Of a stretch of 64,000 nt of DNA, positions 1 through 64,000 are shown one piece after another (within the stretch, counting starts at the first letter, position 1; each line of letters begins with the position of its first letter). This stretch comes from an uncultured Verrucomicrobiae bacterium (GTDB taxonomy: Bacteria; Verrucomicrobiota; Verrucomicrobiia; Chthoniobacterales; UBA10450). The DNA is taken from assembly GCA_963791385.1 (NCBI GenBank), contig CAWBSH010000030.1, positions 188,381 through 252,380 on the forward strand, given 5' to 3'. A model generated the notes under the pieces. That model ran no database searches and was not told the origin of the DNA. It worked only from the letters and a program-made list of their open reading frames with translations. The translations under genes were made by a program, and so were the position numbers.

Positions 1-970
1 GTGGTCCATGCTTTCGACCGCCGCGATTGCCGCTTGGACGGCGACTGGATCGAGGGTGAGTGAGATGTGGTCGATCCCCGGGAGAACTGTAACAGGAACA
101 TCTTTGCCAGCTGTCTTGAAAACGGCTGCAAACCGATCGGCGTACGACACGTCATCATTTTGACCGACGAGCACCCGAAGGGGTTTCCTAATCGCTCGAA
201 TGTTTGCCTGGTAATCGCGCTCAGGCCTGAAGTTCTGTGCGAGGGCGAAGGAATATTGCGGGGTGAGCAAGCCTTTGTCCCTCTCGTCGACCGCGAATCT
301 AACCACCGGCAGGTCGTCAAACGCGTGCACTCCAAACCCGTTGAGCACGGCGATCGCGATGATGCGCGGAACCCCCACGGTAGCCCAGCCGCCGCTGCCC
401 GGACGCAACGTTGCTGCGTCCTGACTGATCCAAGGAGAAAGAAGAAGATAGTTGGAGAATAGTTCCTGACGTGGACTGCCCGCGAAGCGAAGCACAAATC
501 CGCCGCCGGAAGAGAATCCGGCGAGCGTGGAAGGCTGAGCCAATTTGGTCGAATGGACAAAGTCTTCGAGGTCGTCCTCCAACTGTCCGATATAGGCGAT
601 GTGGCCTTTGGTGCCTGATTTGCCGTGTCCGCGGATGTCCAGCGTGTAAGCTGCATACCCAGCGGCGGCAAATCCCTTGGCCATCAGGTGCATGCTGCTG
701 CCACTGGCAGAGGAGCCGTGCACGAGCACCACACTGCCTTTGATCGCGCCACCGGCAGCGGGGTAGGCCCGAAAGGCGAGCTTAGTGCCATCGCGAGCCG
801 TAACGTGAGTCGCGTTCCGGTAAATCGGAGAAATCCACGTTCTTGAAAGGGTCATTAATGCTCGACATTGGCGGCGGCGCCTCGCCTGGTCCGCCAAGTG
901 CGATCGCGAGTCCAAGGGCCGCCACAAGAACTGCAACAACAATAAGGATGGTGACGAGAAGACGCTTCAT
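1..970 (-). CDS. Cassette-borne secreted alpha/beta-fold hydrolase. The C-terminus lies beyond the window and there is an apparent frameshift near 800-850.
   Basis: My translation of the minus strand in the frame of codon 1-3 is open from 855 to 1. It reads ...ARDGTKLAFRAYPAAGGAIKGSVVLVHGSSASGSSMHLMAKGFAAAGYAAYTLDIRGHGKSG...TLAGFSSGGGFVLRF...VLVGQNDDV...LPGIDHISL, giving a GxSxG nucleophile elbow plus Asp and His candidates. The signal-peptide ORF 782-970 (MKRLLVTILIVVAVLVAALGLAIA) is in another frame and starts 7 nt after the attC R' box. Confidence 0.75.
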
Positions 971-977
971 GCGATAG

Positions 978-1102
978 GCCTAACGAGAACAAGATCAGCG
1001 ACGGCTACCGGGAGCGAGCGCTAAATCGAAGTGGAAGTGTTTTAATCATGGGAAAACGTGCTCGTGCAACGGGTAGCCGTTCGCTGCATCGCAGGGTTAG
1101 AC
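978..1102 (-). repeat. Integron attC site (attC5, counted from attI)
   Basis: The plus strand reads GCCTAACGAGAACAAGATCAGCGACGGCTACCG...CGGGTAGCCGTTCGCTGCATCGCAGGGTTAGAC. The arms are complementary, with 3 extra bases on the high-coordinate arm. Confidence 0.8.
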
Positions 1103-1115
1103 GGCGCGGTCGAGT

Positions 1116-1385
1116 TCAAAGCCGGCGTTTATCGCAGAATTCTTTTCCTGCCTCGCTTAGCAGAATATCCCCAGTTCTTTGCAGGCTCACTCGCGCGGTT
1201 CCGTCCTCCGGAAACTCTAACTTAGCTAATTTGACTGGAAGATCGATATATCCGGCCGCGTGTAGCTCCAGCACCGCGTCTGCTGTGATGCCCTGAAGCT
1301 CGCCTTCGGCGGGTTGCTCACCATGATTGAGGCGGCAGAACAGGCGGAGCGTCTTCTCGGCATCTTGGCTTAACTGCGTATTCAT
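1116..1385 (-). CDS. Hypothetical 89-aa protein, second gene of a two-gene cassette
   Basis: An internal ATG of ORF 1116-1574 gives MNTQLSQDAEKTLRLFCRLNHGEQPAEGELQGITADAVLELHAAGYIDLPVKLAKLEFPEDG.... This ATG overlaps the upstream gene's stop as ATGA at 1382-1385. The stop lies 13 nt before attC5. Confidence 0.55.
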   Translation of the reverse strand: MNTQLSQDAEKTLRLFCRLNHGEQPAEGELQGITADAVLELHAAGYIDLPVKLAKLEFPEDGTARVSLQRTGDILLSEAGKEFCDKRRL

Positions 1386-1630
1386 CGGGATGTGAACATG
1401 CTGGTGCAGAATCCTAACAGTAGAGAGACGACGATAACCATGATAATGATCAAGCATCCCACGTTGAAGACGCGTTCCGTCCCGGATTTGCCGAGGAATC
1501 CACGTTTGATTGGGTGACCGCAATGCGGACACTTGTCCGCTTCCGGACTCACTGGATTGGCGCATGAAGGGCATTGTTGGAGAGCCTTATATTTTGATTT
1601 GGGTGTGTGCGAGTGCCGTCTAACGTCCAA
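1382..1630 (-). CDS. Zinc-ribbon membrane protein (CxxC...CxxC followed by one TM helix). The start is uncertain.
   Basis: ORF 1382-1699 contains CPSCANPVSPEADKCPHCGHPI followed by the hydrophobic stretch VFNVGCLIIIMVIVVSLLLGFC. No ATG, GTG, TTG or CTG lies between the R' box of attC4 and the first Cys. The nearest start is TTG at 1630, inside attC4. Confidence 0.55.
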   Translation of the reverse strand: MDVRRHSHTPKSKYKALQQCPSCANPVSPEADKCPHCGHPIKRGFLGKSGTERVFNVGCLIIIMVIVVSLLLGFCTSMFTSR

Positions 1631-1740
1631 GCTCAGGCACAGCCGCCAGAGCGGGACGTGGCCTGCAATGATGATGTTCGAGTTTCCATAGTCGGTCAAA
1701 TGCCCGGCGCAGCGGCTGTTGCCTGCAGCGCTTGTTAGGC
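1618..1740 (-). repeat. Integron attC site (attC4)
   Basis: The site reads GTCTAACGTCCAAGCTCAGGCACAGCCGCC...GCGGCTGTTGCCTGCAGCGCTTGGTTAGGC. The arms are complementary, with extra bases on the high-coordinate arm. Confidence 0.75.
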
Positions 1741-2416
1741 GCGAGGATGTCCCCCGCGTTTATCACACCATCGCCAATAGCCGTTTTCGACTCGTTCTGC
1801 AAGTTCAGCGACTACCTTTAAGCCAACGTCCACGAAGGTGTCATCGACCGGCTTGTCATCCGATTGCACCTCGTCAGCAATGCGTGTGAGCGTGATCTTG
1901 ATCTGAGCTGGGAGATCGCGATCGAGCTTGTGGATATAACGGTTCCTGAGTTCCCTGATGGCATCGAGGTTCCTCCAGAGGTCCTTGCTGACCTCGAATT
2001 CCAAACCGCATGTTCTGGTCAGAAAGAGTATGTAACGGTTGACGTCACGGCAACTGTCTCTGGTCAGGCTCTGGATCCGCCCCGATCTCTGAAGCGATTT
2101 CACGAACCACGTCACTCAGCAGGTTCTCGATCAGCGCGAGACCTTGAGAAAGAACAGCGCATCGAAGGAATTCTGGAAAATACTCTTCGTCGGAAAGAAC
2201 TACCTCGTCTTTGATGATCTCCATTTCTCCTGAACCATCTGTCTTTCCGGCTTGAAGGTCGGTCAGGTATCCTGCAATGAAACGCCGTGTAAACTCCCAG
2301 TGCCGTTGAAGGCTGTTAAGGCGGGACGCGAACTCGTAGAATGCCCGGAGAAACCGCTCGCTGGGTTGATACAACGGTTCGAGTTCAAGTGCGTCGTTGA
2401 AAGCATCGTTCGCCAT
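1735..2416 (-). CDS. HEPN-domain protein (RiboL-PSP/Swt1-like Rx4H motif) in its own cassette. There is an apparent frameshift near 2045-2115.
   Basis: ORFs 2045-2416 and 1735-2115 overlap in different frames. The second carries AIRELRNRYIHKL, which is R-x4-H. A CCCC run at 2080-2083 is a candidate indel site. The TAA stop is the TAA of the attC4 GCCTAAC box. Confidence 0.6.
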
Positions 2417-2434
2417 CTAATCTTCGTCTTCAGC

Positions 2435-2557
2435 GCCTAACGAGAACAAGATGAGCTGCTGCGAGCGGGAGCGCGCTCGGTGGCGGGCGAAGGCGTGGAA
2501 GCCATGGAAAACGAGGTCGGACGCCGGGTCGCAGTCAGCTCCATCGCTTTGTTAGGG
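2435..2557 (-). repeat. Integron attC site (attC3)
   Basis: The site reads GCCTAACGAGAACAAGATGAGCTGCTGCGA...TCGCAGTCAGCTCCATCGCTTTGTTAGGG, with complementary arms. Confidence 0.75.
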
Positions 2558-3116
2558 CTTTCTGAACGGCCGGACCTTGCAGCGCAGTCCATAACGCGTC
2601 CCATTCGCTCCCAAGCCAAGAGGAAGCATCTTCGGAAAGCGCCTCAAGGCGAAAGGGCTCGCCGTAATAGAGGCCCTCGGTGTAAAAGTCTAAGCCGTGC
2701 TCCACAAGTTGCTGAGGCAAAAGGCGAGCGACCTCCGATACGTCCAATGGCGGGCCATCGCCGCTCAAAAATGCCTCTGATACAAGATGCGCATAAATCA
2801 GCTTGGCAACCGCTTCATCCAGTCGCCAGTTTAGGGAGATCGCCATCTGGCCTCCCGACACTTCTGGCAGGAGTTGATGCGCCTTCTCAAGGCTTTCGTT
2901 TACCTGACGCTTGCGTTCTTCTGCTGACATCGCAAGAATCAACGGATCAATTTCGTCGTCAGTGCGGGGGCGAACGCCGCCCAAGCCATACAGTTGAATG
3001 CCATCGACGAGCGAAATGAATAACGTCGCGCGGTTCAACTCCTCATTTATGGATAACAAGTGTCTGGCTATATCGTGATCTGACAACCATACAACTTCAT
3101 GGACATGCAGGTGCAT
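2535..3116 (-). CDS. Hypothetical cassette protein (~193 aa) with no recognisable domain
   Basis: This is ORF 2535-3134 trimmed to the ATG at 3116, which lies 3 nt after the attC2 R' box (MHLHVHEVVWLSDHDIARHLL...). The reading frame passes through the attC3 R'' box and stops 16 nt inside the site. Confidence 0.55.
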   Translation of the reverse strand: MHLHVHEVVWLSDHDIARHLLSINEELNRATLFISLVDGIQLYGLGGVRPRTDDEIDPLILAMSAEERKRQVNESLEKAHQLLPEVSGGQMAISLNWRLDEAVAKLIYAHLVSEAFLSGDGPPLDVSEVARLLPQQLVEHGLDFYTEGLYYGEPFRLEALSEDASSWLGSEWDALWTALQGPAVQKALTKRWS

Positions 3117-3119
3117 AAG

Positions 3120-3243
3120 ACCTAACGAGACCAAAATGAGCGACGGCGGACGAGAACGCGCGTCGCTCGGAGTGGGAGTGTGGAAGTCATTTCAACAGTG
3201 GAGCGTACAGCGGTCCGCCGTTCGCTCCATCGCATGGTTAGGC
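3120..3243 (-). repeat. Integron attC site (attC2)
   Basis: The site reads ACCTAACGAGACCAAAATGAGCGACGGCGGACG...CGGTCCGCCGTTCGCTCCATCGCATGGTTAGGC, with complementary arms. Confidence 0.8.
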
Positions 3244-3741
3244 CTTTTCACCGTAGCAAGTCGGGGTTGAGTTCGAATGATGCCGGATTTCCGTGCCGTC
3301 GGCGCCAAAGCTGAGCGCGCTCTCCGCATGAAAACTAATGTATGCATCTGCTCCCGGTTCTGCAGCAATCTTCTGGAGCTCTGCGAACTGGTACGGCTTG
3401 AGGTCGCCGTGAAATCTCGTCTGGCCTTGCGCGAGTGCTTGCAGAATGCGTGTGTCGACGGAGTCGAGACACGTCTTTAGCCGCTCTTTGAGCGGCTTTG
3501 GCTGCGACGCTTTTAGCGCCGCATCTACTTGCTCCTGCATCTGTGTTTTCCACTGGTCGTCTAAGCTCTTCTTGAGCATGCCGAGAAGCGGTGTAGCGAA
3601 AGTGACAAAGAGGCTGATAAAGAGCGACAGCTTGTGTAAGCGGCGCGGCAGAAGGCGCTCAAAGCGGACAGCAACGCTACAGAGCGCTCCGACCAAGCTG
3701 ATCCAGAGTGCGTGATTCGCAATCCAAATGAGGATGCGCAT
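3238..3741 (-). CDS. Hypothetical cassette membrane protein (~167 aa, two N-terminal hydrophobic helices)
   Basis: This is ORF 3238-3795 trimmed to the ATG at 3741, which lies 5 nt after the attC1 R' box (MRILIWIANHALWISLVGALCSVAV...LSLFISLFVTFATPLLGML). The TAA stop lies within the attC2 box GCCTAAC. Confidence 0.55.
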   Translation of the reverse strand: MRILIWIANHALWISLVGALCSVAVRFERLLPRRLHKLSLFISLFVTFATPLLGMLKKSLDDQWKTQMQEQVDAALKASQPKPLKERLKTCLDSVDTRILQALAQGQTRFHGDLKPYQFAELQKIAAEPGADAYISFHAESALSFGADGTEIRHHSNSTPTCYGEKA

Positions 3742-3746
3742 GTTAG

Positions 3747-3870
3747 GCCTAACGAGAACAAGCTGAGCCACCGCTGGCGGCGGCGAGCGTGGCAAACACT
3801 CTGAACAGTTTCATAAAATCAAATGTGGATAATACAACGGGCAGCGGTGGGCTCCAGCGATTGGTTAGGC
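3747..3870 (-). repeat. Integron attC site (attC1)
   Basis: The site reads GCCTAACGAGAACAAGCTGAGCCACCGCTGG...CAGCGGTGGGCTCCAGCGATTGGTTAGGC. The arms are complementary, with 2 extra bases on the high-coordinate arm. Confidence 0.8.
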
Positions 3871-3936
3871 TGGGCGAACAAAGCCGGCGGTAATCGGTTT
3901 GGAGCAAAGGCATCCGGACTTTGGCGAGTTTGTGTT

Positions 3937-4389
3937 CTACCTCTTTTTTCGCGGATCGTCATTAGGATTAATGAAGGTCACGCCCGCCGGGCCAGTAAAA
4001 GTCACCTGGACAATAACCTCCGTATCTTCCGTCCACGTATAATGCGCGTGCCCAGCCGGAAGCACGAACACACTCCCAGGACGCAGCTCCACCCCTTTAC
4101 TTTTATCAAAGCTCTGCCCAAAAGAATTCCAGTAATTCCCGCTTAACACCGTCACCACTTCTGCATACGGATGCGTGTGCGGAGGTACCCTGTAGTGCGG
4201 CGGAAACTTCGTCCGCTGCACTATCGTCTCAGCCTTCGTCGGGTCCCCGACTAAGATTACCGTCTGGGCACCCTTGAACACTGGATGCTCTGTCCACACC
4301 AAGTCCTCCGCCTTCATCATCTTCATCTCTTGCCCGGATCCGCCCCCGGCCAGCCCCAGCAGCGCTAAACCAATCAGTATCCGTTTCAT
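3937..4389 (-). CDS. Secreted cupin-domain protein, first cassette
   Basis: There is a signal peptide, MKRILIGLALLGLAGGGSG. Cupin motif 1 is HTHPYAEVVTVLSG (HxH-x3-E-x6-G) and motif 2 is GSVFVLPAGHAH (G-x5-PxG-x2-H). Confidence 0.8.
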   Translation of the reverse strand: MKRILIGLALLGLAGGGSGQEMKMMKAEDLVWTEHPVFKGAQTVILVGDPTKAETIVQRTKFPPHYRVPPHTHPYAEVVTVLSGNYWNSFGQSFDKSKGVELRPGSVFVLPAGHAHYTWTEDTEVIVQVTFTGPAGVTFINPNDDPRKKR

Positions 4390-4428
4390 ATTTTTATTTC
4401 ATCAGCATAAGCAATGTCAGGCGCATAA

Positions 4429-4485
4429 GCCTAACGAGAATTAGACGAAGGTTCGTAATAAAAGGCGAACATTTTTTCGTCTAAC
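4429..4485 (-). other. attI-like primary recombination site
   Basis: The minus strand reads TAA-T-GTTAGAC-(31 nt with an internal hairpin)-GTCTAAT-TCTC-GTTAGGC. This is an inverted L/R pair ending in the same TCTCGTTAGGC junction as every attC R' end. An upstream direct copy (GTTAGAC) is also present. Confidence 0.5.
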
Positions 4486-4486
4486 A

Positions 4487-4780
4487 TTATCCTGAAGGCG
4501 GGTTTTCGACGATCGGCGACTGGTCCAGTGGGCTGCGGATGTGGACGCCGGGACGGTTCAGCACATGGGTGTAAATCATGGTGGTAGCGACGTTTTTGTG
4601 GCCGAGCAGTTCTTGAACGGTACGAATGTCGTACCCGTTTTCAAGCAAATGGGTGGCGAAGCTGTGCCTCCGCGTAAAAGCTACGCTCACGCGGTCGGCG
4701 TGATCGGATTCCTTTTGAGATAATTTGCAAGCTGAGCTTTTAGAAATCGCCTGCCGTTTCCGCTCTTCAAGTAGCGTTCT
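4487..4780 (-). pseudogene. intI: Integron integrase intI, C-terminal fragment only (box II and catalytic Tyr region)
   Basis: The C-terminal part of ORF 4487-5008 reads [57 protein letters not shown]. The THVLNRxxxGVxSPLD tail is typical of IntI rather than XerC/D. About 230 N-terminal residues are absent. The fragment is unambiguous from about 4693 downward, and the junction is estimated at about 4780. Confidence 0.75.
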
Positions 4781-5008
4781 CGCCCTCAGCCAAATGAATT
4801 TAGGCGGATGGCCGAGCACAATAACTCTTTGATAGAAATCAGTATCCTTGGAGACGATCGTGAAGCCTTGCTGCTTTGCCCACTTCCAAACCGCGCTGTC
4901 ATCGGCTTGCTTCAAGCCGACAGTTTTGATGTGCGCCGAATCGGGAAACAAATCAGCAATCCGCTGAACAATCCTATGCGAAACATTCCCATCCAGAAGA
5001 AGCTTCAC
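4781..5008 (-). pseudogene. DUF5615 (PIN-like, Mut7-C type) toxin, truncated after ~76 aa and fused in frame to the intI fragment
   Basis: The N-terminal part of ORF 4487-5008 reads [75 protein letters not shown]. This matches the DUF5615 pattern up to the conserved IWLR, where family similarity stops. Confidence 0.6.
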
Positions 5009-5229
5009 GCAGGGGCAACGAAAAGCTTCCTCTCGCGATCAGCGGCAAACGCCAAACACGCCTGAATGTCTTCGCGGGTGAGCTCGGGAAAATCCCGTAG
5101 TACCTGGTCTTCGGTCATGCCCCCGGCTAGATACTCGAGGATGTCTTGAACCGTAATGCGCATTCCGCGAATGCACGGCTTACCGCTGCGCTTGCCAGGC
5201 TCGATGGTGATGATTTTGGAGTAGTCCAT
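5005..5229 (-). CDS. DUF433 antitoxin-like protein
   Basis: The sequence [63 protein letters not shown] is the typical DUF433 pattern. There is a 4-nt overlap with the downstream DUF5615 ORF. Confidence 0.8.
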
Positions 5230-5296
5230 CTCGGGAAATGTTAATTTCGGAGGTTTGGGTGGTCAAATGCCCGTCAGACGCTGGAGGTCCCGACAC

Positions 5297-8200
5297 TCAC
5301 GCGCGCACAGGCACGCTGGCAGTGCGCTCGAGTTTGCCCCAGCTTACCCAGGCGCCTTTGATGGCGCGCAGGATGGCTTTCCAGATGCAGTAACTGAGCA
5401 TGGGGCGATAGATCAGGCGCATCGGCAAAATGCGCCAGGCGCGCAGGATCGGTTCGCGTTCCAAAATGCAGGCCAGCGTGGCGAGGAGCACGTCCATCGC
5501 CAGGAATGTGATGATGAACGGCAACACCGCGCGCCACACGCCAAATGGGAGTGAGGCCAGCAGGAACAAATCCACCATGGGCGTAACAGCCACGAGTATG
5601 ATTTGGAAAAACCAAATGTTCGGCAAACTGAACCAGCCGAGCGCGCGATAGTTCCAGTTGAACACCATGTCGCGATGCTTCCATAAACATTGCAAAGTGC
5701 CGTACGCCCAGCGGGAACGTTGCCGCGTCAGCGCGCGCACAGTTTCGGGCGCTTCGGTCCACGCGATGGCGTCGGGCACATACACGATGCGTTGATGCTG
5801 TCTATGTAGCGAGAGAGTGAGATCGGTGTCTTCGGCCAGCGTTTCCAGACTCAGGCCGCCCGCTTCGGTGATCGCATTCTTGCGAATGGCGCTAATCGCA
5901 CCCGGCACAACAGTGATGCAGTTCCACCGGTTATACGCGCGCCGGTCCAGGTTAAAGCCGCAGGTGTATTCCAGCGCCTGACAACGCGCGATGAACGTGC
6001 GCAGATTACCGACCTTCGCATGACCTGACACCGCACCGATGCTGCTTATCTGCAAACGGCTCGAGCAAACGCGGGAGCGTGTCGCGTTGACATTGCGTGT
6101 CGGCATCAATGAAAACAACGATGCCGTTATGCGCGGCAGCGAGACCACGTTGAAGCGCACGGGCTTTTCCGTGATTTTGCTGTTGCAACAATCGGACGCG
6201 CGATTCTCCCCGTGCAATGCGCTCAACTTCCGCAGCGGTTTGGTCGCGCGAACCGTCGTCCACGACGACGACTTCAATTTCGCCTTTGTAATCTGTGGCA
6301 AGGAGGGTGCGCAAAGTTTCCGCGATTACTTTCTCTTCATTATATGCAGCCATCACCACGCTGATCGGCTCTGCAAAATCTGATTTCGGTCCACGACGAA
6401 AACGAAACGCAAGCCAGATCACAATCAGCGTGCGAACAACCACGAGCGCCGTCGCGACGATCATAAAGGCCCAGAGGAATTCCTCGATGCTGTGGTAAAC
6501 GCGAAACCCGGTGCTGCTCACGAAACGGCTGAGCGATTGCGCATTGCCCTGCACCGGTGGCATCAACGCGTCGCGCGTCGTTCCCAGCAACGTGCTCAAC
6601 GGCACAACGGTGTCGCCACGCGTATGCAGCCAATCCAAAATGCGCGGAAGCGCTTCGACGGTTTGCGAGCGGTCGCCGCCCGCGTCATGCAACAGGATTA
6701 CGCTGCCATCGTGTCGTTGTTGTTTGATTCGTCGCAGGATGATGTCTGCCCCCGGCTTCGCCCAATCTTGTGGATCGATATTCTCCAAGACCACGAGGTA
6801 ATTGAGGTCTTCCGCGATTTTCAGCGGAGTCAGTTCACTAAGGTCGGTCGGGCCGGTGTCCGCGGCGTAAGGCGGGCGAAACAAGGTGGTCGCTCGGCCA
6901 GTGATCGTTTCGAGCAATAGCTGTGTCGCGTTCAGCTCCAGCCGTATGTGCTCCGGCCAGCAGAGCGCCAGGTTCGGATGGTAATACGTGTGGTTCCCAA
7001 TCTCGTGTCCTTCATCGACGATCCGACGAACAAGCGCGGGGTAACGCTCTGCGTTTACTCCCACGACGAAAAACGTCGCCTTCACGTTTGCTGCTTTCAG
7101 AATGTCCAGGATCTTCGGCGTCCATTGCGGATCAGGGCCGTCATCAAAAGTGATCGCCACCTGATGCTCGCCGCCCGCGCCCTGGTGATAGAGCGTTGGG
7201 AATTCCGCAAACTTTACATATTTGGCGGTGAGATAGCCGTCTCCATCGACAGCCAGCTTTCGCATCCCATCGGTGCGATCCTCGTCAACGGTGACGATCT
7301 CGCCATCGCCGACGTCCGTGATCGTGTCTGTCGATTTGATCAGTTCGAGCGCCTGTCGGGTTTGATTATCGAACTTGAAATCGCGCGGGACGCTGAGCGC
7401 ATCCCAGATTGCCGGGTCCTCGCTGCCTAAGCGATAAAGCGCGAACCCGCCGGCTTTCTGATCGCGCACCGCGCGCAATTGGTTGAGAAATGTCACAGCA
7501 TCCAGAAACCAAACGCCGTGCTCGGCGTCTTCATCCTCGAAATAAAAGTAGGGGCTGTAACTCGGCCCCTGCACATCGACGCTCTCGATCTCGGCGTCGT
7601 TTGCGCGGCTCATTGCTTCGGAAAAACTGATCAGCTCGCCCTTTTTACCGCCGATCGGCCAGTCGTATCCGTAGCTGCCAATTGCGATGATCCATTGTTT
7701 GGCGTCGGAACCTTCGAGCAGCACGTGTAACCAGCCTTCAAACCAAGAGCGGGAGGCCAGCGGCCCCGGCGGGTCCGTTTCCGAGGTTTCATCGAACAAC
7801 ATCGCCACGAAACGATCAATGTTGTCGCTGAGCGCATCGATATCGACGTAATCGAGCTCCTGCCCGGGCTGCACGCACAACCACAGCTCTTTGTTGTCGT
7901 CATGCAACGCGTCGGCGAACTTGTCGATGAATGCGGTGAGATCCTTCTTGTAAGCCGGGTCGATTTGTTCCCAATCAATTACTACCCCCGCGGCCTTCGC
8001 GTTACGCAAAACCGAGAGCACATTTTCGATAAAGTGATCCTGCCGTGTCGGCGGCCCGTGCGCGAGATTCTCAATGGCCTCCGGCTGCCAGGTGTCACCG
8101 ACCAGATTCGTCAGCAGCGGCATCAGCGCGATGCCTTTGTTCGCCGCCAGTTTTGAGACACGACTATCGGAATCAATCTGCAAGTTCCCCGTGCCATCGA

Positions 8201-8786
8201 TCACCGTCATCCATTCTGGACAGAGATGCGTAATCTGAGCCGCATGTTGCTGGAGCGACGCGTAGCTGTCCGGATCGTCATTCACGTAGAATGCCAGTCG
8301 GACTTCGTTGGCAGGCGGTTTCTTCCGAGGGCGCGGCGAAGTAGCCGGCGCTGTTCCGGCAAGCTTTTTCGCCGCCTGCCGTGCGGCGCTAAATTTTTGC
8401 CACAGCAGAGAAGCCGGAGACAACTGGCCGGCCGGATTCTGTCTTTGCAACGCGCGCAATTGACCCTTCAACTGCCGCAACGAAAACGGCACGTTCATTT
8501 TTGGTGTGACAAAGAGCGTTTGAACGAAAAGCACCAGTGCCACAAAGAACACCACGCCGCCGGCAAGCAGAATGAGACGCAGCCGCGGCCAGCGTTTACC
8601 GCTGGGATCGGAGAAAACAAACGGTGTAACCTGTTCCGGAGGAAACTCAGCCATGCGAGGCATATAATCGCGCAAGTCCGAGAATAAGAAAATCCGATTC
8701 TGTGACGATCGCTTGGGTATCGGAGGCAACCGAAGCGAGGGTGCGACAGCCAAAGTTCTGGGGGATCCGGTACAGGCGTCCGCCAA
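5297..8786 (-). CDS. Tri-domain exopolysaccharide enzyme with an N-terminal TM helix, a GH18-like domain, a NodB polysaccharide deacetylase domain and a processive GT2 synthase domain. There is an apparent frameshift near 6036-6050.
   Basis: ORF 6006-8786 carries VVIDWEQ (GH18-like), VAITFDDGPDP...GHEIGNHTYYH (NodB) and VVMAAYNEEK...VVVDDGSRD...FIDADT (GT2). ORF 5297-6301 continues with IGAVSGHAKVGN...TRQRSRWAYG (the QxxRW motif) and C-terminal TM helices. Confidence 0.8.
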
Positions 8787-8914
8787 GAATAGCGGGATGA
8801 TCAGAGTGTGACGGCGAAGTCAAGCATTGCCGCATCCTTCGCAAGCTACGCACAGGCATGGACACGCCTCCGTGATAAGAGTAGACTTATGTTAATTTCG
8901 AACAGGAGGCCGTA

Positions 8915-9463
8915 ATGAAACATGCTCTAACCGTAATGTTGTTAGCCGGGACCTTCTTGGCCGCGCCGCTCGCCGTGTTGGCTCAGGAAAGCTCCGAATC
9001 CAAATCCGCTGATCAAACGATTGCGAAAATCAAACAATACCGCGAGGCCGGTGAAGAAAAGATCCGGGACAACAAATTCACCCGCAAAGAAATCCCGTTG
9101 ACCGGACCGAACGTAAAGGAAAGCATCAAGCAGAAGTGGCAGAAGATGGATGCCTACTACGAGGGGGACAAGTTAGTAAGGCTGCAGCTCTACCCGCACG
9201 AAGGAATTAGTGGCCGCACAGAAGAGTTCTACCTCATGGATGACAAGCTGGTATTCGCCTATATCCAAGACAAGGGTCCAAAAGACGAGGGAAGGGACAT
9301 GGGACAAGCGGGCAAAGAATTCTATTTCGACAACGGCAAGCTCATCAAATTCGAAGACCGTAGCGGAGAGCCGAACGCCCATCCCGATCAGGAGAGAAAA
9401 ATGTACGAAGCTCGGCTACCATACGAAATCTCCGAGTTGCTCGACATCCTGAAGAAGAAATAG
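8915..9463 (+). CDS. Secreted hypothetical protein
   Basis: An AGGAGG sequence lies 6 nt upstream of the ATG. The signal peptide is MKHALTVMLLAGTFLAAPLAVLAQ. Confidence 0.6.
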   Translation: MKHALTVMLLAGTFLAAPLAVLAQESSESKSADQTIAKIKQYREAGEEKIRDNKFTRKEIPLTGPNVKESIKQKWQKMDAYYEGDKLVRLQLYPHEGISGRTEEFYLMDDKLVFAYIQDKGPKDEGRDMGQAGKEFYFDNGKLIKFEDRSGEPNAHPDQERKMYEARLPYEISELLDILKKK

Positions 9464-9644
9464 CAAGCTGCACCTTCGCGGTTACGCCGGGCACATTTTC
9501 CTGCTACCTGATAAACGACGTTGATAACCGGCGAAGGGGACTCTTCGCTGACGTTGAAAACATGTTGCCATTCGGCGATGGATGCTTGCCACGCTGTAGC
9601 CTTGCGGAGGTGTCTTGGACGTTCAATGTTGAAGGGACTGCCCG

Positions 9645-10193
9645 ATGCATATCGAACCAGATTCACTGCCGACCGGACACCACGGCATCATGCCGCGTTT
9701 GACGAAAGGTCCCACCATTCATTCGAGCGCGTGGGTTGTCCCGGGCGCGACTGTGCTTGGCGACGTAATTCTGGAAGAGGAATCAAGCGTCTGGTACGGC
9801 GCGGTGCTGCGTGGCGACATCAATCGCATTATCATCGGGCCGCGGTCGAATGTTCAGGACAACGCCGTTATTCACGTTGACACAAACTACCCAACAGCCG
9901 TGGGGGAATTGGTCACGGTCGGGCACACCGCGGTCGTTCACGCGTGCACCATCGACAACGAAGTGCTGGTCGGAATGGGAGCCATTATTCTCGACGATGT
10001 AGAAGTCGGCGCGCGTTCCATCATCGGTGCAAATGCGCTCGTGACGATGGGAATGAAAATCCCGCCTGGCTCACTCGTGCTCGGCTCGCCTGCAAAAATT
10101 CGCCGGGCATTAACGCTCGACGAGCAAAAAGACATCGCCCGGTGGGCATGGAGCTACGTCGAAACAGCAAAGCAGTACCGCGAATTTTACTGA
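9645..10193 (+). CDS. Gamma-carbonic-anhydrase-like hexapeptide-repeat (LbH) protein
   Basis: The sequence VVPGATVLGDVILEEESSVWYGAVLRGDINRIIIGPRSNVQDNAVIHVD...VTVGHTAVVHACTI is the left-handed beta-helix family pattern. Confidence 0.8.
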   Translation: MHIEPDSLPTGHHGIMPRLTKGPTIHSSAWVVPGATVLGDVILEEESSVWYGAVLRGDINRIIIGPRSNVQDNAVIHVDTNYPTAVGELVTVGHTAVVHACTIDNEVLVGMGAIILDDVEVGARSIIGANALVTMGMKIPPGSLVLGSPAKIRRALTLDEQKDIARWAWSYVETAKQYREFY

Positions 10194-10206
10194 GCGCCGA
10201 ATCAAA

Positions 10207-10273
10207 TTGTAGGGCGTTTCTGTGAAACGCCACGGGTTTATTGGAGTCGGCGTCTGACACAGACGCCCTACAA
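10207..10273. repeat. Compound palindromic REP-like element, copy 1
   Basis: The element reads TTGTAGGGCGTTTCTGTGAAACGCC-17 nt-GGCGTCTGACACAGACGCCCTACAA. It lies between convergent genes. Confidence 0.8.
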
Positions 10274-10304
10274 TTCGGAATTCTACCGATCCCCGAATGA
10301 ACAA

Positions 10305-11471
10305 TCATAGACCGACGCCAAATGTTCGTGCCAACTCGCGCGCGTTCTCGCGCAATAGTTCGGCTGCGTGGCTCATGTTTTCCTGTTCACTCATCCCCGG
10401 CCGCGCGTTCTCGTAAACACCATCGAACACTTCGCGAACCTCTCGATCTTCCGCTGCGCGGCCGACAATTGCGAACACAGGTTTGCCAAGCGTGCGCGCC
10501 AGTCGTGCCACGCCCGCCGGCGTTTTTCCTTCCAGGGTTTGGCGGTCAAGACTCCCCTCGCCTGTGATCACTAAATCGGCATCTTCCATCTTATCTTTCA
10601 AGCCCACAGCTTCTGCGACAACTTCGAATCCCGGACGAATTTTCGCGTTGCAAAAACTCAACAGGCCGAAGCCGAGTCCGCCCGCGGCGCCCGCGCCAGG
10701 TTCGTTGCGATGATCGAATCCAAACTGTTGGGTGGCAACATCGGCCAGCCGGGCGAGGGCCTGTTCCAAAATGTCGATCTTATCCTTTGTCGCGCCTTTT
10801 TGCGGACCAAACACTCGCGTCGCGCCGTTTTTCCCGAGTAACGGATTCTTTACATCAACTGCGGCAATAATCTTCAACTGTAGAGGCAGCCGTGCCGGCT
10901 GCATTGTCGAATTCGCAGGCGGCACGCCGGCCACTAGAGGGGCCTCAATTTTCGTCAGCCCTTGCAGGTCGCTTACAGCTCCCGTCAGCTCCTTTGCATC
11001 GGAAAAAAATCGGAACCCTAAAGCGCGCGCCATGCCGAAGCCACCATCGTTTGTCGCGCTGCCGCCAAGGCCGAGGACGATTTCGCTCGCGCCGCGCCTG
11101 GTCGCATCCAAAATCATTTCGCCGACGCCAAATGTCGTCGCACGAACGGGATCGCGTTCAGTTTCGGAAAGCCGTCGCATTCCCGCGGCTTCGCTCATCT
11201 CCATCACCGCAAGTTTTTCCTGGTCGATCCACCCATAGCTCGCGTCGATCCGGCGGCCGAGAGGATCGTGCGCCTTGCATTCAACCCTGGAACAACCGAG
11301 TGCATCACAAATCGCTTCGGCTGTTCCCTCGCCACCGTCTGCCATCGGCACTATTTCGATCACCGCGTCCGGCAGCACATCGAGCAGCCCCTTCGCGACG
11401 TTTTCCGCAACCTGCCGCGCGTTGAGCGCCCCTTTGAATTTGTCGGGAGCAATTAAGATTCGCACCCCCAT
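10305..11471 (-). CDS. Glycerate kinase
   Basis: The sequence MGVRILIAPDKFKGALNARQVAENVAKGL...IVPMADGGEGT...GLGGSATNDGG is the glycerate kinase family pattern. ORF 10305-11513 was trimmed to the ATG at 11471. Confidence 0.85.
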   Translation of the reverse strand: MGVRILIAPDKFKGALNARQVAENVAKGLLDVLPDAVIEIVPMADGGEGTAEAICDALGCSRVECKAHDPLGRRIDASYGWIDQEKLAVMEMSEAAGMRRLSETERDPVRATTFGVGEMILDATRRGASEIVLGLGGSATNDGGFGMARALGFRFFSDAKELTGAVSDLQGLTKIEAPLVAGVPPANSTMQPARLPLQLKIIAAVDVKNPLLGKNGATRVFGPQKGATKDKIDILEQALARLADVATQQFGFDHRNEPGAGAAGGLGFGLLSFCNAKIRPGFEVVAEAVGLKDKMEDADLVITGEGSLDRQTLEGKTPAGVARLARTLGKPVFAIVGRAAEDREVREVFDGVYENARPGMSEQENMSHAAELLRENARELARTFGVGL

Positions 11472-11472
11472 A

Positions 11473-11528
11473 TTGTAGGGCGTCTGTGTCAGACGCCAAC
11501 AAAGGCGTTTCACAGAAACGCCCTACAA
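11473..11528. repeat. Compound palindromic REP-like element, copy 2 (inverted, compact)
   Basis: The element reads TTGTAGGGCGTCTGTGTCAGACGCC-AACAAA-GGCGTTTCACAGAAACGCCCTACAA. Confidence 0.8.
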
Positions 11529-11552
11529 CCATGGACGTCGCAACGCGGCATC

Positions 11553-12977
11553 TTACGCTTTCAGCTTCCTTTCTAAAATTTCACCCGCCAACTGTGGATT
11601 CGCTTTCCCCTTCGATAATTTCATCACCTGTCCTTTCAGAAAATTCAGCGAGGCAAGATTGCCTGCTTTGAATTCTGCCACAGGCTTTGGATTCGCCGCA
11701 ATCACTTCATCGCAGAGTGCTTCGAGCGCGCTCATGTCGCTCAGTTGCTCGATACCCTTTTCTTTCACGATCGCAGCCGCGCTTCTCCCCGTCGCGAACA
11801 TTTCTGTAAAGACTTCCTTGGCTTGTTTGCCGCTGATTTTTCCGCTGTCGATTAGGTTGACCAGCTCATCAAGGGCCTCGGGATGAATCGGACATTCGTC
11901 TATCCTTTCGCCGGAAGCGCTAAGTGCATTCTGTAAATCATTGAGGATCCAGTTTGCTACGTTCTTCGGCTTCTTTGCGCCTTTCGCTGCTGCTTCAAAG
12001 TATTTTGCCAGGTTCAAATCGTTCGCCAGCACGGCGGCATCGTAAGGGCTTACCTGATATTGTTCGACGAAGCGTGCGCGTTTGGCTTGCGGCAACTCCG
12101 GCACGCGGCCGCGCGCCTCTGCCACCAATCTTTCGGTTTTCACTGATACAAGATCGGGATCAGGGAAATAGCGGTAGTCATGCGCGAATTCCTTCGTGCG
12201 CATGAGAAACGTTTCGCCAGCGGCGTCGTCCCAGCCGCGCGTTTCCTGTTCAAGTTGTTGACCGCGTTCCAGAACAGCAATCTGACGCCGGATCTCGTAA
12301 GCGAGTGCGCGCCGCACGCCGCTGATCGAGTTCATGTTCTTGATCTCAATCTTCGCTCCGAGCTCGGCCTGCTTTTCACTCCGCACCGAAACATTGCAAT
12401 CACAGCGGAGTTGGCCCTTCTCCATATCAGCGTCGCTCACACCTCCGTAGATCAGGATCTGTTTCAACGCCGTCAGAAACGCGAATGCTTCTTCGGGCGA
12501 ATTGATTTCTGGTTGCGTGACGATCTCCATTAACGGCGTGCCGGCGCGATTGAAATCGATCCCGGTTGTTGTTTCGAAATGGAAACTCTTCGCTACGTCT
12601 TCTTCGAGATGGATGCGCACCAGGTGCACTTCCTTGTCCGGCGAGGCGATATTTTTCTGAGCGTCCTTCGGATAAGCGAGATCGTGCAATGGCACGCTGC
12701 CGTTTGTGCACAACGGCATATCGTATTGCGAAATCTGGTAATTCTTAGGCATGTCGGGATAGAAATAATTTTTGCGATCGAACTTGCTGACTGGCCCGAT
12801 GTCGCATCCAAGCATTAATCCGGTCAGCACCGTCATGCGCAATGCCTCATGATTCATTACCGGCAGCGAGCCGGGCAAACCGAGGCAGATCGGGCATGTA
12901 TGCGTGTTCGGCTCGTTCCCAAATTCAACCGGAGACGCGCAAAACATTTTCGAACGCGTCTTAAGCTGCACATGCAC
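11553..12977 (-). CDS. gatB: Asp/Glu-tRNA amidotransferase subunit B. The N-terminus probably extends ~14 codons upstream with a non-canonical start.
   Basis: The GatB pattern is present: (IGLE)VHVQLKTRSKMFC...PICLGLPGSLPV...YFYPDMPKNYQISQ. The frame stays open upstream to a TAA at about 13043 and reads ...LKSPIPYIATIGLEVH with no ATG. Confidence 0.85.
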   Translation of the reverse strand: MHVQLKTRSKMFCASPVEFGNEPNTHTCPICLGLPGSLPVMNHEALRMTVLTGLMLGCDIGPVSKFDRKNYFYPDMPKNYQISQYDMPLCTNGSVPLHDLAYPKDAQKNIASPDKEVHLVRIHLEEDVAKSFHFETTTGIDFNRAGTPLMEIVTQPEINSPEEAFAFLTALKQILIYGGVSDADMEKGQLRCDCNVSVRSEKQAELGAKIEIKNMNSISGVRRALAYEIRRQIAVLERGQQLEQETRGWDDAAGETFLMRTKEFAHDYRYFPDPDLVSVKTERLVAEARGRVPELPQAKRARFVEQYQVSPYDAAVLANDLNLAKYFEAAAKGAKKPKNVANWILNDLQNALSASGERIDECPIHPEALDELVNLIDSGKISGKQAKEVFTEMFATGRSAAAIVKEKGIEQLSDMSALEALCDEVIAANPKPVAEFKAGNLASLNFLKGQVMKLSKGKANPQLAGEILERKLKA

Positions 12978-13015
12978 TTCAAGACCGATGGTCGCGATGT
13001 ATGGAATTGGAGATT

Positions 13016-13381
13016 TCAGATTGTAGATCTCAAATTTGAAGATGCTGACTTACGCGAGGCTACAAAAATCGCGACCAATTCGCCCGCTTCTGCAAACAAG
13101 GACTGAACTCGTTTTACTGGAAGCAATTTTGACTCAATGATTAATTCGAGCCACAGCTGAGTCTCATCTGCCTCCTCAAGGACCACGCCCATTTTGGCAA
13201 CGAATTCACTTCGGGAGCGAGCGCGACAAGCGGCACGATAATTTGCAGCGACCGACGTGCCGCAGCGAACAAGTTGGTTGGCAATTGCTCGTCCCTCAAT
13301 TGTCTTTGGCAGTGCGGCCACCAGCTTGATAACCCGCAGTGCAAATCGCTTCGTCCGCAGCTTTAACTCGTCAGCTGTCAT
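13016..13381 (-). CDS. Four-helix-bundle protein (23S rRNA intervening-sequence protein / Avd-like family)
   Basis: The sequence MTADELKLRTKRFALRVIKLVAALPKTIEGRAIANQLVRCGTSVAANYRAACRARSRSEFVAKMGVVLEEADETQLWLELI is the characteristic family pattern. Confidence 0.8.
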   Translation of the reverse strand: MTADELKLRTKRFALRVIKLVAALPKTIEGRAIANQLVRCGTSVAANYRAACRARSRSEFVAKMGVVLEEADETQLWLELIIESKLLPVKRVQSLFAEAGELVAIFVASRKSASSNLRSTI

Positions 13382-13418
13382 CCCTCACAATCTGCAATTT
13401 AAGATTTACAATTTGCAA

Positions 13419-14501
13419 TTACTCCTGGATTGCGCGCTGCCGAAGCGCGTTATCGCAGAGGACGAGCGCGGCCATCGCTTCGACGATCGGCACCGCCCTC
13501 GGGAGAACACACGGATCGTGCCGTCCACGGGCAGCAAGCCTGGCCTGCTCGTTTGAACTGGTGACGGTTTTCTGTTGAAGCGCAATGGTCGCGGGCGGCT
13601 TAAACGCAACACGAAAGCAAATGTCTTCGCCGTTACTGATCCCGCCTTGGACGCCTCCGGAGTTATTCGTTTTTGTCCGAATTCTTCCATCACGGATTTC
13701 AAAAGCATCATTGTGCTGCGAGCCCTGCATCCGCGTCGCTGCAAACCCGGAGCCGATCTCAAAACCTTTTGCGGCCGGTATACTCAGCATCGCCTTCGCC
13801 AGGTCTGCCTCGAGCTTGTCAAACACCGGCTCGCCAAGTCCGGGTGGGATGCCGCGCGTGACGCACTCAACGATGCCGCCAATGGAGTCGCCTTGACCGC
13901 GAATCTCCTCGATCAGTGAGATCATCCTTTTCGCAATCGCAGCATCCGGGCAGCGAACAATGTTTTTTTCCACATCTCTGATCGTCACGGTAGAACGGTC
14001 GATCTTCGCCGTGACCTCATGGATTTGCGTTACGTATGCAACGATCTCGAAATCGGCGTAGAAAGTTGTCAAAACCTTCTTCGCAATTGCGCCCGCGGCA
14101 ACGCGGCCAATGGTTTCGCGCGCAGACGCGCGACCGCCGCCTTGCCAGTTTCGGATTCCGTATTTCGCCTCGTAAGTGTAATCGGCGTGCGATGGTCGAA
14201 ATTTGCGCGCGCTCTCGCTGTAATCTTCCGGTCGAGCGTCCTTGTTCCGGACGAGAATTGCGATCGGAGTGCCGAGCGTCTTTCCTTCAAAAACGCCGGA
14301 CAGAATTTCGCATCGATCCTCCTCTTTGCGCTGCGTCGTAAGCTTGCTTTGGCCCGGGCGACGACGATCCAGCTCTCGTTGAACGTCCGCTTCGGAAATT
14401 TGAATGCGTGGCGGGCAACCGTCGATCACTACTCCGATACCGCCGCCGTGCGATTCACCAAAAGTAGTGACGCGAAAGAGCTGGCCAAATGTGTTGCCCA
14501 T
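13419..14501 (-). CDS. aroC: Chorismate synthase
   Basis: The sequence [31 protein letters not shown]...RPSHADYTY...GGRASARET is the canonical AroC pattern. Confidence 0.9.
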
Positions 14502-14534
14502 TAGAATCGCAAGCTTAAACGAGACGCGCGGAAT

Positions 14535-14583
14535 TTGTAGGGCGTTTGTACCAAACGCCGGCGGCTGGCACAGTCGCCCAACT
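14535..14583. repeat. Compound palindromic REP-like element, copy 3 (right half degenerate)
   Basis: The element reads TTGTAGGGCGTTTGTACCAAACGCC-GGC-GGCTGGCACAGTCGCCCAACTA. Confidence 0.6.
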
Positions 14584-15742
14584 AGATGGCTTCAAGCGCG
14601 CTCTTCAGGTCGTCGATCAGATCGCGAACATCCTCGACGCCAACCGACAGCCTAACGAGCGAATCAGTGATGCCGAGTTTTTGTCGTTGTTCCTTTGGCA
14701 CCGAGGCATGCGTCATGAGCGCGGGATGGTTGATGAGGCTCTCCACGCCACCCAGGCTTTCTGCCAACGCGAACAGATGCGTGTTCTCAAGAAAACGCCG
14801 GGTTCCAGCGAGGTCTGTTTTCAAAACGATCGTGACCATCCCTCCAAATCCACGCATCTGTTGCCGGGCCAGATCGTGTTGCGGATGCGTTTTTAGCCCT
14901 GGGTAATGGACTGATTTGATTTCCTGCTTTTCTTCGAGCCAGCGGGCAATCTCCAACGCGTTCGAGCAATGCCGCTCGATCCGAAGGGCCAGCGTCTTCA
15001 AGCTGCGCAGAACAAGAAAACTATCGAAGGCGCCGGCGATCGCGCCCACCGAATTTTGCAAGAAGGCAATTTGATCAGCGAGTTCCTTGTTTTTCCCGAC
15101 AACGACGACGCCGCCCACCAGATCGGAATGCCCGTTTAAATATTTCGTCGCGGAATGCACAACGATATCGAACCCCGATTCAATCGGTCGCTGAATCCAT
15201 GGAGTCGCAAACGTATTATCGCTAACGGAAATCAATTTCCGTTTGCGCGCGATCTTCGCGATCGCATCAAGGTCGATTAGCTTGAGCAGCGGATTACTCG
15301 GCGTCTCGATCCAAACCATGCGCGTGTTTGGTTTGATTGCCCGCTCAAGATCTTTCGCATCGGTCAAATCGACATAGGTAAAATCAAGATTCGCGGAGCG
15401 CCTGCGCACCCGGTCGAATAACCGGAAGGTGCCGCCATACAGGTCGTCACTTGCGACAATATGAGAGCCACTGTCGAGCACCTCCAGCACTGTCGCCATC
15501 GCGGCGAGGCCGGACGCAAACGCGAACCCGCGCGACCCGCTTTCCAAATCGGCGATGCACTTTTCGTACGCAAGCCGGGTCGGATTAATTGAGCGCGAAT
15601 AATCGTAACCCTTGTGTTGGCCGGGGCTTTCCTGGACATAGGTCGAGGTCGCGTAAATCGGTGTTATCACCGCGCCGGTCGTGGGATCCGGCTCCTGGCC
15701 GGCATGAATGGCGCGCGTCGCAAAGCCCTGTTCTTTTTTCAT
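14582..15742 (-). CDS. PLP-dependent transsulfuration enzyme (cystathionine gamma-lyase / gamma-synthase family)
   Basis: The Cys/Met metabolism PLP family pattern is present: [22 protein letters not shown]...YSRSINPTR...[14 protein letters not shown]. Confidence 0.85.
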
Positions 15743-15810
15743 GAAACATGGTAGCGCATGCCTCTGGCTTGCGCTCGAAAATTAGTCGCAAGCGAAACGC
15801 ATGCGCTACG

Positions 15811-17253
15811 TTACGCAAACTCGCGTTCCGGCGGCACGGACGATTTCGGCATGTGAAGCCGGAGATAGGAAAGCAAATCGGTGCGCGTAATCAGGCCAAG
15901 AAATTTGTTGTCGTCCATGACGATAGCGACTCGGCCGCGGTCAAACACACCCAGCAGGTCGTTAAGTTTCGCATCAGGAGGCAGCGCTTCCAACTGATCG
16001 GTCATCGCCTTTTTCACGGGATCATTAAAATGCGACGGTTCGCGGTGCACTTTCACCAGGAGATCGGATTCGTCGATTATGCCAACAGCGCGTCCGCTTT
16101 TATCGACCACCGGCAGCTGCGACACGTCTGAGTCGCGCATTCGCTTGAACGCTGTGAGCAATGAATCCTCCGGTCCTACCGTGATCACTTCCCCGGCTTC
16201 ATATCGATGCGAAATCAAATCGCTCAGGTCGCCGTGCGGCGGGCGATGAATGAATCCCTGCTCGGCCATCCAAAAATCGTTATACATTTTGGAGAGATAC
16301 TTGTTGCCCGTGTCAGGAACGAGAGTGACTACGCGTTTCGGTTTTGTTTGCTGCCGGCAATAACGCAGTGCGCCGGCGAGAAGCGTGCCTGTGGACGAGC
16401 CTCCGAAGATTCCTTCCTTGCGCAATAGCTCGCGTGCTGTCGCAAAACTCTCCTCGTCATCAATCTCAAAAGCGTCCGTGACCATGGACATGTCAGCAAT
16501 TTCCGGGATAAAATCTTCACCGATCCCCTCCACTGCCCAGCTGCCCGATTCAACCAGTTGGCCAGTCTTAACGTATTCATACAAAATGGAGCCGGTCGGG
16601 TCGGCCAGAACCATTTCGATGCCGCGTCTCGGTTTGACTCGATTAAAGAATCGACCCAGGCCAGTCAGTGTTCCGCCCGAACCAACCCCCACCACGACGG
16701 CATCTACGTCATGCCGCATTTGCTCCCAAATTTCCGGGCCGGTCGTACGCTCGTGCGCGAGAGGATTCGCCGGATTGCCGAATTGATTTGCATAAAACGC
16801 ACCGGGGATTTCTTCGGCGAGCCGGAATGCTACATCCTGGTAATACTCGGGATGTCCGCGCGTCACATCAGATCGCGCGATGCGTACTTCGGCGCCGAGC
16901 GCTCTCACGTGCGATATTTTTTCCTGCGACATCTTGTCGGGAATTACCAGCAAGACGCGATAGCCTTTCGCACCCGCCACCAACGCAAGGCCGAGGCCTG
17001 TATTACCTGCCGTCGCTTCAATGACCGTGCCGCCAGGTTCTAGTTTCCCCTCGGTCTCCGCCGCCTCGATCATCGACAGCGCGATCCGATCCTTGATCGA
17101 GCCACCCGGATTTTGATTCTCGAGTTTGAGAAAAAGGTGACACGGCCCGGTGTCGAACTGCGTCACTTCAACCAGCGGCGTATCGCCAATCAGCGAAAGA
17201 ATCTCGGGGGGCTTGCTATGCGCAATCGGGGGCGCTGCGGAACTCTCACTCAT
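15811..17253 (-). CDS. Cystathionine beta-synthase-like protein (PALP domain plus a tandem CBS pair)
   Basis: The sequence LIGDTPLVEVT...LKLENQNPGGSIKDRIAL...EATAGNTGLGLA is followed by a C-terminal CBS-pair region. ORF 15811-17403 was trimmed to the ATG at 17253. Confidence 0.8.
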   Translation of the reverse strand: MSESSAAPPIAHSKPPEILSLIGDTPLVEVTQFDTGPCHLFLKLENQNPGGSIKDRIALSMIEAAETEGKLEPGGTVIEATAGNTGLGLALVAGAKGYRVLLVIPDKMSQEKISHVRALGAEVRIARSDVTRGHPEYYQDVAFRLAEEIPGAFYANQFGNPANPLAHERTTGPEIWEQMRHDVDAVVVGVGSGGTLTGLGRFFNRVKPRRGIEMVLADPTGSILYEYVKTGQLVESGSWAVEGIGEDFIPEIADMSMVTDAFEIDDEESFATARELLRKEGIFGGSSTGTLLAGALRYCRQQTKPKRVVTLVPDTGNKYLSKMYNDFWMAEQGFIHRPPHGDLSDLISHRYEAGEVITVGPEDSLLTAFKRMRDSDVSQLPVVDKSGRAVGIIDESDLLVKVHREPSHFNDPVKKAMTDQLEALPPDAKLNDLLGVFDRGRVAIVMDDNKFLGLITRTDLLSYLRLHMPKSSVPPEREFA

Positions 17254-17258
17254 AAACG

Positions 17259-17766
17259 TTATTCGATCGAAGGTTCGCCTTTGTGCGACCACTCCGACTG
17301 GCTGTCTGCCAGAAATTGTTGGAGCACAGGAAAACGAATCTCGCCGTAATTTAATGCGTAGCGGAGATCGCCGCCTTTGTAAATCCAAGTCGCCGGAATC
17401 CACGAGAGCGGCAGACCGGCAAATTGCTTGATCTTGTTTTCACCGCGACGCGGACCGGGATCAGCGAGGATTGTCACGTTCGGCTGATTGGCAATGCCGA
17501 ATTTGTTCAGCATCGCGCGCCCGTCCTGCCCATCATTCCAAACAGAGACGAAATAAAATTTCACCTGCGGATTTTCGTTGACTGATTTTGGCCCACCCGC
17601 CGGTTTTGAGTTCAGCCTGACAATTAGAGCACCACGGCGCCCACAGATGAACAACAGTGAGTTCAGGTGATTTGATGCCGTCGAGGACCTGGTGTTCGGC
17701 CGAAGATTGCGCGTGCAACTTACCGGTCAACGCGACGAACAAGATAGAGAACCGCACGATAGACAT
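17259..17766 (-). CDS. TlpA/thioredoxin-like periplasmic protein, split by an apparent 1-nt indel at 17604-17607
   Basis: ORF 17533-17853 carries LWAPWCSNCQAELK and ORF 17259-17654 continues ...PAGGPKSVNENPQVKFYFVSVWND. Removing one base of the A4 run on the coding strand joins them. Confidence 0.7.
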
Positions 17767-17810
17767 CCAAGACACGATAAGAGAAAAGGGCACGACGCTC
17801 AATGCTAATA

Positions 17811-17940
17811 CTGTCATTCCGAGCAAAGTCGAGGAATCCCGTGACGAAATCATTGGCTAAGTCCGCGGGATCCTTAGACTCCGCGGAGTTTATCCTGAGC
17901 GAGCGAAGCGAGTCGAACGGGCTCCGCTCAATGACGACAG
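17811..17940. repeat. MITE-like element with GTCATT...AATGAC termini, divergent copy A
   Basis: The element reads CTGTCATTCCGAGCAAAGTCGAGGAATC...GAGCGAGCGAAGCGAGTCGAACGGGCTCCGCTCAATGACGACAG. Confidence 0.55.
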
Positions 17941-18002
17941 CCGTGGTCGGCGAGATCGCAGATTTCCCAACGCAGCTGCCCGCGCAGGCCAGAGACTCGC
18001 GC

Positions 18003-20653
18003 CAGAACTACTATTGCACCGTCAAGGTCAAATCGTTCCCGGTGCCGCCTTCGTAACTCACCCGATAAGTGTTGCTGCCTACCGTCAGAGTTGAACATCA
18101 GCCAGATTGTAAACTGCCGAGATTGGGTCGCGGCGTGTGTTGATGACGGTGAATACGTTACCGGATGCTATGACACTCGTGCCGAGATCCCCAATCGTGG
18201 CTGTGGCGCCGCTGTTGACTGTCACCCTCTGGCCGCCACCTGATCGGACCTAACGAGAGTGCTGTTTCAGATCGACGCTGTAATTAGCGAGCCTGTTAAA
18301 AGTCTGCGTCTTGGCGAACGCGATTGTCAAAGTCGTGCGCGGTTTGTAGTCGCACCGCTCCGTATTGAGATCAATTATGGGTGAAAGTCGCCGTCTCGGT
18401 GATGGGTCCACCCATGGTGATTGAAGCCGGATTGTTCGGTCCAGAGTAAGAACCCGTGCCAGCTACCCAGTCCAGTTGCTGAAACTGTAGCCGCGAGCCG
18501 GCATGGCGCTGATCGAGACAGTTGCTCCGCTGTTTTTCCATCCACTAGCGGGACTCACCCTGCCACCGGTCCCCGCGGTCATGGTCAGGTAATATTGCGT
18601 CTTGAATGTCGCCGTGTAGGTCGTGTTAGTGGTTGGCGCGACAGTGTGCGAGATCGCGCCGTGATCGCTCCACTTGGTCCATACGTATTGAACGCCTGTG
18701 TCACCGCTCTGCGGCGAACTCGTGGCAATGGTGTGACTTGAACCGGACGCCCAGGTAAATCTCTGGGTGGAACTGTAAGTAGTGCCGTCAACACTGAAGG
18801 TGCGACCAGCGGGACTTGTTTTAACTGTCACCTGAACCGCGTTGCCCGCAGTATCTTCCACCCGTAGTCTAGAGCATTACCTGCAATATTGGCACCGCCC
18901 CAGACGATCATCTCAGTGCCAGTCCAGACTGCCGTGTGCAAAAATCGGGCCTCGGGTGCGTTGCTCGTGGCTGGTATCGGTCCAGCTATCGGTGCTCGGA
19001 TTGTATCTTGCCACCGGTGTTCGTTACGGCGAATGTCGCTTCTCCGCCCCAGACGATCATTTCATTGCCAGTCCACACTGCCGTGTGATACGATCGTGCC
19101 GATCGGGTGCGTTGGTGATGGCTTGTGGCGGTCCAGCTAGTCCGTGGTAGGATTATATCTCCCGCCGGTGTTCGAATCAGGCCGCCCTGGTGTTCACCGC
19201 CCCACACGATCATTTCAGTGCCGGTCCACACTGCCGTGTGAAAGCATCGGGCGAACGGGCGCGTTAGTGGGGTCAGTGGCCGCCCAAGTATCGGAGCTTG
19301 GATTGTATCTGCCGCCGTCATTGAAAACAGCACCGATAGAACCGTTCAATCCGCCCCAGACGATCATTTCAGTGCCTGTCCAGACTGCCGTGTGATAGAG
19401 TCGGCCCTCCAACAGGCAGCGTAATTGGGCGGGCAGGGAACAAAGGGCAAGCTCGTGGCTGTCCAACTATCCGTGGCCGGATTGTATCTGCCGCCGGTAT
19501 TCTCATAAGCGAGGTCACTATGCTCCGCCCCAGACGATCATTTCCCTGCCCGTCCACACTGCCGTGTGCCAGGCTCGAGCTCGCGGCGCATCAGTGGTGC
19601 TGGTGGCTGTCCAGCTATCTGTGCCGGGATTATATCTTCCGCCGGTATTCGTATTGCCGTATGGATAGACTCCGAGCCCGCCCCAGATGATCATTTCAGT
19701 TCCCGTCCATACTGCTGTGTGATAGTCACGATAGACTGGCTCATTGGTTGTACTCACCAGTGACCAGCTGTCGGTCGTCGGATTGTATCTACCGCCGCCG
19801 ACGTAGGCCGGCCCGTTATTTCCGCCCCAGACGATCATTTCGCTGCCAGTCCAGACTGCGGTGTGAACATATCGGGCAGGCACCTGGCGCGCCGGGGTCG
19901 CCCGTGGCCACCCAGTCATCAAAGCAGCGTATTCGGTGTGCTGATTATCGCCGGCAGTTGGTACTTCGCTGCCTCGTTTGCTGCCATTGTTCTGAGGCGT
20001 GGAAATTTAGTATCATCGTCCGCTGGAGATCGCGGATCAGTCTCGCCGGAATTCACTTGAAGAGTCGCGGTACAACTTGGCAGCGCAGCAACTTGAGTTC
20101 GGAATTGCTCATCACGCGCGGAGAGGTCTCGCACCAGTCGCTCCGCTAACACAGGCTTCGCCACACACTCAGCGATGACTGCCGCATCATTGCCGAGCGC
20201 GGCAAAGATCTCGCGTAGCGTGTCCGGTTGCCTGGTGTTGTGAGCAATACGATCCATCTCTGCTTGAAGTTCCTCAGGCGTAATCGGCCGTTGCCAGTAA
20301 TCCTCCAGCGCCTGTGAGTTGCGCAGATAATCGCGGACCTTTCCTTCGAGCTGCGCCTGCGACATCACTGCCATCAAGCGATGGCTTGGAAGCAGTGTTT
20401 TCCTTCGGCCAAATGCGATAACGCCAGTAAACTTCTTCAATAGCTCGTTGGTAAGCGACGCGATCGGCAAATGTGAGCGTTTTGCTTTGCGCTGTTGGGT
20501 TTACCACGCCGCCGGCGCCATGACTGCCACGACAGTTTGGCCATCTGCTCGGTAAATTAATGGCCAAGGTAAAAGCGACAATGGCTGACGACAAAACGAC
20601 CGCAATCGCAGCGCTGCGAATGACGTAACCGCTGACTTGTTTTTGCTTTTCAT
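18003..20653 (-). CDS. Large secreted protein with an N-terminal anchor, 7 Kelch-like blades, an InlB-B-repeat-like domain and a shared C-terminal beta domain. The reading frame is broken many times.
   Basis: ORFs 20274-20594, 19919-20470, 19518-19922, 19369-19557, 19215-19466, 18986-19333 and 18463-18861 tile the locus in changing frames. HTAVWTG(T/S/N/R)EMIVWGG recurs 7 times. The end, ...TLTVGSNTYRVSYEGGTGNDLTLTVQ*, stops at 18003. Confidence 0.65.
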
Positions 20654-20743
20654 ATGTTTGATCCTTTCATCATTCCTCTACGAGAATTCCGGGGCGAAGT
20701 GGGCTTCATTATCTTAAAGTCAAGTTTTTCCCAGCTCTCTGGA

Positions 20744-22501
20744 TTACTGCACAGTGAGCGTGAGATCGTTGCCGGTGCCGCCCTCGTAACTCACGAGATA
20801 GGTGTTGCTGCCTACCGTTAAAGTTGAACCATCAGCCAGGTTGCTAAAGGTGCCAGAGATTGGGATAGCCGAGGTATTATTGATCAGCGTTAACACAGTC
20901 CCGCTGGTGAGTGAGCCGGTGCCGAGATCACCGATATTAGCGGTAGCGCCGCTGCCGATTGTTACCCCTCTCGCCACTACCTGATCGGCCTTCACGCCAT
21001 TACTGTCGAGATCGGCGTTGTAAATACCAAATTGTTTGAAGTTGATCGGCCTGGATATTGTCAGTCTGCCGGTGCGACCGACGAGGCCGGCGAGGATCGG
21101 TGCCAAACCGGGTTGCGCTGCCGATGGTGACCGCACCCGATATTGTGCCCGTCCCCCCGAGCACGCCGCCGTTCACCGTCACCTTCCCAGTGCCTGTGGC
21201 CGAACCAGTTGAGTTTGTCACTAACAGCGTGCCTCGGGTTACGGTCGTGTTGCCGGTATAGGTGTTCGCCCCAGACAGGGTAAAGGTGCCACTGCCGGTC
21301 TTAGTCAGCGAACCGCCACCTGCATCATTAATTATTCCATCAAAGGTGGTGCTAGCATTGTTACTTCCCAGGCTAAGCGTATTCTTCCTAACTTGACAAG
21401 CCCGTTGCCTTCCAAGGAGCCGATCGGGATGACGGTCGGCGGAGTGAAGGTGCTGATGTCCATGGTGCCATTCGTCACGTCTCCATTGCCGCTGCCAAAC
21501 ACTTCCACGCGCGCTCTGTTGCGGGTCGCTGCTTGCCACTGGATTAGCCCGCCAGCGCCTCCGGTTGAGACCCGCATTAGCAATAAACGTCGCGGTGGCC
21601 GGATCAGCGGGGCCAGCTATGCTCACCACGCCCGGATTGTGGCTGGTATCCACAGCTCCATTAGCGGTGAAAATAGCAGCTCCGGCACTCGTAAAGGCAA
21701 CCATAGAAACGAGATTATCGTGATAAGACCTGTTGAGTTACCGTTAACGGTAAAGGTAGCGTTGCCGGCTGTTGCACCGTCGTGTCCCATCGTCACAGTT
21801 GAAGCAGCATTGTCGCCGCCGTTTAGGATGAAAGTTCCATTGCCAGCAGAGCTACTAGCCATGAAATCGACAAGTCCGACATTTAGCGTAAACGTCGCGT
21901 GATCGGCAGTTGTCCCGCTGTTAAAAGTGACATCCATGCTCGGTGCAAGTGAATGAAGCACTGCCGGCGGTCGCCGACCCGCTGAAAATAAGATATGGGT
22001 GGCAACACCCCAGACGTGCGACCCATGACATAACTCACGTTGCTCCCGGCCGTCGCGTCCTGAAAAGTTACAACAGTGGAGTTCGCTCCTCCCATTAATC
22101 ACAAACGTTTGCGTCTTACCGGAATTATTTACGACCCCACGGCCTTGGAAGGTCAAATCCTGACCCGTCGCCGGCACGGTCAGTATATAAGCGCTTGCAC
22201 CCGGGTTGAACGTGATCCCGTTCAGCAGCGTCAGGAGATCGGAGCTGTCGGAGATCGTGATGGCCGGTTGGGTAGTGCTGCCGAACGTGGCGATATCCGT
22301 CGCGCCGTCAGGCACCGTGGCAGGTGTCCAGTTATTGGGATTGTACCATTGATTGTCGACCGGGTTACTATTCCAGGTTGCGCTACCGGCGCAAATGGCT
22401 GGCGCACTCAAACTTAGGATGACCACGGTGAATACGGGGGCGCTCATTCTGAGACAAAGGGAGCGCATGCGGCTATGTGGTTTGTAGGATTTGTATTTCA
22501 T
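20744..22501 (-). CDS. Autotransporter-associated beta-strand repeat protein (secreted) with a broken reading frame
   Basis: ORFs 21623-22501, 21000-21704 and 20744-21136 tile the locus. Signature stretches are SATWNSNPVDNQWYNPNNWTPATVP and LTKTGSGTFTLSGANTYTGNTTVTRGTLLV. The C-terminus is ...GSNTYLVSYEGGTGNDLTLTVQ. Confidence 0.7.
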
Positions 22502-22778
22502 ATAGGTGTTTGGGGCTTGTTTCGGTTGGAATATTGATGAACTTCACTTGGTATTCCGAGAACGGCGGAGCGAAGTTTCAAAAATTTTCAAAAAATTTTG
22601 AACCGCGCTTGATTGCGGATCGGAGTTTCCAGTCGCGGACGGCCACGGAGTCGCTCAGATCGTCTGACAATCGGAAGTCGCCAAATAACAGATGTGCCTC
22701 GCGGGATGAGGTATGCAGGCTTTGCGGCCTGCCCTCGGATATCCCGTCAGCTAGTGTGAGTTAAATAGAACTGTAGCA

Positions 22779-22865
22779 GTTGTAGCGACGGCCCTGCGGG
22801 CCGTCTTCGCTTGCTGTAGAAAGGAGCATTGAGGGGTCGACCGGCCACAGGCCGGTGGCTACAAC
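22779..22865. repeat. Divergent relative of the compound palindromic element (copy 5)
   Basis: The element reads TTGTAGCGACGGCCCTGCGGGCCGTC...GTCGACCGGCCACAGGCCGGTGGCTACAA. It has the same architecture: an outer stem and two internal hairpins. Confidence 0.5.
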
Positions 22866-22980
22866 ATTTGTTAACGCAGCGCCCCGGATTTGCACGGCTC
22901 GTCTCGAACCGTTCAGTTTTTCGGCGCGAGTGAGGCGACCCACCTTCGCCAAGGCTACGGCGCGGTTGAGCGGGCAGACG

Positions 22981-25811
22981 CTATTTTGGAGCAAGCGAGG
23001 CTACGAATTTTTCAAACCGCGGATCGCCGCGGAGGGGGTCCCAGACGGGACTCAGCTTCAGCTTCCGTAGTTAACTAACCAGCCACCGGTCATCCGTGTC
23101 GTTTTCTCCAACTGTTCGCACGCAAGTCCTTTTTCCCCCACCCACGCCGCGATGACGCCGAAATACTCGATCATGTGCGCGCCATTAAGGGCATCCTTCG
23201 TCCATAGGTAGTAACTCGATGGCATGACGGCCTTCGCGCAGCGCCTCCTCTTTTTTTCCCAACCCGGCGTCGATGAGTCCGAGCCCGCACCAGGCTGGGC
23301 CATAGTCCGGCTCCGCTTTGACCACTTTCTCTTGCTCTACACGCGCCGCGGTAAAAGCCGCACGGGCTCTGGCGTCGTCTTTGGTCATGCGCGCAAGCAA
23401 TCCTTCGCCAAACTTGTGGTTAAGTTGGATCCAGTTAGTGCCGAAACTTCCATCGCCAAGCGCCACCAGCGCCGCTTCAGCATCGGTGGGATTCCGTTCG
23501 GCTAAGGCGGCCATCAGCCAAGTGTCGGCAATGGTTGGAAGTTTCGCCGGGTTATTCTTGCGAATGGAATCGATGACCTGACGCATGGGTCGCGTGTCGG
23601 CCTTCCAGTCAAGTTCTGTAGAGGCGCGCGCGGTCTGTGTTTCGACATCGTCGGGTTTAATGGCGAGTATGCGATCGATCACTGCGATCACATCGGAGTA
23701 GCGCCGCAGTGCATAATAAGAGATCGCAATTTGATCCAAGGTGCGGATGTTGCGGGGATCAAGCTCCAGCGCGCGGCTTAAGTTCTGCACACTATCCTCC
23801 CAGTATCCTTGCCGTCGGCGGATGTATCCTGTTAGTTCAAATACACCAGGACTGTTCGGCAATGTTTCGCGTGCGCTTTGCAGCTCGCGAAGCGCGCCGT
23901 CGTAATCGAGATGGACACGATAAAGATATACGGCACGCGAGAGATGTGCTTCTCCCGCGTCAGGCTGCAAACGAAACGCAGCATCGAGTTCCTTTTGGGC
24001 CAGGGCGAGCCGCTCCGGGGAACGGTCGATTCCAAGTAAATAGAGTTCGGTATGTGCATCGACGAGCTGGCAATGGGCTTGGAAAAACGATGGATCCCGC
24101 GCCACCGCCTGACTCAGCAGGTCCGCCGCTTGCAACAACACCTGCCGATGGGCAGCGCTGTAGGTAATGGAAAGATTCAGTGCCTTGGCATGACTATAAA
24201 GGTCGAAAGCTGCCAGGTCGATCGTTGGGGCTTGTTCGATTGCCGCTTTTTCACGGGGAGAAAGTTTGGTCTCCAGTGCACTGGCGATGGCTTTGGCGAT
24301 TTGGCTTTGAATCGCGAAGACGTCCGCCAAATCACCGTCATAGGTGTGCGCCCAGACGTGTGCATCGTTGCGGGCATTGATCAGTTGGGCGTTGACCCGC
24401 ACCTTACCGCTGGCGCGTTGCACGCTGCCTTCGATGAGGTAGTTAACTCCGAGAGCCTGGCCGATGGCGCGGGCATCGCGGCTCGAGCCCGGTTCGTATT
24501 GCATCACGGAAGTCCGGCTGATTACCTTTAGATCCGCAATGGTGGCCAGGTCGGTGAGGATCTCGTCCTGGATTCCTTGCGTGAAATAAATGTTCTCCTT
24601 GTCACTCAAGTTTTCGAAAGGCAGGACGGCGATGCTTTTAGCAGGGAGCATTGCTAGCGGGGAAGTTCTTTTGGTAAAGAGCAAGAAAACAGCCGCGGTT
24701 GCAAAAACCAGCGCTGCGATCGTAGCTGCGGCCAGTTTTGGATTTCGCTTCAACCAGCGCCAGGTCTGCACCGGTGGCAGAACAGGCCGAGCAATGATCG
24801 GACGGCCTTTCAGCCAGCGCTCCAAGTCTTCGGCCAGAGCACCGGCAGATTGATAGCGAGCCTGCGGCTCTCGCTCGAGGCACTTTGCGCAGATGGTTTC
24901 AAGATCGCGGTCGAGCGCGGGCGCAAGCGAACGCAGTTTCGGCGCTGGTTTTTCCGAGGCTTGCTGGATTACGGCCAGTGCGTGTTCACCCAGAAATGGC
25001 GGCTGGCCGGTGAAGAGATCGAACAAGATCGCGCCGAGACTATAAACATCGGCTGCGGCGTGAGTTGCGCACCTGAGCCTCTGGCTTGCTCCGGCGCGAT
25101 ATAACCGGGCGTTCCGAAAATTGTCAGGCTTCTTGTCAGGTCAGTCGACGTGTCGAGCCATTTCGCCAGACCAAAGTCACTAACTAACGGCTCGCCCAGC
25201 GCATCGAGCAGGATGTTACCCGGTTTGAGGTCGCGATGAAGAATGCCGTGGCGATGGGCATATTCGACGGCGCGAGCAACTTTGGCGAGCAAACGCACGA
25301 TCTCGCGCGGATGATCACGCAACGCCGGCCCGATCTGCGCGAGCGAGCCACCAGGAGCGTATTTCATGCTGAAGTAGGGAATCCCCTCCTCCGTTTCGCC
25401 GACTTCGTAGATCGGGAGAATGTTGGGATGATCGAGGCTCGAGGCGGCTTCGGCTTCCCGGCGAAAGCGGGCCAGCGTCTCACGTGACTCGGCGTGATAA
25501 GTCAGGACGCGCTTGAGCGCGACGATGCGGCGGGAATAACGCTGTCGGGCGCGGTAAATAACGCCCATCCCGCCGCGGCCGATTTCCTCGAGGGCTTCGT
25601 AGTTCCCCAATCGCCGGAGTTCGGAAGCGGGAACGGCCTGGAGCAGCGCGGCAAAATCATCTTGCGGTGATTGATCGCCCTCATCCAAAGCTGAGCCGAT
25701 GAGACACCCAAGACAAAGCCCGCGAGACAAGCGTGCGATAGTGTGGCAATGGGGACATGCCGCGAGCGTGGCGCTCGTCGTAAGGGAATCGGACAGACCA
25801 GACCCGTTCAT
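22981..25811 (-). CDS. Ser/Thr protein kinase with a TM helix, a periplasmic TolB-N-like module and TPR repeats. There are at least 3 apparent frame breaks.
   Basis: ORF 24969-25811 carries GRGGMGVIY, HRDLKPGNILL, DFGLAK and GTPGYIAPE. ORF 23185-25026 continues with DVYSLGAILF (seen in the shifted frame), a TM helix and TPRs. The tail, LKLSPVWDPLRGDPRFEKFVASLAPK*, is in a third frame and ends at 22981. Confidence 0.8.
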
Positions 25812-25826
25812 ACAGGGAAAAAGTCG

Positions 25827-26618
25827 TTAGGCTGATTGATTGGCTGCTTCCATTCCGGCGGAAAGCGCAGCAACCAGGTAGCGCACCTCTTCGTTCACAT
25901 CCGCGGGATCGGCGACGGTCTCCGCAATTTCCGCCCGAAGCAGCTCGCGGTATCGCTGGCGCAGCCGGTGGAGAAGTGTTTTGACCTCCGCCGGTTTGAC
26001 TCCGAGTTCACGCGCCAGCGGCTCGTAAGCGATGTCGCCCCGATCCGCGGTGAGCGCTCCGCTGAGAACGTCGAAGACCCGGGGCCGTTTGTGCGCTTCG
26101 CATTCTTCCTGGAGACGGCGAAGAGTCTGCTCTGCGACAGTCGCGGCCCAGCGCACATCGAAAACTTTCTCCGCCGGCCAACTCTTCTCTGCGGCGACCG
26201 GCAGCATAAGGTGCGATGGAGCTTCTGCCATCCACTCGTCCCAGGAAACGAATCTTGCCTCGCCGCCGCGCCGGCGACTCCGCGCCCGGTCGCGCGCGTC
26301 ATCGAGAAAATCCTTGATCGCCTTGAGAAGAAGTGAGCGAAAGCGACCGCGCTCCGGGTCGGCGCGGCGAAGCAGGTCGCCTGTCAGCACCATGACAAAA
26401 AAATCCTGCGTCAGATCTTCGGCGTCCTCTTGCGAATGGACGCGGCGGGCGACAAAAGCGAAGATGGGTCGCCAGTAAATTCGGCAAAGCTGAGTCAGCG
26501 CCTCGGCAGCTTTTTGATCGCCCGTGTGGGCATCGGCAGAGGCGAGAATGACACTCCAGCGGGTGGTGTTGAAACGGCGATGTGCCTCTGGCAGGTCTGT
26601 GCTCTGGCTCGGGCACAT
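25827..26618 (-). CDS. ECF-type sigma-70 family factor (kinase-associated, ECF43-like group)
   Basis: The sequence FNTTRWSVILAS...LCRIYWRPIFAFVARRV...AEDLTQDFFV is followed by a C-terminal region-4-like HTH. The gene lies directly upstream of the kinase. Confidence 0.75.
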   Translation of the reverse strand: MCPSQSTDLPEAHRRFNTTRWSVILASADAHTGDQKAAEALTQLCRIYWRPIFAFVARRVHSQEDAEDLTQDFFVMVLTGDLLRRADPERGRFRSLLLKAIKDFLDDARDRARSRRRGGEARFVSWDEWMAEAPSHLMLPVAAEKSWPAEKVFDVRWAATVAEQTLRRLQEECEAHKRPRVFDVLSGALTADRGDIAYEPLARELGVKPAEVKTLLHRLRQRYRELLRAEIAETVADPADVNEEVRYLVAALSAGMEAANQSA

Positions 26619-26807
26619 TTTGAGCGATGTTCCTGAATCGATCCACGCAAAGCAAGAAAATAATGCGCACTAGCGCGCGGGTTTTAGTGATTGTCGGGCA
26701 TGCCATCCCGGGCGCAGGATGACCATCCGCACCTGTGCTCAAAAGCGCCCGCGACTCGCGAAAAGGTTTCGGAAGCGCCAGGCCGCCGCGGCGACCGCGC
26801 CTCAAAG

Positions 26808-26836
26808 TTGACCAGATGCACAAAAACGCCTACTAT
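26808..26836 (+). promoter_or_regulatory. Candidate sigma-70 promoter for rpsA
   Basis: TTGACC (26808-26813), a 17-nt spacer and TACTAT (26831-26836) lie about 100 nt upstream of the rpsA ATG. Confidence 0.35.
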
Positions 26837-26934
26837 GGCGTCCCCAATTCCGCTTCCCGGCAGCAGCCGGATGCGCGGAACAGCAGCGTTCGATTGAGAC
26901 CGCCGCTGCAGTGCAGAGGAGGCCTATTTATTTT

Positions 26935-28675
26935 ATGATTCAAATGCAGGATGTGATGTCGAAGCCGATGCCGGATTTCCGCGAAGGAAGCATCATCAAA
27001 GGACAGATCTTAGAAATTCGCCCGCGCGAAGTGCTCGTCGATGTTGGATACAAATCTGAAGGGGTCATTTCATTGAGCGAATTTGAAGATCCCGAATCAC
27101 TGCAAGTTGGCGACGAAGTGGATGTTCTGCTGGAACGGCTGGAAAACGAGGAAGGCATGGTTGTTCTGTCCAAGGAAAAAGCCGCCTACCGGCAAAACTG
27201 GAACAAGATCGTTAACGTTTTCGAGGGTGACGGCCTGATCAAAGGCAAGGTTAGATCGGTTGTCAAAGGCGGGTTGATGGTGAACATCGGGGTCGAGGCA
27301 TTTTTGCCGGCATCTCAGATCGATATCGTTCCGCCAAAGGATTTGCAGCAGTTCGTCGGCAACACTTACGATTTCAAAATCGTCAAACTCAATGACGATC
27401 GGAAGAACGTCGTGCTCAGCCGGCGCGAGGTAATCGAACAGGAGCGCAGCGAAAAACGCCAGAAGTTCCTGGACGGCGTCAACGTCGGCGACCGCGTAGT
27501 CGGCACCGTGAAAAACATCACCGACTTCGGTGCATTCATCGACCTCGACGGCATGGACGGTTTGCTGCACATAACCGATATGACGTGGGGTCGACTCGGA
27601 CATCCCAGCGAGCTATTGAAGGTCGGCCAGCAATTCGAAGTCGTTGTGCTCGATATCAACAAGGAAAAAGAGCGCGTCTCACTGGGACTGAAGCAAACTC
27701 AGAAAAATCCGTGGGACCAGATCGAGGAGCGATTCCCTGCCGGACAACGCATTAAAGGCAAGATCACCAATCTTGTTCCCTACGGCGCTTTCGTTGAGAT
27801 CGAGGAAGGCGTCGAAGGACTGATTCACGTTTCGGAACTTTCGTGGACGAAGCGCATCATGCGCCCCTCGGATATTCTCACTGTCGGCCAGGAAGTCGAA
27901 GCCGTAGTTCTGGGTGTCAACAAGGAGGAGCAGAAGATTTCGTTAGGCGTGCGCCAGCTCGAGCCCAATCCGTGGGATGAAATCGAGAAGAAGTTCACCA
28001 TCGGCAGCCGGGTCAAGGGCAAGATTCGCAACATGACCGCCTACGGCGCTTTCGTCGAACTGGAGGAAGGCATCGACGGCATGATCCACGTCTCCGACTT
28101 AAGCTGGACGCGCAAAATCAATCACCCGAGCGAAATGTTTAAGAAGGGCGACGAAATCGAAGCCGTCGTCATCGACATCGACAAGGTCAACCAGCGCATC
28201 AGCCTCGGCATTAAGCAACTGACCGAAGATCCGTGGAAGAACGATCGATGAGAAATACAAGATCGGCGATCTCGTCAACGGCAAAGTCACCAAGCTCGCC
28301 AGCTTCGGCGCCTTCGTGCAATTGCAGGACGATATCGACGGGCTCGTCCACATCTCGCAGTTCAGCGAAGATCACGTCGCAAAAGTGAAGGACGTCCTCA
28401 AGGTCGGTCAGGAGGTCGAGGCCCGCGTCATCAAGGTCGATAAGATCGAGCGCCGCATCGGGCTGTCCATCAAAGCCGCAAATTATTCCGAAGAACAACT
28501 GCGCAAGGAAGCGGAGTCGTTCGACACGCTCCGTCCCGGCGAAGACATGGTGGGGTTGGAAAAAGCTTTCGCGGCAGCGGAACAGGAAGAATATCGCCCC
28601 GGCGAATCGAAACGTGGCGCAAAGGAATCGGAGGAATCAAAAAGCGATTCGAAGAAAGAATCGCGCAGCAAATAG
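26935..28675 (+). CDS. rpsA: 30S ribosomal protein S1 (six S1 domains), split by an apparent frameshift near 28240-28255
   Basis: ORF 26911-28251 ends ...QLTEDPWKNDR*. The +1 frame continues DEKYKIGDLVNGKVTKLASFGAFVQLQDDIDGLVHISQ (ORF 28316-28675). GAGGAGG lies 12 nt before the ATG at 26935. Confidence 0.85.
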
Positions 28676-28702
28676 CGCGAGGTTTTCCGTCGCTGTTTAG
28701 CG

Positions 28703-30746
28703 GTGATCGGGCAACAAATGCGTGGCCCATACTGCTTCGGTCTTTGGGCCGGCTCGATCGTCTATTCAATCTCGCTGCTTGGCACGCTGCTGTTGGCAAA
28801 TGAGCGCGTTCGGGCCTGGGCTGTCTTACTGCTCATGGCAGCGGCAGTGCTCGCTGTGCTTTTGTGGCGGCGGCAAAAATGGATACCCGCGTTTCCGCCG
28901 GATGATGTTAGTACTCGGAGGGCCAACGATAAGCGTCGCCGCTTTTTCTATTTGCTTGGGTTGGTAACCGCGTTCGTCGTTGTACTCGCCGCCGACCTGT
29001 GTTATTCCGCCGCGCCCGACAAGACATTCGGGCTCGCAGGTGTTTTATGGCTCGCCGGCATAGGCTTGCTGCTTTGGTCTGCTTTTTTCGGCGCGCATTC
29101 GGTACCGGTTCCGTCCACTGAACCACAGCCTACTTGCCGGGCAATTTGGGAAATAGCGCTCGTTACCGGGCTGTTCTTCGTAGCCTTGCTCACTCGAGTT
29201 TGGAACCTGAAGAATTTTCCCGACAACATTTACCCGGACGAAATCATGACCGGCACGGTTGCCAGTCAGGCTTACATAAGCCCAACAGGTCCGCCGCCAT
29301 CAGTATTCAGCACGTTGTGGAGTGGGATTGATTTGCCCGCTCTCTGGTTCTGGATCGTAGCGGTATCTCTAAAGCTCGGCGGGAACTCGCTTGCAATGCT
29401 GAGGTTACCTGCCGCTTTGTTCGGGGCTGCTACAGTTCTTCCGCTGTATGGATTGATACGCGGAACATGGGGGCGAAGCGCCGCCATAGCTGGAACCGCG
29501 ATCATGGCCTTTAGCGCCTGTAATGTTCACTACAGCCGGCTCGCACTTAACAACATAGTGACGCAGTTCTTTTGGGCGACCTGCTTCTTTTTCTTGTTGC
29601 GCGGGCTGCGATCGCGCCGCCCATCTGATTGCGCGCTGGCCGGGTTAGCGGCAGGGTTAAGCGAGTACTTTTATTATGGAACACGGCTCCTGCCGTTCAT
29701 TCTGCTGGTGTTTATCGTTTTCGTACTCGCTCTTCACTGGCAGCAAGCGCGCAATTATTTGAGCTGTTTCATGCTGTTAGTCGGCAGCTACTTCGTAGGA
29801 TTTGGTCCGCTGTTGTTCCATTTCTTTCGCAAGCCAAACCTCTACTTCGGACGAGGAGCAAGCCTCCTGATATGGTCGCCGCATATCCCAACGAGTTTCG
29901 CTAATCTCAAAAACGCTTGGAACACCGTTTGGCCCGTGTTTTCCGAGAACCTGCTTGGAATCAGCACTCACAGCTCGCAAGACATCATATTCTATGCGCC
30001 ACTTTTATTACCTGCGGAAGCTGCTCTGCTCGGTACTCGGCGTTGCATTGCTGCTATTGCACTGGCGTCATCCAGCCGCGTTTCTCATGCTCGTCTCCGG
30101 GCTAGCTGTGTTGCTCGCGGGCGGAACGCTCGTGGCATATCAGAACAGCGTGCCACCCCTGATCAATCATTGGACTCCAGCTTTCCCGGCGTTCTATGTG
30201 ACCCTCGCAGTGCCTGTGGGCGCATGGACAACGGCCGCTCAACCGGAGTTGAAACCCCGCTTGCGCTGGATCTTGCCGGTAACGGTCACAATTGCGTTAC
30301 TCATGCTTGGCTTGTGTAATTTGAATTTTTATTTCCATCGCTATTACGCCGACCCTGAGAGCCTGAAAAGCAATGCGTACAGGTCGGCCCAACAAAATTA
30401 TGAGGTGCAAACTGCTCAGAGCCGCTACCTGGAATCGCTAGGCCACGATTACCAAGCATTTACCGTAGGCCAAAGCCCGTGGCCGTACGATCCTATAACT
30501 ACGAAATATCTGGTGTTGGAGCAGAAGTGGACGCTCCTCTTAAATCCCGCCGCGGAACTGGCGTCCATAGATCGTGACAAGAAGGGGTTGGCGTTTCTCT
30601 TTTTCCCAAGCAACGAGCAATATCAGGAAATGACACACGAGCTTTTTCCCGGCGGCAAGGACGGCGAAGTAACAACCCGGCGCGGCAAGCACCTCTTCTA
30701 CACGTACGTGCTTGCACCGGCACAAGTGGAGGCGATCCAGAAATAA
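28703..30746 (+). CDS. PMT/ArnT-family (GT39/GT83-like) membrane glycosyltransferase with an apparent frameshift near 30020-30050
   Basis: ORFs 28703-30319 and 29955-30746 overlap in different frames. The product is polytopic, with the stretch NIYPDEIMTG...LRLPAALFGAATVLPLYGL. Confidence 0.65.
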
Positions 30747-30802
30747 GACTTCGCTTTCGCTTTGGCTCGACTTAGCCAGGGCAGACAATTATAACTCCGC
30801 AG

Positions 30803-31144
30803 TTGATGCGAGTTGTTGTTGTCCAACGTGCGCGCCTTCTATTGATAGCGGCTTCGGCACTTGTGCTCCTGATTATGGCCGGCTGCGGCAATTCCACCAT
30901 TGTCGGCAAATGGCGGATGTCTGGCGCTGAAAATCAAACGGTCTGGGAATTTTCGAGTAACGGGTCGGTGCTCGTCGGAGATGTCCGCGGCCGATACAAG
31001 TTCGGCGATCAGGACCGGATCAAAATTGAAACGCCATTCTCTACGGCAGTTTATCAGGTGAAAATTTCCAGCGACCAGCTGGTGCTCCAGGAGCCTGGCG
31101 GTTCCAAGCTGGAGTTCACGAGAATAAGAGAGCCGCAGCGCTGA
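30803..31144 (+). CDS. Small lipoprotein
   Basis: The signal sequence and lipobox are LLLIAASALVLLIMAGC. Confidence 0.6.
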   Translation: MMRVVVVQRARLLLIAASALVLLIMAGCGNSTIVGKWRMSGAENQTVWEFSSNGSVLVGDVRGRYKFGDQDRIKIETPFSTAVYQVKISSDQLVLQEPGGSKLEFTRIREPQR

Positions 31145-31198
31145 TGATAGAGTCGCCGCGTTGCAGCGACCGGACGCCGCAGCGTGGAGTCCCTACTT

Positions 31199-32593
31199 TT
31201 AGAACTCGGCGCTGCCGGGTGTTCGCGCGAAGGGAATGACGTCGCGGATATTCGGAATGCCGGTAATAAACATCAGCATCCGCTCGAAGCCGAGGCCGAA
31301 GCCGGAGTGTGGCACCGTGCCGTAGCGGCGCAAATCGAGATACCATTTGTAATCGGTAGGATCCATGTTGTGCCGTCGCATGTTTTCTTCCAACATTTCC
31401 AGTCGTTCTTCACGCTGACTGCCACCGACGATTTCGCCGATGCCGGGCACGAGCAGATCCATGGCCGCAACTGTTTTTCCATCATCGTTCACACGCATGT
31501 AGAAAGGTTTGATTTCCTTCGGGAAATTGAAAATTGTGACCGGGCACCTGAAGTGTTTCTCTGTGAGCCAGCGCTCATGCTCCGATTGCAGGTTTAATCC
31601 GTAGTCGATGGGAAACTCGAATCGTTGGTCACTCTTCTTGAGAAGGTCCACTGCCTCCGTGTAGGTGATTCGCTGAAATGGCCGATCAGCAACAAAATCA
31701 AGTCGGGCAAGCAATTCCTTGTCCACGAATTTCGCGAACAATTCCATCTCTTCGACGCACTGCTTTCTGGCGTCTGCGATCAGGTATTTCACGAACTCTT
31801 CGGCGAGATCCATATTGCCGGTAAGATCGCAAAACGCCATCTCCGGCTCGATCATCCAAAACTCGCTGGCGTGCCGCGATGTATTTGAGTTTTCCGCGCG
31901 GAACGTCGGGCCAAAAGTATAAACATTGGTTAGCGCGCACGCGAACGCCTCGGCCTCAAGTTGACCACTGACGGTCAGATATGTTTGTCGGGCGAAAAAA
32001 TCCTGCAAGTAATCGATTTCGCCATTTTTTCGCGGCGGATTGTTGAGATTGATCGTGGAAACGCGAAACAACTCCCCCGCGCCTTCGCAATCGCTTCCGG
32101 TGATGATCGGCGTATGCACGTAAACGAAACCGCGTTCCTGAAAAAACTGGTGCACAGCGAACGCGAGCCGGCTTCGCACTCGGAAGACGCAACCGAACAG
32201 ATTCGAGCGGGGACGCAAATGCGCAATCTCGCGCAAAAACTCCGGTGTGTGTCCCTTTTTCTGGAGTGGATACGTTTCATCCGCGCCGCCGACGATTTCG
32301 ATGTTCCGCGCAACCAGTTCCCATTTTTGTCCTTTGCCCTGCGACGGAACCAGCACGCCGGTGACGACAATTGAAGCGCCACTGCTGAGCCGTTGAATGT
32401 CTGCGTAGTTCTGCAGCGCATCGCTCTTTGCGATGACCTGAAGATTGCGCAGCGACGAGCCGTCGTTCAGTTCGATGAAGGAAAAATCCTTGGAATCGCG
32501 CCGCGTGCGCACCCATCCCTGAACGCGAATCCCATCGATCGGTGCAACGCTTTGCAGTGCATGCTTAATCGGAGTTGTCGAAAGCTGCGTCAT
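31199..32593 (-). CDS. asnS: Asparagine--tRNA ligase
   Basis: The sequence VQGWVRTRRDSKDFSFIELNDGS...GPTFRAENSNTSRHASEFWMIEPEMAF...HSGFGLGFERM is the class IIb AsnRS pattern. Confidence 0.9.
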   Translation of the reverse strand: MTQLSTTPIKHALQSVAPIDGIRVQGWVRTRRDSKDFSFIELNDGSSLRNLQVIAKSDALQNYADIQRLSSGASIVVTGVLVPSQGKGQKWELVARNIEIVGGADETYPLQKKGHTPEFLREIAHLRPRSNLFGCVFRVRSRLAFAVHQFFQERGFVYVHTPIITGSDCEGAGELFRVSTINLNNPPRKNGEIDYLQDFFARQTYLTVSGQLEAEAFACALTNVYTFGPTFRAENSNTSRHASEFWMIEPEMAFCDLTGNMDLAEEFVKYLIADARKQCVEEMELFAKFVDKELLARLDFVADRPFQRITYTEAVDLLKKSDQRFEFPIDYGLNLQSEHERWLTEKHFRCPVTIFNFPKEIKPFYMRVNDDGKTVAAMDLLVPGIGEIVGGSQREERLEMLEENMRRHNMDPTDYKWYLDLRRYGTVPHSGFGLGFERMLMFITGIPNIRDVIPFARTPGSAEF

Positions 32594-32680
32594 CTTAAGA
32601 GAACCCACTTTGAACGCTCAACGTTCAACGCTGAATGCCCAATACTCAACTAGAGCCGCTTCACTCTGTAAAACGCCGGG

Positions 32681-32929
32681 TTATTCCAGCCCGTAGAGAA
32701 ATCCGTCGGCGCTGCCAAAATAAACGATGCCGTTAACGACGAGCGGCGATGAAAAAATTCCGCCGATGCGCATACAAATTGGCATCGCGGCTGCCAGCAA
32801 AAACGCGGCTACAAACTCGAGCAACTGTAGCGGACCACTGGATGTCAGGCTGCTAGTCTGCCTGGCCTCAAGCTCGACCGGCCAACAGCCTGGCGGCGAG
32901 TCGCTAAAGCTGGCCAACTTCCGTTTCAA
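32681..32929 (-). pseudogene. Possible relic of a PQQ/BamB-like beta-propeller repeat gene
   Basis: Only the last ~20 aa (SPLVVNGIVYFGSADGFLYGLE) resemble a PQQ-like repeat. The rest shows no similarity that I recognise. Confidence 0.25.
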
Positions 32930-32997
32930 CGGAACTGCGGCTTTGGAGGTCTAATCCGCTTTACCTAGCCAGAGTTATTCATCTCGTTTTCAAGATT

Positions 32998-35048
32998 ATG
33001 AAGTCATTCATCGCGATCAGCGTTTCGCTTCTTTGCTCATTCGGTGTGTTGGCCCAGCCGCAGCCGTCGCTGGAAAACAATCCACCACCGATTGATCCGT
33101 CGAACTTCGACATATCAGTGAAGCCGGCGGACGATTTCTTTCTTTATGCGAACGGCGGTTGGATCAAGCGCACCGAGATCCCGCCAGAGTACACGCGCTG
33201 GGGAAGCTTCAACGAACTGATCGAGCACAATAACGACGCACTCCACGAGATCGCCGAAAAAACAGAAAACACGAAAGTCGATCCGCAGATGGCGCCCGAA
33301 GCAGAGAAGGTCCGCGATTTTTACGCAAGCGGGATGGACGAGAAAACGATTGAAGCTTTGAGAACGAAGCCGCTCGACGACGAGTTCAACGCGATCGCCG
33401 CCATCAACGATCGCAGTGCATTGCTGAAGCAAATCGCGCATCTCCACTCTATGGGAATCGACGTGCTGTTTAATTTCGGATCACACCCCGATTCGAAGGA
33501 CAGCACGCACGAGATCGCACAGGCGGCTCAAGGCGGGCTTGGTTTGCCGGACCGCGATTATTACACGAAGACGGACGAGGCTTCGAAAAAGTTGCGTGAC
33601 CAATATGTCGATCACGTCGCCAAGATGCTGACGCTGCTGGGCGATCCTGCATCAAAAGCGCAGGATGAATCGAAGAGGATCCTGGCCTTGGAGACGAAGC
33701 TCGCCCAGGCGTCGCGAACTCGCGTGCAACTGCGCGATCCACAGAAGAACTACAACAAAATGCCGGTGCAACAGCTGCAAAACCTGACGCCGGACTGGAA
33801 TTGGAACGATTACTTCAACGCCATCAATCTGCTCGCGCCGCAGGACGTTAATGTTCATCAGCCGGAATTTTTCAAAACGACTGATCAAGTGTTCAAAGAA
33901 ACGCCGTTGGACGATTTCAAACCCTATCTGCGCTGGCATCTGATCGACGCAACCGCGCCGGACCTGTCGAAAGATTTTGTGGATGAAGATTTCAACTTCA
34001 AAGAGCGAATCTTGCGGGGCGCGCAGCAGATCAAACCCCGTTGGAAGCGAGTGATCGAGTCCGAAGACGGCTCGATTGGTGAGGCGCTCGGTAAACTTTA
34101 TGTGGCCTACAATTTTCCGCCGGAAGCAAAAGCTCGCGCCCTCGAGATGGTCAACAACTTGAAGGAAGCGCTGGCGGACCGGATCAAGACGCTCGACTGG
34201 ATGGATCAACCCACGAAGGAGCAGGCGTTGAAGAAACTTGCCGCGATGCAGGTAAAAATCGGGTATCCGGACAAGTGGCTCGATTATTCGCTGCTGCGGA
34301 TCGACCGTGGCCCTTACGTTTTGAATGACATGCGCGCCGCGCAGTTTGCGACCACGCGCGAGCTGAACAAGATCGGCAAGCCGGTCGATCCCACCGATTG
34401 GGGTATGACACCGCCTACAGTGAATGCGTACTACCAACCAAACCGTAACGAAATCGTTTTTCCAGCTGGCATTTTGCAGCCGCCTTTTTCTACGCAAACG
34501 CGGATGATGCCGTGAACTATGGCGCGATCGGTGCCGTGATCGGACACGAAATGACGCATGGCTTCGACGATCAGGGCAGGCAGTTTGATGCTAACGGCAA
34601 TTTGCGTGACTGGTGGTCAAAAAAATCGGCCGACGAATATAACAAGCGTCGCAAGGCAGTCGTCGGCCAATACAATGCGTATGAAGCATTACCGGGACTG
34701 CACGTGAACGGTGAGCTCACACAGGGTGAAAACATCGCGGACATCGGGGGACTGAAACTCGCCTACGCAGCGTTACAGAAAGCGCTCGCAAAGCATCCCG
34801 AAGAACGCACAAAGAAAATTGACGGTTTCACACCGGAGCAACGTTTCTTCCTCTCATTTGCGGCAATCTGGCGATCGAAGATTCGGGACGCAGATCAAAA
34901 GTTGCGACTCACCACCGACCCGCATTCGCCGGCGCAATTTCGCGTGAATGGCCCGTTATCCAACATGCCGGAATTTCAACAGGCTTTTAATGTTCCCGGT
35001 GGCTCACCAATGGTCCGCCCTGCCGACAAGCGCGTGAACATCTGGTAA
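32998..35048 (+). CDS. pepO: M13 family zinc metallopeptidase (PepO / endothelin-converting-enzyme-like), split by a 1-nt deficit in the T-run at 34485-34489
   Basis: The sequence NAYYQPNRNEIVFPAGILQPPF continues, after the frame change, as YANADDAVNYGAIGAVIGHEMTHGFDDQG (HExxH). The signal peptide is MKSFIAISVSLLCSFGVLA. Confidence 0.85.
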
Positions 35049-35055
35049 GCGAAAT

Positions 35056-35119
35056 TTGTAGGGCGTTTCTGTGAAACGCCGGGTTCTAGCGGTTGGCGTC
35101 TGACACAGAGGCCCTACAA
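35056..35119. repeat. Compound palindromic REP-like element, copy 4
   Basis: The element reads TTGTAGGGCGTTTCTGTGAAACGCC-14 nt-GGCGTCTGACACAGAGGCCCTACAA. Confidence 0.8.
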
Positions 35120-35120
35120 T

Positions 35121-35150
35121 TGTCATCCCGAGTGAAGTCGAGGGATCTCT
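35121..35150. repeat. Solo terminus of the MITE-like family, abutting REP copy 4
   Basis: The sequence TGTCATCCCGAGTGAAGTCGAGGGATCTCT has no partner arm nearby. Confidence 0.45.
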
Positions 35151-35171
35151 CGAAGCAACGAAAGCTCAGAA

Positions 35172-35504
35172 TTATTCTTTCGCGATTTTGCCGCCCCAGC
35201 TCAAAATCTTAGCCTTCGCACCGGCTGCTTCGGCTTCCTTGATGTTGCCGGCGCGATTGTAAAAAAGCGAAAGACTTGTCCAGCCGATTTGGTCATTAGG
35301 TTGCAATTCCACTGCGCGTTTTCCGGCCTCGATCGCTTCCTCGAATCGCCCGAGCTTCATCAACGCCATGCCGAGCGCGTGCCAGCCATCGAAAAAGTTT
35401 GGATCGATCTGTACGCATCGCCGGGACTTCTCCACCGCGCCATTCAAGTTGCCGACAGCGACGTCGCCACTGGCGTCGTCAAAAATTTCGTCAGACGTTT
35501 GCAT
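35172..35504 (-). CDS. Small TPR-repeat protein
   Basis: The sequence WHALGMALMKLGRFEEAIEAGKRAVELQPNDQIGWTSLSLFYNRAGNIKEA shows TPR periodicity. Confidence 0.65.
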   Translation of the reverse strand: MQTSDEIFDDASGDVAVGNLNGAVEKSRRCVQIDPNFFDGWHALGMALMKLGRFEEAIEAGKRAVELQPNDQIGWTSLSLFYNRAGNIKEAEAAGAKAKILSWGGKIAKE

Positions 35505-35598
35505 TTACTCTCGCAACGGCCACAAGGGTCAACGTATGGAAACGAGAAGTGCCGAGCAGAAACTTTCGTCGTGTCTTTTGTGAGCTTGGTCTGAAAGC

Positions 35599-37131
35599 CT
35601 ATCCTTTCTTAAATTCCAGGCCTGCAGCTTGCTGCCGGTCGCGCAGCCATTCGACGAGAACGATTCGCTCTTTGTTCTCTAAAATTCTCTTTTCGAATGC
35701 CCCCTTCTTCTCCCCTGCATTCGCGTCGGCGAGCGACTCTCGCTTTTCCAGAATCGCAATAAATCCGTCGGTGCCAGAAGGCACAAAATCGCTGACGTCG
35801 CCCACCTTCAATAACGCTACAGCCTCCTTCACAGCAGGCAGGTCAGGCGGCTGGTTCTTCTGCTGTTTGGCGTCGGGCTTTTGTTTTTCCTCATCGATCA
35901 GGGAAAACGGCGGGAGTGTCTCCGCTTTTACACCAGCCTTTTGAATCGCTGCCTCAAGTCCCGCGCCTGCGGGAGATTTTTTTGCTTCCCGGAGTTGTTC
36001 TGCCACTTCCGCGGCTTTGGTTGACATTAGCTCCTTCGACCGTGTCTTGTTTAACGCGTCCACGATTTTCGGTTTCGCTTCCTCGAGCGTGAGCGGCCGC
36101 GCCTCGGTCGTCCCAGTAAGATGCAAAATATAAAATCCATCCGCCACTTGGACCGGATCGCTGTTCGGCTCTTGTGCCGATAATTTGAAAGCCGCGGCGC
36201 CAAGCTTTGGATCGACTTTCAACTGCAGGTCGGGCTCCGCAGCAGTGAACTCGGCGGTCTCACGCACTGGCAACTGAGATTTCGCCGCCGCCTGCTTGAA
36301 GTCCGCGTCCTTCTGCAGAAGCGCCTGTGTAAAATCGGTTGCGCGATCGGCCAGCTTTTGTAACGCCTCGATCCGTTCCTTGCCCGTCAACTTCTTTTCT
36401 TCGTCAGTCATCGTGAGTTGAACAAACTCGACCTTGCGCTTCTCACCGGTTTTGAACTCAGATTTGTGCGCGTCGTAATACTTCTGCACGACTTCGTCGT
36501 TGATCTTGGTATCCTTATCGAAATCGGCCGACCGAAACCGAATCACGCTGACGTAGAGTTTGTCGTAACCGCGCTGAAAATTTTCATCCAATTCGCTCTT
36601 GGGAAGCGAAACCCCAGCCGCCAAAAGGTGTTGGATTTCGTTCAGAGAAATCTGATCGCGCACCAGTTGTTCGATGTGCTCCTCAGAGAGCCCCAGCGGC
36701 GCCAGCCCGTTCTGCACAAGATCATTGAATTTGTTGATGTCGAAGCCGGAGTCCCCCTGGAAAGCCGGCAGCTTGCGTACGACATCGGCAATCTCGGAAG
36801 CGCTCGGGCGAAGTCCCAGACGGTCTGCTTCGTGCCGCAGCACCAGCAGGTTCACAATGAATTGGACGGCGGCCTGATTCTGGTTAAACCCGGCCCCTGC
36901 TGTCATTGTTCCAACAAAATCAGACATACCGAGCGCCTGGGCCAGGCTGAGAAGCCGCGCCATTTGCTGCGCTTCCAACGTCGAAACGTTTCGATCATAA
37001 ATACGAGCAAATTGATCCGCACGTATCGCCCCGTAATCGGGCCTCTGGACAAAATAGAAAATGAACGGGATCGCCAGAATCGCGATCACGATCATCAGCC
37101 AGTCCTTGTGCCTGCGCAGTAACTTCATCAT
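35599..37131 (-). CDS. PpiD/SurA-like periplasmic chaperone (membrane-anchored peptidyl-prolyl isomerase family)
   Basis: The N-terminal anchor is MMKLLRRHKDWLMIVIAILAIPFIFYF. The overall layout matches PpiD-like proteins. Confidence 0.6.
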   Translation of the reverse strand: MMKLLRRHKDWLMIVIAILAIPFIFYFVQRPDYGAIRADQFARIYDRNVSTLEAQQMARLLSLAQALGMSDFVGTMTAGAGFNQNQAAVQFIVNLLVLRHEADRLGLRPSASEIADVVRKLPAFQGDSGFDINKFNDLVQNGLAPLGLSEEHIEQLVRDQISLNEIQHLLAAGVSLPKSELDENFQRGYDKLYVSVIRFRSADFDKDTKINDEVVQKYYDAHKSEFKTGEKRKVEFVQLTMTDEEKKLTGKERIEALQKLADRATDFTQALLQKDADFKQAAAKSQLPVRETAEFTAAEPDLQLKVDPKLGAAAFKLSAQEPNSDPVQVADGFYILHLTGTTEARPLTLEEAKPKIVDALNKTRSKELMSTKAAEVAEQLREAKKSPAGAGLEAAIQKAGVKAETLPPFSLIDEEKQKPDAKQQKNQPPDLPAVKEAVALLKVGDVSDFVPSGTDGFIAILEKRESLADANAGEKKGAFEKRILENKERIVLVEWLRDRQQAAGLEFKKG

Positions 37132-37232
37132 AACGGAAGAAAATTAGTTGCGGCTGCACGTAGCCGCAACAATTGGAATGTCAGATGTATCAGAATCGTG
37201 ACTATTCACTAGACTCATTTCACAAATGGGGC

Positions 37233-37335
37233 TGTCATGTTGAGCGAAGCGAAACATCTCTGTCTATTTCTGGTGGCGGGTCGGTGCAGGTTTGATCCGA
37301 GATTCTTCTCCCGCGACGGCGGGATCAGAATGACA
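37233..37335. repeat. MITE-like element, copy C
   Basis: The element reads TGTCATGTTGAGCGAAGCGAAACATCTCTG...GAGATTCTTCTCCCGCGACGGCGGGATCAGAATGACA. Confidence 0.75.
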
Positions 37336-37352
37336 TTACGCAATGGTTTTGC

Positions 37353-38866
37353 TCAGTTCTCGCGATGTACCTGGTTGGCGGTTTGACAGATCAATTCCCA
37401 TACTTTGCGCAAATGTTCTTCGGTCGTCAGGACGTTACCGAAGCCGATTCGCATCACGGTTCGGCCGCGCAAGTTCGTCTGCGTAAGATAGGCGCGCCCG
37501 CTCGCGTTGATCCGCTCCACCATCTCGCTGTTCAATTTGTCGAGCTGGTGTGCTGTAGCCGGGGGCGGCGACCCCGGCCCGACATCACGGATGCCGGCTA
37601 AAAAGCGAAAGCACACTACACCCATACTGACCGGGGCGGATAGCTCGAAACGGTCGTCCTCTTTGATCCAACTGGCGAGCAAATTTGCCAGACGGATTTG
37701 CTCCCGCAGGAGCGCAACGATTCCCGAGCGGCCTAACGAGCGCCAGATCACCCACGCTTTGAGTGCGCGGAATCGGCGTCCGAGTTGTACGCCGTAATCC
37801 ATGTAGTTTTTTGTGGCTTCCACGGTATCCCGGCGCAAAACGTCCGGTGGTGCGAGCGAGAAGACACAGCGTAAGCGCTCCAGATCGCGCACAAACAGGA
37901 CGCTGAAATCGAGAGGCACAAAAAGTGACTTGTGTGGATTGATGATGATTGAATCAGCGGCGCTCCAGCCTTCGGTGATCCAGTTGTACTCCGGAACGAT
38001 CGCGAACCCACCCCCGTATGCGGCGTCGATGTGCAACCACATCTTTTCTTCGCGACAAAGATTTGCCAGCCCAGCGATAGGATCGACGCTGGCGGTTGAA
38101 GTGGTTCCAGCCGTCGCGATGACCGCCATCGGCTTGAAACCTGATTGTCGATCGGCAGCAACCAGTTCGCGCAGAACCGGAGGTCCATTCGAAATTCACC
38201 ATTGCTGGGAACGCGGCGCACATTTTCTTCACCGATACCGAGAGCGATGGCCGCCTTTTCGGCCGCATTGTGCGCTTGATCGGAGGTGTAAATGCGGAAA
38301 CGCGAAAGATCGGCACGACCGGCGAGACCGCGTTTGCGCACCGATGGCGCGGCTTCTTCTCGCGCGGCTGCCATGGCATGCAGTATGCCAACCGACGCCG
38401 TGTCATAAACCACGCCATCAAATTCGTTCGGCAGATCCACCCATTGCCGAAGCCAATCGATCACCACGGTTTCAAGTTCGCTTGCAGCTGGACACGTGCG
38501 CCATGTCATCGCGTTCACGTTGAGCGGCGCGCTGAGAATTTCGCCGAGAATTCCCGGCGCGGTGGTTGTCCACCCAAAGTAGCCGAGAAACATCGGATGA
38601 CTCCAATGCACCATGCCTGGAACAATGATCCGGTCTACGTCGCTGAGAATTTTTTGGAATGGCTCGCCTTGCTCGGGTGCGTATTTTGGAAGTCGCGCGC
38701 GGATTGCGCCGGGCTTCTCATTAGGCGAAACCTGCAGTTGCTCGATGTTTTCACGAAAATCCGCAATCCAGTCAGCCAACTCATGGAGCTGTTTGCGAAA
38801 TTCCTCCGGCGGCGTGTCACCTACTTTAGTTAGCTCATCGCGCGATTCTTGCTGCCGATCTTGCAT
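37353..38866 (-). CDS. Group II PLP-dependent (aromatic-amino-acid-type) decarboxylase with an apparent 1-nt indel near 38179
   Basis: ORF 37748-38866 carries HWSHPMFLGYF... and ORF 37353-38129 carries TAGTTSTASVDP...HIDAAYGG...NPHKSLF, which includes the PLP lysine. Restoring CCC for CC gives MDLPVLRELVAADRQSGF. Confidence 0.8.
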
Positions 38867-38985
38867 GATATCTCCGTTTCAGTAACACCCTGCTTTAGCC
38901 GGGCGATGGTCGCCAACAGAATTTACGAAACCGCTTGCGTCAGTGTCCCCCCGCTTCGCTGAAGCGAGGTGTTAATAAGACGCGA

Positions 38986-41166
38986 TCAAAACGCAAAACC
39001 AAAACTGAAATGGAACGCGCCGAAATCTTCGCCGTCCCGCGGATCGGGATTGACGCCGTAATCGAGACGAATCGGACCGACTGGCAGCTTGTAGCGCAAG
39101 CCCGCGCCAATCGCGTAGCGCATGTCATCCAGACCGATGTCTTCCGAACTCGGCAAAAGATTGCCCGCGTCGGTGAAGATCGCGCCCTGTAGTTCGCCGA
39201 AAATCGGGAAGGTGTATTCGACATTGAACACGGTATAAAATTCTCCACCAACAGGATGTCCGTGATTATCGTGCGGACCAAGGTCGCGTTCGCCAAAACT
39301 GCGCACAGTTGTGGCGCCGCCGATGAAGAAACGTTCGTCAATCGGAATGGCAGTGGCTTCGTCGGAACTACTGCTCGTGAGCGAATGAATAATCCCAGAG
39401 CGCGCGCCAAATGCGATCGAGGACTGCCGAAACCAACGCTGCAACGGCGTGCCGGAGCGCCCAACGCCGACTACACCGGGCGTGAGCGCCTTGGGTCCAA
39501 ACGGAAGATAGTAGCCGGCCCGCATTGTGCCTCGGATAAATTCGATATCGCTGCCCAACGCGCTCGAAGCCAGATCCACGGTGTTATTGATCAGGAAACC
39601 ACGCGGCGTTACGTTTGGACTCTCGCGCATATCGAGCGTGTTCGTCAGGCCAACCGTATTTACAAGGTAATTCGTCGTAGGACCGAGCAGGAATGCCGGC
39701 CTGATCTCGGAGTCGGTGATTTTTACATGCCGAATGGCGATGGCCAGGCCGACCTCATCGTTTTTGGTAATTTGGCGGGTGAAATCGAAGTGTCCGCCCA
39801 ATTCAAATTTCGAGTAGCCATCATAATCAAAAGTAAAAGCGCTCGCTCGCGCTCGGAAGAAGATGTTCGCATCGAAGAAAAATGGATCCTCGTACAGAAT
39901 TTCGCCTCGATAACTGCGTTGCGAGACCTCGATCGTTGCCGATCCTGCCCGGCCAGTGCCGAACAGATCGCGATCACCGACCTGCACGCCGGCGAGCGCA
40001 CCTTCGTAAGTGTCGAATCCACCCCAAAAACCAAATTCCTTGCTCTTGGCTTCCTCAGCTGAAATGTCGAGTCGCAATAAATTTCCATCCACAGGCACGG
40101 GCTTAATCTGCAACAGATTAAACAGGCCAGTCTTCATCAGCGTCCGAAATCTCTCATCGAGAACATCGGGGCTGTACGTTTTCCCCTCCAACGTTGTGAA
40201 TCGCTTGGTCACAAAACTGGGATGCAGCCTCTGCAACCCGTTCACGCTCACACCGTCGAAATGGTAAACCGGGCCTGCTGAGATCGAAATTTCTACTGGC
40301 ACACGGCCGTTGATTGCTTCCTCAGGCGCGCCGTTGGCCTCCACCTTCACATCGTAATAACCGCGTCTTTTGAAGTACTCCTGGAGACGGCGCGGAATAT
40401 CCTCCACGCGCACATCGGTGTATGGTTGCTGAAGCAGGTCGGATATTTGCCCACGAAGTGCATCCGGGCCGTAAACCGTCTGTCCGCTAAAGGAGATTCT
40501 TCCGAAGAAATATTGCCGGCCTTCATGGATCGGAACGATTACGTCCACCTGGTTACTTTGATTTTGAAAATCAGAACGGGGCTGATCGACGACCGCATTC
40601 AAGAAACCTTCAGCCAGATAAAAGCGCTGCACGAGACGGGCGCCTTCCCCCATATCGGCGGCCACGAAAGGGTATTGCTTCTGGAGAGCAGAATATCGCT
40701 CGCGCGTCGGCCCGATCATGTAATCGAACAGTTTGTCCGCAGGCTCGTGCGCGTTCCCATCGAAGATCACAGTGCGCACCGTGAATTGCGGACCCTCGGT
40801 AATATCCAAACGCAGACGATCCGACGATTCGATTACGTAGTGGACGTCCACTTTCGCGTAGCCGTGTTTTCGGTAAAAGACTTCGAGGAAAAAAGCCAGA
40901 TCATCCGCGCGCGCGGGACTCAACCCAAAATCCTCAATCGTAGTGATCTCCTCCTTCAGCGCGATTCGCAGTTCATTCTCCTTGAATGCCTGGTTTCCGC
41001 GAAATTCGATCAGGCTTGTCTGCTTCGCGCGTCTCGCCTTTTCCTTTGCGATTGCTCGCTCCGTTTTCTGTTGCTGCTCCGGTCGCACGACGTCAACCGC
41101 GCTTTGCGCTGCGACTTCAAGTACAAACGCTACTGTTCCAACGCAGAAAACGAGCGCGTGTCGCAT
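38986..41166 (-). CDS. bamA: Omp85-family outer-membrane assembly protein (BamA/TamA-like, POTRA domains plus a beta-barrel)
   Basis: There is a signal peptide followed by POTRA-like repeats. The C-terminal barrel ends ...GAFHFSFGFAF. Confidence 0.75.
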   Translation of the reverse strand: MRHALVFCVGTVAFVLEVAAQSAVDVVRPEQQQKTERAIAKEKARRAKQTSLIEFRGNQAFKENELRIALKEEITTIEDFGLSPARADDLAFFLEVFYRKHGYAKVDVHYVIESSDRLRLDITEGPQFTVRTVIFDGNAHEPADKLFDYMIGPTRERYSALQKQYPFVAADMGEGARLVQRFYLAEGFLNAVVDQPRSDFQNQSNQVDVIVPIHEGRQYFFGRISFSGQTVYGPDALRGQISDLLQQPYTDVRVEDIPRRLQEYFKRRGYYDVKVEANGAPEEAINGRVPVEISISAGPVYHFDGVSVNGLQRLHPSFVTKRFTTLEGKTYSPDVLDERFRTLMKTGLFNLLQIKPVPVDGNLLRLDISAEEAKSKEFGFWGGFDTYEGALAGVQVGDRDLFGTGRAGSATIEVSQRSYRGEILYEDPFFFDANIFFRARASAFTFDYDGYSKFELGGHFDFTRQITKNDEVGLAIAIRHVKITDSEIRPAFLLGPTTNYLVNTVGLTNTLDMRESPNVTPRGFLINNTVDLASSALGSDIEFIRGTMRAGYYLPFGPKALTPGVVGVGRSGTPLQRWFRQSSIAFGARSGIIHSLTSSSSDEATAIPIDERFFIGGATTVRSFGERDLGPHDNHGHPVGGEFYTVFNVEYTFPIFGELQGAIFTDAGNLLPSSEDIGLDDMRYAIGAGLRYKLPVGPIRLDYGVNPDPRDGEDFGAFHFSFGFAF

Positions 41167-41167
41167 G

Positions 41168-44100
41168 TCAGCGAAACCGAATCAGATATTTTAGTCTTCC
41201 CCGAAAATCACCTCGAACGCCAACGTCTCCGGTAAGCACAAGGTGATCGTCGATTTTAAATCGCACCGTGGCCTGCTGCTGACCAGTCCGCGGATCGACT
41301 GTTCCCAAATCTAAATCTAATCGGTTAAAAACCGTGTTGCTCTGAGTGGGCTGACCTTTTTTGACGACTTTGCGGTATAGCTCCTGGACTAGTAGCATCG
41401 CGGCGCGACCAGCGAGAACATTTGTTCCTGAAAGTTCTTGTCTGGTTGCGCCCGTCGCGATCAAGGAAATGATTTCTTCCTGCGGCAGAGGTGGTTCGCT
41501 GCTGAAAATGGCCTGGGGCGACTCCACAGTTCCATAAACATAAACGCGCACTGTGTAATCGCGGATGACCGAGGTCCCTTGGAGAGTGATCTTGGGATTC
41601 ATCGGGTCGCTTGGATCGAAAGTAAGCAAGCCTTGTGAGACATTGAGCCGGCTGAAAGGCAACGTCGCCTCGACGTTTTGCATCTGCACCACACCCTGCA
41701 GACCAGGACGCAGTCCCGTGCCTGTCAATTTCAGATCCGCAGTTGCTCCGCCACTCGCCAGGTTGCCGCGAATCTCCACCGGATTTTTGGTTGTGATTGC
41801 GACGTTAAACTTCCAGTCGCGCAGCGGCGGGGTCGTCACAGATAATTCAGGGGTCGCCGAGGGTGGCTGTGGCGGAGGCCGGCCGGGCAAACCTATGGGG
41901 ATTAGCTCGATGTTCTTGAGAATGTGACTGTCTGTCAGCGCCGCAGTGCCCGCCACCGTCGCGGAAGCAAGTGGGCCCGTTATTCCGATCTCGGCATTGG
42001 CACGTATGGTGAGCGTGTCGTTGCGGGCGACCAGCACGCTCTGAGCTCTCATTTGCAAATCGAGAACCGGTTCGGTCAGTTTGGCGAACGTAACTCGACC
42101 ACTCATGGTAAACGCCCCACCAGCCAAATCGCCTCCGAAACGATCGAGAGTAAGCGCGTTGTCCCGAAAAGTGAGGCGTGCATTAAAACTCCGCAGCGTG
42201 GGAATAGTCGCGTTTGTGAAACGGGCGACGTTCACCGTCATGTCCCCTGCTCCACTCAAGACCGGATGACCAAGCGTTCCGCTCACATCAACGTCCAGAC
42301 CCAGATCGCCATCTAATTGCTGAAGCTCAGGGACAAATTGCCGAATGAAATTTACCGACGTGCGCGGGACGCGAGCTTTTGCAGTGATCAACGTGTCGTC
42401 GGCAAATCCTCGATCCTTGACAATTTTCTGCACGTCGAACGGCATGCTGGCGTTTATTTCCAACGGTTGAATCCTCGGCTGTTGCAGCTTGCCTGAAGCG
42501 ATCAGCCGATTCTGCACGGTCTGCGCGCTCAGCTCGAACGTCGCCGGCTCCATGTTCCGCCACTGTTCGTTTCGCAAATCCCGCACCTGCAGGTCGAGCC
42601 GCGTTTTCAAATCTGTAATTGTTCCGTCACCGTCAAGCTTCGCATTCACGACGCCGGAAATTGTCGATTTGATTCCGAGATCTTGCGCCAGCCTCTTTAA
42701 GTCAAGATTCTCAGACTGCGCTATCACCGACACTTTACCGGAAGACGGAATCACTGCGGATTTTGTACCGAGATTTCGCCACACAAACGGAATTGAGACA
42801 TAGCCGTACGCGTAATTCGCGCGTTGTTGCGGTAGGGCGCCTTCTCCGGGCGTGCCGCTGCGGCCGGCTCGCTGCGGTTGCGGGGTGACAACCTGGTTCA
42901 GCTGGATCTTGTCTATCTCCAGCGTGTCATCCTTCGTCCGGGCGATCGCATTGAAATCCATGTTAGTCGTCGCGAAGAAAATGATCGGCACATCGAGGCC
43001 GTCGGGCGAGTACGACGCGTCGATATTTGTCTGGAGCCCTTGCAAATTCCCGTAGCGCGCTTTTTCCAAAACGAGCTTTAGGTTGCCGGTGTTTTTAAAC
43101 GTCTGCGCACTCCCGCTGCCGTCCCAATCCAATTTGAACGAGCCGGCCAGTTGGCTCTGGTTGCCGAACGCGCGCAAAAACGGCTCCAACACAGCCAGGT
43201 TCGATACGCTCGCGGACGCCTTGCCGTTGTAATGCTGAGGCGGCTGCAAGTTGAATGTCCCAGTTGCATTGACGTAATCGGTGTTGTTCAGAGTCGCGCT
43301 GCACTCACTGAGATGGATCACATTGTTTGCGATCGACGACTGCGCGCTCAGCCGTTGCACAACCAAGTCTCGCATTTTCAAATTCGATCCTGCGAGTGAT
43401 ACCTGTCCGTCGATGATTCCTTGTTTGCGCTGGATGTGACCCGTCATTTGCAACGGACCACTGATTTTGTTCGGAGAATTGGCCGCCCAAAAATCGCCGG
43501 TCTCGGGAGCATTCAACCCAATATCCAATTGCACTGGTTGTGAAGGCGCATTGCCAATGTTTTCCGGGAGCCGGTAACGGCCGCGAACGCTTAGCTCATT
43601 TTGATTGCGCCGCAGAGTAACCCCATCAAGTCCGAGTATGTCATCGCTTCCGTTCATCGATCCGTGCACTGAATCGACGATGTAATCCCGATAACGTATG
43701 CCGGCCAGGGTGAACTCCATTGCCGTGCGAAAATCCGCAAACCAGGGTCTCTTGGTATCGCCGCGCGCTATTTTTTTGGATGCGCGCAAAGTGGCGTTCA
43801 GGTTGTCAATGATTCCATCTGAAAATCCGACCGCGTCGCCTGTGACGCCAAGTGTTACCTGCGCATTTGCATCAACGATGTTGATTTTGCCGTTGAACTG
43901 AACTGAGCCGGTCAAGCCAATACGGAGTCCAGCTGTTAGTTTCTCCAGATCAGGCGCCTTACCGGCGATTTGCAGACTCGCTGGTGTCCGGCCAAAATCT
44001 TCGAACGTTGCCGGCAAATCGATTGTCCCGTTCAGATGAAATTCGTTCTGGTTCTGAACAATATCGGCTGACTGTAACGTCGCCCTGCCCTGCCCTGTGG

Positions 44101-45108
44101 AAACTTCAACAGCGCCCTTGTCGAAATTCACCGCCGGCACATGCGCATCGCTGACCCGCAGTGACATCGTGCCACTCCAAGTACGCGGCGAGTCGATCAC
44201 GCCTGTGCCATCCAAGGCAAGCCGCTCAATTTCGCCGGAAAAATAATTCTCCGGGAGCAAAAGGAATTTGTTCAGCGATGCCGCCGCAATTCTTCTCTGC
44301 AGTCAGATTAACCTTCGCGTTCACAGAAGACCCGGTTTCATTCAACGCAGCCGAGAGAGACAATTGGCCGCCGCCGATGATGGCATCGAGCTTGACCGCG
44401 AGAGCTTTGGAGTCGATGCGGGACGCGTCGATGTTCAGAAGCCGGATGTTTTCCTGGTCATTGAGAGCCACGTCGCGCAGAATGAAGTTCTTGTCCGTGT
44501 AAGAAGTCTGCCCGGAAATTCTGGACCAACTCTCGCCTGACGGTAGTTGCAGTCTTCCGATTCGTAGCTCGCCCGGCACGCGCGGATTTAAATCCAGGTC
44601 AGCATGTTCAACGACAAAATCGTTCGGCCTCTCTCTAACAATGAGCGTCGCGTCTACCAACCGAATCTGCCCAGGAAAGGCGGAAAGCAGCCTTGGTTTT
44701 TGTTTCGGGTGGGGCCTGGGCAGCGGCGCCATTGCCGGATTCAGGTACCACCTGTGCACCGCGTACCTCAATATCCTGCAAGAGATGCGAAGCCCCATGC
44801 ATCATGAGCCCGAATAAGCTGTAATCGACGTACACTGAATCGATGTTGATCGATTCGATCGCGGACGGCCCAGTCGCCACCCCGTGAACATTTCGAAGCG
44901 TCAAATAGCTGAAAGGATTTCCTTCAAGGCGAAAATCGATCTTCAGGTTCTCTTTGCTAGCGTACCGAAGCCCGACCTGCCGGGCTATGCCCAACAAAAT
45001 CGGCTGATGAAAAATGATCAAGAGCCCAACGCATACCGCAACACCAATCAAAACGCTGCGCCAGATATACCCGTGTCGTCCTTTCTTGGACTGATCGCCC
45101 TCAGCCAC
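41168..45108 (-). CDS. tamB: TamB-like translocation and assembly module protein (DUF490 C-terminus), with 2 apparent frame breaks near 44230-44260 and 44640-44800
   Basis: ORFs 44635-45108 (N-terminal TM helix), 44226-44798 and 41168-44260 tile the locus. The C-terminus reads LDLDLGTVDPRTGQQQATVRFKIDDHLVLTGDVGVRGDFRGRLKYLIRFR. The stop lies 1 nt before the bamA ATG. Confidence 0.75.
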
Positions 45109-45227
45109 AGAGCGACTCTATTGCCCGCCATCTTACAGAGCAAAGGGCAATTGGGTTGTAACCCTGCAACTCGATAGTGAGGGATTGCGTACCGTTAGGT
45201 CTCGCGTGAGGCTTGTCGCTGGTAGCA

Positions 45228-45953
45228 ATGAATCCTGACAAGCTTTTTGATTATCTTGACGGTCGACTATTACCTACCGAGCGCGCTGCCTTGGAAGAGC
45301 GATTGATGTCGGACAAGCAATTGCAACGCGAGTTGGCTGTGGCGCGTCAGATTCACGCGGGAATGCACGGTGATTCACGGGAGATTGTATTGCCACCTCC
45401 AGAGGATATTTCAGAGCAGGGCCGCAAAATGGCCACCCGCATAGGCGTCGCATTCATGGTTCTTGTGTTTGTAAACGTCGGCATCGGTCTCTGGTTCATC
45501 TTCAGACAGGAAAGTCAAAATCCAAATCGGCCACTGCTGGAAGCTCAGATGCGGGAGCAGATTGCGAAATCGATCGAGCGCGCGGCAGTGACGCTCACGC
45601 CGGCGTCAAATGCATTAGGCGTGAGCGAAATCACAATCCCAGCGAAAAGCGGGAAACTTGATGCCGTCGCAGATAATGTGGTTGCAATTGTTTCCGACCT
45701 TGGAGGATCTGCTACGAAAGGTGTTCCAGACGCAGGCCGCCTCAGCATTCTGGTCGATCTCCCGGCAAATCGGGAATCTGAATTTCGCGCTGCGGTCGCA
45801 TCCATTCTGGGAGGCGGATCGTCGGAGTCACCAGCTTCAACTAAGTCGCCAGAACCGGGGTCATCCGCCTTCGCCGAGGCTACGGCGGACAGGCCGACCC
45901 CGGCTACAGAGGAGAAAAAAAGCTTCGTCGTGCAGGTCGTAGAAAGGCGGTGA
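45228..45953 (+). CDS. Single-pass membrane protein with an anti-sigma-factor-like N-terminus
   Basis: MNPDKLFDYLDGRLLPTERAALEERLMSDKQLQRELAVARQIH is followed by the TM helix IGVAFMVLVFVNVGIGLWFIF. Confidence 0.45.
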   Translation: MNPDKLFDYLDGRLLPTERAALEERLMSDKQLQRELAVARQIHAGMHGDSREIVLPPPEDISEQGRKMATRIGVAFMVLVFVNVGIGLWFIFRQESQNPNRPLLEAQMREQIAKSIERAAVTLTPASNALGVSEITIPAKSGKLDAVADNVVAIVSDLGGSATKGVPDAGRLSILVDLPANRESEFRAAVASILGGGSSESPASTKSPEPGSSAFAEATADRPTPATEEKKSFVVQVVERR

Positions 45954-45983
45954 AATCGGATTGACGGGTTTGGCCCGGCACTC

Positions 45984-46080
45984 TGTCATTCTGATCCCGC
46001 AGTCGCGGGAGAAAAATCTCAGATTATCTGGACTTGCGAAGTGAAGTAATCAGAGATGTTTCGCTTTGCTCAACATGACA
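45984..46080. repeat. MITE-like element, copy D (opposite orientation to copy C)
   Basis: The element reads TGTCATTCTGATCCCGCAGTCGCGGGAGAAAAATCTCAGA...CAGAGATGTTTCGCTTTGCTCAACATGACA. Confidence 0.75.
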
Positions 46081-46779
46081 AGAATTGCGGTGACGTTCGC
46101 TTTGCCGGCCGAGAGCTCGGGATTCCTGCGCCGGCTCGGAAATAAATCTCGCGTTGATCGAAATGGCATCAGGACAATTCGCGGCAAGATCGATAATCGG
46201 GAGGTTGAAGTGATGCATACTGGCGTCGGAGAAAAAGTTTGCAGAGAACGGCTGGGAGAATTTCTGGGCGATCAGAAATTTGAACTTTTGATCAGCGCTG
46301 GATTTGCAGGGTCGCTCGACGATGAACTGCAGGTGAACGACCTTTTGGTTGCGAAGAATTTTTCGACGGTGGATCTGAAAAACGCGCCATCATCGCTTTC
46401 AAACGTGTCGATTCGTACGGCCAACATGTTGACGGTTCCCGCGTTGATCGATTCCAACGAAGAGCGCAATGAAACTGCGCGCAAGTCGGGCGCGACCGCG
46501 GCGGACATGGAAACGGAATTCATCGCACGGATTTGTGCTGCACGCGGGATTCCACTGCTCTCACTGCGCGTCATAACCGATGCGCCGCGCGAACCTTTCC
46601 CAGCTCCGGCGCACGTTCTATTCGACATCGAGCATCAGCGAACTCCCATGGCTGCGCTGATAATGTTCTTTCTTGCGCGCCCTAACCGGATCCCGCGCCT
46701 GATCCAGTTCGCCAGAAGGATCGCCCACGCGCGAAAGACCTTGGCGAACGCGCTTGTCGGGATTCTTCGCGAGTTGTAG
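46075..46779 (+). CDS. Nucleoside phosphorylase-I family protein (MTA/SAH nucleosidase / HpnG-like)
   Basis: The sequence MTRIAVTFALPAESSGF...ISAGFAGSL...ATAADMETEFIA is the PNP_UDP_1-type pattern. The ATG lies inside the terminal repeat of MITE copy D. Confidence 0.6.
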   Translation: MTRIAVTFALPAESSGFLRRLGNKSRVDRNGIRTIRGKIDNREVEVMHTGVGEKVCRERLGEFLGDQKFELLISAGFAGSLDDELQVNDLLVAKNFSTVDLKNAPSSLSNVSIRTANMLTVPALIDSNEERNETARKSGATAADMETEFIARICAARGIPLLSLRVITDAPREPFPAPAHVLFDIEHQRTPMAALIMFFLARPNRIPRLIQFARRIAHARKTLANALVGILREL

Positions 46780-46821
46780 CCGGGGTCGTTGACCCCGGAC
46801 AGCCGCGATCACCGATCACGG

Positions 46822-47760
46822 CTACAGCTTTGCCGGCTCGATGTGTACGAGCACGTCTGCGACGCGCGAGTCGCTTTGCTGGATCGCTGCCTTCACCCGA
46901 TGCGCGATTTCGTGACCTTCATTCACTGAAATGCTGCCATCTACCCCGACGTGAAGATCCACGTAAAAATCCAGCCCCATCTTGCGGGCGTGGCATTTCT
47001 CTACCTCGACCACTCCGGGAACTGAGCTGGCAACCGCCCGAATGGACCTGACAATTTTGCCACCGGGCGCAGTGTCCATGATTTCATAAAACGCCGGCCG
47101 TGCGAGGCGAATGCCGTTTGCCGCGATCAGCGCGCAGGCTACAAGTGCCGCCCAGTCGTCGGCGTTTTGCCATTTCTTCCCGCCGATCAACGCCAGAGAG
47201 ATGCCGATAAACGCCGCAATGGAAGTCATTGCATCCATTCGATGATGCCACGCGTCAGTCTTAACTGCGGTGCTTTCAACTTTTCGCCCAAACCGGATCG
47301 TATAACGGTACAAACTTTCTTTGATCACCACTGTGACGACCAAGACCGCCAGCGTCCACGGAGCGGGTGCGTGGTGGGGCAGGAAAATTTCACGCACACT
47401 TTGAATTGCCAGACCGATTGCGGCCGCTAAAACGCCGACTGCAACGATCACCGCCGCGACTGGCTCGGCCTTGCCGTGACCGTATGGATGCGTCCGATCG
47501 GGCGGTCGCGCGGCGACAGTTAATCCTCCCCAAATCACAATTGAGCCGCCAACATCGAGCGCGGATTCAATTCCATCAGCAATCAACACGTATGCGTGGC
47601 CTATGGCGCCGGCAAAAATTTTTGCTGTTGCGAGAAGAACATTGACGATCAAGCCGAACAGAGCGAACCGGGCACCGGTCTGCCAGATGGCGTGACTCCG
47701 CTGGTTGCCGGGCACGGCGGTTTGCACATTCTGGTCAGACGCGTCAGCTTGCGGGGGCAT
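46822..47760 (-). CDS. Cation diffusion facilitator (CDF) family metal efflux transporter
   Basis: Six TM helices are followed by a C-terminal cytoplasmic domain. Signature stretches are LADGIESALDV and HRMDAMTSI...VHIEP. Confidence 0.8.
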   Translation of the reverse strand: MPPQADASDQNVQTAVPGNQRSHAIWQTGARFALFGLIVNVLLATAKIFAGAIGHAYVLIADGIESALDVGGSIVIWGGLTVAARPPDRTHPYGHGKAEPVAAVIVAVGVLAAAIGLAIQSVREIFLPHHAPAPWTLAVLVVTVVIKESLYRYTIRFGRKVESTAVKTDAWHHRMDAMTSIAAFIGISLALIGGKKWQNADDWAALVACALIAANGIRLARPAFYEIMDTAPGGKIVRSIRAVASSVPGVVEVEKCHARKMGLDFYVDLHVGVDGSISVNEGHEIAHRVKAAIQQSDSRVADVLVHIEPAKL

Positions 47761-47762
47761 CG

Positions 47763-48755
47763 ATGAACAAAACTATAAACGCAGCGGTTTACGAAGGATA
47801 CGGAAATCCGGCGGACGTCCTGCGTGTAGAAACCCTCCCGTGGCCGACGCCGACCGCAAACGAAGCGGTGGTGAAAATGTGCGCCGCGCCGATCAATCCG
47901 GCAGATTTGAATCAAATCGAAGGAAAGTATCCGGTGCGCCCAGCGCTACCGGCGACGCCGGGATTTGAAGGCGCGGGCATCGTCGTTGAGTTAGGCGCAG
48001 GCGTGAACGGCCTAACGAGCGGCGCGCTCGTGATCCTGCCACATAACGTCGGCACATGGCGGGATGCGGTCGCGGTGAAAGCCGAAGAGTTAGTAGTTGT
48101 GCCCGACGGAATCGAGCCTGTTCAGGCGGCAATGTTAAAAATCAATCCGCTGACCGCGTGGCGATTGCTACACGATTACGTCAATCTCCAGAAGGGCGAT
48201 TGGCTGATTCAAAACGCCGCAAATTCGGCAGCTGGTCGCAGCGTGATTCACATCGCACACATGCTCGGTTATAGAACCGTGAACGTCGTTCGACGCGCAG
48301 AATTAATTGATGAATTGTGCGCCGAAGGCGGCGACGTCGTACTCATTGATGGCGAGAACTTTCGCGAAGAAGTGAAGAACGCGACCGGAGGCGCTTCTAT
48401 TCGTTTGGGATTGAACTCTGTCGGCGGCGATAGCGCGTTGCGTCTTGCCAATTGTCTCGCTCCAGGTGGCACACTGGTGAGCTTTGGCGCGATGAGCTTG
48501 CAGCCGCTGAAAATTCCGACGGGCCTTCTCATCTTTAAAGATCTGCGATTTCGCGGGATCTGGATCAACAAATGGTATGATAATGCCACTCAGGCGCAGC
48601 GCCTCGAGACGTTTCGACCGATTTTCGAAATGGCCAGGCACGGGTTGCTGCAAACAAAAGTCGAAAAGGCTTATCCGCTAAGCGCAGTCAAAGCCGCAGT
48701 CGCACACGCCGCGCAAGGCAAACGCAGCGGCAAAATCATCCTGGAGTTTGAGTAG
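47763..48755 (+). CDS. MDR-superfamily NAD(P)H enoyl/quinone reductase (ETR/MECR-like)
   Basis: The sequence VVKMCAAPINPADLNQIEGKYPVRPALPATPGFEGAGIVVELG is followed by a Rossmann-fold segment. Confidence 0.7.
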   Translation: MNKTINAAVYEGYGNPADVLRVETLPWPTPTANEAVVKMCAAPINPADLNQIEGKYPVRPALPATPGFEGAGIVVELGAGVNGLTSGALVILPHNVGTWRDAVAVKAEELVVVPDGIEPVQAAMLKINPLTAWRLLHDYVNLQKGDWLIQNAANSAAGRSVIHIAHMLGYRTVNVVRRAELIDELCAEGGDVVLIDGENFREEVKNATGGASIRLGLNSVGGDSALRLANCLAPGGTLVSFGAMSLQPLKIPTGLLIFKDLRFRGIWINKWYDNATQAQRLETFRPIFEMARHGLLQTKVEKAYPLSAVKAAVAHAAQGKRSGKIILEFE

Positions 48756-48827
48756 CGGTCGGTCGACTCGGGTCTCTTGGGTAAGTTTGGAATTTGCGGG
48801 AATAGTTAAAGACAGCTAGCCTCAAAC

Positions 48828-50561
48828 ATGATTCAATGGCGCTCGCTTCGCCTTGTTCTTCTTGTCGGATTAGCCAGTAGTTTTCTCGCCTTAAACCACG
48901 TCAAAGCTGCGACCGCTCCCGAACCGGGCGATTTGCGCGGGGTAGGGAAAGTCGCGTTCCCGATAACGTGCGCGTCTGAAGCTCAATCTGATTTCGCCCG
49001 TGGCGTGGCGTTGCTTCACTCGTTTTTCTATGAAGAGGCGCGACGCGTTTTTACTTCTGTGGCTGAGCACGACCCAAAATGCGCCATGGCCCAATGGGGA
49101 ATCGCCATGACGTGGTGGCATCCGATCTGGACACCGCCGACTCCCGACGAAATGCGCGCGGGAAAAACTGCCATTGAAAAGGCGATGGCGATAAACGCCG
49201 GCACGGATCGCGAGCGCGGATTCATTACGGCGCTCAACATCTATTACAATTCGCCCGACGGTTCTGCCACAGGCCCGGTGGGACAATCGTGTCACGGACC
49301 AGTGGGACCGCGCGACCGGGTAGTCGCCTACGAAAAAGCGATGCGCCAACTCCGCGACAAGTATCCCGACGATTTTGAAGTGCAAACCTTCTACGCGTTC
49401 GCGGTCCTTGCTGTCGGCTATGCCACGCCTAACGACGTTAGTTTATCGAAACAGCTTGAGGCGGCCGCAATCCTGGAAAAACTGTGGAAGCAAAACCCAA
49501 ACCATCCCGGCGTCGTTCATTACCTGATCCATTCCTACGACTATCCTCAGCTCGCGCAGCGCGGACTCGCTGCTGCGCAGAGTTATGCTTCCATCGCACC
49601 GTGGGTGCCGCACGCGCTGCACATGCCGTCGCACATTTTTACGCGGTTGGGCATGTGGGATGAATCCATCGCTGCGAATCAAGCCTCGGCTGAAGCTTCG
49701 CGCGCTTACGCAGCGATGCGCCACCGTGATGCGACCGAAGCCGAAGAATTACACGCGCTTGATTACCTTGCTTACTCCTATTTGCAGGAAGCTCGGGACA
49801 CTGAGGCGAAAAAGATTGTGGATCTCGCCGCGAAAGTGCGGAAGACAAATCCAGAGCTGGAATTCAGCGCCGCCTACGCCCTGGCCGCAATTCCAACTCG
49901 GTATGCGTTTGAGCGGAACGATTGGGCGGCAGCGGCAACATTGCCGATTCCCGAGCTGCCACATTGGTCTTCGTTCCCGTTTATGGAAGCTCTCATCGAA
50001 TATGGTCACGCGCTCGGACGCGCACATACTGGCGATCTCGACGGCGCTCGCAAGGCGATCGCCCGGATGCAGCACCTGCGCGACGCGACGAAGGATCCAA
50101 AGTTCGACTATTTCAAGAGTCATTTGGATCTTCAGATGCAAGCGGCTTCGGCATGGGTGGCGGCAGGCGACGGCAACAAGGATAAAGCTGTCGAGACGTT
50201 GCGTCGGGCCGCAGATTCGGAAGATACTCTCGGGAAACATCCCGTTTCGCCCGGCGCGTTCGTTCCGATTCGCGAACAACTCGGAAGTCTTCTGCTCGAA
50301 CTTGGGCAACCGAAGGAAGCGCAGCGGGAATTTGAAGCCGCGCTGAAAATCTACCCGGGACGGTTCAGAGGTTTGTACGGAGCGGCGCAAGCTGCCGAGC
50401 AAGCGGGCGACAATGAGAATGCCAGCCGTTATTACACGAAGTTGGCCGCACAAACCTCAAAAGCTGGCGTCTCACGAGACGAATTGAATCACGTTCGTGA
50501 ATTCCTGTCCGCCCAGGCTAAAGCGGCGGATTCAAAGGACGTAGCAGGCGCTCGGGACTAG
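48828..50561 (+). CDS. Secreted TPR-like protein of unknown function
   Basis: There is a signal peptide and a helical-repeat C-terminus (LGQPKEAQREFEAALKIYPGRFRGLYGAAQAAEQAGDNENA). Confidence 0.55.
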   Translation: MIQWRSLRLVLLVGLASSFLALNHVKAATAPEPGDLRGVGKVAFPITCASEAQSDFARGVALLHSFFYEEARRVFTSVAEHDPKCAMAQWGIAMTWWHPIWTPPTPDEMRAGKTAIEKAMAINAGTDRERGFITALNIYYNSPDGSATGPVGQSCHGPVGPRDRVVAYEKAMRQLRDKYPDDFEVQTFYAFAVLAVGYATPNDVSLSKQLEAAAILEKLWKQNPNHPGVVHYLIHSYDYPQLAQRGLAAAQSYASIAPWVPHALHMPSHIFTRLGMWDESIAANQASAEASRAYAAMRHRDATEAEELHALDYLAYSYLQEARDTEAKKIVDLAAKVRKTNPELEFSAAYALAAIPTRYAFERNDWAAAATLPIPELPHWSSFPFMEALIEYGHALGRAHTGDLDGARKAIARMQHLRDATKDPKFDYFKSHLDLQMQAASAWVAAGDGNKDKAVETLRRAADSEDTLGKHPVSPGAFVPIREQLGSLLLELGQPKEAQREFEAALKIYPGRFRGLYGAAQAAEQAGDNENASRYYTKLAAQTSKAGVSRDELNHVREFLSAQAKAADSKDVAGARD

Positions 50562-50615
50562 CGGGGCGAACCGAGATCCGTCGCTTCTCTGAGAATGACA
50601 GCATAGGATAGGTTT

Positions 50616-51894
50616 GTGCCAACGTTGGCCGTTATCGCTTTCGTTCTGATTCTCGCTCGAGGAATCGGTGAACTGTGGCTGAGCCAGCTGAACCAACGCT
50701 ACGTGCTTGCGCATGGGAACGAAGTGCCGCTTGCATTTCGCGCGATGGTTGACGAGGCGACCTATCGCCGCTCGGTGGATTATACGATGGGAAAGAGCCG
50801 GTTCGGAGACGTCGTCACAGTATTTGATGTGGTGCTACTCGTCGCGATCCTTTTCAGCGGCGTGTTGCCGTGGGCGTTTGGGAAATTCACGGCGGCTTTC
50901 GGCTCTTCCGTGTTGGCGATGGCTGGTTTTCTCTTCATCACCGGCGTCGCATTGAGCATCGTGAATTTGCCGTTCGCCTGGTACGCGCAGGTCAAACTTG
51001 AAGAGCGATTCGGCTTCAACACGACGACAGTGAAGACTTGGGTGTTTGATCGAATGAAAGGACTTTTACTCGCCGTGTTGCTGGGATATCCAGTCCTTGC
51101 GTTAGTGTTGAAACTGATCGAGTGGACCGGGGCAACCTGGTGGGTTTGGGCGGCGGCGGTCGTCATCGCCTTTCAATTATTTTTGCTGCTCATCGCCGCC
51201 TCGGTGATCATGCCGCTATTCAACAAGTTCACTCCGCTTCCGGAAGGATCCTTGCGCGACCGGCTTTTCGCACTGGGACAGCGCGCCAATTTTCCGACGC
51301 GCAGCATCGAAGTAATGGACGGCAGTAAACGGTCTCGCCACTCCAACGCTTTCTTCACCGGGTTCGGTCGTTTTCGAAAAATAGTGTTCTTTGACACTCT
51401 CATCGGCGCAGCTCACCGAGCCGCAACTGGAATCCGTACTGGCACACGAAATCGGCCATTACAAGAAACACCACGTGTTGAAGTCTCTCTGCGTTTCCAT
51501 TGTTGGCGTCTTCAGTGGGTTTGCTGCGGTCGCGTGGCTGGCGCGTCAGGACTGGTTTTATCGCGCATTTGGTTTCCAACATCACGCAGGCTTTGCCGCC
51601 GTGAATGTCGTGCCTGCGATGCTATTGTTTGCGTTGCTCGCGGGGACGATCAGTTTCTGGTTTTCGCCAATCGTTCATATGTGGTCGCGCCGTTTCGAAT
51701 ATGAGGCTGATGCATTCGCGCGCGAGACCATGGGAGAGTCGCAAAGCCTCATTGAAGCCCTGCGAAAGTTGACCGAAAAGAACTTGAGCAATCTCACGCC
51801 CCACCCGTTCTACAGCGGCTTTCATTACTCACATCCGACACTGCTCGAACGGGAACGCGCGCTCCGAACAGAGGCTGAACAACCATGCACTTAG
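50616..51894 (+). CDS. M48 family (Ste24/HtpX-like) membrane zinc protease with an apparent 1-nt indel at 51405-51406
   Basis: ORF 50616-51704 is polytopic up to KIVFFDTLI. ORF 51391-51894 continues QLTEPQLESVLAHEIGHYKKHH (HExxH). Removing one G joins them. Confidence 0.8.
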
Positions 51895-51925
51895 CGTTCC
51901 CAATACCGAACGCTGCTTGTTTCGT

Positions 51926-52018
51926 TGTCATGTTGAGCGGAGCGAAACATCTCTGATTGTTTCCGTGGCACGGTATGGACCGAATGATCAGAGATTCTTC
52001 GCTTCGCTCAGAATGACA
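51926..52018. repeat. MITE-like element, copy E
   Basis: The element reads TGTCATGTTGAGCGGAGCGAAACATCTCTGATTG...CAGAGATTCTTCGCTTCGCTCAGAATGACA, with ~29-bp terminal inverted repeats. Confidence 0.8.
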
Positions 52019-52029
52019 GATTTCACGGT

Positions 52030-53244
52030 ATGTCGAGAATCATCATCGTTGGCGCGGGGATTAATGGCGTTACTGCCGCGATCGAGCTAAAGAAACGCAG
52101 TCACGAAGTCGTGCTCGTCGATCCGGGGCCACTGCCGCATCCGTCCGCGGCGTCCACCGACATCAGCAAGGCCGTGCGCGCCGCATACGGCGCTGATGAA
52201 GATTATACCGCCCTTGCCGAACGTTCGATTGAACTCTGGCGCCAATGGAATGAGGAATTCGGCACAGAACTGTACCACGAAGTCGGCGTGATGTTCGTTC
52301 GCCAGCGCAAAATGGAGCGGGGCGATTTCGAACATGAAAGTTTGAAACTCCTCGAAAAGCGCGGGCTCAAAGTGGCGCGCATGGACACGCCGCAGTTGTG
52401 GAAGCGTTTCCCGGCGTGGAATCCGGAACTTTATAAAGATGGCGTCCTTGAGATCGAGGCTGGTTATGCGGAGAGCGGTCGCGCCGTTGCAACGTTAATT
52501 GAGCGCGCTAAATCCATCGGTGTCGAGCTGCGAAACGGCAGTCGTTTCGTCTGTTTAGATGAAGACGATGATCGTGTAAAAGGCATCGTACTTGAGGAGT
52601 GGCATCGCAGGACTGTGATTCCGGGCGATTTAGTTGTGATGGCAGTGGGCGCATGGACGCCATATCTGCTGCCGTTCACCAGGAAGTTTTTCTGCGCAAC
52701 AGGGCAGCCAGTGTTTCACCTCAAGCCTTCAAAGCCGGAGATATACGCACCCGAACGCTTTCCAGTTTTCGGCGCAGACATTACAACAACCGGCTACTAC
52801 GGATTTCCGATCAATCGCGACGGCGTGATGAAGATCGCAAACCACAGCTCTGGCAGGGAAATGTCGCCGGATTCTCCCGACCGGGTCGTGACTTCCGAGG
52901 ACGAAACAAACTTGCGCGAATTTCTGGCTTCAACTTTTCCTACGCTCGCCGACGCGCCCATTGTCCATACGCGGGTGTGCATGTACTGCGACACCCACGA
53001 TGGCCATTTCTGGATTGCGCGCGATCCGGAGCGCGAAGGATTAGTCGTCGCTGCGGGTGACAGCGGACACGGATTCAAGTTCGCGCCGGTGCTTGGAGAA
53101 ATTATCGCCGACGCAGCGGAAGGAAAAGGCAACCCGCTGTTGCAAAAATTCCGCTGGCGACCTGAAGTGCGGACGGGAAGCGGTACAGATGCGGCGCGGT
53201 TCCAACCCAAGGCTGGGCGTTCTCCAGACAGCCGAAGCGATTAG
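52030..53244 (+). CDS. FAD-dependent oxidoreductase (DAO family, sarcosine/glycine oxidase-like)
   Basis: The N-terminus has the GxGxxG motif: MSRIIIVGAGINGVTAAIELKKRSHEVVLVD. Confidence 0.7.
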   Translation: MSRIIIVGAGINGVTAAIELKKRSHEVVLVDPGPLPHPSAASTDISKAVRAAYGADEDYTALAERSIELWRQWNEEFGTELYHEVGVMFVRQRKMERGDFEHESLKLLEKRGLKVARMDTPQLWKRFPAWNPELYKDGVLEIEAGYAESGRAVATLIERAKSIGVELRNGSRFVCLDEDDDRVKGIVLEEWHRRTVIPGDLVVMAVGAWTPYLLPFTRKFFCATGQPVFHLKPSKPEIYAPERFPVFGADITTTGYYGFPINRDGVMKIANHSSGREMSPDSPDRVVTSEDETNLREFLASTFPTLADAPIVHTRVCMYCDTHDGHFWIARDPEREGLVVAAGDSGHGFKFAPVLGEIIADAAEGKGNPLLQKFRWRPEVRTGSGTDAARFQPKAGRSPDSRSD

Positions 53245-53726
53245 GAAATCGCCTTTCCTTGAGAAGCTACTTCTTTTTTTGGCTGGCGCTTTAGCAGCGT
53301 GATTTGCTTGATGCGCGCAGAATCCGACGGGCTCCATGTCGCAATCTCCGGATCGTCTTTGAAAGCATTGTGGACGAGACGCCGTTCGTAAGAATTCATC
53401 GGCTCGAGTTGGAGTGAACGGCCGGTGATGCGCACGCGTTCGGCTAGCTCGCGCACCCGCTGAACGATGCGATCTTCACGCATGGACCGATAATGTTCGC
53501 AATCGACGATAACTTTTTCAGCGTTCTTATCTCTGGCCTGCAGCAATCGATTAAGCAAAAATTGTATGGCCTCGAGCGTCTCGCCGTCGCGTCCGATGAG
53601 CCGCCGGCTTTCCTCTGTGTAGATCTGCAGCGTCGGGTTGCCACCCTCATTTGTGGTCTCCTCGATTTGTACCACAAAGCCGAGGTAACCGAGCATGGTG
53701 TCCAGCAGATCCTTCGGCGTCATCAT
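53241..53726 (-). CDS. jag: Jag/KhpB-like R3H RNA-binding protein
   Basis: The sequence MMTPKDLLDTMLGYLGF...GRDGETLEAIQFL...MNSYERRLVHNAF contains the R3H motif. The start overlaps the yidC stop as ATGATGA. Confidence 0.8.
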   Translation of the reverse strand: MMTPKDLLDTMLGYLGFVVQIEETTNEGGNPTLQIYTEESRRLIGRDGETLEAIQFLLNRLLQARDKNAEKVIVDCEHYRSMREDRIVQRVRELAERVRITGRSLQLEPMNSYERRLVHNAFKDDPEIATWSPSDSARIKQITLLKRQPKKEVASQGKAIS

Positions 53727-55441
53727 CGTTTTCGTTTTCCAGCAGGGACAACTTTTTCGAGGGTCGGCATGGGTTGTCGTTTGTTCTGATAAAATTGCAG
53801 GATACTGAAGAGATTTTGTGCGGTGTAATACAATGCCAGAGCCGCCGCAAAATTGTAGCAGAAAAATAGAAACATCAGCGGCGTAAACATCATTATACGG
53901 CGCTGAGTGGGATCGCCCGTCTTCGGCGTCATCGCCATGAGCCAGACCTGCGTAGCTGCCATCAGCAGCGGAATGATGTTGATCGGCCATCCCAGCGCAG
54001 GGAGATGCGCTACCGTGTCGGGTTGCGAAAGGTCTTGTACCCAAAGAAATTTCGCGTTTCGCAATTCCACAGCCTGCGCGAGCATCTGGTACAGCCCGAA
54101 GAAAATTGGGATCTGTATGGCCATCGGCAAACAACCGCCGACAGGATTGATGCCATATTGCTTGTAAAGCTTCATCACTTCCTGGTTCATGCGCGTCGGA
54201 TCGTCTTTATACTTCTCGCGCAGCTCCTGCATTTTCGGCCCAAGTAACGCTGTCTTGCGCATCGTTTGATTCGCTTTGCTTTGAAGCGGCCAGAGCACCA
54301 GGCGAACGACGAGCGTCAACACCAGAATGGAAATGCCGTAACTTTTCACCACACTGTGAATCGTGTTGAGAAAATTGAGCAGAAATTGACTGACAATCTT
54401 GAATACGCCGAAGTTCATGATCTCTGCTTCGTTGTGGTCGAGCTGGGCCAGCCGATGATAGATTTTCGGTCCTGCCCAGATCTGGAATCGCGCGTTGTAC
54501 GTTTGACCCGGCTGCAATTGAAAACCCGGCATGCGCATCGCGCCTTCGATGCCGAACATGTTCTGCCCGGTGGACACTTCGAACGAATGGCCCCAAATGC
54601 CGGTAGCCTTCGCGTTCAGCGGCGCGATGATTGTCGCGAAAAACTGGTCTGTCACCGCTGTCCATTGCGCTCCGGTAAAATTCTCCTGGTAAAACGGTTG
54701 CGGCGGATGCGCACCAAAGCCAAGAACGCCGCTGCCGCCTTGAAATGAACTGACGTTTCGGTCTCTGGCTTTTCCGTTCATGCACCAAACCAACCGCGTG
54801 TAGTACGGATAATCCCGCGGATGAATTGGCGCCGCCGAACCAAGCGCGACAAAGTAATCGCCGTTCGTGTACGGCTCTGCACCGGTGTTCTGAACGTCCA
54901 CATTCAGTTCAATAAGAAAATTGTCTTTCTTCTCGCTCGACTGCAGCATGGAAAATTTCTTTCGGATTATGATTCCGTCGGGCGTAGTTCGCTCGCAGCT
55001 GATACTGCTGTCGGACTGGCGCGACAATGTAAATTCCGGAAGCGCGGGCTTTGCAGGGTCATCAATCATGGCGCCAATTGGCGTGTGCTTTGGGGAATTC
55101 AAGATCACGCGCTTGGCGTCTTCGGCGATCTGATTGAGCATCACCGCCTCAGAGATGCCGCCGCCGCGATTCGTCAGCCGCAGTTCGACGTCTGAATTGC
55201 GCAACGTCTCGATTTTTTCGGCAAAACTTGGTCCAGACTCAACTGCCTGCGGCGGAGCTTCCGGTGTGGCAGGTGGGGACGGCGATGCCGCGGCAATCTC
55301 TGGAGTTGCTGCAGGAGAAGCTTGATGGGGCGCGCCACTCAGTGGGGCGGGCCTTGGGGCCATCTGTTTTGCCAGATAGAATTCCCACAAAACAAGCCCG
55401 ACTACGCAAAGACCAACAACAACCCATGCAGTTCGATCCAT
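53723..55441 (-). CDS. yidC: Membrane protein insertase YidC
   Basis: A 572-aa ORF carries YGISILVLTLVVRLVLWPL...MQELREKYKDDPTRMNQEVMKLYKQYGINP. Confidence 0.9.
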   Translation of the reverse strand: MDRTAWVVVGLCVVGLVLWEFYLAKQMAPRPAPLSGAPHQASPAATPEIAAASPSPPATPEAPPQAVESGPSFAEKIETLRNSDVELRLTNRGGGISEAVMLNQIAEDAKRVILNSPKHTPIGAMIDDPAKPALPEFTLSRQSDSSISCERTTPDGIIIRKKFSMLQSSEKKDNFLIELNVDVQNTGAEPYTNGDYFVALGSAAPIHPRDYPYYTRLVWCMNGKARDRNVSSFQGGSGVLGFGAHPPQPFYQENFTGAQWTAVTDQFFATIIAPLNAKATGIWGHSFEVSTGQNMFGIEGAMRMPGFQLQPGQTYNARFQIWAGPKIYHRLAQLDHNEAEIMNFGVFKIVSQFLLNFLNTIHSVVKSYGISILVLTLVVRLVLWPLQSKANQTMRKTALLGPKMQELREKYKDDPTRMNQEVMKLYKQYGINPVGGCLPMAIQIPIFFGLYQMLAQAVELRNAKFLWVQDLSQPDTVAHLPALGWPINIIPLLMAATQVWLMAMTPKTGDPTQRRIMMFTPLMFLFFCYNFAAALALYYTAQNLFSILQFYQNKRQPMPTLEKVVPAGKRKR

Positions 55442-55459
55442 AAATTTGGTTTTGCACGA

Positions 55460-55732
55460 TCAGACGCAACGACGGATGTCACTCTGAGATCCGCCAACCC
55501 GATGCAGCGGCACCGGGTCGCACCCACATCCACCCCACGGTTGACACCGCGCCAAGCGCTTAAGTCCCAACCAGCTTCCGCGGCGGACGCCATGTGTCTC
55601 CACCGCTTCCAAAAAATATGTCGAACAGGTCGGAGTAAATCGGCAGCCGCAATCAGCCCCGCACAGCAGACCAAGTAATGGCGAAAGCGTGCACTGATAA
55701 AGCCGAATAGTAAAACGAACTAGCCCGAGCAT
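55460..55732 (-). CDS. yidD: Membrane protein insertion efficiency factor YidD
   Basis: The sequence [10 protein letters not shown]...[19 protein letters not shown] is the YidD pattern. Confidence 0.85.
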
Positions 55733-56094
55733 CAGAGCAGAATAGAAGCGCGCCTCGCGAGGCGCAACAATTCATGTTCCAATACGCTATACGTCGCGGT
55801 CGCGGCTTCGTGCCTGGCCACGAGCACGAACCAGAAGCCTCCTCGCAGTTCGTGCTGGTGCCGTCGCACAATCTCCCGTAAACGGCGCCGGATGCGATTG
55901 CGAATGACCGCGCCTCCGAGCCGGCGCGACGTAACAAATCCTGCACACCATTGGCCACAATTCTCGATCGGTAGCACACTTAGCATGAGATGTCTGCTGC
56001 GACGCGTAACGCCGTCTCGTTTCACCCGTTCATATTGTGACGGGTGCGTGAGGCGGCGGGCCTTAGGAAATGAGAACGAACCTCGCGGCGCCAT
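55732..56094 (-). CDS. rnpA: Ribonuclease P protein component
   Basis: The sequence [22 protein letters not shown]...[19 protein letters not shown] is the RnpA pattern. ORF 55732-56184 was trimmed to the ATG at 56094. Confidence 0.8.
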
Positions 56095-56238
56095 CTCAAT
56101 TGGCAGTGCTTCTGTAACGCTGACTGATCTCAAGACTACGTTCGTTAGCGGTCGCAGCGTCTTATGGGCGACCTCGGTACACAAGAAGTCTTCCCCCGAA
56201 AGCTCGGCGGAAGACTTCTCAAAAAAACCAGGGGCAGC

Positions 56239-56454
56239 TTAAGATCCGGGTGACTGAGCCGGTGTTTCGCTTGATTCCGCCGGCGATTCTGTTGTCGTAG
56301 CGGGAGCTTCCGTTGCAGCTGGACTGGTCATTTCAGTCGCTGCAGGAGGCGGAGTCGTTGAAGTTGGAGTTGCCGCCGGAGCGACTGTTTCGGTTTTTTG
56401 CTCGCACGCCGCAAGGAGCGCGGCACCAGCCAGGATGCAGATGTATTTTTTCAT
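56239..56454 (-). CDS. Small Thr/Pro/Ala-rich lipoprotein
   Basis: MKKYICILAGAALLAAC (lipobox) is followed by a low-complexity tail. Confidence 0.5.
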   Translation of the reverse strand: MKKYICILAGAALLAACEQKTETVAPAATPTSTTPPPAATEMTSPAATEAPATTTESPAESSETPAQSPGS

Positions 56455-56554
56455 ATTTAGAGACGCATATTGCTTTAATTGATCAATCGCAGCAAGCGTA
56501 GTTTTTGGACCGCTCAGAATAATGTTTTTGAAAACAAGTGGCTCGCGATGAGCA

Positions 56555-57652
56555 CTAAAGCGGTGTCTCCCATTTGAGGCCATGTGCCTCGGCCACCGCC
56601 TGACAAGTCAGTCGGCCATCGCGAGTATTGATTCCACCAATCAACGCCGGCTGCTTTTTGCACGCGTTTTCAAGGCCGCAATCGGCCAGTAACTCGACGT
56701 AACGATACGTCACATTCGTAAGCGCTTGCGTCGCGGTGCGGGCATACGCCGCTGGCATGTTTGCCACGCAATAATGCGTTACACCTTCCTCGACGTAAAC
56801 TGGATCGAGATGCGTTGTCGGTCGCGACGTTTCGGCGCAACCGCCCTGATCGATGGAAATATCTACGAACACACTGCCACGCTTCATCTTTCGTAACATT
56901 GCGCGGGTAACCAGCTTCGGCGCTTTGGCTCCTGGCAAAAGCACTGCGCCGATGAGCAAATCGCAATCGGGCATTAATTCCTCCAAATTTGCTTGGTTGG
57001 AATAGAGCGTGTGCAGGTTCTCCATCGCTACATCGAGAAATCGCAGGCGCTCGACATCGATATCGAGAATTGTGACATCCCCGCCAAGACCTTTGGCCAT
57101 CCGCAGCGCGTTTACGCCGGAAGTTCCTCCGCCGACAACGACGACGCGCCCGGGCAAGACTCCCGGCACGCCGCCCAGCAAAACGCCACTGCCACCGTTG
57201 TACTTGGCGAGAAAATACGCGCCCATCACTACCGACATGCGACCAGCGATCTCGCTCATCGGCTCCAACAACGGCAAACGATGGTCCACCGGGATCGTTT
57301 CATACGCAACGCCGGTCACGCCCGATTTCAGCAATGCCTCAGTGAGAGCTTTGCTTGCAGCCAGATGAAGATAGGTGAAAAGAATTTGGTTCCGCCGCAA
57401 CAACGGAAACTCGGCTTCGAGAGGTTCCTTGACCTTTACAATCATGTCGGCGCGCGCGAAAACTTCTTTCGCTTGCTGAACAATCTCCGCGCCGGCTTTG
57501 GCGTAATCCTGGTCGGGGTAACCTGAACCGACGCCCGCATTTTTCTCCACCAGCACGGAGTGACCAAGTCGGGTGAGTTGGTTCGCTCCGGATGGCAGAA
57601 GAGCAACGCGCTGCTCTTGTTCTTTAATTTCTTTTGGGACACCGATAATCAT
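56555..57652 (-). CDS. ald: Alanine dehydrogenase
   Basis: The sequence MIIGVPKEIKEQEQRVALLPSGANQL...VVVVGGGTSGVNA is the AlaDH pattern. Confidence 0.9.
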   Translation of the reverse strand: MIIGVPKEIKEQEQRVALLPSGANQLTRLGHSVLVEKNAGVGSGYPDQDYAKAGAEIVQQAKEVFARADMIVKVKEPLEAEFPLLRRNQILFTYLHLAASKALTEALLKSGVTGVAYETIPVDHRLPLLEPMSEIAGRMSVVMGAYFLAKYNGGSGVLLGGVPGVLPGRVVVVGGGTSGVNALRMAKGLGGDVTILDIDVERLRFLDVAMENLHTLYSNQANLEELMPDCDLLIGAVLLPGAKAPKLVTRAMLRKMKRGSVFVDISIDQGGCAETSRPTTHLDPVYVEEGVTHYCVANMPAAYARTATQALTNVTYRYVELLADCGLENACKKQPALIGGINTRDGRLTCQAVAEAHGLKWETPL

Positions 57653-57732
57653 GTGCGCAGTGAGAGTGATTAGTGAGAAGTAAGAGGCAGAATCAAGCTA
57701 AATCACTCACGTCTCGCATTTCATCGCTCACA

Positions 57733-58305
57733 TCAATTTAGCGACGGATCATCCGGGGCGGCGGCGAGCATTTTATACCATGGCCCCAGAGTGCGCATGA
57801 TGTCGAACCAGAGATTTGGCAGGCGATCCAGTTTCAGCAGCGAAGGATTAGCTTTTTGAATAAGCCAGGCTTTCTGTTTCACCTCGGTTTCAAGCTGACC
57901 GGCTCCCCAGCCTGCGTAGCCGACAAAAGCACAGACTGTCAGCTGATTTTTCTGCCCGCCTGCGTCGCTCGATTCCTCTAAGGTTATGTTGTGATTGAGT
58001 TTCAAACCTGCGCCTGCGCCTTTCTGCCATTCAAACGCCGCGAACATCAGTTGGTTCTTTCCGACCGGACCGCCCAGAAACACGGGCACATCAGCAAGAC
58101 CGTTGGGTGGCATGCCTGACACCAGTTCGACCACTGGTTTGTCCAGCGGACGATTAATGATTACGCCGAGGGCGCCTTCCTTGGGATCGTGCTCGGAAAC
58201 GAAAAGCACGGTCCGCCGAAAATTTGGGTCGAGCATATTCGGATGGGCAACCAGCAAGGAACCGGCAAAACTGCGCGACAACCGTTTATCGCCCAAATCA
58301 CGCAT
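57733..58305 (-). CDS. YqgE/AlgH family protein (UPF0301)
   Basis: The sequence GSLLVAHPNMLDPNFRRTVLFVSEHDPKEGALGVIINRPL is the family pattern. Confidence 0.8.
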   Translation of the reverse strand: MRDLGDKRLSRSFAGSLLVAHPNMLDPNFRRTVLFVSEHDPKEGALGVIINRPLDKPVVELVSGMPPNGLADVPVFLGGPVGKNQLMFAAFEWQKGAGAGLKLNHNITLEESSDAGGQKNQLTVCAFVGYAGWGAGQLETEVKQKAWLIQKANPSLLKLDRLPNLWFDIMRTLGPWYKMLAAAPDDPSLN

Positions 58306-58515
58306 GGCAAAACTAGAAACCGCGATGCGCTCTGCCGCAACCTTTGGATCGCGCTGTCGTCGGACCATATTTCAGCTCTGGCGTCACCCGTCAGTTTACG
58401 CCGCACGCGGAAGTGTGCGAAAAGTTGGTAAAATTTTTGTGCAAAATTTTGTTGCGAGCAGCCGGAACCTCGCTTAAGGCTTGAAAGCTTTCTACGATTG
58501 TTCTGGGGGGAACAG

Positions 58516-58558
58516 CCGCCCTTCACGCCTATCGGGCGTGGGGGGCGGTAATTTTTTT
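58516..58558 (+). terminator. Intrinsic-terminator-like hairpin plus T-tract with no annotated upstream plus-strand gene
   Basis: The sequence CCGCCCttCACGCCtatcGGCGTGggGGGCGG is followed by TAATTTTTTT. Confidence 0.5.
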
Positions 58559-58662
58559 GCGGCAGAACATGCTGCCTATTTCTTCTTGCTCTTGCTCGTG
58601 ATCATGCTCTTGCTCGATTGCGGCTGAGAAGAAACGCCCAACGCCGAAGGATCAAACGTGCA

Positions 58663-59352
58663 ATGTTGAACTCAGCAAAACCGCGCCGCTTCTCGTGGCC
58701 AATCGCGTTCACAATTATTGCGTTCATCATTGCAACTACGATCGGTTTAATTTTTTTGCGTCTGGAAGGCTGGCCGGCGCGTACCGCGCGACAAAGCAGC
58801 GCTGAACTGGAGAGACTCGGCAGGAACTTGCGCGCGGCTTTTGTCGACATCGCGCATTTGCAGCCGCGCATTACGATCAATAACCGCGTCTATGTGGAAC
58901 AGACCACGCCGAGAAGTGAACTGGTCGTTCTTACACGCCGCATCGAAGTCGAACACGAACTGCTCCACACCTGGGTGGGCAGCTCGAAGCGCGTGAAACT
59001 GCACGGCACCTTCGTCGCCAAAGCCGGGTTCGATTTACAGCAGGGCCTTTCGATCAATATTCGACCGACCGAAATCGTCGTGCAGATCCCACACGCTCAG
59101 ATGCTCGGCATTGAGCAACAACAAGTGGACGTCCTTGCATTTGAAAATGGATTATGGAACCGGATTTCCGGGCAGGATGTTCAAAGCGAATTATCCGTCC
59201 TGCCTCAGCTGGCTTGGAAAAAGGCAGCGGAAAGTGGTCTGCCGGCTGAAGCCGAGCAAACATTGCGGCGGCAACTCGAAGAACGGATTCACACGCCGCA
59301 GCCGCTGCGTTTGGTCTTCAAAAACACTCCAGAAACAAACCGAAATGAATAA
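58663..59352 (+). CDS. DUF4230-like membrane-anchored protein
   Basis: The N-terminal TM helix is WPIAFTIIAFIIATTIGLIFL, followed by ...KLHGTFVAKAGFDLQQG..., which resembles DUF4230. Confidence 0.5.
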   Translation: MLNSAKPRRFSWPIAFTIIAFIIATTIGLIFLRLEGWPARTARQSSAELERLGRNLRAAFVDIAHLQPRITINNRVYVEQTTPRSELVVLTRRIEVEHELLHTWVGSSKRVKLHGTFVAKAGFDLQQGLSINIRPTEIVVQIPHAQMLGIEQQQVDVLAFENGLWNRISGQDVQSELSVLPQLAWKKAAESGLPAEAEQTLRRQLEERIHTPQPLRLVFKNTPETNRNE

Positions 59353-59478
59353 CGAGGCGCAAATGTCGAATGGTAGAGCAACTTCAAAGCACGAAGGCAG
59401 AAGAGAGCTGAAACGCACTCGCGACGCTTTGGTCACTCGAGCCTCATCATTGATTCGTCATTCTTCAGGACGCTGCAA

Positions 59479-61788
59479 ATGCCGCTAAGAAATCGCGTCG
59501 TTCTCAGTATCCTGTTGCTCTTGCTCATCGTCGTTTTGACGATTGCGCTTGCACCATTTGTTGTCTCCAATGGCGTTCGCCTATGGGTTTGGTGGTTTGC
59601 CCGGCAGGAGGGGTTCGTTGCCAGCATCGACAAGGTTGAAGCGCCATTTCTGCGTCCGATTGTGATTCGTCAGCTTCGCCTGAAGAGCGTCCGTGACGAT
59701 GCACTTCGCGTGGATGTCACCGCGACGGACGCTCGACTTAGCTTGGATTTGAAGCACATCCTTCTGCGCACTGGCGGCCACAATGTTCGCAATCTCTCGG
59801 TTCGCGAACTTCACGCGGAACTGCACCGCTCGAATCCGACCGTGCAGGAATTGAGCGAGCGCGGATGGGCAACTCTGCACCGGCTGCTCCCGCAAAACTT
59901 CAGCATCGCCAAGCTCGATACACGCGTCGAGAACGGACCAACTCTAATCTTGCTGCGGAATGCTTCTCTCTCTGCAAACGAGACTGAACCCGGCCGCTTC
60001 ACCGCTACCGAGCTCATGATTGCGTCGCCGTGGGTGCGCCAAACCTTTTCGCAATTGCGCGGGGCAACTCACTGGGAGACCAATCGCTTGACGGTCGCCG
60101 GAATTACTTTGACACACGGCCTCGACCTGGAGTGGGCTACGGTAGATCTCTCGCACGTAGGGAACGAGCGGCTGGGTTTGCAATTCGATGTTGATGCTTT
60201 CGGCGGCAAACTGCGTGGAAACATTTCGCATGAGTGGCATTCCCGGTATTTCAACTGGAAAATTGCAGGGGGCGCGGCCGACCTTTCGCTGGCGCAAATC
60301 TCCGAAGCACTGGGCTTCGCGGACCGCGTTAACGGCGTGCTTCACGCCGGCAACTTCACCTTTCGCGGTAACCTTGCCGAGCCGGACCGCGCAACCGCAT
60401 CGCTCTGGTGTGAATTGACCGGGCTCACATGGCGCGACCGCACAGCAGAAGCCATCATGCTCGGGGCCGCACTTTACAATCGCAAGATCGAGCTCCAGCA
60501 ACTTTACATCCGGCAAAAAAGTAACCAGTTCACGTTGAGCGGCGAAGCTGCGTTACCTGCAAACTCGTCGGAATGGCTGAGGCCGGATTTTCGCGGGAAC
60601 ATTTCGGCGTCGATTAATCAGCTCGGTGAGTTCCTTGCTCTTTTCGGTGCAAATCCAGCCGATTTCGCTGGGAAAATCAGCGTCGAAGGGTCAATGGACA
60701 CCCGGGGCAGAAAAGTCGGCGGCCACCTCGCGCTCCAGGGCGCGTCGATGACATTCTTCAACAGCGCAGTCGACGGTCTGGGTGCAAAACTGAATTTGAA
60801 AGCGACCGAGTTAGAGATCGAAGAGTTGGATCTGACACGCAAGAACGATTGTCTCTCAGGCCAAGGCAAAATCGATCTCTCGCCGGAGCACAACTATTCT
60901 GGAACACTCGATGCCCGGACCGACGATCTGCGCGATTATTTACCAAACCTTCGCGGATCACCTGGACAAAGATCACATGAGATTCCGGTAGAAGTTCAAG
61001 CGACGATCAACTCCAGTCAGTGGGAGACGCATAGCGTGATTCATTTGCCCGGCTCGAGCCCAATTACTTTCATGGCGAATTTTGCCTTGCCCATCGGGAC
61101 CTCTTGGAGCGCGTTTCAAATGTCCCCTGTCGAAGTTTCGGTTGATTTTCCGGCAATCTTTCTGGCGGCCGCACCCTGGTTTTTCCATCCGGAGATTTTT
61201 CAGGACGGAATTTTGAGCGGGAAGATTTCTCTTTCGGAAACCCTCCAGCACCCGCGCATCCTCGGGGACCTGCAGCTCATAAACGGCAAGCTCTCCAGCA
61301 GCAGTGGCTCTTTTTTCAATCTCACTGAGGCAAGCAGCCGAATTATTTTTGATGGCAAGCGTGCGTCTGTGGAATTTCTGAACGTGGCAACCAAAGATGT
61401 AGAACTTGCGCTTCGCGGAGAGATTGATTTTGAGGAGACCAAGGACGTCCTTGTCAGAATCACTGGAGCGACACCGCTGTTCGATGTGATGTCGCGTCCG
61501 ATCGACTGCGTCAATAAAATTGAAATCATCCCAGTAGCCCTGACACTTGCGCCCGCCGCGACAGAGCTGGAGTTTCGTGGCGGTCTTTCTGAACCCGACT
61601 GGAGCGTCAGCTTAAAGGAACAGAATGCCATTCAGCTTTTCAGTTCGTCGCCGGCCGAAAACACCACCCGCACGTTTCCGCTCTGCTTGCAGACAGGTTC
61701 GGAGGAAAAACCATTGTTACTCGGCGCGGTCCCGCGTGCCGAAGCCGCCCCAAAAGCGCGCCCAAGAAAATTGAAAAGGCAGCGGTAG
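59479..61788 (+). CDS. Large membrane-anchored AsmA/TamB-like protein of unknown function
   Basis: The N-terminal anchor is VVLSILLLLLIVVLTIALAPFVV. The body is long and beta-rich. The family assignment is tentative. Confidence 0.4.
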   Translation: MPLRNRVVLSILLLLLIVVLTIALAPFVVSNGVRLWVWWFARQEGFVASIDKVEAPFLRPIVIRQLRLKSVRDDALRVDVTATDARLSLDLKHILLRTGGHNVRNLSVRELHAELHRSNPTVQELSERGWATLHRLLPQNFSIAKLDTRVENGPTLILLRNASLSANETEPGRFTATELMIASPWVRQTFSQLRGATHWETNRLTVAGITLTHGLDLEWATVDLSHVGNERLGLQFDVDAFGGKLRGNISHEWHSRYFNWKIAGGAADLSLAQISEALGFADRVNGVLHAGNFTFRGNLAEPDRATASLWCELTGLTWRDRTAEAIMLGAALYNRKIELQQLYIRQKSNQFTLSGEAALPANSSEWLRPDFRGNISASINQLGEFLALFGANPADFAGKISVEGSMDTRGRKVGGHLALQGASMTFFNSAVDGLGAKLNLKATELEIEELDLTRKNDCLSGQGKIDLSPEHNYSGTLDARTDDLRDYLPNLRGSPGQRSHEIPVEVQATINSSQWETHSVIHLPGSSPITFMANFALPIGTSWSAFQMSPVEVSVDFPAIFLAAAPWFFHPEIFQDGILSGKISLSETLQHPRILGDLQLINGKLSSSSGSFFNLTEASSRIIFDGKRASVEFLNVATKDVELALRGEIDFEETKDVLVRITGATPLFDVMSRPIDCVNKIEIIPVALTLAPAATELEFRGGLSEPDWSVSLKEQNAIQLFSSSPAENTTRTFPLCLQTGSEEKPLLLGAVPRAEAAPKARPRKLKRQR

Positions 61789-61789
61789 C

Positions 61790-64000
61790 TCAGCTAGTTG
61801 CGTTGCTCGGTACGAGCCAGCGCGAAAGCTTCTCCTGCAAATCCGGCGTAAGATCAACGCGAAATTCCGTGCCTGCGTCCAGTCGCAACGAATTTCCGTT
61901 GCTGCGATCGAACAACAATTGGACGGAGTGGCGTCCGGGTGAGCTGACGAGAATGTTTCGGACCTGACGCAACTCATCGCCTGTCGTCGCGGCGGAAAAT
62001 CGCAGAACAATCGAGGATTGCTGTGGTTTCTCTGATGACGTGTCGGTTGCGCCGTTAGGTTTTCCATGGGCCAGCGGCTTGATTTCCAAAGCTGTAGCGC
62101 GCAGCATCTCGTCGCGTCTGTCCAGTGTTCCTTTCACTTCGACAACCCGCCCTGGCACGAGAACACTGGAGACCTTCAAATATACGTCGTTCCATACGAC
62201 TACCTCGAGCATGTCCATGAGATCTTCGATCCACACAATTGCAAATGGTTTGCCTTCCTTCTTCGTGAATTTTTTTTCCACCTCTACGATCGCTCCGGCG
62301 ATTTTGAACTGCGCGCGATCATCGAGCTCACTCAACGAAGCAATCGATCGATAATTTTTTGCTGCAAAAATTTCAGCATACGAGTCGAGCGGATGCCCAC
62401 TGACGTAAAATCCGAGAAGCTCTTTCTCGTACGAAAGCTTTTCGTGCTCCGTCCAAGGCCTAATTGCTTGCCGTCTGGCGGCCGTGGCGGCATGCGTTTC
62501 TTCATCGAAAAGCGAAACCTGTCCGGCTGCACGATCACGCTGTGCTATTGCCGACGCGCTTAGGGATTCATCGATACAGGCGAAGAGCTCTGCGCGGTCG
62601 CGGCTGGTAAAATCAAACGCGCCGGCCTTGATGAGGCTTTCCAACATTTTGCGATTGGCCACGCGCGAATCGAGCCGCGTGCAAAAATCCTCCAAAGAAG
62701 TGAACGCACCATGCTGCTCGCGCTCGCCGATGGCCATCGCCATAGCTGCCTCGCCCACGTTCTTAATCGCAGCGAGGCCATAACGAATTGCCATCGTGGC
62801 GCAAGCGTCCTCGGTTGCGCCGGCAGGGAGGGCAAGCGCGACGGATGCGCCACTCTCGGGCGTGAATTTCAATCCGCTCTTATTGACGTCCGGCGGCAGA
62901 ATGGAAATGCCCATGCGTTTGCACTCGCCTACGAACACGGAGATTTTTTCCGTGTTATTGATTTCGTTGCTCAGCAAACCGGCCATGAACGCGACTGGGT
63001 AATGCGCCTTGAGGAAGGCCGTGTGGTAGCTGATCACGCCGTACGCCGCGCTGTGACTCTTGTTGAAACCGTAGCCGGCAAATTTTTCAAGCAAATCGAA
63101 GATGGCGTTCGCTTTTTTTTCCGGGATTTTGTTCGTGCGAGCGCAGCCCTCGATGAAATTCCTGCGTTCTTTCGCCATCTTCTCCTTGTCTTTCTTGCCC
63201 ATTGCGCGCCGGAGAAGATCAGCTTGGGCGAGCGAGTAACCGGCAAGCTTGCTCGCAGCAGCCATAACTTGTTCCTGGTAAATCATCACGCCGTAGGTGT
63301 CGGCGCAGATATCTTCCAGCAGCGGATGCAAATATTTGATCGGGGTGATGCCCTTCTTCGCTTTCACGTATTCAGGGATCAGCTCCATCGGGCCGGGTCG
63401 GTACAACGCGATCAATGCGATGATGTCGTCGAGCTTCTTCACGTCGAACTGTTTCGAAAGACTGGTCATGCCGCCGGATTCCATCTGGAAGAGACCGATC
63501 GTTTCGCCGCGGTTATAGAGAGCGAACGCAGCAGCATCATCCAGCGGAACATTCTTCAACGAAAAGTCTGGCTGCCGTTCGCGAATCAGCGCGAGCGCAT
63601 CTTCGATCACGGTGAGCGTTTTCAATCCTAGAAAATCCATTTTCAGGAGGCCCAAATCGTTGAGCGGTCCCATGGCGTACTGGCTGATCACGTCATTGCC
63701 TTTCACGTCCCGACAGAGCGGGATGTAATCCGACAGATCCCGATCTGCGATGACCACGCCTGCCGCGTGCACCCCGGCGTTCCGCGACAAGCCTTCCAGA
63801 AGTTTCGCGTGCTCGAAGAGCTGTCGTGTAGCCGGCTCGGTGGCGACCGCCCGTTTCAGTTCCGCGTTTTTTCCAACGGCCGCATCCAGCGTGATGTTGA
63901 GCTCATTCGGAATCATCTTGGCAATGCGATCGGCGTCGCGATAACTCCAACCCAGCACCCGGCCCACGTCGCGCACGACGCTTTTCGCTTTAAGCTTGCC
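61790..64000 (-). CDS. dnaE: DNA polymerase III alpha subunit, C-terminal ~735 aa. The N-terminus lies beyond the window.
   Basis: The sequence GLLKMDFLGLKTLTVIEDA...FNKSHSAAYGVISYHTAFLKAHYP... is followed by an OB-fold tail. The frame stays open to position 64000. Confidence 0.9.
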   Translation of the reverse strand, partial: GKLKAKSVVRDVGRVLGWSYRDADRIAKMIPNELNITLDAAVGKNAELKRAVATEPATRQLFEHAKLLEGLSRNAGVHAAGVVIADRDLSDYIPLCRDVKGNDVISQYAMGPLNDLGLLKMDFLGLKTLTVIEDALALIRERQPDFSLKNVPLDDAAAFALYNRGETIGLFQMESGGMTSLSKQFDVKKLDDIIALIALYRPGPMELIPEYVKAKKGITPIKYLHPLLEDICADTYGVMIYQEQVMAAASKLAGYSLAQADLLRRAMGKKDKEKMAKERRNFIEGCARTNKIPEKKANAIFDLLEKFAGYGFNKSHSAAYGVISYHTAFLKAHYPVAFMAGLLSNEINNTEKISVFVGECKRMGISILPPDVNKSGLKFTPESGASVALALPAGATEDACATMAIRYGLAAIKNVGEAAMAMAIGEREQHGAFTSLEDFCTRLDSRVANRKMLESLIKAGAFDFTSRDRAELFACIDESLSASAIAQRDRAAGQVSLFDEETHAATAARRQAIRPWTEHEKLSYEKELLGFYVSGHPLDSYAEIFAAKNYRSIASLSELDDRAQFKIAGAIVEVEKKFTKKEGKPFAIVWIEDLMDMLEVVVWNDVYLKVSSVLVPGRVVEVKGTLDRRDEMLRATALEIKPLAHGKPNGATDTSSEKPQQSSIVLRFSAATTGDELRQVRNILVSSPGRHSVQLLFDRSNGNSLRLDAGTEFRVDLTPDLQEKLSRWLVPSNATS

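Follow-up and report, generated by a model that had tools for sequence, protein, structure and literature searches.

An integrase-less cassette array, probably the attI-proximal end of a sedentary chromosomal integron, in an uncultured Chthoniobacterales bacterium

Introduction

Clusters of attC sites without an integron integrase are known as CALIN, and a minority of them (15 of 279 in one survey) have a recognisable intI pseudogene beside the array (Cury et al. 2016, PMC4889954). In chromosomal integrons of the Treponema denticola type, intI is transcribed towards attI (PMC3607928). The Vibrio cholerae superintegron occupies a fixed chromosomal locus with a conserved flank and holds promoterless cassettes, mostly of unknown function. 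Its VCR attC sites, which are long (~125 nt), resemble one another, are specific to the clade and have large terminal loops; its cassettes turn over rapidly between close strains, and the element has an associated toxin-antitoxin gene pair.

All of these superintegron features recur at the locus described here, which occupies one end of a 64-kb stretch of DNA (64,000 nucleotides; hereafter, the window). It differs from the superintegron in belonging to another phylum (probably Verrucomicrobiota, Chthoniobacterales), in an intI that is dead and co-directional with the cassettes, in a proximal extrahelical attC base that is C rather than G, and in a toxin-antitoxin pair that is not a cassette but abuts and truncates intI. 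As in the T. denticola type, intI, attI and cassettes lie on one strand and attI directly follows the intI stop, although the phylum is unrelated, the attC family is another, only an intI stub is present, and the fetched relatives include both co-directional and divergent layouts. The attI/attC/G|TT crossover logic is that of the class 1-5 mobile integrons of plasmids and transposons, but their attC sites are short and heterogeneous whereas these are long and homogeneous, and here there are no resistance genes, no plasmid match and no intact integrase, in a context of chromosomal housekeeping flank. Like a CALIN, the locus has at least two attC and no functional intI nearby, placing it in the intI-pseudogene minority class; unlike other CALIN, its history is visible, with attI apparently kept and a defined deletion junction common to strains with different arrays.

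We estimate a probability of about 90% that positions 1 to ~4765 form the end nearest attI of a sedentary chromosomal integron whose intI has been destroyed, of a kind that occurs in soil Chthoniobacterales (Verrucomicrobiota). The link to this group is indirect, drawn from the attC family, the similarity of intI and the cassettes in common. In the vocabulary of IntegronFinder, the locus is a CALIN with a remnant of intI: a sedentary chromosomal array lacking its integrase.

Results

Table 1. Features of the cassette array and its border (window coordinates; CM, covariance model)
Feature	Position	Strand	Description
Cassette 6 (cut by window edge)	1-983	-	Secreted alpha/beta hydrolase; Hydrolase_4, E 5e-22
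attC, cassette 5	978-1102 (125 nt)	-	R' GCCTAAC, R'' GTTAGAC; CM 127.7 bits
Cassette 5	984-1623	-	Two genes: Zn-ribbon + transmembrane protein (stop 1382-1384) and 89-aa ORF 1116-1385
attC, cassette 4	1618-1740 (123 nt)	-	R' GTCTAAC, R'' GTTAGGC; CM 100.7 bits; most divergent copy
Cassette 4	1624-2440	-	One HEPN-like gene, frameshifted into 2045-2416 + 1735-2115
attC, cassette 3	2435-2557 (123 nt)	-	R' GCCTAAC, R'' GTTAGGG; CM 119.4 bits
Cassette 3	2441-3125	-	ORF 2535-3116, 193 aa; no family match
attC, cassette 2	3120-3243 (124 nt)	-	R' ACCTAAC, R'' GTTAGGC; CM 134.7 bits; hairpin z-score -3.0
Cassette 2	3126-3752	-	ORF 3238-3741, 167 aa, hydrophobic N-terminus; no family match
attC, cassette 1	3747-3870 (124 nt)	-	R' GCCTAAC 3747-3753, R'' GTTAGGC 3864-3870; CM 124.5 bits; hairpin z-score -2.8; covariation
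Cassette 1	3753-4434	-	Secreted cupin ORF 3937-4389 + attC; Cupin_1, Cupin_2 matches
attI (from sequence)	4435-4486	-	GTTAGAC (4485-4479) ... GTCTAAT (4446-4440)-TCTC-G(4435)|TTAGGC; hairpin z-score -2.9
intI 3' remnant	4487-4765	-	Last ~60-85 codons, HSFATHLL...LLGH...TMIYTHV; stop 4487-4489; 5' limit approximate (4693-4765)
Chimeric ORF, 173 aa	4487-5008	-	Truncated DUF5615 (PIN-like toxin, aa 1-93) in frame with intI remnant; Pfam DUF5615 + Phage_integrase
DUF433 antitoxin-like gene	5005-5229	-	Pfam E 8.9e-27

The original prediction proposed five attC sites from their terminal boxes, and all five lie where it placed them, starting on the plus strand with GCCTAAC, ACCTAAC or GTCTAAC and ending with GTTAGGC, GTTAGAC or GTTAGGG. 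It called them homogeneous, which suits their lengths (123-125 nt) better than their sequences (mean column identity about 70%). In four of the five, the R' box is followed by GAGAACAAG or a close variant, and the 15-mer CCTAACGAGAACAAG occurs six times in the window at up to three mismatches versus 1.24 expected, a count reached in none of 100 shuffles. The arms, described as imperfect inverted repeats, yield an RNAalifold consensus of 32 pairs, 12 with compensatory changes; none of 500 shuffles reached the observed covariation, and arm pairing is 89% versus 22-42% in register-slid controls. Extra bases had been noted on the high-coordinate arm, and there all five sites carry an extrahelical invariant T and invariant C, 6 bp apart, on the arm opposite the AAC triplet; the proximal one is C, versus the usual G. 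The five elements have all the structural hallmarks of integron attC sites that were tested.

Judged from sequence and predicted folding, the plus strand of each site is the recombinogenic bottom strand. Its predicted hairpin comprises an R box, a spacer without pairing and a stem of 16 bp, on which the two bulges (C and T) lie 6 bp from each other, capped by a large terminal loop. The suggested folding comparison bore this out, the bottom strand being the more stable and purine-rich, with conserved bulged bases. The bulge positions indicate a minus orientation of the cassettes, as originally concluded. This agrees with the published rule for extrahelical bases, by which they face the AAC triplet of the bottom strand from the other arm (PMC5027507), with all ORFs and with the position of attI. 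Start codons also sit 3-18 nt from the low-coordinate box, as described (970, 2416, 3116 and 3741 versus boxes at 978, 2435, 3120 and 3747). The TAA stops of ORF 3238-3741 (inside R'' of the attC at 3120-3243) and of the frame ending at 1735 are indeed the TAA of the minus-strand GCCTAAC, and ORF 2535-3116 stops inside the attC at 2435-2557; 1735-2416, however, is not one open frame but two overlapping ones.

A covariance model built from the five attC was run on the window and on the other fetched loci (labelled L below). It matched all five sites with high significance, as the original prediction anticipated. The other 59 kb of the window gave no match, the next best score being 9 bits, so the family is not a dispersed REP. 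Elsewhere it found about 340 attC in dense same-strand arrays, nearly all in Chthoniobacterales/Udaeobacter genomes, with one gene unit between neighbouring sites. Across 150 sites of the family, pairing in the main stem reaches 97%, with 13 of 16 pairs compensatory; the bulged T is present in 149 and the bulged C in 138, on the 3' arm and 6 bp apart. The plus strand has a purine content of 57% and, in 90% of the family's sites, folds better than its complement by 2.5 kcal/mol. Some related arrays adjoin proteins scoring above the TIGR02249 curated cut-off (445-478 bits versus 265).

Generic REP or MITE-like elements, or transcription terminators between short genes, could also appear as intergenic imperfect palindromes of uniform length, and Rfam holds no family matching the attC elements. 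An origin of this kind, with no link to integrons, is nonetheless very improbable given the confinement of the matches to the array, the invariable same-strand spacing by single gene units, the integron core sequences with correctly spaced, strand-asymmetric bulges, and the integron integrases and conserved attI that the arrays adjoin. The ORF-plus-site modules also appear to move, with breaks at G|TT, and terminator-like patterns are not enriched (8 observed versus 5.9 expected).

The site at 4435-4486 is attI as read from its sequence: its arms TTAGACGAA and TTCGTCTAA pair as a hairpin, and the crossover falls between 4435 and 4434 (G|TT). L055, L117, L025, L039, L089 and L121/L122/L124 all conserve the sequence that immediately follows the intI stop, precisely as far as GTTAG, beyond which they diverge. 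The GCCTAAC at 4429-4435 was considered as a sixth attC and rejected, being the attI core. The original prediction had missed attI, the intI C-terminal stub fused to a toxin gene and co-directional with the cassettes, and the frameshifts in two cassette genes.

The best NCBIfam match of the intI remnant is the TIGR02249 integron integrase (positions 256-314 of 315, E 7e-26), and Pfam Phage_integrase aligns over positions 101-169 of 172; box I and the IntI-specific domain are missing. Searching with intact IntI of L022, L055 and L116 (tblastn) recovered no other intI-like stretch in the 64 kb. L055 combines an intact IntI with the same co-directional layout, which L025 and L117 share, whereas L022 and L116 are divergent. 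The DUF5615-intI chimera recurs in L122, and six contigs have an identical DUF433 protein at this locus, where its gene forms the conserved border between chromosome flank and integron platform. A deletion or fusion would have destroyed the resident intI, joining its last codons in frame to the 3'-truncated DUF5615 of a DUF433/DUF5615 pair, and with intI destroyed the array would be unable to recombine on its own.

Several single-base frameshifts in the window relative to its relatives make some sequencing or assembly errors possible, and one might therefore suspect a complete, active integron whose intI only appears truncated. This is hardly credible, since contigs assembled independently from three samples (L120-L125) show the same DUF5615-intI junction, and since about 265 intI codons are absent, their place taken by a toxin-antitoxin pair with a conserved flank, which is beyond any indel error.

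A sigma-70-like sequence, a bare match to the consensus, lies just upstream of the DUF433 gene (5266-5238). Promoters in this phylum may differ, and no convincing terminator was found between this sequence and the cassettes. The proximal cassettes would probably be transcribed by read-through from this toxin-antitoxin promoter.

The predicted cassette contents largely stood: the cupin, the hydrolase, the two-gene cassette and two ORFs without family match were recovered, with the hydrolase split by a frameshift and the HEPN assignment weakly supported. Homologues of the cassette 4 gene number 34, most of them 219-247 aa long and a few shorter, and the closest shows 93% identity across 100% of the repaired query; as these are single 226-aa proteins, the gene is frameshifted here. 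An RNxxxH motif invariant among the homologues and sub-threshold matches to DUF4145, HEPN_Cthe2314 and RiboL-PSP-HEPN hint at a HEPN protein. The exact cassette 3 protein occurs on one other contig only, of 1.2 kb. In cassette 5, the Zn-ribbon protein matches Zn_ribbon_3 (E 1e-7), the stop and start of the two genes overlap as ATGA, and there is no ATG, GTG or TTG start between the Zn-ribbon domain and the R box. The hydrolase is divided between a signal-peptide frame (782-970) and a body (1-855), and is intact in one frame within the arrays of L119 (354 aa), L064 and L027. Two of the six cassettes thus carry frameshifted genes, which may reflect a decaying, inactive array or assembly error. 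Homologous cassettes elsewhere suggest that the array extends beyond position 1.

A comparison of related genomes, proposed originally as a check, showed that the cassettes at this chromosomal position are polymorphic and that breaks fall at G|TT. In six syntenic contigs, the flank and the dead intI match those of the window, but the arrays are unrelated to its own. L121/L122/L124 are homologous to the window as far as 4431, the attI crossover, and contain an 89% identical copy of the attC at 3120-3243 beside other cassettes. The cupin cassette has different neighbours in L119 (identity 100% in aa, 97.8% in nt), which suggests recent movement; there, the hydrolase cassette comes directly after it, and the breaks fall at G|TTAGGC. 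Against the closest strains, L120/L123 (flank 99% identical), the break falls within the intI stub (~4661-4688), suggestive of homologous recombination.

Discussion

The original interpretation of an integron array is borne out by the attC hallmarks, the intI remnant, attI and the polymorphic cassettes. The layout runs intI, attI, cassettes, all on the minus strand; six cassettes follow one another head to tail, each consisting of a single promoterless gene unit and, after it, a ~124-nt attC. An integron integrase would have catalysed both the entry of cassettes at attI (crossover G4435|T4434) and their excision through attC x attC recombination.

The array may instead be a fossil, assembled before intI was lost and now inert, with strain differences arising only through homologous recombination, deletion between similar attC and IS activity. 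The death of intI here and in all six syntenic contigs, the break inside the stub relative to the closest strains, the two frameshifted genes and the IS110 transposases in related arrays are all consistent with this. We consider it possible but doubtful, since the breakpoints relative to L121/L122/L124 and L119 fall precisely at the G|TT crossover, the near-identical cupin cassette sits in another context, the attI and attC structures are still intact and covarying, and intact IntI exist elsewhere in related genomes. On our preferred reading, an integron array without its own integrase, recent cassette changes would stem either from homologous recombination swapping whole arrays or from the product of an integrase gene located elsewhere, which would act in trans on the attI and attC, both still intact. 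Contig CAWBIP010000002.1 makes trans action plausible: it has both a complete integron (L116) and, at a distance of about 2.9 Mb, an attC stretch (L040), with no intI found in the 8 kb covered there.

The locus is an ordinary further example of a known system, and a well-documented, genuine gene-capture array.

attC sites: sequence and predicted fold

On their sequence and predicted fold, the five elements at the start of the window are attC sites, and with the plus strand as the bottom strand they display every structural feature in the published definition. The original prediction placed five homogeneous attC sites here, and all five elements are present (Table), as direct repeats of a single family. 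Each plus strand has GCCTAAC, ACCTAAC or GTCTAAC at its start and GTTAGGC, GTTAGAC or GTTAGGG at its end (5 of 5 elements), the last of these, in the R'' box of one site, deviating from GTTRRRY at its final position. CTAAC/GTTAG is near-invariant across 150 family members, and at up to 3 mismatches the window contains 6 copies of the 15-mer CCTAACGAGAACAAG, versus 1.24 expected. In known attC bottom strands, the R' box 5'-RYYYAAC-3' is cut between A and C, and R'' is GTTRRRY (Nivina et al. 2016, PMC5027507).

The arms had been described as imperfect inverted repeats, and a long imperfect hairpin is indeed predicted for every element. The consensus structure of the five copies contains 32 pairs, of which 12 show compensatory double changes, and is 89% paired versus 22-42% in slid registers; none of 500 shuffles showed covariation as high. 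Among 150 family sites, in an alignment fitted to our covariance model of the five window sites (the attC model), which favours such counts, compensatory changes mark 24 of the 32 pairs, and pairing in the 16-bp main stem reaches 97% (~30% in slid-register controls), with compensation in 13 of the stem's 16 pairs.

The unpaired extra bases do lie on the high-coordinate arm, as an invariant T and an invariant C exactly 6 bp apart. Family-wide, the bulges on this 3' arm are T in 149 and C in 138 of the 150 sites, with exactly 6 pairs between them. Published attC sites have extrahelical bases opposite the AAC triplet, the distal one a conserved T, and a 6-bp stem that separates the first from the last (PMC5027507). 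The proximal C is the sole departure from that definition, where a G is stated as usual, not obligatory (PMC5027507). The central spacer (GAGAACAA on the 5' arm versus 5 nt on the 3' arm) is unpaired, a little longer than the usual 5-6 nt and more conserved in sequence, and the terminal region measures ~50-60 nt in sites of 123-125 nt; attC sites in general combine an unpaired central spacer with a variable terminal structure and total 57-141 bp (PMC5027507). The plus strand folds better than its complement in four of the five window sites and is favoured in 90% of the 150 family sites (mean difference -2.5 kcal/mol; 57% purine), and the attC bottom strand is known to be stabler and richer in purines than the top strand (PMC5027507). 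Because these features fit the plus strand as bottom strand, the attC definition fixes the cassette orientation as minus, in agreement with the original prediction. An Rfam gathering scan of the whole window returned no matches, which is uninformative since Rfam has no attC family.

The family comprises two length classes, ~124 nt and ~97-108 nt, the latter with a shorter terminal loop. They are mixed within arrays and were seen in the six contigs syntenic with the window flank (L120-L125), in the relative locus L037 and in L119, a contig carrying the cupin and hydrolase cassettes (model matches of ~108 nt versus ~135 nt). The attC after the cupin cassette of L119 has its central ~59 nt (619-677, versus window 3765-3823) inverted relative to window attC 3747-3870, the non-palindromic loop included, and a second, shorter (~108-nt) attC-like site follows; either inversion of a hairpin loop or rearrangement of a double site could explain this arrangement.

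Distribution of the attC family

REP, BIME and MITE repeats occur singly or in small clusters across intergenic regions genome-wide. A reading of the elements as such repeats was rejected, as was one as terminators. The attC model matches only the five in 64 kb (next best 9 bits), which excludes a dispersed REP, no copy lies in the other 59 kb, and relatives carry dense same-strand runs. A 15-mer scan of one genome per species returned 118 loci (L-numbered here, mostly from Chthoniobacterales/Udaeobacter genomes), in which about 300 sites match the attC model at E < 0.001. The MAGs that carry nearly all of them are labelled Chthoniobacterales, Udaeobacter, 'Spartobacteria' or Verrucomicrobiae. 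Without exception they form dense same-strand arrays, with ~14 to 21 sites per 8 kb in L058, L007 and L034, and at least 21 in 16 kb across L061 and L097, adjacent chunks of one relative. Strong matches to the family are also found on short contigs (3.8-7.5 kb) binned as Acidobacteriota (L008, L033, L057, L105 and L106), which may reflect either transfer between phyla or wrong binning of contigs with repetitive arrays. The window flank had no match when the window was compared by megablast with the genome-derived loci, so that the host taxon is assigned on indirect evidence.

Cassettes and their genes

Features of the array and its head (window coordinates)
Feature	Position	Strand	Content
C6	<1-983	minus	secreted alpha/beta hydrolase, frameshifted
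attC	978-1102	plus (bottom)
C5	984-1623	minus	Zn-ribbon/transmembrane protein + 89-aa ORF; ATGA stop/start overlap
attC	1618-1740	plus (bottom)
C4	1624-2440	minus	226-aa gene, frameshifted; RNxxxH invariant; HEPN-like
attC	2435-2557	plus (bottom)
C3	2441-3125	minus	193-aa protein without family
attC	3120-3243	plus (bottom)
C2	3126-3752	minus	167-aa protein with hydrophobic N-terminus, without family
attC	3747-3870	plus (bottom)
C1	3753-4434	minus	secreted cupin
Putative attI	4435-4486
DUF5615-intI chimera	4487-5008	minus	DUF5615 fused to 3' integrase remnant

The cassettes are discrete units of ORF plus attC, in one orientation, that are gained and lost between relatives. As predicted, every plausible gene between the elements is encoded on the minus strand, with start codons 3-18 nt from the low-coordinate core and stop codons within or beside the high-coordinate core, and the secreted cupin, the two-gene module and the two ORFans are all present (C1, C5, C2 and C3). 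The gene contents proposed for C4 and C6 need revision. The frame 1735-2416, taken as open throughout, is actually two overlapping frames, 2045-2416 and 1735-2115. Its repaired translation has 34 homologues, most of 219-247 aa (the best 226 aa long, 93% identical at 100% query coverage), and because it matches single homologous proteins end to end, C4 is one frameshifted gene. The invariant RNxxxH and consistent Pfam matches (DUF4145, HEPN_Cthe2314 and RiboL-PSP-HEPN) fit an assignment to HEPN, but these Pfam matches are all sub-threshold and the PDB match to HepS is weak (E 0.11), hence 'HEPN-like' at most. C6 does encode a secreted alpha/beta hydrolase, but not as an intact gene: signal peptide (782-970) and body (1-855) are out of frame, and they share a single frame in L119 and in another relative array, L064.

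C2, C3 and the 89-aa ORF match no Pfam or NCBIfam family even at E <= 10. Exact-protein look-up returned nothing for the C2 protein and only a 1.2-kb contig for the C3 protein. In the first ORF of C5, no canonical start codon is present from the Zn-ribbon domain up to the R box. This ORF (1382-1699, minus) is open through the upstream attC (1618-1699), where its sole canonical start codon lies.

Relative to the syntenic contigs L120 and L123, about 10 kb of flank contains a single indel, which breaks a large glycosyltransferase gene at ~6044. The gene (GH18/polysaccharide-deacetylase/glycosyltransferase-2; 5297-8786, minus) is split into the overlapping ORFs 6006-8786 and 5297-6301 by a 1-nt insertion around 6044-6045; in L120 and L123 it is one 1118-aa gene, and in L122 it is likewise split. 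The frameshifts in the window (~815-835, ~2045-2115 and ~6044) may be real decay or isolated assembly errors.

A putative attI and a truncated integrase

The ~52 nt past the intI stop are conserved in at least nine loci, among them the window, L055, L117, L039, L089, L121, L122 and L124 and, partially so, L025, L048 and L062, and conservation halts exactly after ...TTCGTCTAATTCTCGTTAG. Read on the minus strand, the sequence contains two direct and one inverted core-like box, GTTAGAC ... GTCTAAT-TCTC-G|TTAGGC, an arrangement that we take to recall the direct repeats plus simple site of attI1. That conservation reaches the G|TT crossover and gives way there to cassette sequence suggests that this is the attI at the array head, with crossover in GTTRRRY. 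We also considered 4429-4485 as a sixth, short attC, but it lacks a 3' GTTRRRY, and in relatives it is conserved immediately downstream of the intI stop, as for an attI; the sixth GCCTAAC (4429-4435) is outside any attC. The co-directional and divergent attI types of the clade share a RYCTAAC-GAG.A ... GTCTAAT layout.

Upstream of the putative attI is a chimera. In Pfam, residues 1-93 of ORF 4487-5008 are DUF5615, a PIN-like toxin (model positions 1-93 of 110), and the C-terminus is the end of a tyrosine-recombinase catalytic domain. NCBIfam ranks TIGR02249 first for this stub (positions 256-314 of 315, E 7e-26), with XerC and XerD below. Only the last ~60-85 residues are retained; their score of 91 bits falls short of the cut-off of 265, and the IntI-specific domain region is absent. 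tblastn with three intact relative IntI (L055, L022 and L116) found no further intI-like sequence in the 64-kb window, which thus has no functional integron integrase of the kind that a complete integron carries. The intact proteins, of 352 aa (L055), 347 aa (L022) and 364 aa (L116), score 445-478 bits for TIGR02249 (cut-off 265), and the intI gene of each heads an attC array. In the window, intI was probably destroyed by a deletion that would also have taken the 3' end of the adjacent DUF5615 gene. L039 and L089 have the same attI and no intI upstream, which argues that intI was lost more than once.

Stub and cassettes share a strand, and the stop codon of the stub (4487-4489) adjoins the array. 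This co-directional layout recurs in L055, where intI is intact, and in L025 and L117, where it is decayed, whereas L022 and L116 have the classical divergent layout. Treponema integrons likewise have a co-directional intI (PMC3607928). Both layouts (L022 5082-6125 and L116 6476-7570 versus L055 5587-6645) are found in one genome group with the same attC family. L022 also contains a 26-aa duplicate of the intI 3' end (6500-6583).

Cassette turnover at a conserved locus

The exact cupin protein is also encoded on L119. There the cupin cassette is 97.8% identical in nucleotide sequence and the hydrolase cassette (87% identity) comes immediately after it; in the window they are separated by four cassettes. 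Homology between L119 and the window breaks at GTTAGGC on both sides. The hydrolase cassette occurs in further arrays (L064 and L027).

The exact DUF433 protein identifies six contigs (L120-L125) from three samples. They share with the window a cystathionine-lyase-type gene, chorismate synthase, gatB, glycerate kinase, the 1118-aa GH18-deacetylase-glycosyltransferase gene, DUF433 and the DUF5615-intI junction, at 94-99% identity beside the array and 85-90% farther out. No cassette is common to the window and any of the six, which bears out the cassette polymorphism expected among relatives, and the six carry two further array haplotypes with internal gains and losses. Fully conserved synteny, named at the outset as evidence against an integron, is therefore not what we find: the same flank adjoins different arrays. 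Versus L121, L122 and L124, homology stops at 4431, the attI crossover. Versus L120 and L123, with a 99% identical flank, divergence is abrupt from ~4661-4688, inside the intI stub, a position that suggests that the array was replaced as a whole through homologous recombination.

Other elements were noted in and around these arrays. IS110-family (DEDD) transposase genes lie in or at the head of arrays in L055 (3745-4974), L119 (2249-3382) and L121 (14303-15406). A BLIP (beta-lactamase inhibitor protein) family cassette, with two T2SSE-type ATPase genes after it, is present in the syntenic arrays (L121 15604-15906; L122 16843-17145 and 17669-19725; L124 16231-16533). The window flank contains a repeat pair at 10203-10232 and 11469-11498 (also 10207-10274 and 11472-11528), ~30-68 nt long, 82-83% identical and ~1.27 kb apart, with a small GC hairpin (GGGCGTTTC...GAAACGCC) and no relation to the attC family.

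Class assignment, mobilization and expression

So, what kind of integron is this? Sedentary chromosomal integrons occupy the same locus in relatives and have homogeneous attC sites and/or more than 19 of them. Here, the flank is common to six syntenic contigs and the attC sites are of one family, in an array that is cut by the window edge. IntegronFinder defines a CALIN, a cluster of attC sites lacking an integrase, as at least 2 attC sites within 4 kb of each other (PMC4889954); the five sites are 627-817 nt apart with no intact intI in 64 kb. Judged by its sequence features, the locus is, in IntegronFinder terms, an integrase-less sedentary chromosomal array. A BLAST search of plasmids with 1-4500 turned up just a weak hydrolase match and no plasmid-borne integron, and thus no tie to known mobile integrons. 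Both integrons in Verrucomicrobia and CALINs with neighbouring intI pseudogenes have already been reported (Cury et al. 2016, PMC4889954), and our literature search found no publication on Chthoniobacterales integron arrays.

The cassettes would have entered at attI, through IntI-catalysed recombination of the folded plus strand with attI, and an integrase acting in trans, homologous exchange or a combination of the two may account for later change. Action in trans on integrase-less arrays is plausible, given that CAWBIP010000002.1 carries both the complete integron L116 and, at a distance of about 2.9 Mb, an attC stretch (L040) with no intI within its 8 kb. In complete integrons, a Pc promoter drives the promoterless cassettes. 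The only promoter-like consensus match here, of a kind not enriched overall, is upstream of the DUF433 gene (5266-5238). With stub, attI and cassettes co-directional, this match makes read-through from the toxin-antitoxin promoter what we infer to be the simplest model of cassette expression.

It is conceivable, though in our estimation rather unlikely, that the attI-plus-array platforms of this clade without their own integrase are kept as functional 'satellite' arrays that a master integrase elsewhere in the genome serves in trans. Consistent with this idea, attI is conserved despite repeated, independent losses of intI (the window type, L039 and L089); strains with the same dead intI have entirely different arrays behind it; and at least one relative has a complete integron and a separate attC stretch on one chromosome. 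If so, the toxin-antitoxin-intI fusion might supply both array stabilization and a cassette promoter.

The locus reveals no new mechanism. Integrons have been studied mostly in Proteobacteria, and here the same machinery is plainly laid out in Chthoniobacterales/Udaeobacter-type Verrucomicrobiota, a soil lineage known here only from metagenome-assembled genomes. It yields a clade-specific attC model, a defined attI and both integrase orientations in one genome group. The natural series of strains, with one dead integrase and different arrays, could be used to probe how CALINs keep changing.

Follow-up and report, generated by a model that had tools for sequence, protein, structure and literature searches.

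A three-part open reading frame at the head of a cassette array

The open reading frame that heads the gene-cassette array in this DNA (4487..5008, minus strand, 173 codons from a GTG start) is very probably a three-part mosaic without function, the product of two rearrangements that occurred one after the other at the front of a sedentary chromosomal integron of the inverted-integrase kind. Its host, a soil bacterium of the Verrucomicrobiae, is uncultured, and the window referred to below is the whole stretch of 64,000 nucleotides (64 kb) that was analysed. All of the parts of the mosaic lie on the minus strand. Codons 1-75 (4784..5008) belong to a gene for a PIN-like toxin of the DUF5615 family, which has about 111 codons and stops here after ...FIWLR. 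There follows a 99-nt piece (4687..4785) that is the 3' end of a GIY-YIG nuclease gene, namely its last 32 codons (~60-91) with the TGA stop (4689-4687), in the +1 frame with respect to the mosaic ORF. This leads into the right terminal inverted repeat of the GIY-YIG element, CCGCGTGAGCGTAGCTTTTACGCGG, a 25-bp palindrome at 4670..4694, and the ORF closes with a C-terminal remnant of an integron integrase (IntI), 60 codons and a stop (4487..4669). DNA alignment places the toxin/GIY breakpoint at codon 75/76 (4784-4786) and the start of the IntI part at codon 114 (4669); residues 76-113 are the out-of-frame GIY-YIG 3' end plus its end repeat. The three pieces make up one long ORF because the GIY piece is free of stops in the toxin frame and the end repeat is in frame with the IntI tail. 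Nevertheless, several sister contigs have 1-nt indels in the ORF and neighbouring genes are split; the window and these contigs have the look of long-read assemblies, and since frames in such assemblies are unreliable the "in frame" status of the mosaic is insecure.

The sequence-only reading had described this ORF as an in-frame chimera of two parts, a truncated DUF5615 toxin that changes character after about residue 76 and an IntI tail of ~70-95 residues, and had held that no single-base indel could repair it. Its account of the beginning is borne out, as is the last statement, and the change of character is placed slightly more exactly, at codon 75/76. Pfam recognizes DUF5615 in the complete ORF (E=3.7e-28, residues 1-93) and Phage_integrase in its C-terminal half (E=1.9e-15); when the N-terminal half is scanned alone the DUF5615 match covers residues 1-75, with E=1.2e-26 on residues 1-76. 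The IntI-type box II/Tyr end is also there, but the tail has only 60 residues (114-173), and between the two ends lies a third part that the reading had missed, the GIY-YIG 3' end with its palindrome. With residues 79-173 as the query, the best 120 matches are all short proteins (55-167 aa), many of which carry a common peptide behind quite different N-termini. One of these, P0134, begins as a GIY-YIG protein and is, like the corresponding contig L017, a fusion of GIY-YIG with the IntI tail.

The assignment of the C-terminal half to IntI, and not to the Xer recombinases, also stood up when the two halves were searched separately. Among the NCBIfam models the best was the integron integrase TIGR02249 with 91.7 bits (model positions 256-314 of 315), ahead of the IntI model PRK15417 (71.5), XerD (70.9) and XerC (67.8); because only a fragment is present, all of these scores are far below the full-length cut-offs, which for TIGR02249 is 265 bits. 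By tblastn the tail corresponds to residues 274-334 of a 337-aa IntI reconstructed from a relative (L032). It keeps box II (RHSFATHLL), the LLGH motif and the catalytic-tyrosine motif (MIYTHV), so that of the full tyrosine-recombinase catalytic domain (boxes I and II, RKHRH-Y) the window holds only box II onward. An additional domain near patch III distinguishes IntI from XerC/D; it is absent from the window and present in the relatives P0145, L030 and L032. With the IntI of relatives as tblastn queries, no other IntI-like sequence was found in the 64-kb window, where the first ~270 residues of the integrase are missing (~230 in the earlier estimate). The 64 kb likewise contain no second intI, no second GIY-YIG gene and no second copy of the repeat.

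Junctions in other assemblies and the history of the locus

The identical toxin-to-integrase junction occurs in eight assemblies: the window, six metagenome contigs in ENA, which represent no fewer than three samples, and one MAG at NCBI. In the alignment, the junctions between the toxin-antitoxin (TA) segment, the GIY-YIG piece and the intI remnant are common to the window, L001-L006 and L010. A scan of 185,579 species representatives for the junction, made with a 22-base pattern that is probably too strict for a taxonomic survey, gave a single match, a MAG from an uncultured member of the Verrucomicrobiae. When the GIY/IntI junction was used as the pattern, thirteen more metagenome contigs came up, including one match due to chance. 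An exact look-up of the 173-aa product found no match, although an identical protein (P0243, from both NCBI and ENA) sits in the clustered protein collection, where together with a 175-aa variant (P0001) it belongs to a small cluster.

In the relatives a different and recurrent order was found by tblastn: an IntI N-fragment (38-56 aa) is followed by an intact GIY-YIG gene, and past the junction come the IntI C-fragment and attI (L008, L009, L011, L014-L018 and L021). The central part of IntI was present at none of these GIY-disrupted loci. Two of them, L017 and L018, have a glycosyltransferase-family (GT2) gene that is 84-87% identical in nucleotides to that of the window, and its stop codon is followed directly by IntI_N, GIY-YIG, IntI_C, attI and cassettes, with no TA pair. 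Since these TA-free contigs at the same locus already lack the intI core, the core was gone before the TA segment was joined, an order of events that is read from two syntenic short contigs only. An intact intI at this position in relatives, which the sequence-only reading had suggested looking for, is not what L017 and L018 hold; they carry the N- and C-fragments of IntI around the nuclease gene. That reading had also supposed one event to have removed both the 3' end of the toxin gene and most of intI; the toxin is indeed truncated, but intI had been reduced earlier. Structurally full-length intI genes without the GIY-YIG gene, and without the GIY-like 99 nt, are found in L032 and L030; both are co-oriented with their cassettes and both are frameshifted, and L032 adjoins ftsH, as does the disrupted L009.

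From such comparisons we would reconstruct two events, whose order and mechanism are inferred. In the older one, common to other lineages as well, a GIY-YIG element of ~350 bp would have replaced the catalytic core of intI (about residues 56-273), giving an IntI N-fragment, the 91-codon GIY-YIG element and an IntI C-fragment directly before attI. In the second, confined to this species group, an illegitimate join would have connected codon 75 of the DUF5615 toxin to codon ~60 of the GIY-YIG gene, at the cost of the last 36 codons of the toxin, the IntI N-fragment and GIY codons 1-59, i.e. two thirds of the nuclease gene.

Three other explanations of the mosaic have to be set against this two-step history. 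That the assembler joined unrelated sequences at a repeat, a possibility which the sequence-only reading had asked to have checked, might be suspected from the long-read appearance of the window and its sisters, with their indel errors and split genes, and from the fact that a related contig (L007) breaks at attI. We give it next to no credence: the same junctions recur in eight independent assemblies from several samples, a deposited MAG among them, so the ORF is not a misassembly, and the junction repeat occurs only once in the window. It is also very unlikely that one deletion alone brought the truncated toxin gene up against the last 70-95 codons of an adjacent intI that had been intact. 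Such a deletion would account for both ends of the ORF, and the weak Pfam and XerD alignments do reach back to residue ~79-84; however, residues 76-113 are ~90% identical in nucleotides to a GIY-YIG 3' end with its terminal repeat, and the TA-free relatives at the same locus already have no intI core. Finally, the TA pair could have arrived as an integron cassette that IntI inserted at a secondary site within intI or the GIY element. Sedentary chromosomal integrons often contain TA cassettes, and the pair lies on the cassette strand, but neither an attC nor a GTTRRRY core flanks the TA segment, whose borders are the GT2 stop codon and the interior of the toxin ORF, and the toxin is truncated at the join; this origin, too, we consider highly improbable. 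The two-step mosaic is the reading that we retain in what follows.

The GIY-YIG element

The GIY piece of the window is ~90% identical in nucleotides to codons 60-91 of the GIY-YIG ORFs that L008 and L009 carry intact (91-93 aa), and it aligns with the C-terminus of the intact ORFs of L008, L009, L011, L014, L015 and L018. The window, with the last 32 codons only, gives no Pfam match to PF01541 (the GIY...YIG motifs and the catalytic Arg/Glu core), whereas the intact relatives do match (L009, E=3.7e-16). The protein belongs to a large family, with 1,310 homologues, most of them 91 aa long. Inverted repeats of ~23 bp stand on either side of the gene, and each of them is in turn a hairpin palindrome. 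On the left the sequence is GCGCGTAAAAGCTTCGCTCACGCGCC and on the right, in reverse complement, CCGCGTAAAAGCTACGCTCACGCGGT, the two being identical at 22/23 positions in L011 and L015. All intact copies of the GIY-YIG gene have these repeats, of which the window keeps only the right one. That repeat occurs once in the window, with 0 occurrences expected by chance, its DNA fold there has z = -3.2, and it is near-invariant in 13+ loci.

With respect to the position of this element, copies were also sampled starting from the nuclease protein only, so that intI played no part in the choice, and five of the six reached in this way lie inside intI remnants (L024a, L025-27, L028-29, L033 and L034). 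The sixth (L024b) does not lie in intI; it sits at a UbiD 3' end, immediately past the final attC of an array. Longer protein calls (P0245, P0357) supply two further left junctions inside intI. The left junctions fall after IntI residue ~20, 36-38, 55 or ~78 and the right ones before residue 271, 274, 280 or ~304-306. In all, the element is found within intI remnants in at least ten distinct contexts, at loci with differing neighbours (GT2, ftsH, Rce1-like and others). Moreover, the history of the element is discordant with that of its flanks. Thus, L009 and L018 share the same left junction and have a GIY pS of 0.20 against a flank pS of 0.8-0.9; conversely L017 and L018, from the same chromosomal locus, have different left junctions and a GIY pS of 0.56 against only 0.1-0.2 for the flanks. 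No target-site duplication is visible at the junctions of the element. Taken together, these sequence comparisons point to a mobile element whose ends are precise and which is strongly associated with intI.

It is tempting, but for the moment rather doubtful, to go further and see in the 91-codon gene and its ~23-bp palindromic repeats a selfish element, autonomous and specific for intI. It would spread either as homing genes do, by cutting an intact intI and being copied into it during repair, or in the manner of a transposon; the catalytic core would be replaced with precise junctions, and the IntI tail left behind would be translationally coupled to the nuclease gene and possibly still used. 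If so, chromosomal integrons would be inactivated, and CALINs (attC clusters without a working integrase in cis) produced, in a way that had not been described before, and an element that really targets intI would act in nature as an "integron killer" and represent a new type of mobile GIY-YIG element in bacteria. Searches of the literature for GIY-YIG with integron integrases, for bacterial GIY-YIG genes with terminal inverted repeats and for COG2827 found nothing relevant. The element resembles the free-standing GIY-YIG homing genes (the seg genes of phage T4, the I-TevI family), IS1111-attC and the group IIC-attC introns in being a small gene that occurs repeatedly in one target family, with precise junctions, a history discordant with its flanks and an inactivated target. 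Unlike these it has a protein of only 91 aa with no recognizable DNA-binding domain and has palindromic inverted repeats; it also replaces ~200 codons of its target instead of simply inserting, hits intI and not attC, and is known from sequence alone.

The retained integrase tail

The IntI tail looks selectively constrained, unlike a freely decaying pseudogene. Across 13 disrupted loci pN is ~0.06 and pS ~0.8 (omega ~0.05-0.15), between L001 and L008 there are 1 nonsynonymous and 17 synonymous changes, and within the TA lineage the conserved core of the tail differs by 5 synonymous and 1 nonsynonymous changes. With pS at ~0.8 the synonymous sites of the disrupted loci are saturated, and because of this saturation dN/dS cannot separate one ancient disruption from many recent ones. 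The right repeat, moreover, offers a possible start for such a tail: a GTG in it overlaps the GIY stop codon (GTGA, a 4-nt start/stop overlap) and shares the frame of the IntI tail in all junction classes free of a loop insertion (IntI residues 271, 274, 280, ~305 and ~306).

This constraint could mean either that the tail may be expressed and used or, equally, that functional intI alleles have been captured repeatedly and recently. In the former case the tail would be a protein of ~67 aa, initiated at the GTG and kept by selection, and translated in the window from the TA transcript. Tyrosine recombinases exchange their C-terminal tail between subunits, and such a peptide might possibly modulate an integrase acting in trans through this tail, or else serve the GIY-YIG element. 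Both the low proportion of nonsynonymous changes, across the disrupted loci as well as within the TA lineage, and the consistent frame and overlap of the GTG speak in its favor. However, a low omega is expected just as much if the element has repeatedly captured functional alleles, for which the discordant histories of element and flanks would fit; the retained length varies from 18 to 60 aa among loci, the loop insertion breaks the frame at two of them, and in four of the five strains of the window lineage a conserved position of the tail is changed from Tyr to Cys. On balance we regard an expressed and selected tail as unlikely. It is this 60-codon integrase tail, behaving as if under purifying selection, and the recurrent GIY-YIG element that make the locus worth following up.

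Two alleles of the IntI tail, ~76-80% identical, are found among otherwise near-identical strains, and the variation begins at the very first codon after the repeat. The GT2 gene of the window is 99% identical to that of L001 and L004 and 93% to that of L002, L003, L005 and L010; yet despite the closer GT2 match to the former, it is with the latter group that the window shares its IntI-tail and attI allele. Site-specific recombination at the GIY/IntI junction was considered as the cause of the abrupt change of allele seen there between the window and L001, and was set aside. There is no GTT core at this point, the ~35-nt invariant repeat offers enough identity for an ordinary homologous crossover, and repair synthesis with flap removal would give the same picture.

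The toxin-antitoxin pair

The gene upstream of the mosaic (5005..5229, minus strand) is intact and codes for a predicted antitoxin of 74 aa of the DUF433 family (Pfam PF04255, E=8.9e-27); its stop overlaps the start of the mosaic ORF by 4 nt. Six metagenome contigs, which derive from three samples or more, encode exactly this DUF433 protein, and on every one of them it follows the same GH18/deacetylase/GT2 gene. In gene order, 4-nt overlap and domains this is a typical DUF433/DUF5615 pair (COG2442 with the PIN-like COG4634), a predicted type II system. It differs from other such pairs in that the antitoxin is complete and the toxin, with only 75 of ~111 residues, lacks the last 36 of 111 and is fused to foreign sequence. 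Among the 1,364 DUF5615 homologues the close ones have ~111 aa, and the closest (P0003, 111 aa) is 81% identical to the mosaic ORF over residues 1-76, where the similarity ends. The 111-aa homologues run on past the break as ...FIWLRVGNCPTSLI...LLVLER, and the similarity of the mosaic to them stops after FIWLR (residue 75). The possibility that DUF5615 proteins naturally carry this C-terminal extension, which would have undone the interpretation as a fusion, can be set aside: the full-length homologues (~111 aa) do not have it, and it is restricted to the cluster of this lineage. A toxin that is complete but frameshifted was also considered; none of the three frames after FIWLR has any similarity to the 36-residue C-terminus of the homologues, and the +1 frame is that of the GIY-YIG gene.

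Within the lineage, the DUF433 gene has 2 synonymous changes and 1 nonsynonymous change, the toxin fragment has 3 synonymous and 4 nonsynonymous changes plus indels, and the GIY piece has 0-1 synonymous and 3 nonsynonymous changes in either frame. Such counts fit an antitoxin that has been kept beside the decaying debris of the toxin and the nuclease. We infer that the toxin fragment is inactive while its partner is retained, which would make DUF433 effectively an orphan antitoxin. Just upstream of the DUF433 gene there is a sigma-70-like promoter match, TTGACC-17-TAACAT (5238..5266, minus strand), although with 1 such match seen against 0.8 expected by chance this is weak evidence. No convincing terminator was found before attI, and it is plausible, as the sequence-only reading had suggested, that transcription from this candidate TA promoter continues through the mosaic ORF and attI into the cassettes.

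attI and the cassette array

The cassette array to which the sequence-only reading referred is real, with an attI and five attC sites. The attI-like site (4429..4485, minus strand) stands directly behind the stop of the mosaic ORF and consists of GTTAGAC, an inner inverted repeat, an L box GTCTAAT, TCTC and an R box G|TTAGGC, with the crossover point between 4435 and 4434. In L032 the intI that lacks the GIY element is followed by an attI to which this site is ~95% identical; the fold of the site in the window has z = -2.9. The five-cassette array (978..4428) is on the minus strand and co-oriented with the intI remnant, the "inverted-integrase" layout. Its attC sites of ~125 nt (3870-3747, 3243-3120, 2557-2435, 1740-1618 and 1102-978, all on the minus strand) run from RYYYAAC (R'') to GTTRRRY (R') and have the repeat families D1-D5; single-strand folds pair the R'' with the R' of each site, the assignment as attC being based on cores, repeats and folding. 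The first cassette (3937-4389, minus strand) has Pfam matches to a cupin.

Judged as an integron, this locus has an attC array and an attI from whose G|TT the strains vary, and it has no functional integrase in cis. A degenerate chromosomal integron that has lost its integrase is a known category, and like a CALIN the window has an attC cluster with an intI remnant next to it. A recognizable intI pseudogene was found near only 15/279 of the CALINs surveyed by Cury et al. (2016, PMC4889954). Unlike those, the window keeps a 60-codon tail together with attI in a mosaic with two foreign genes, and the same disrupted allele is common to many lineages; such a mosaic history gives a concrete and datable path from a complete integron to a CALIN. 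In having an intI that is co-directional with the cassettes, and an attI behind its 3' end, the window, L032 and L030 resemble the "inverted integron-integrase" integrons of the Treponema denticola group. The differences are that the host is a Verrucomicrobiae MAG lineage and that the same family of attI and attC is also found in the classical divergent layout (L024, L025, L028, L033, L034).

The earlier description of the array as immobile in cis, and hence CALIN-like, holds insofar as there is no functional intI in cis, but strains that share the dead integrase have different arrays. The cassettes differ among all three groups of strains (the window; L001 and L004; the L002 group), as judged by a crude clustering on R' boxes that misses some attC and was used only to show that the arrays fall into three groups. 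Between the window and L002, L003, L005 and L010, the homology ends exactly at the G|TTAG of attI (4435/4434). The array is, at least at the population level, not frozen. Its turnover would be due either to an integrase acting in trans or to homologous recombination within the conserved repeat and attI that swaps arrays as a whole. Different arrays behind the same dead integrase bear on whether CALIN arrays in general stay dynamic by means of integrases in trans. With respect to individual cassettes, that of the cupin is also found, 97.8% identical, on a contig whose flanking hydrolase gene is only 87% identical, and there it is the sole cassette.

The GIY-YIG element and apparent exchange among related contigs

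The 3' end of the GIY-YIG element, the small nuclease gene lodged between palindromic inverted repeats within the intI remnants, stands out for its conservation at synonymous sites. In a comparison of the window with L008, L009, L011, L015 and L018, all related metagenome contigs, the ~120 nt made up of codons 59-91 and the right repeat (window 4670-4785) have a synonymous-site pS of ~0.16, versus 0.69 in the rest of the nuclease gene and 0.80 in the adjacent IntI tail; the related contig L014 is the exception to this pattern. Such a low value could reflect a cis-acting end of the element, an overlapping reading frame or a recent exchange. The element also occurs outside integrase genes: on contig L024 a second copy (560-920, minus strand), with a perfect left repeat, is not within any intI. 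On one side of it is the last attC of an array, and on the other a UbiD gene ends, its final codons now extending into the right repeat of the element.

The toxin-antitoxin segment next to the element in the window (4784-5296) is ~99% identical to its counterparts in L002, L003, L005 and L010, whereas the adjoining GT2 gene is only ~93% identical. The block formed by this segment and the GIY-YIG remnant seems to have spread among the sister lineages through recombination. Gene replacement is also seen at the intergenic spot that separates the chorismate synthase gene from gatB (~13000-13430 in the window, ~1811-2215 in L001/L004 and ~2783-3196 in L002/L003), which holds a 23S_rRNA_IVP (four-helix-bundle) gene in some strains and a PDDEXK_3 gene in others (L001/L004 versus L002/L003). 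Here a small and apparently selfish gene has been swapped between near-identical backbones.

Integrase orientation, cassettes and flanking genes

Within one attI/attC sequence family, the disrupted integrase is found both ways round relative to the array, in the classical divergent orientation and inverted (L024, L025, L028, L033 and L034 compared with the window, L009 and L032). Because both orientations accompany the same attI/attC family, the comparison suggests an inversion of the integrase segment within a single integron family.

The window's cupin cassette (3842-4423, minus strand) is 97.8% identical to L007:50-630, the only cassette on that contig; such a match in a more distant lineage is evidence that single cassettes either move horizontally or are differentially lost. 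IS110/IS1111-type transposase genes (PF01548/PF02371) lie within or beside the cassette arrays of several relatives (L002:14303-15406, L007:2249-3382 and L009:9261-10391), and attC-targeting members of this family are known. The two ORFs of cassette 4 (1735-2416, minus strand), one of 123 aa and one of 126 aa, overlap in different frames and are probably one frameshifted gene.

Upstream of the integron, the GH18/polysaccharide-deacetylase/GT2 gene (5297-8786, minus strand) is broken into overlapping ORFs (6006-8786 and 5297-6301), and in the sister contigs compared (L001, L004 and L005) it is a single gene of 1118 aa. The split was probably caused by a 1-nt indel, which would be an error of long-read sequencing or else mark a gene that became a pseudogene very recently. 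Past the last attC, an alpha/beta-hydrolase gene (1-1005, minus strand) is in fragments; its counterpart on L007 (754-1754) is intact, with 354 aa and 87% nucleotide identity to the window copy.
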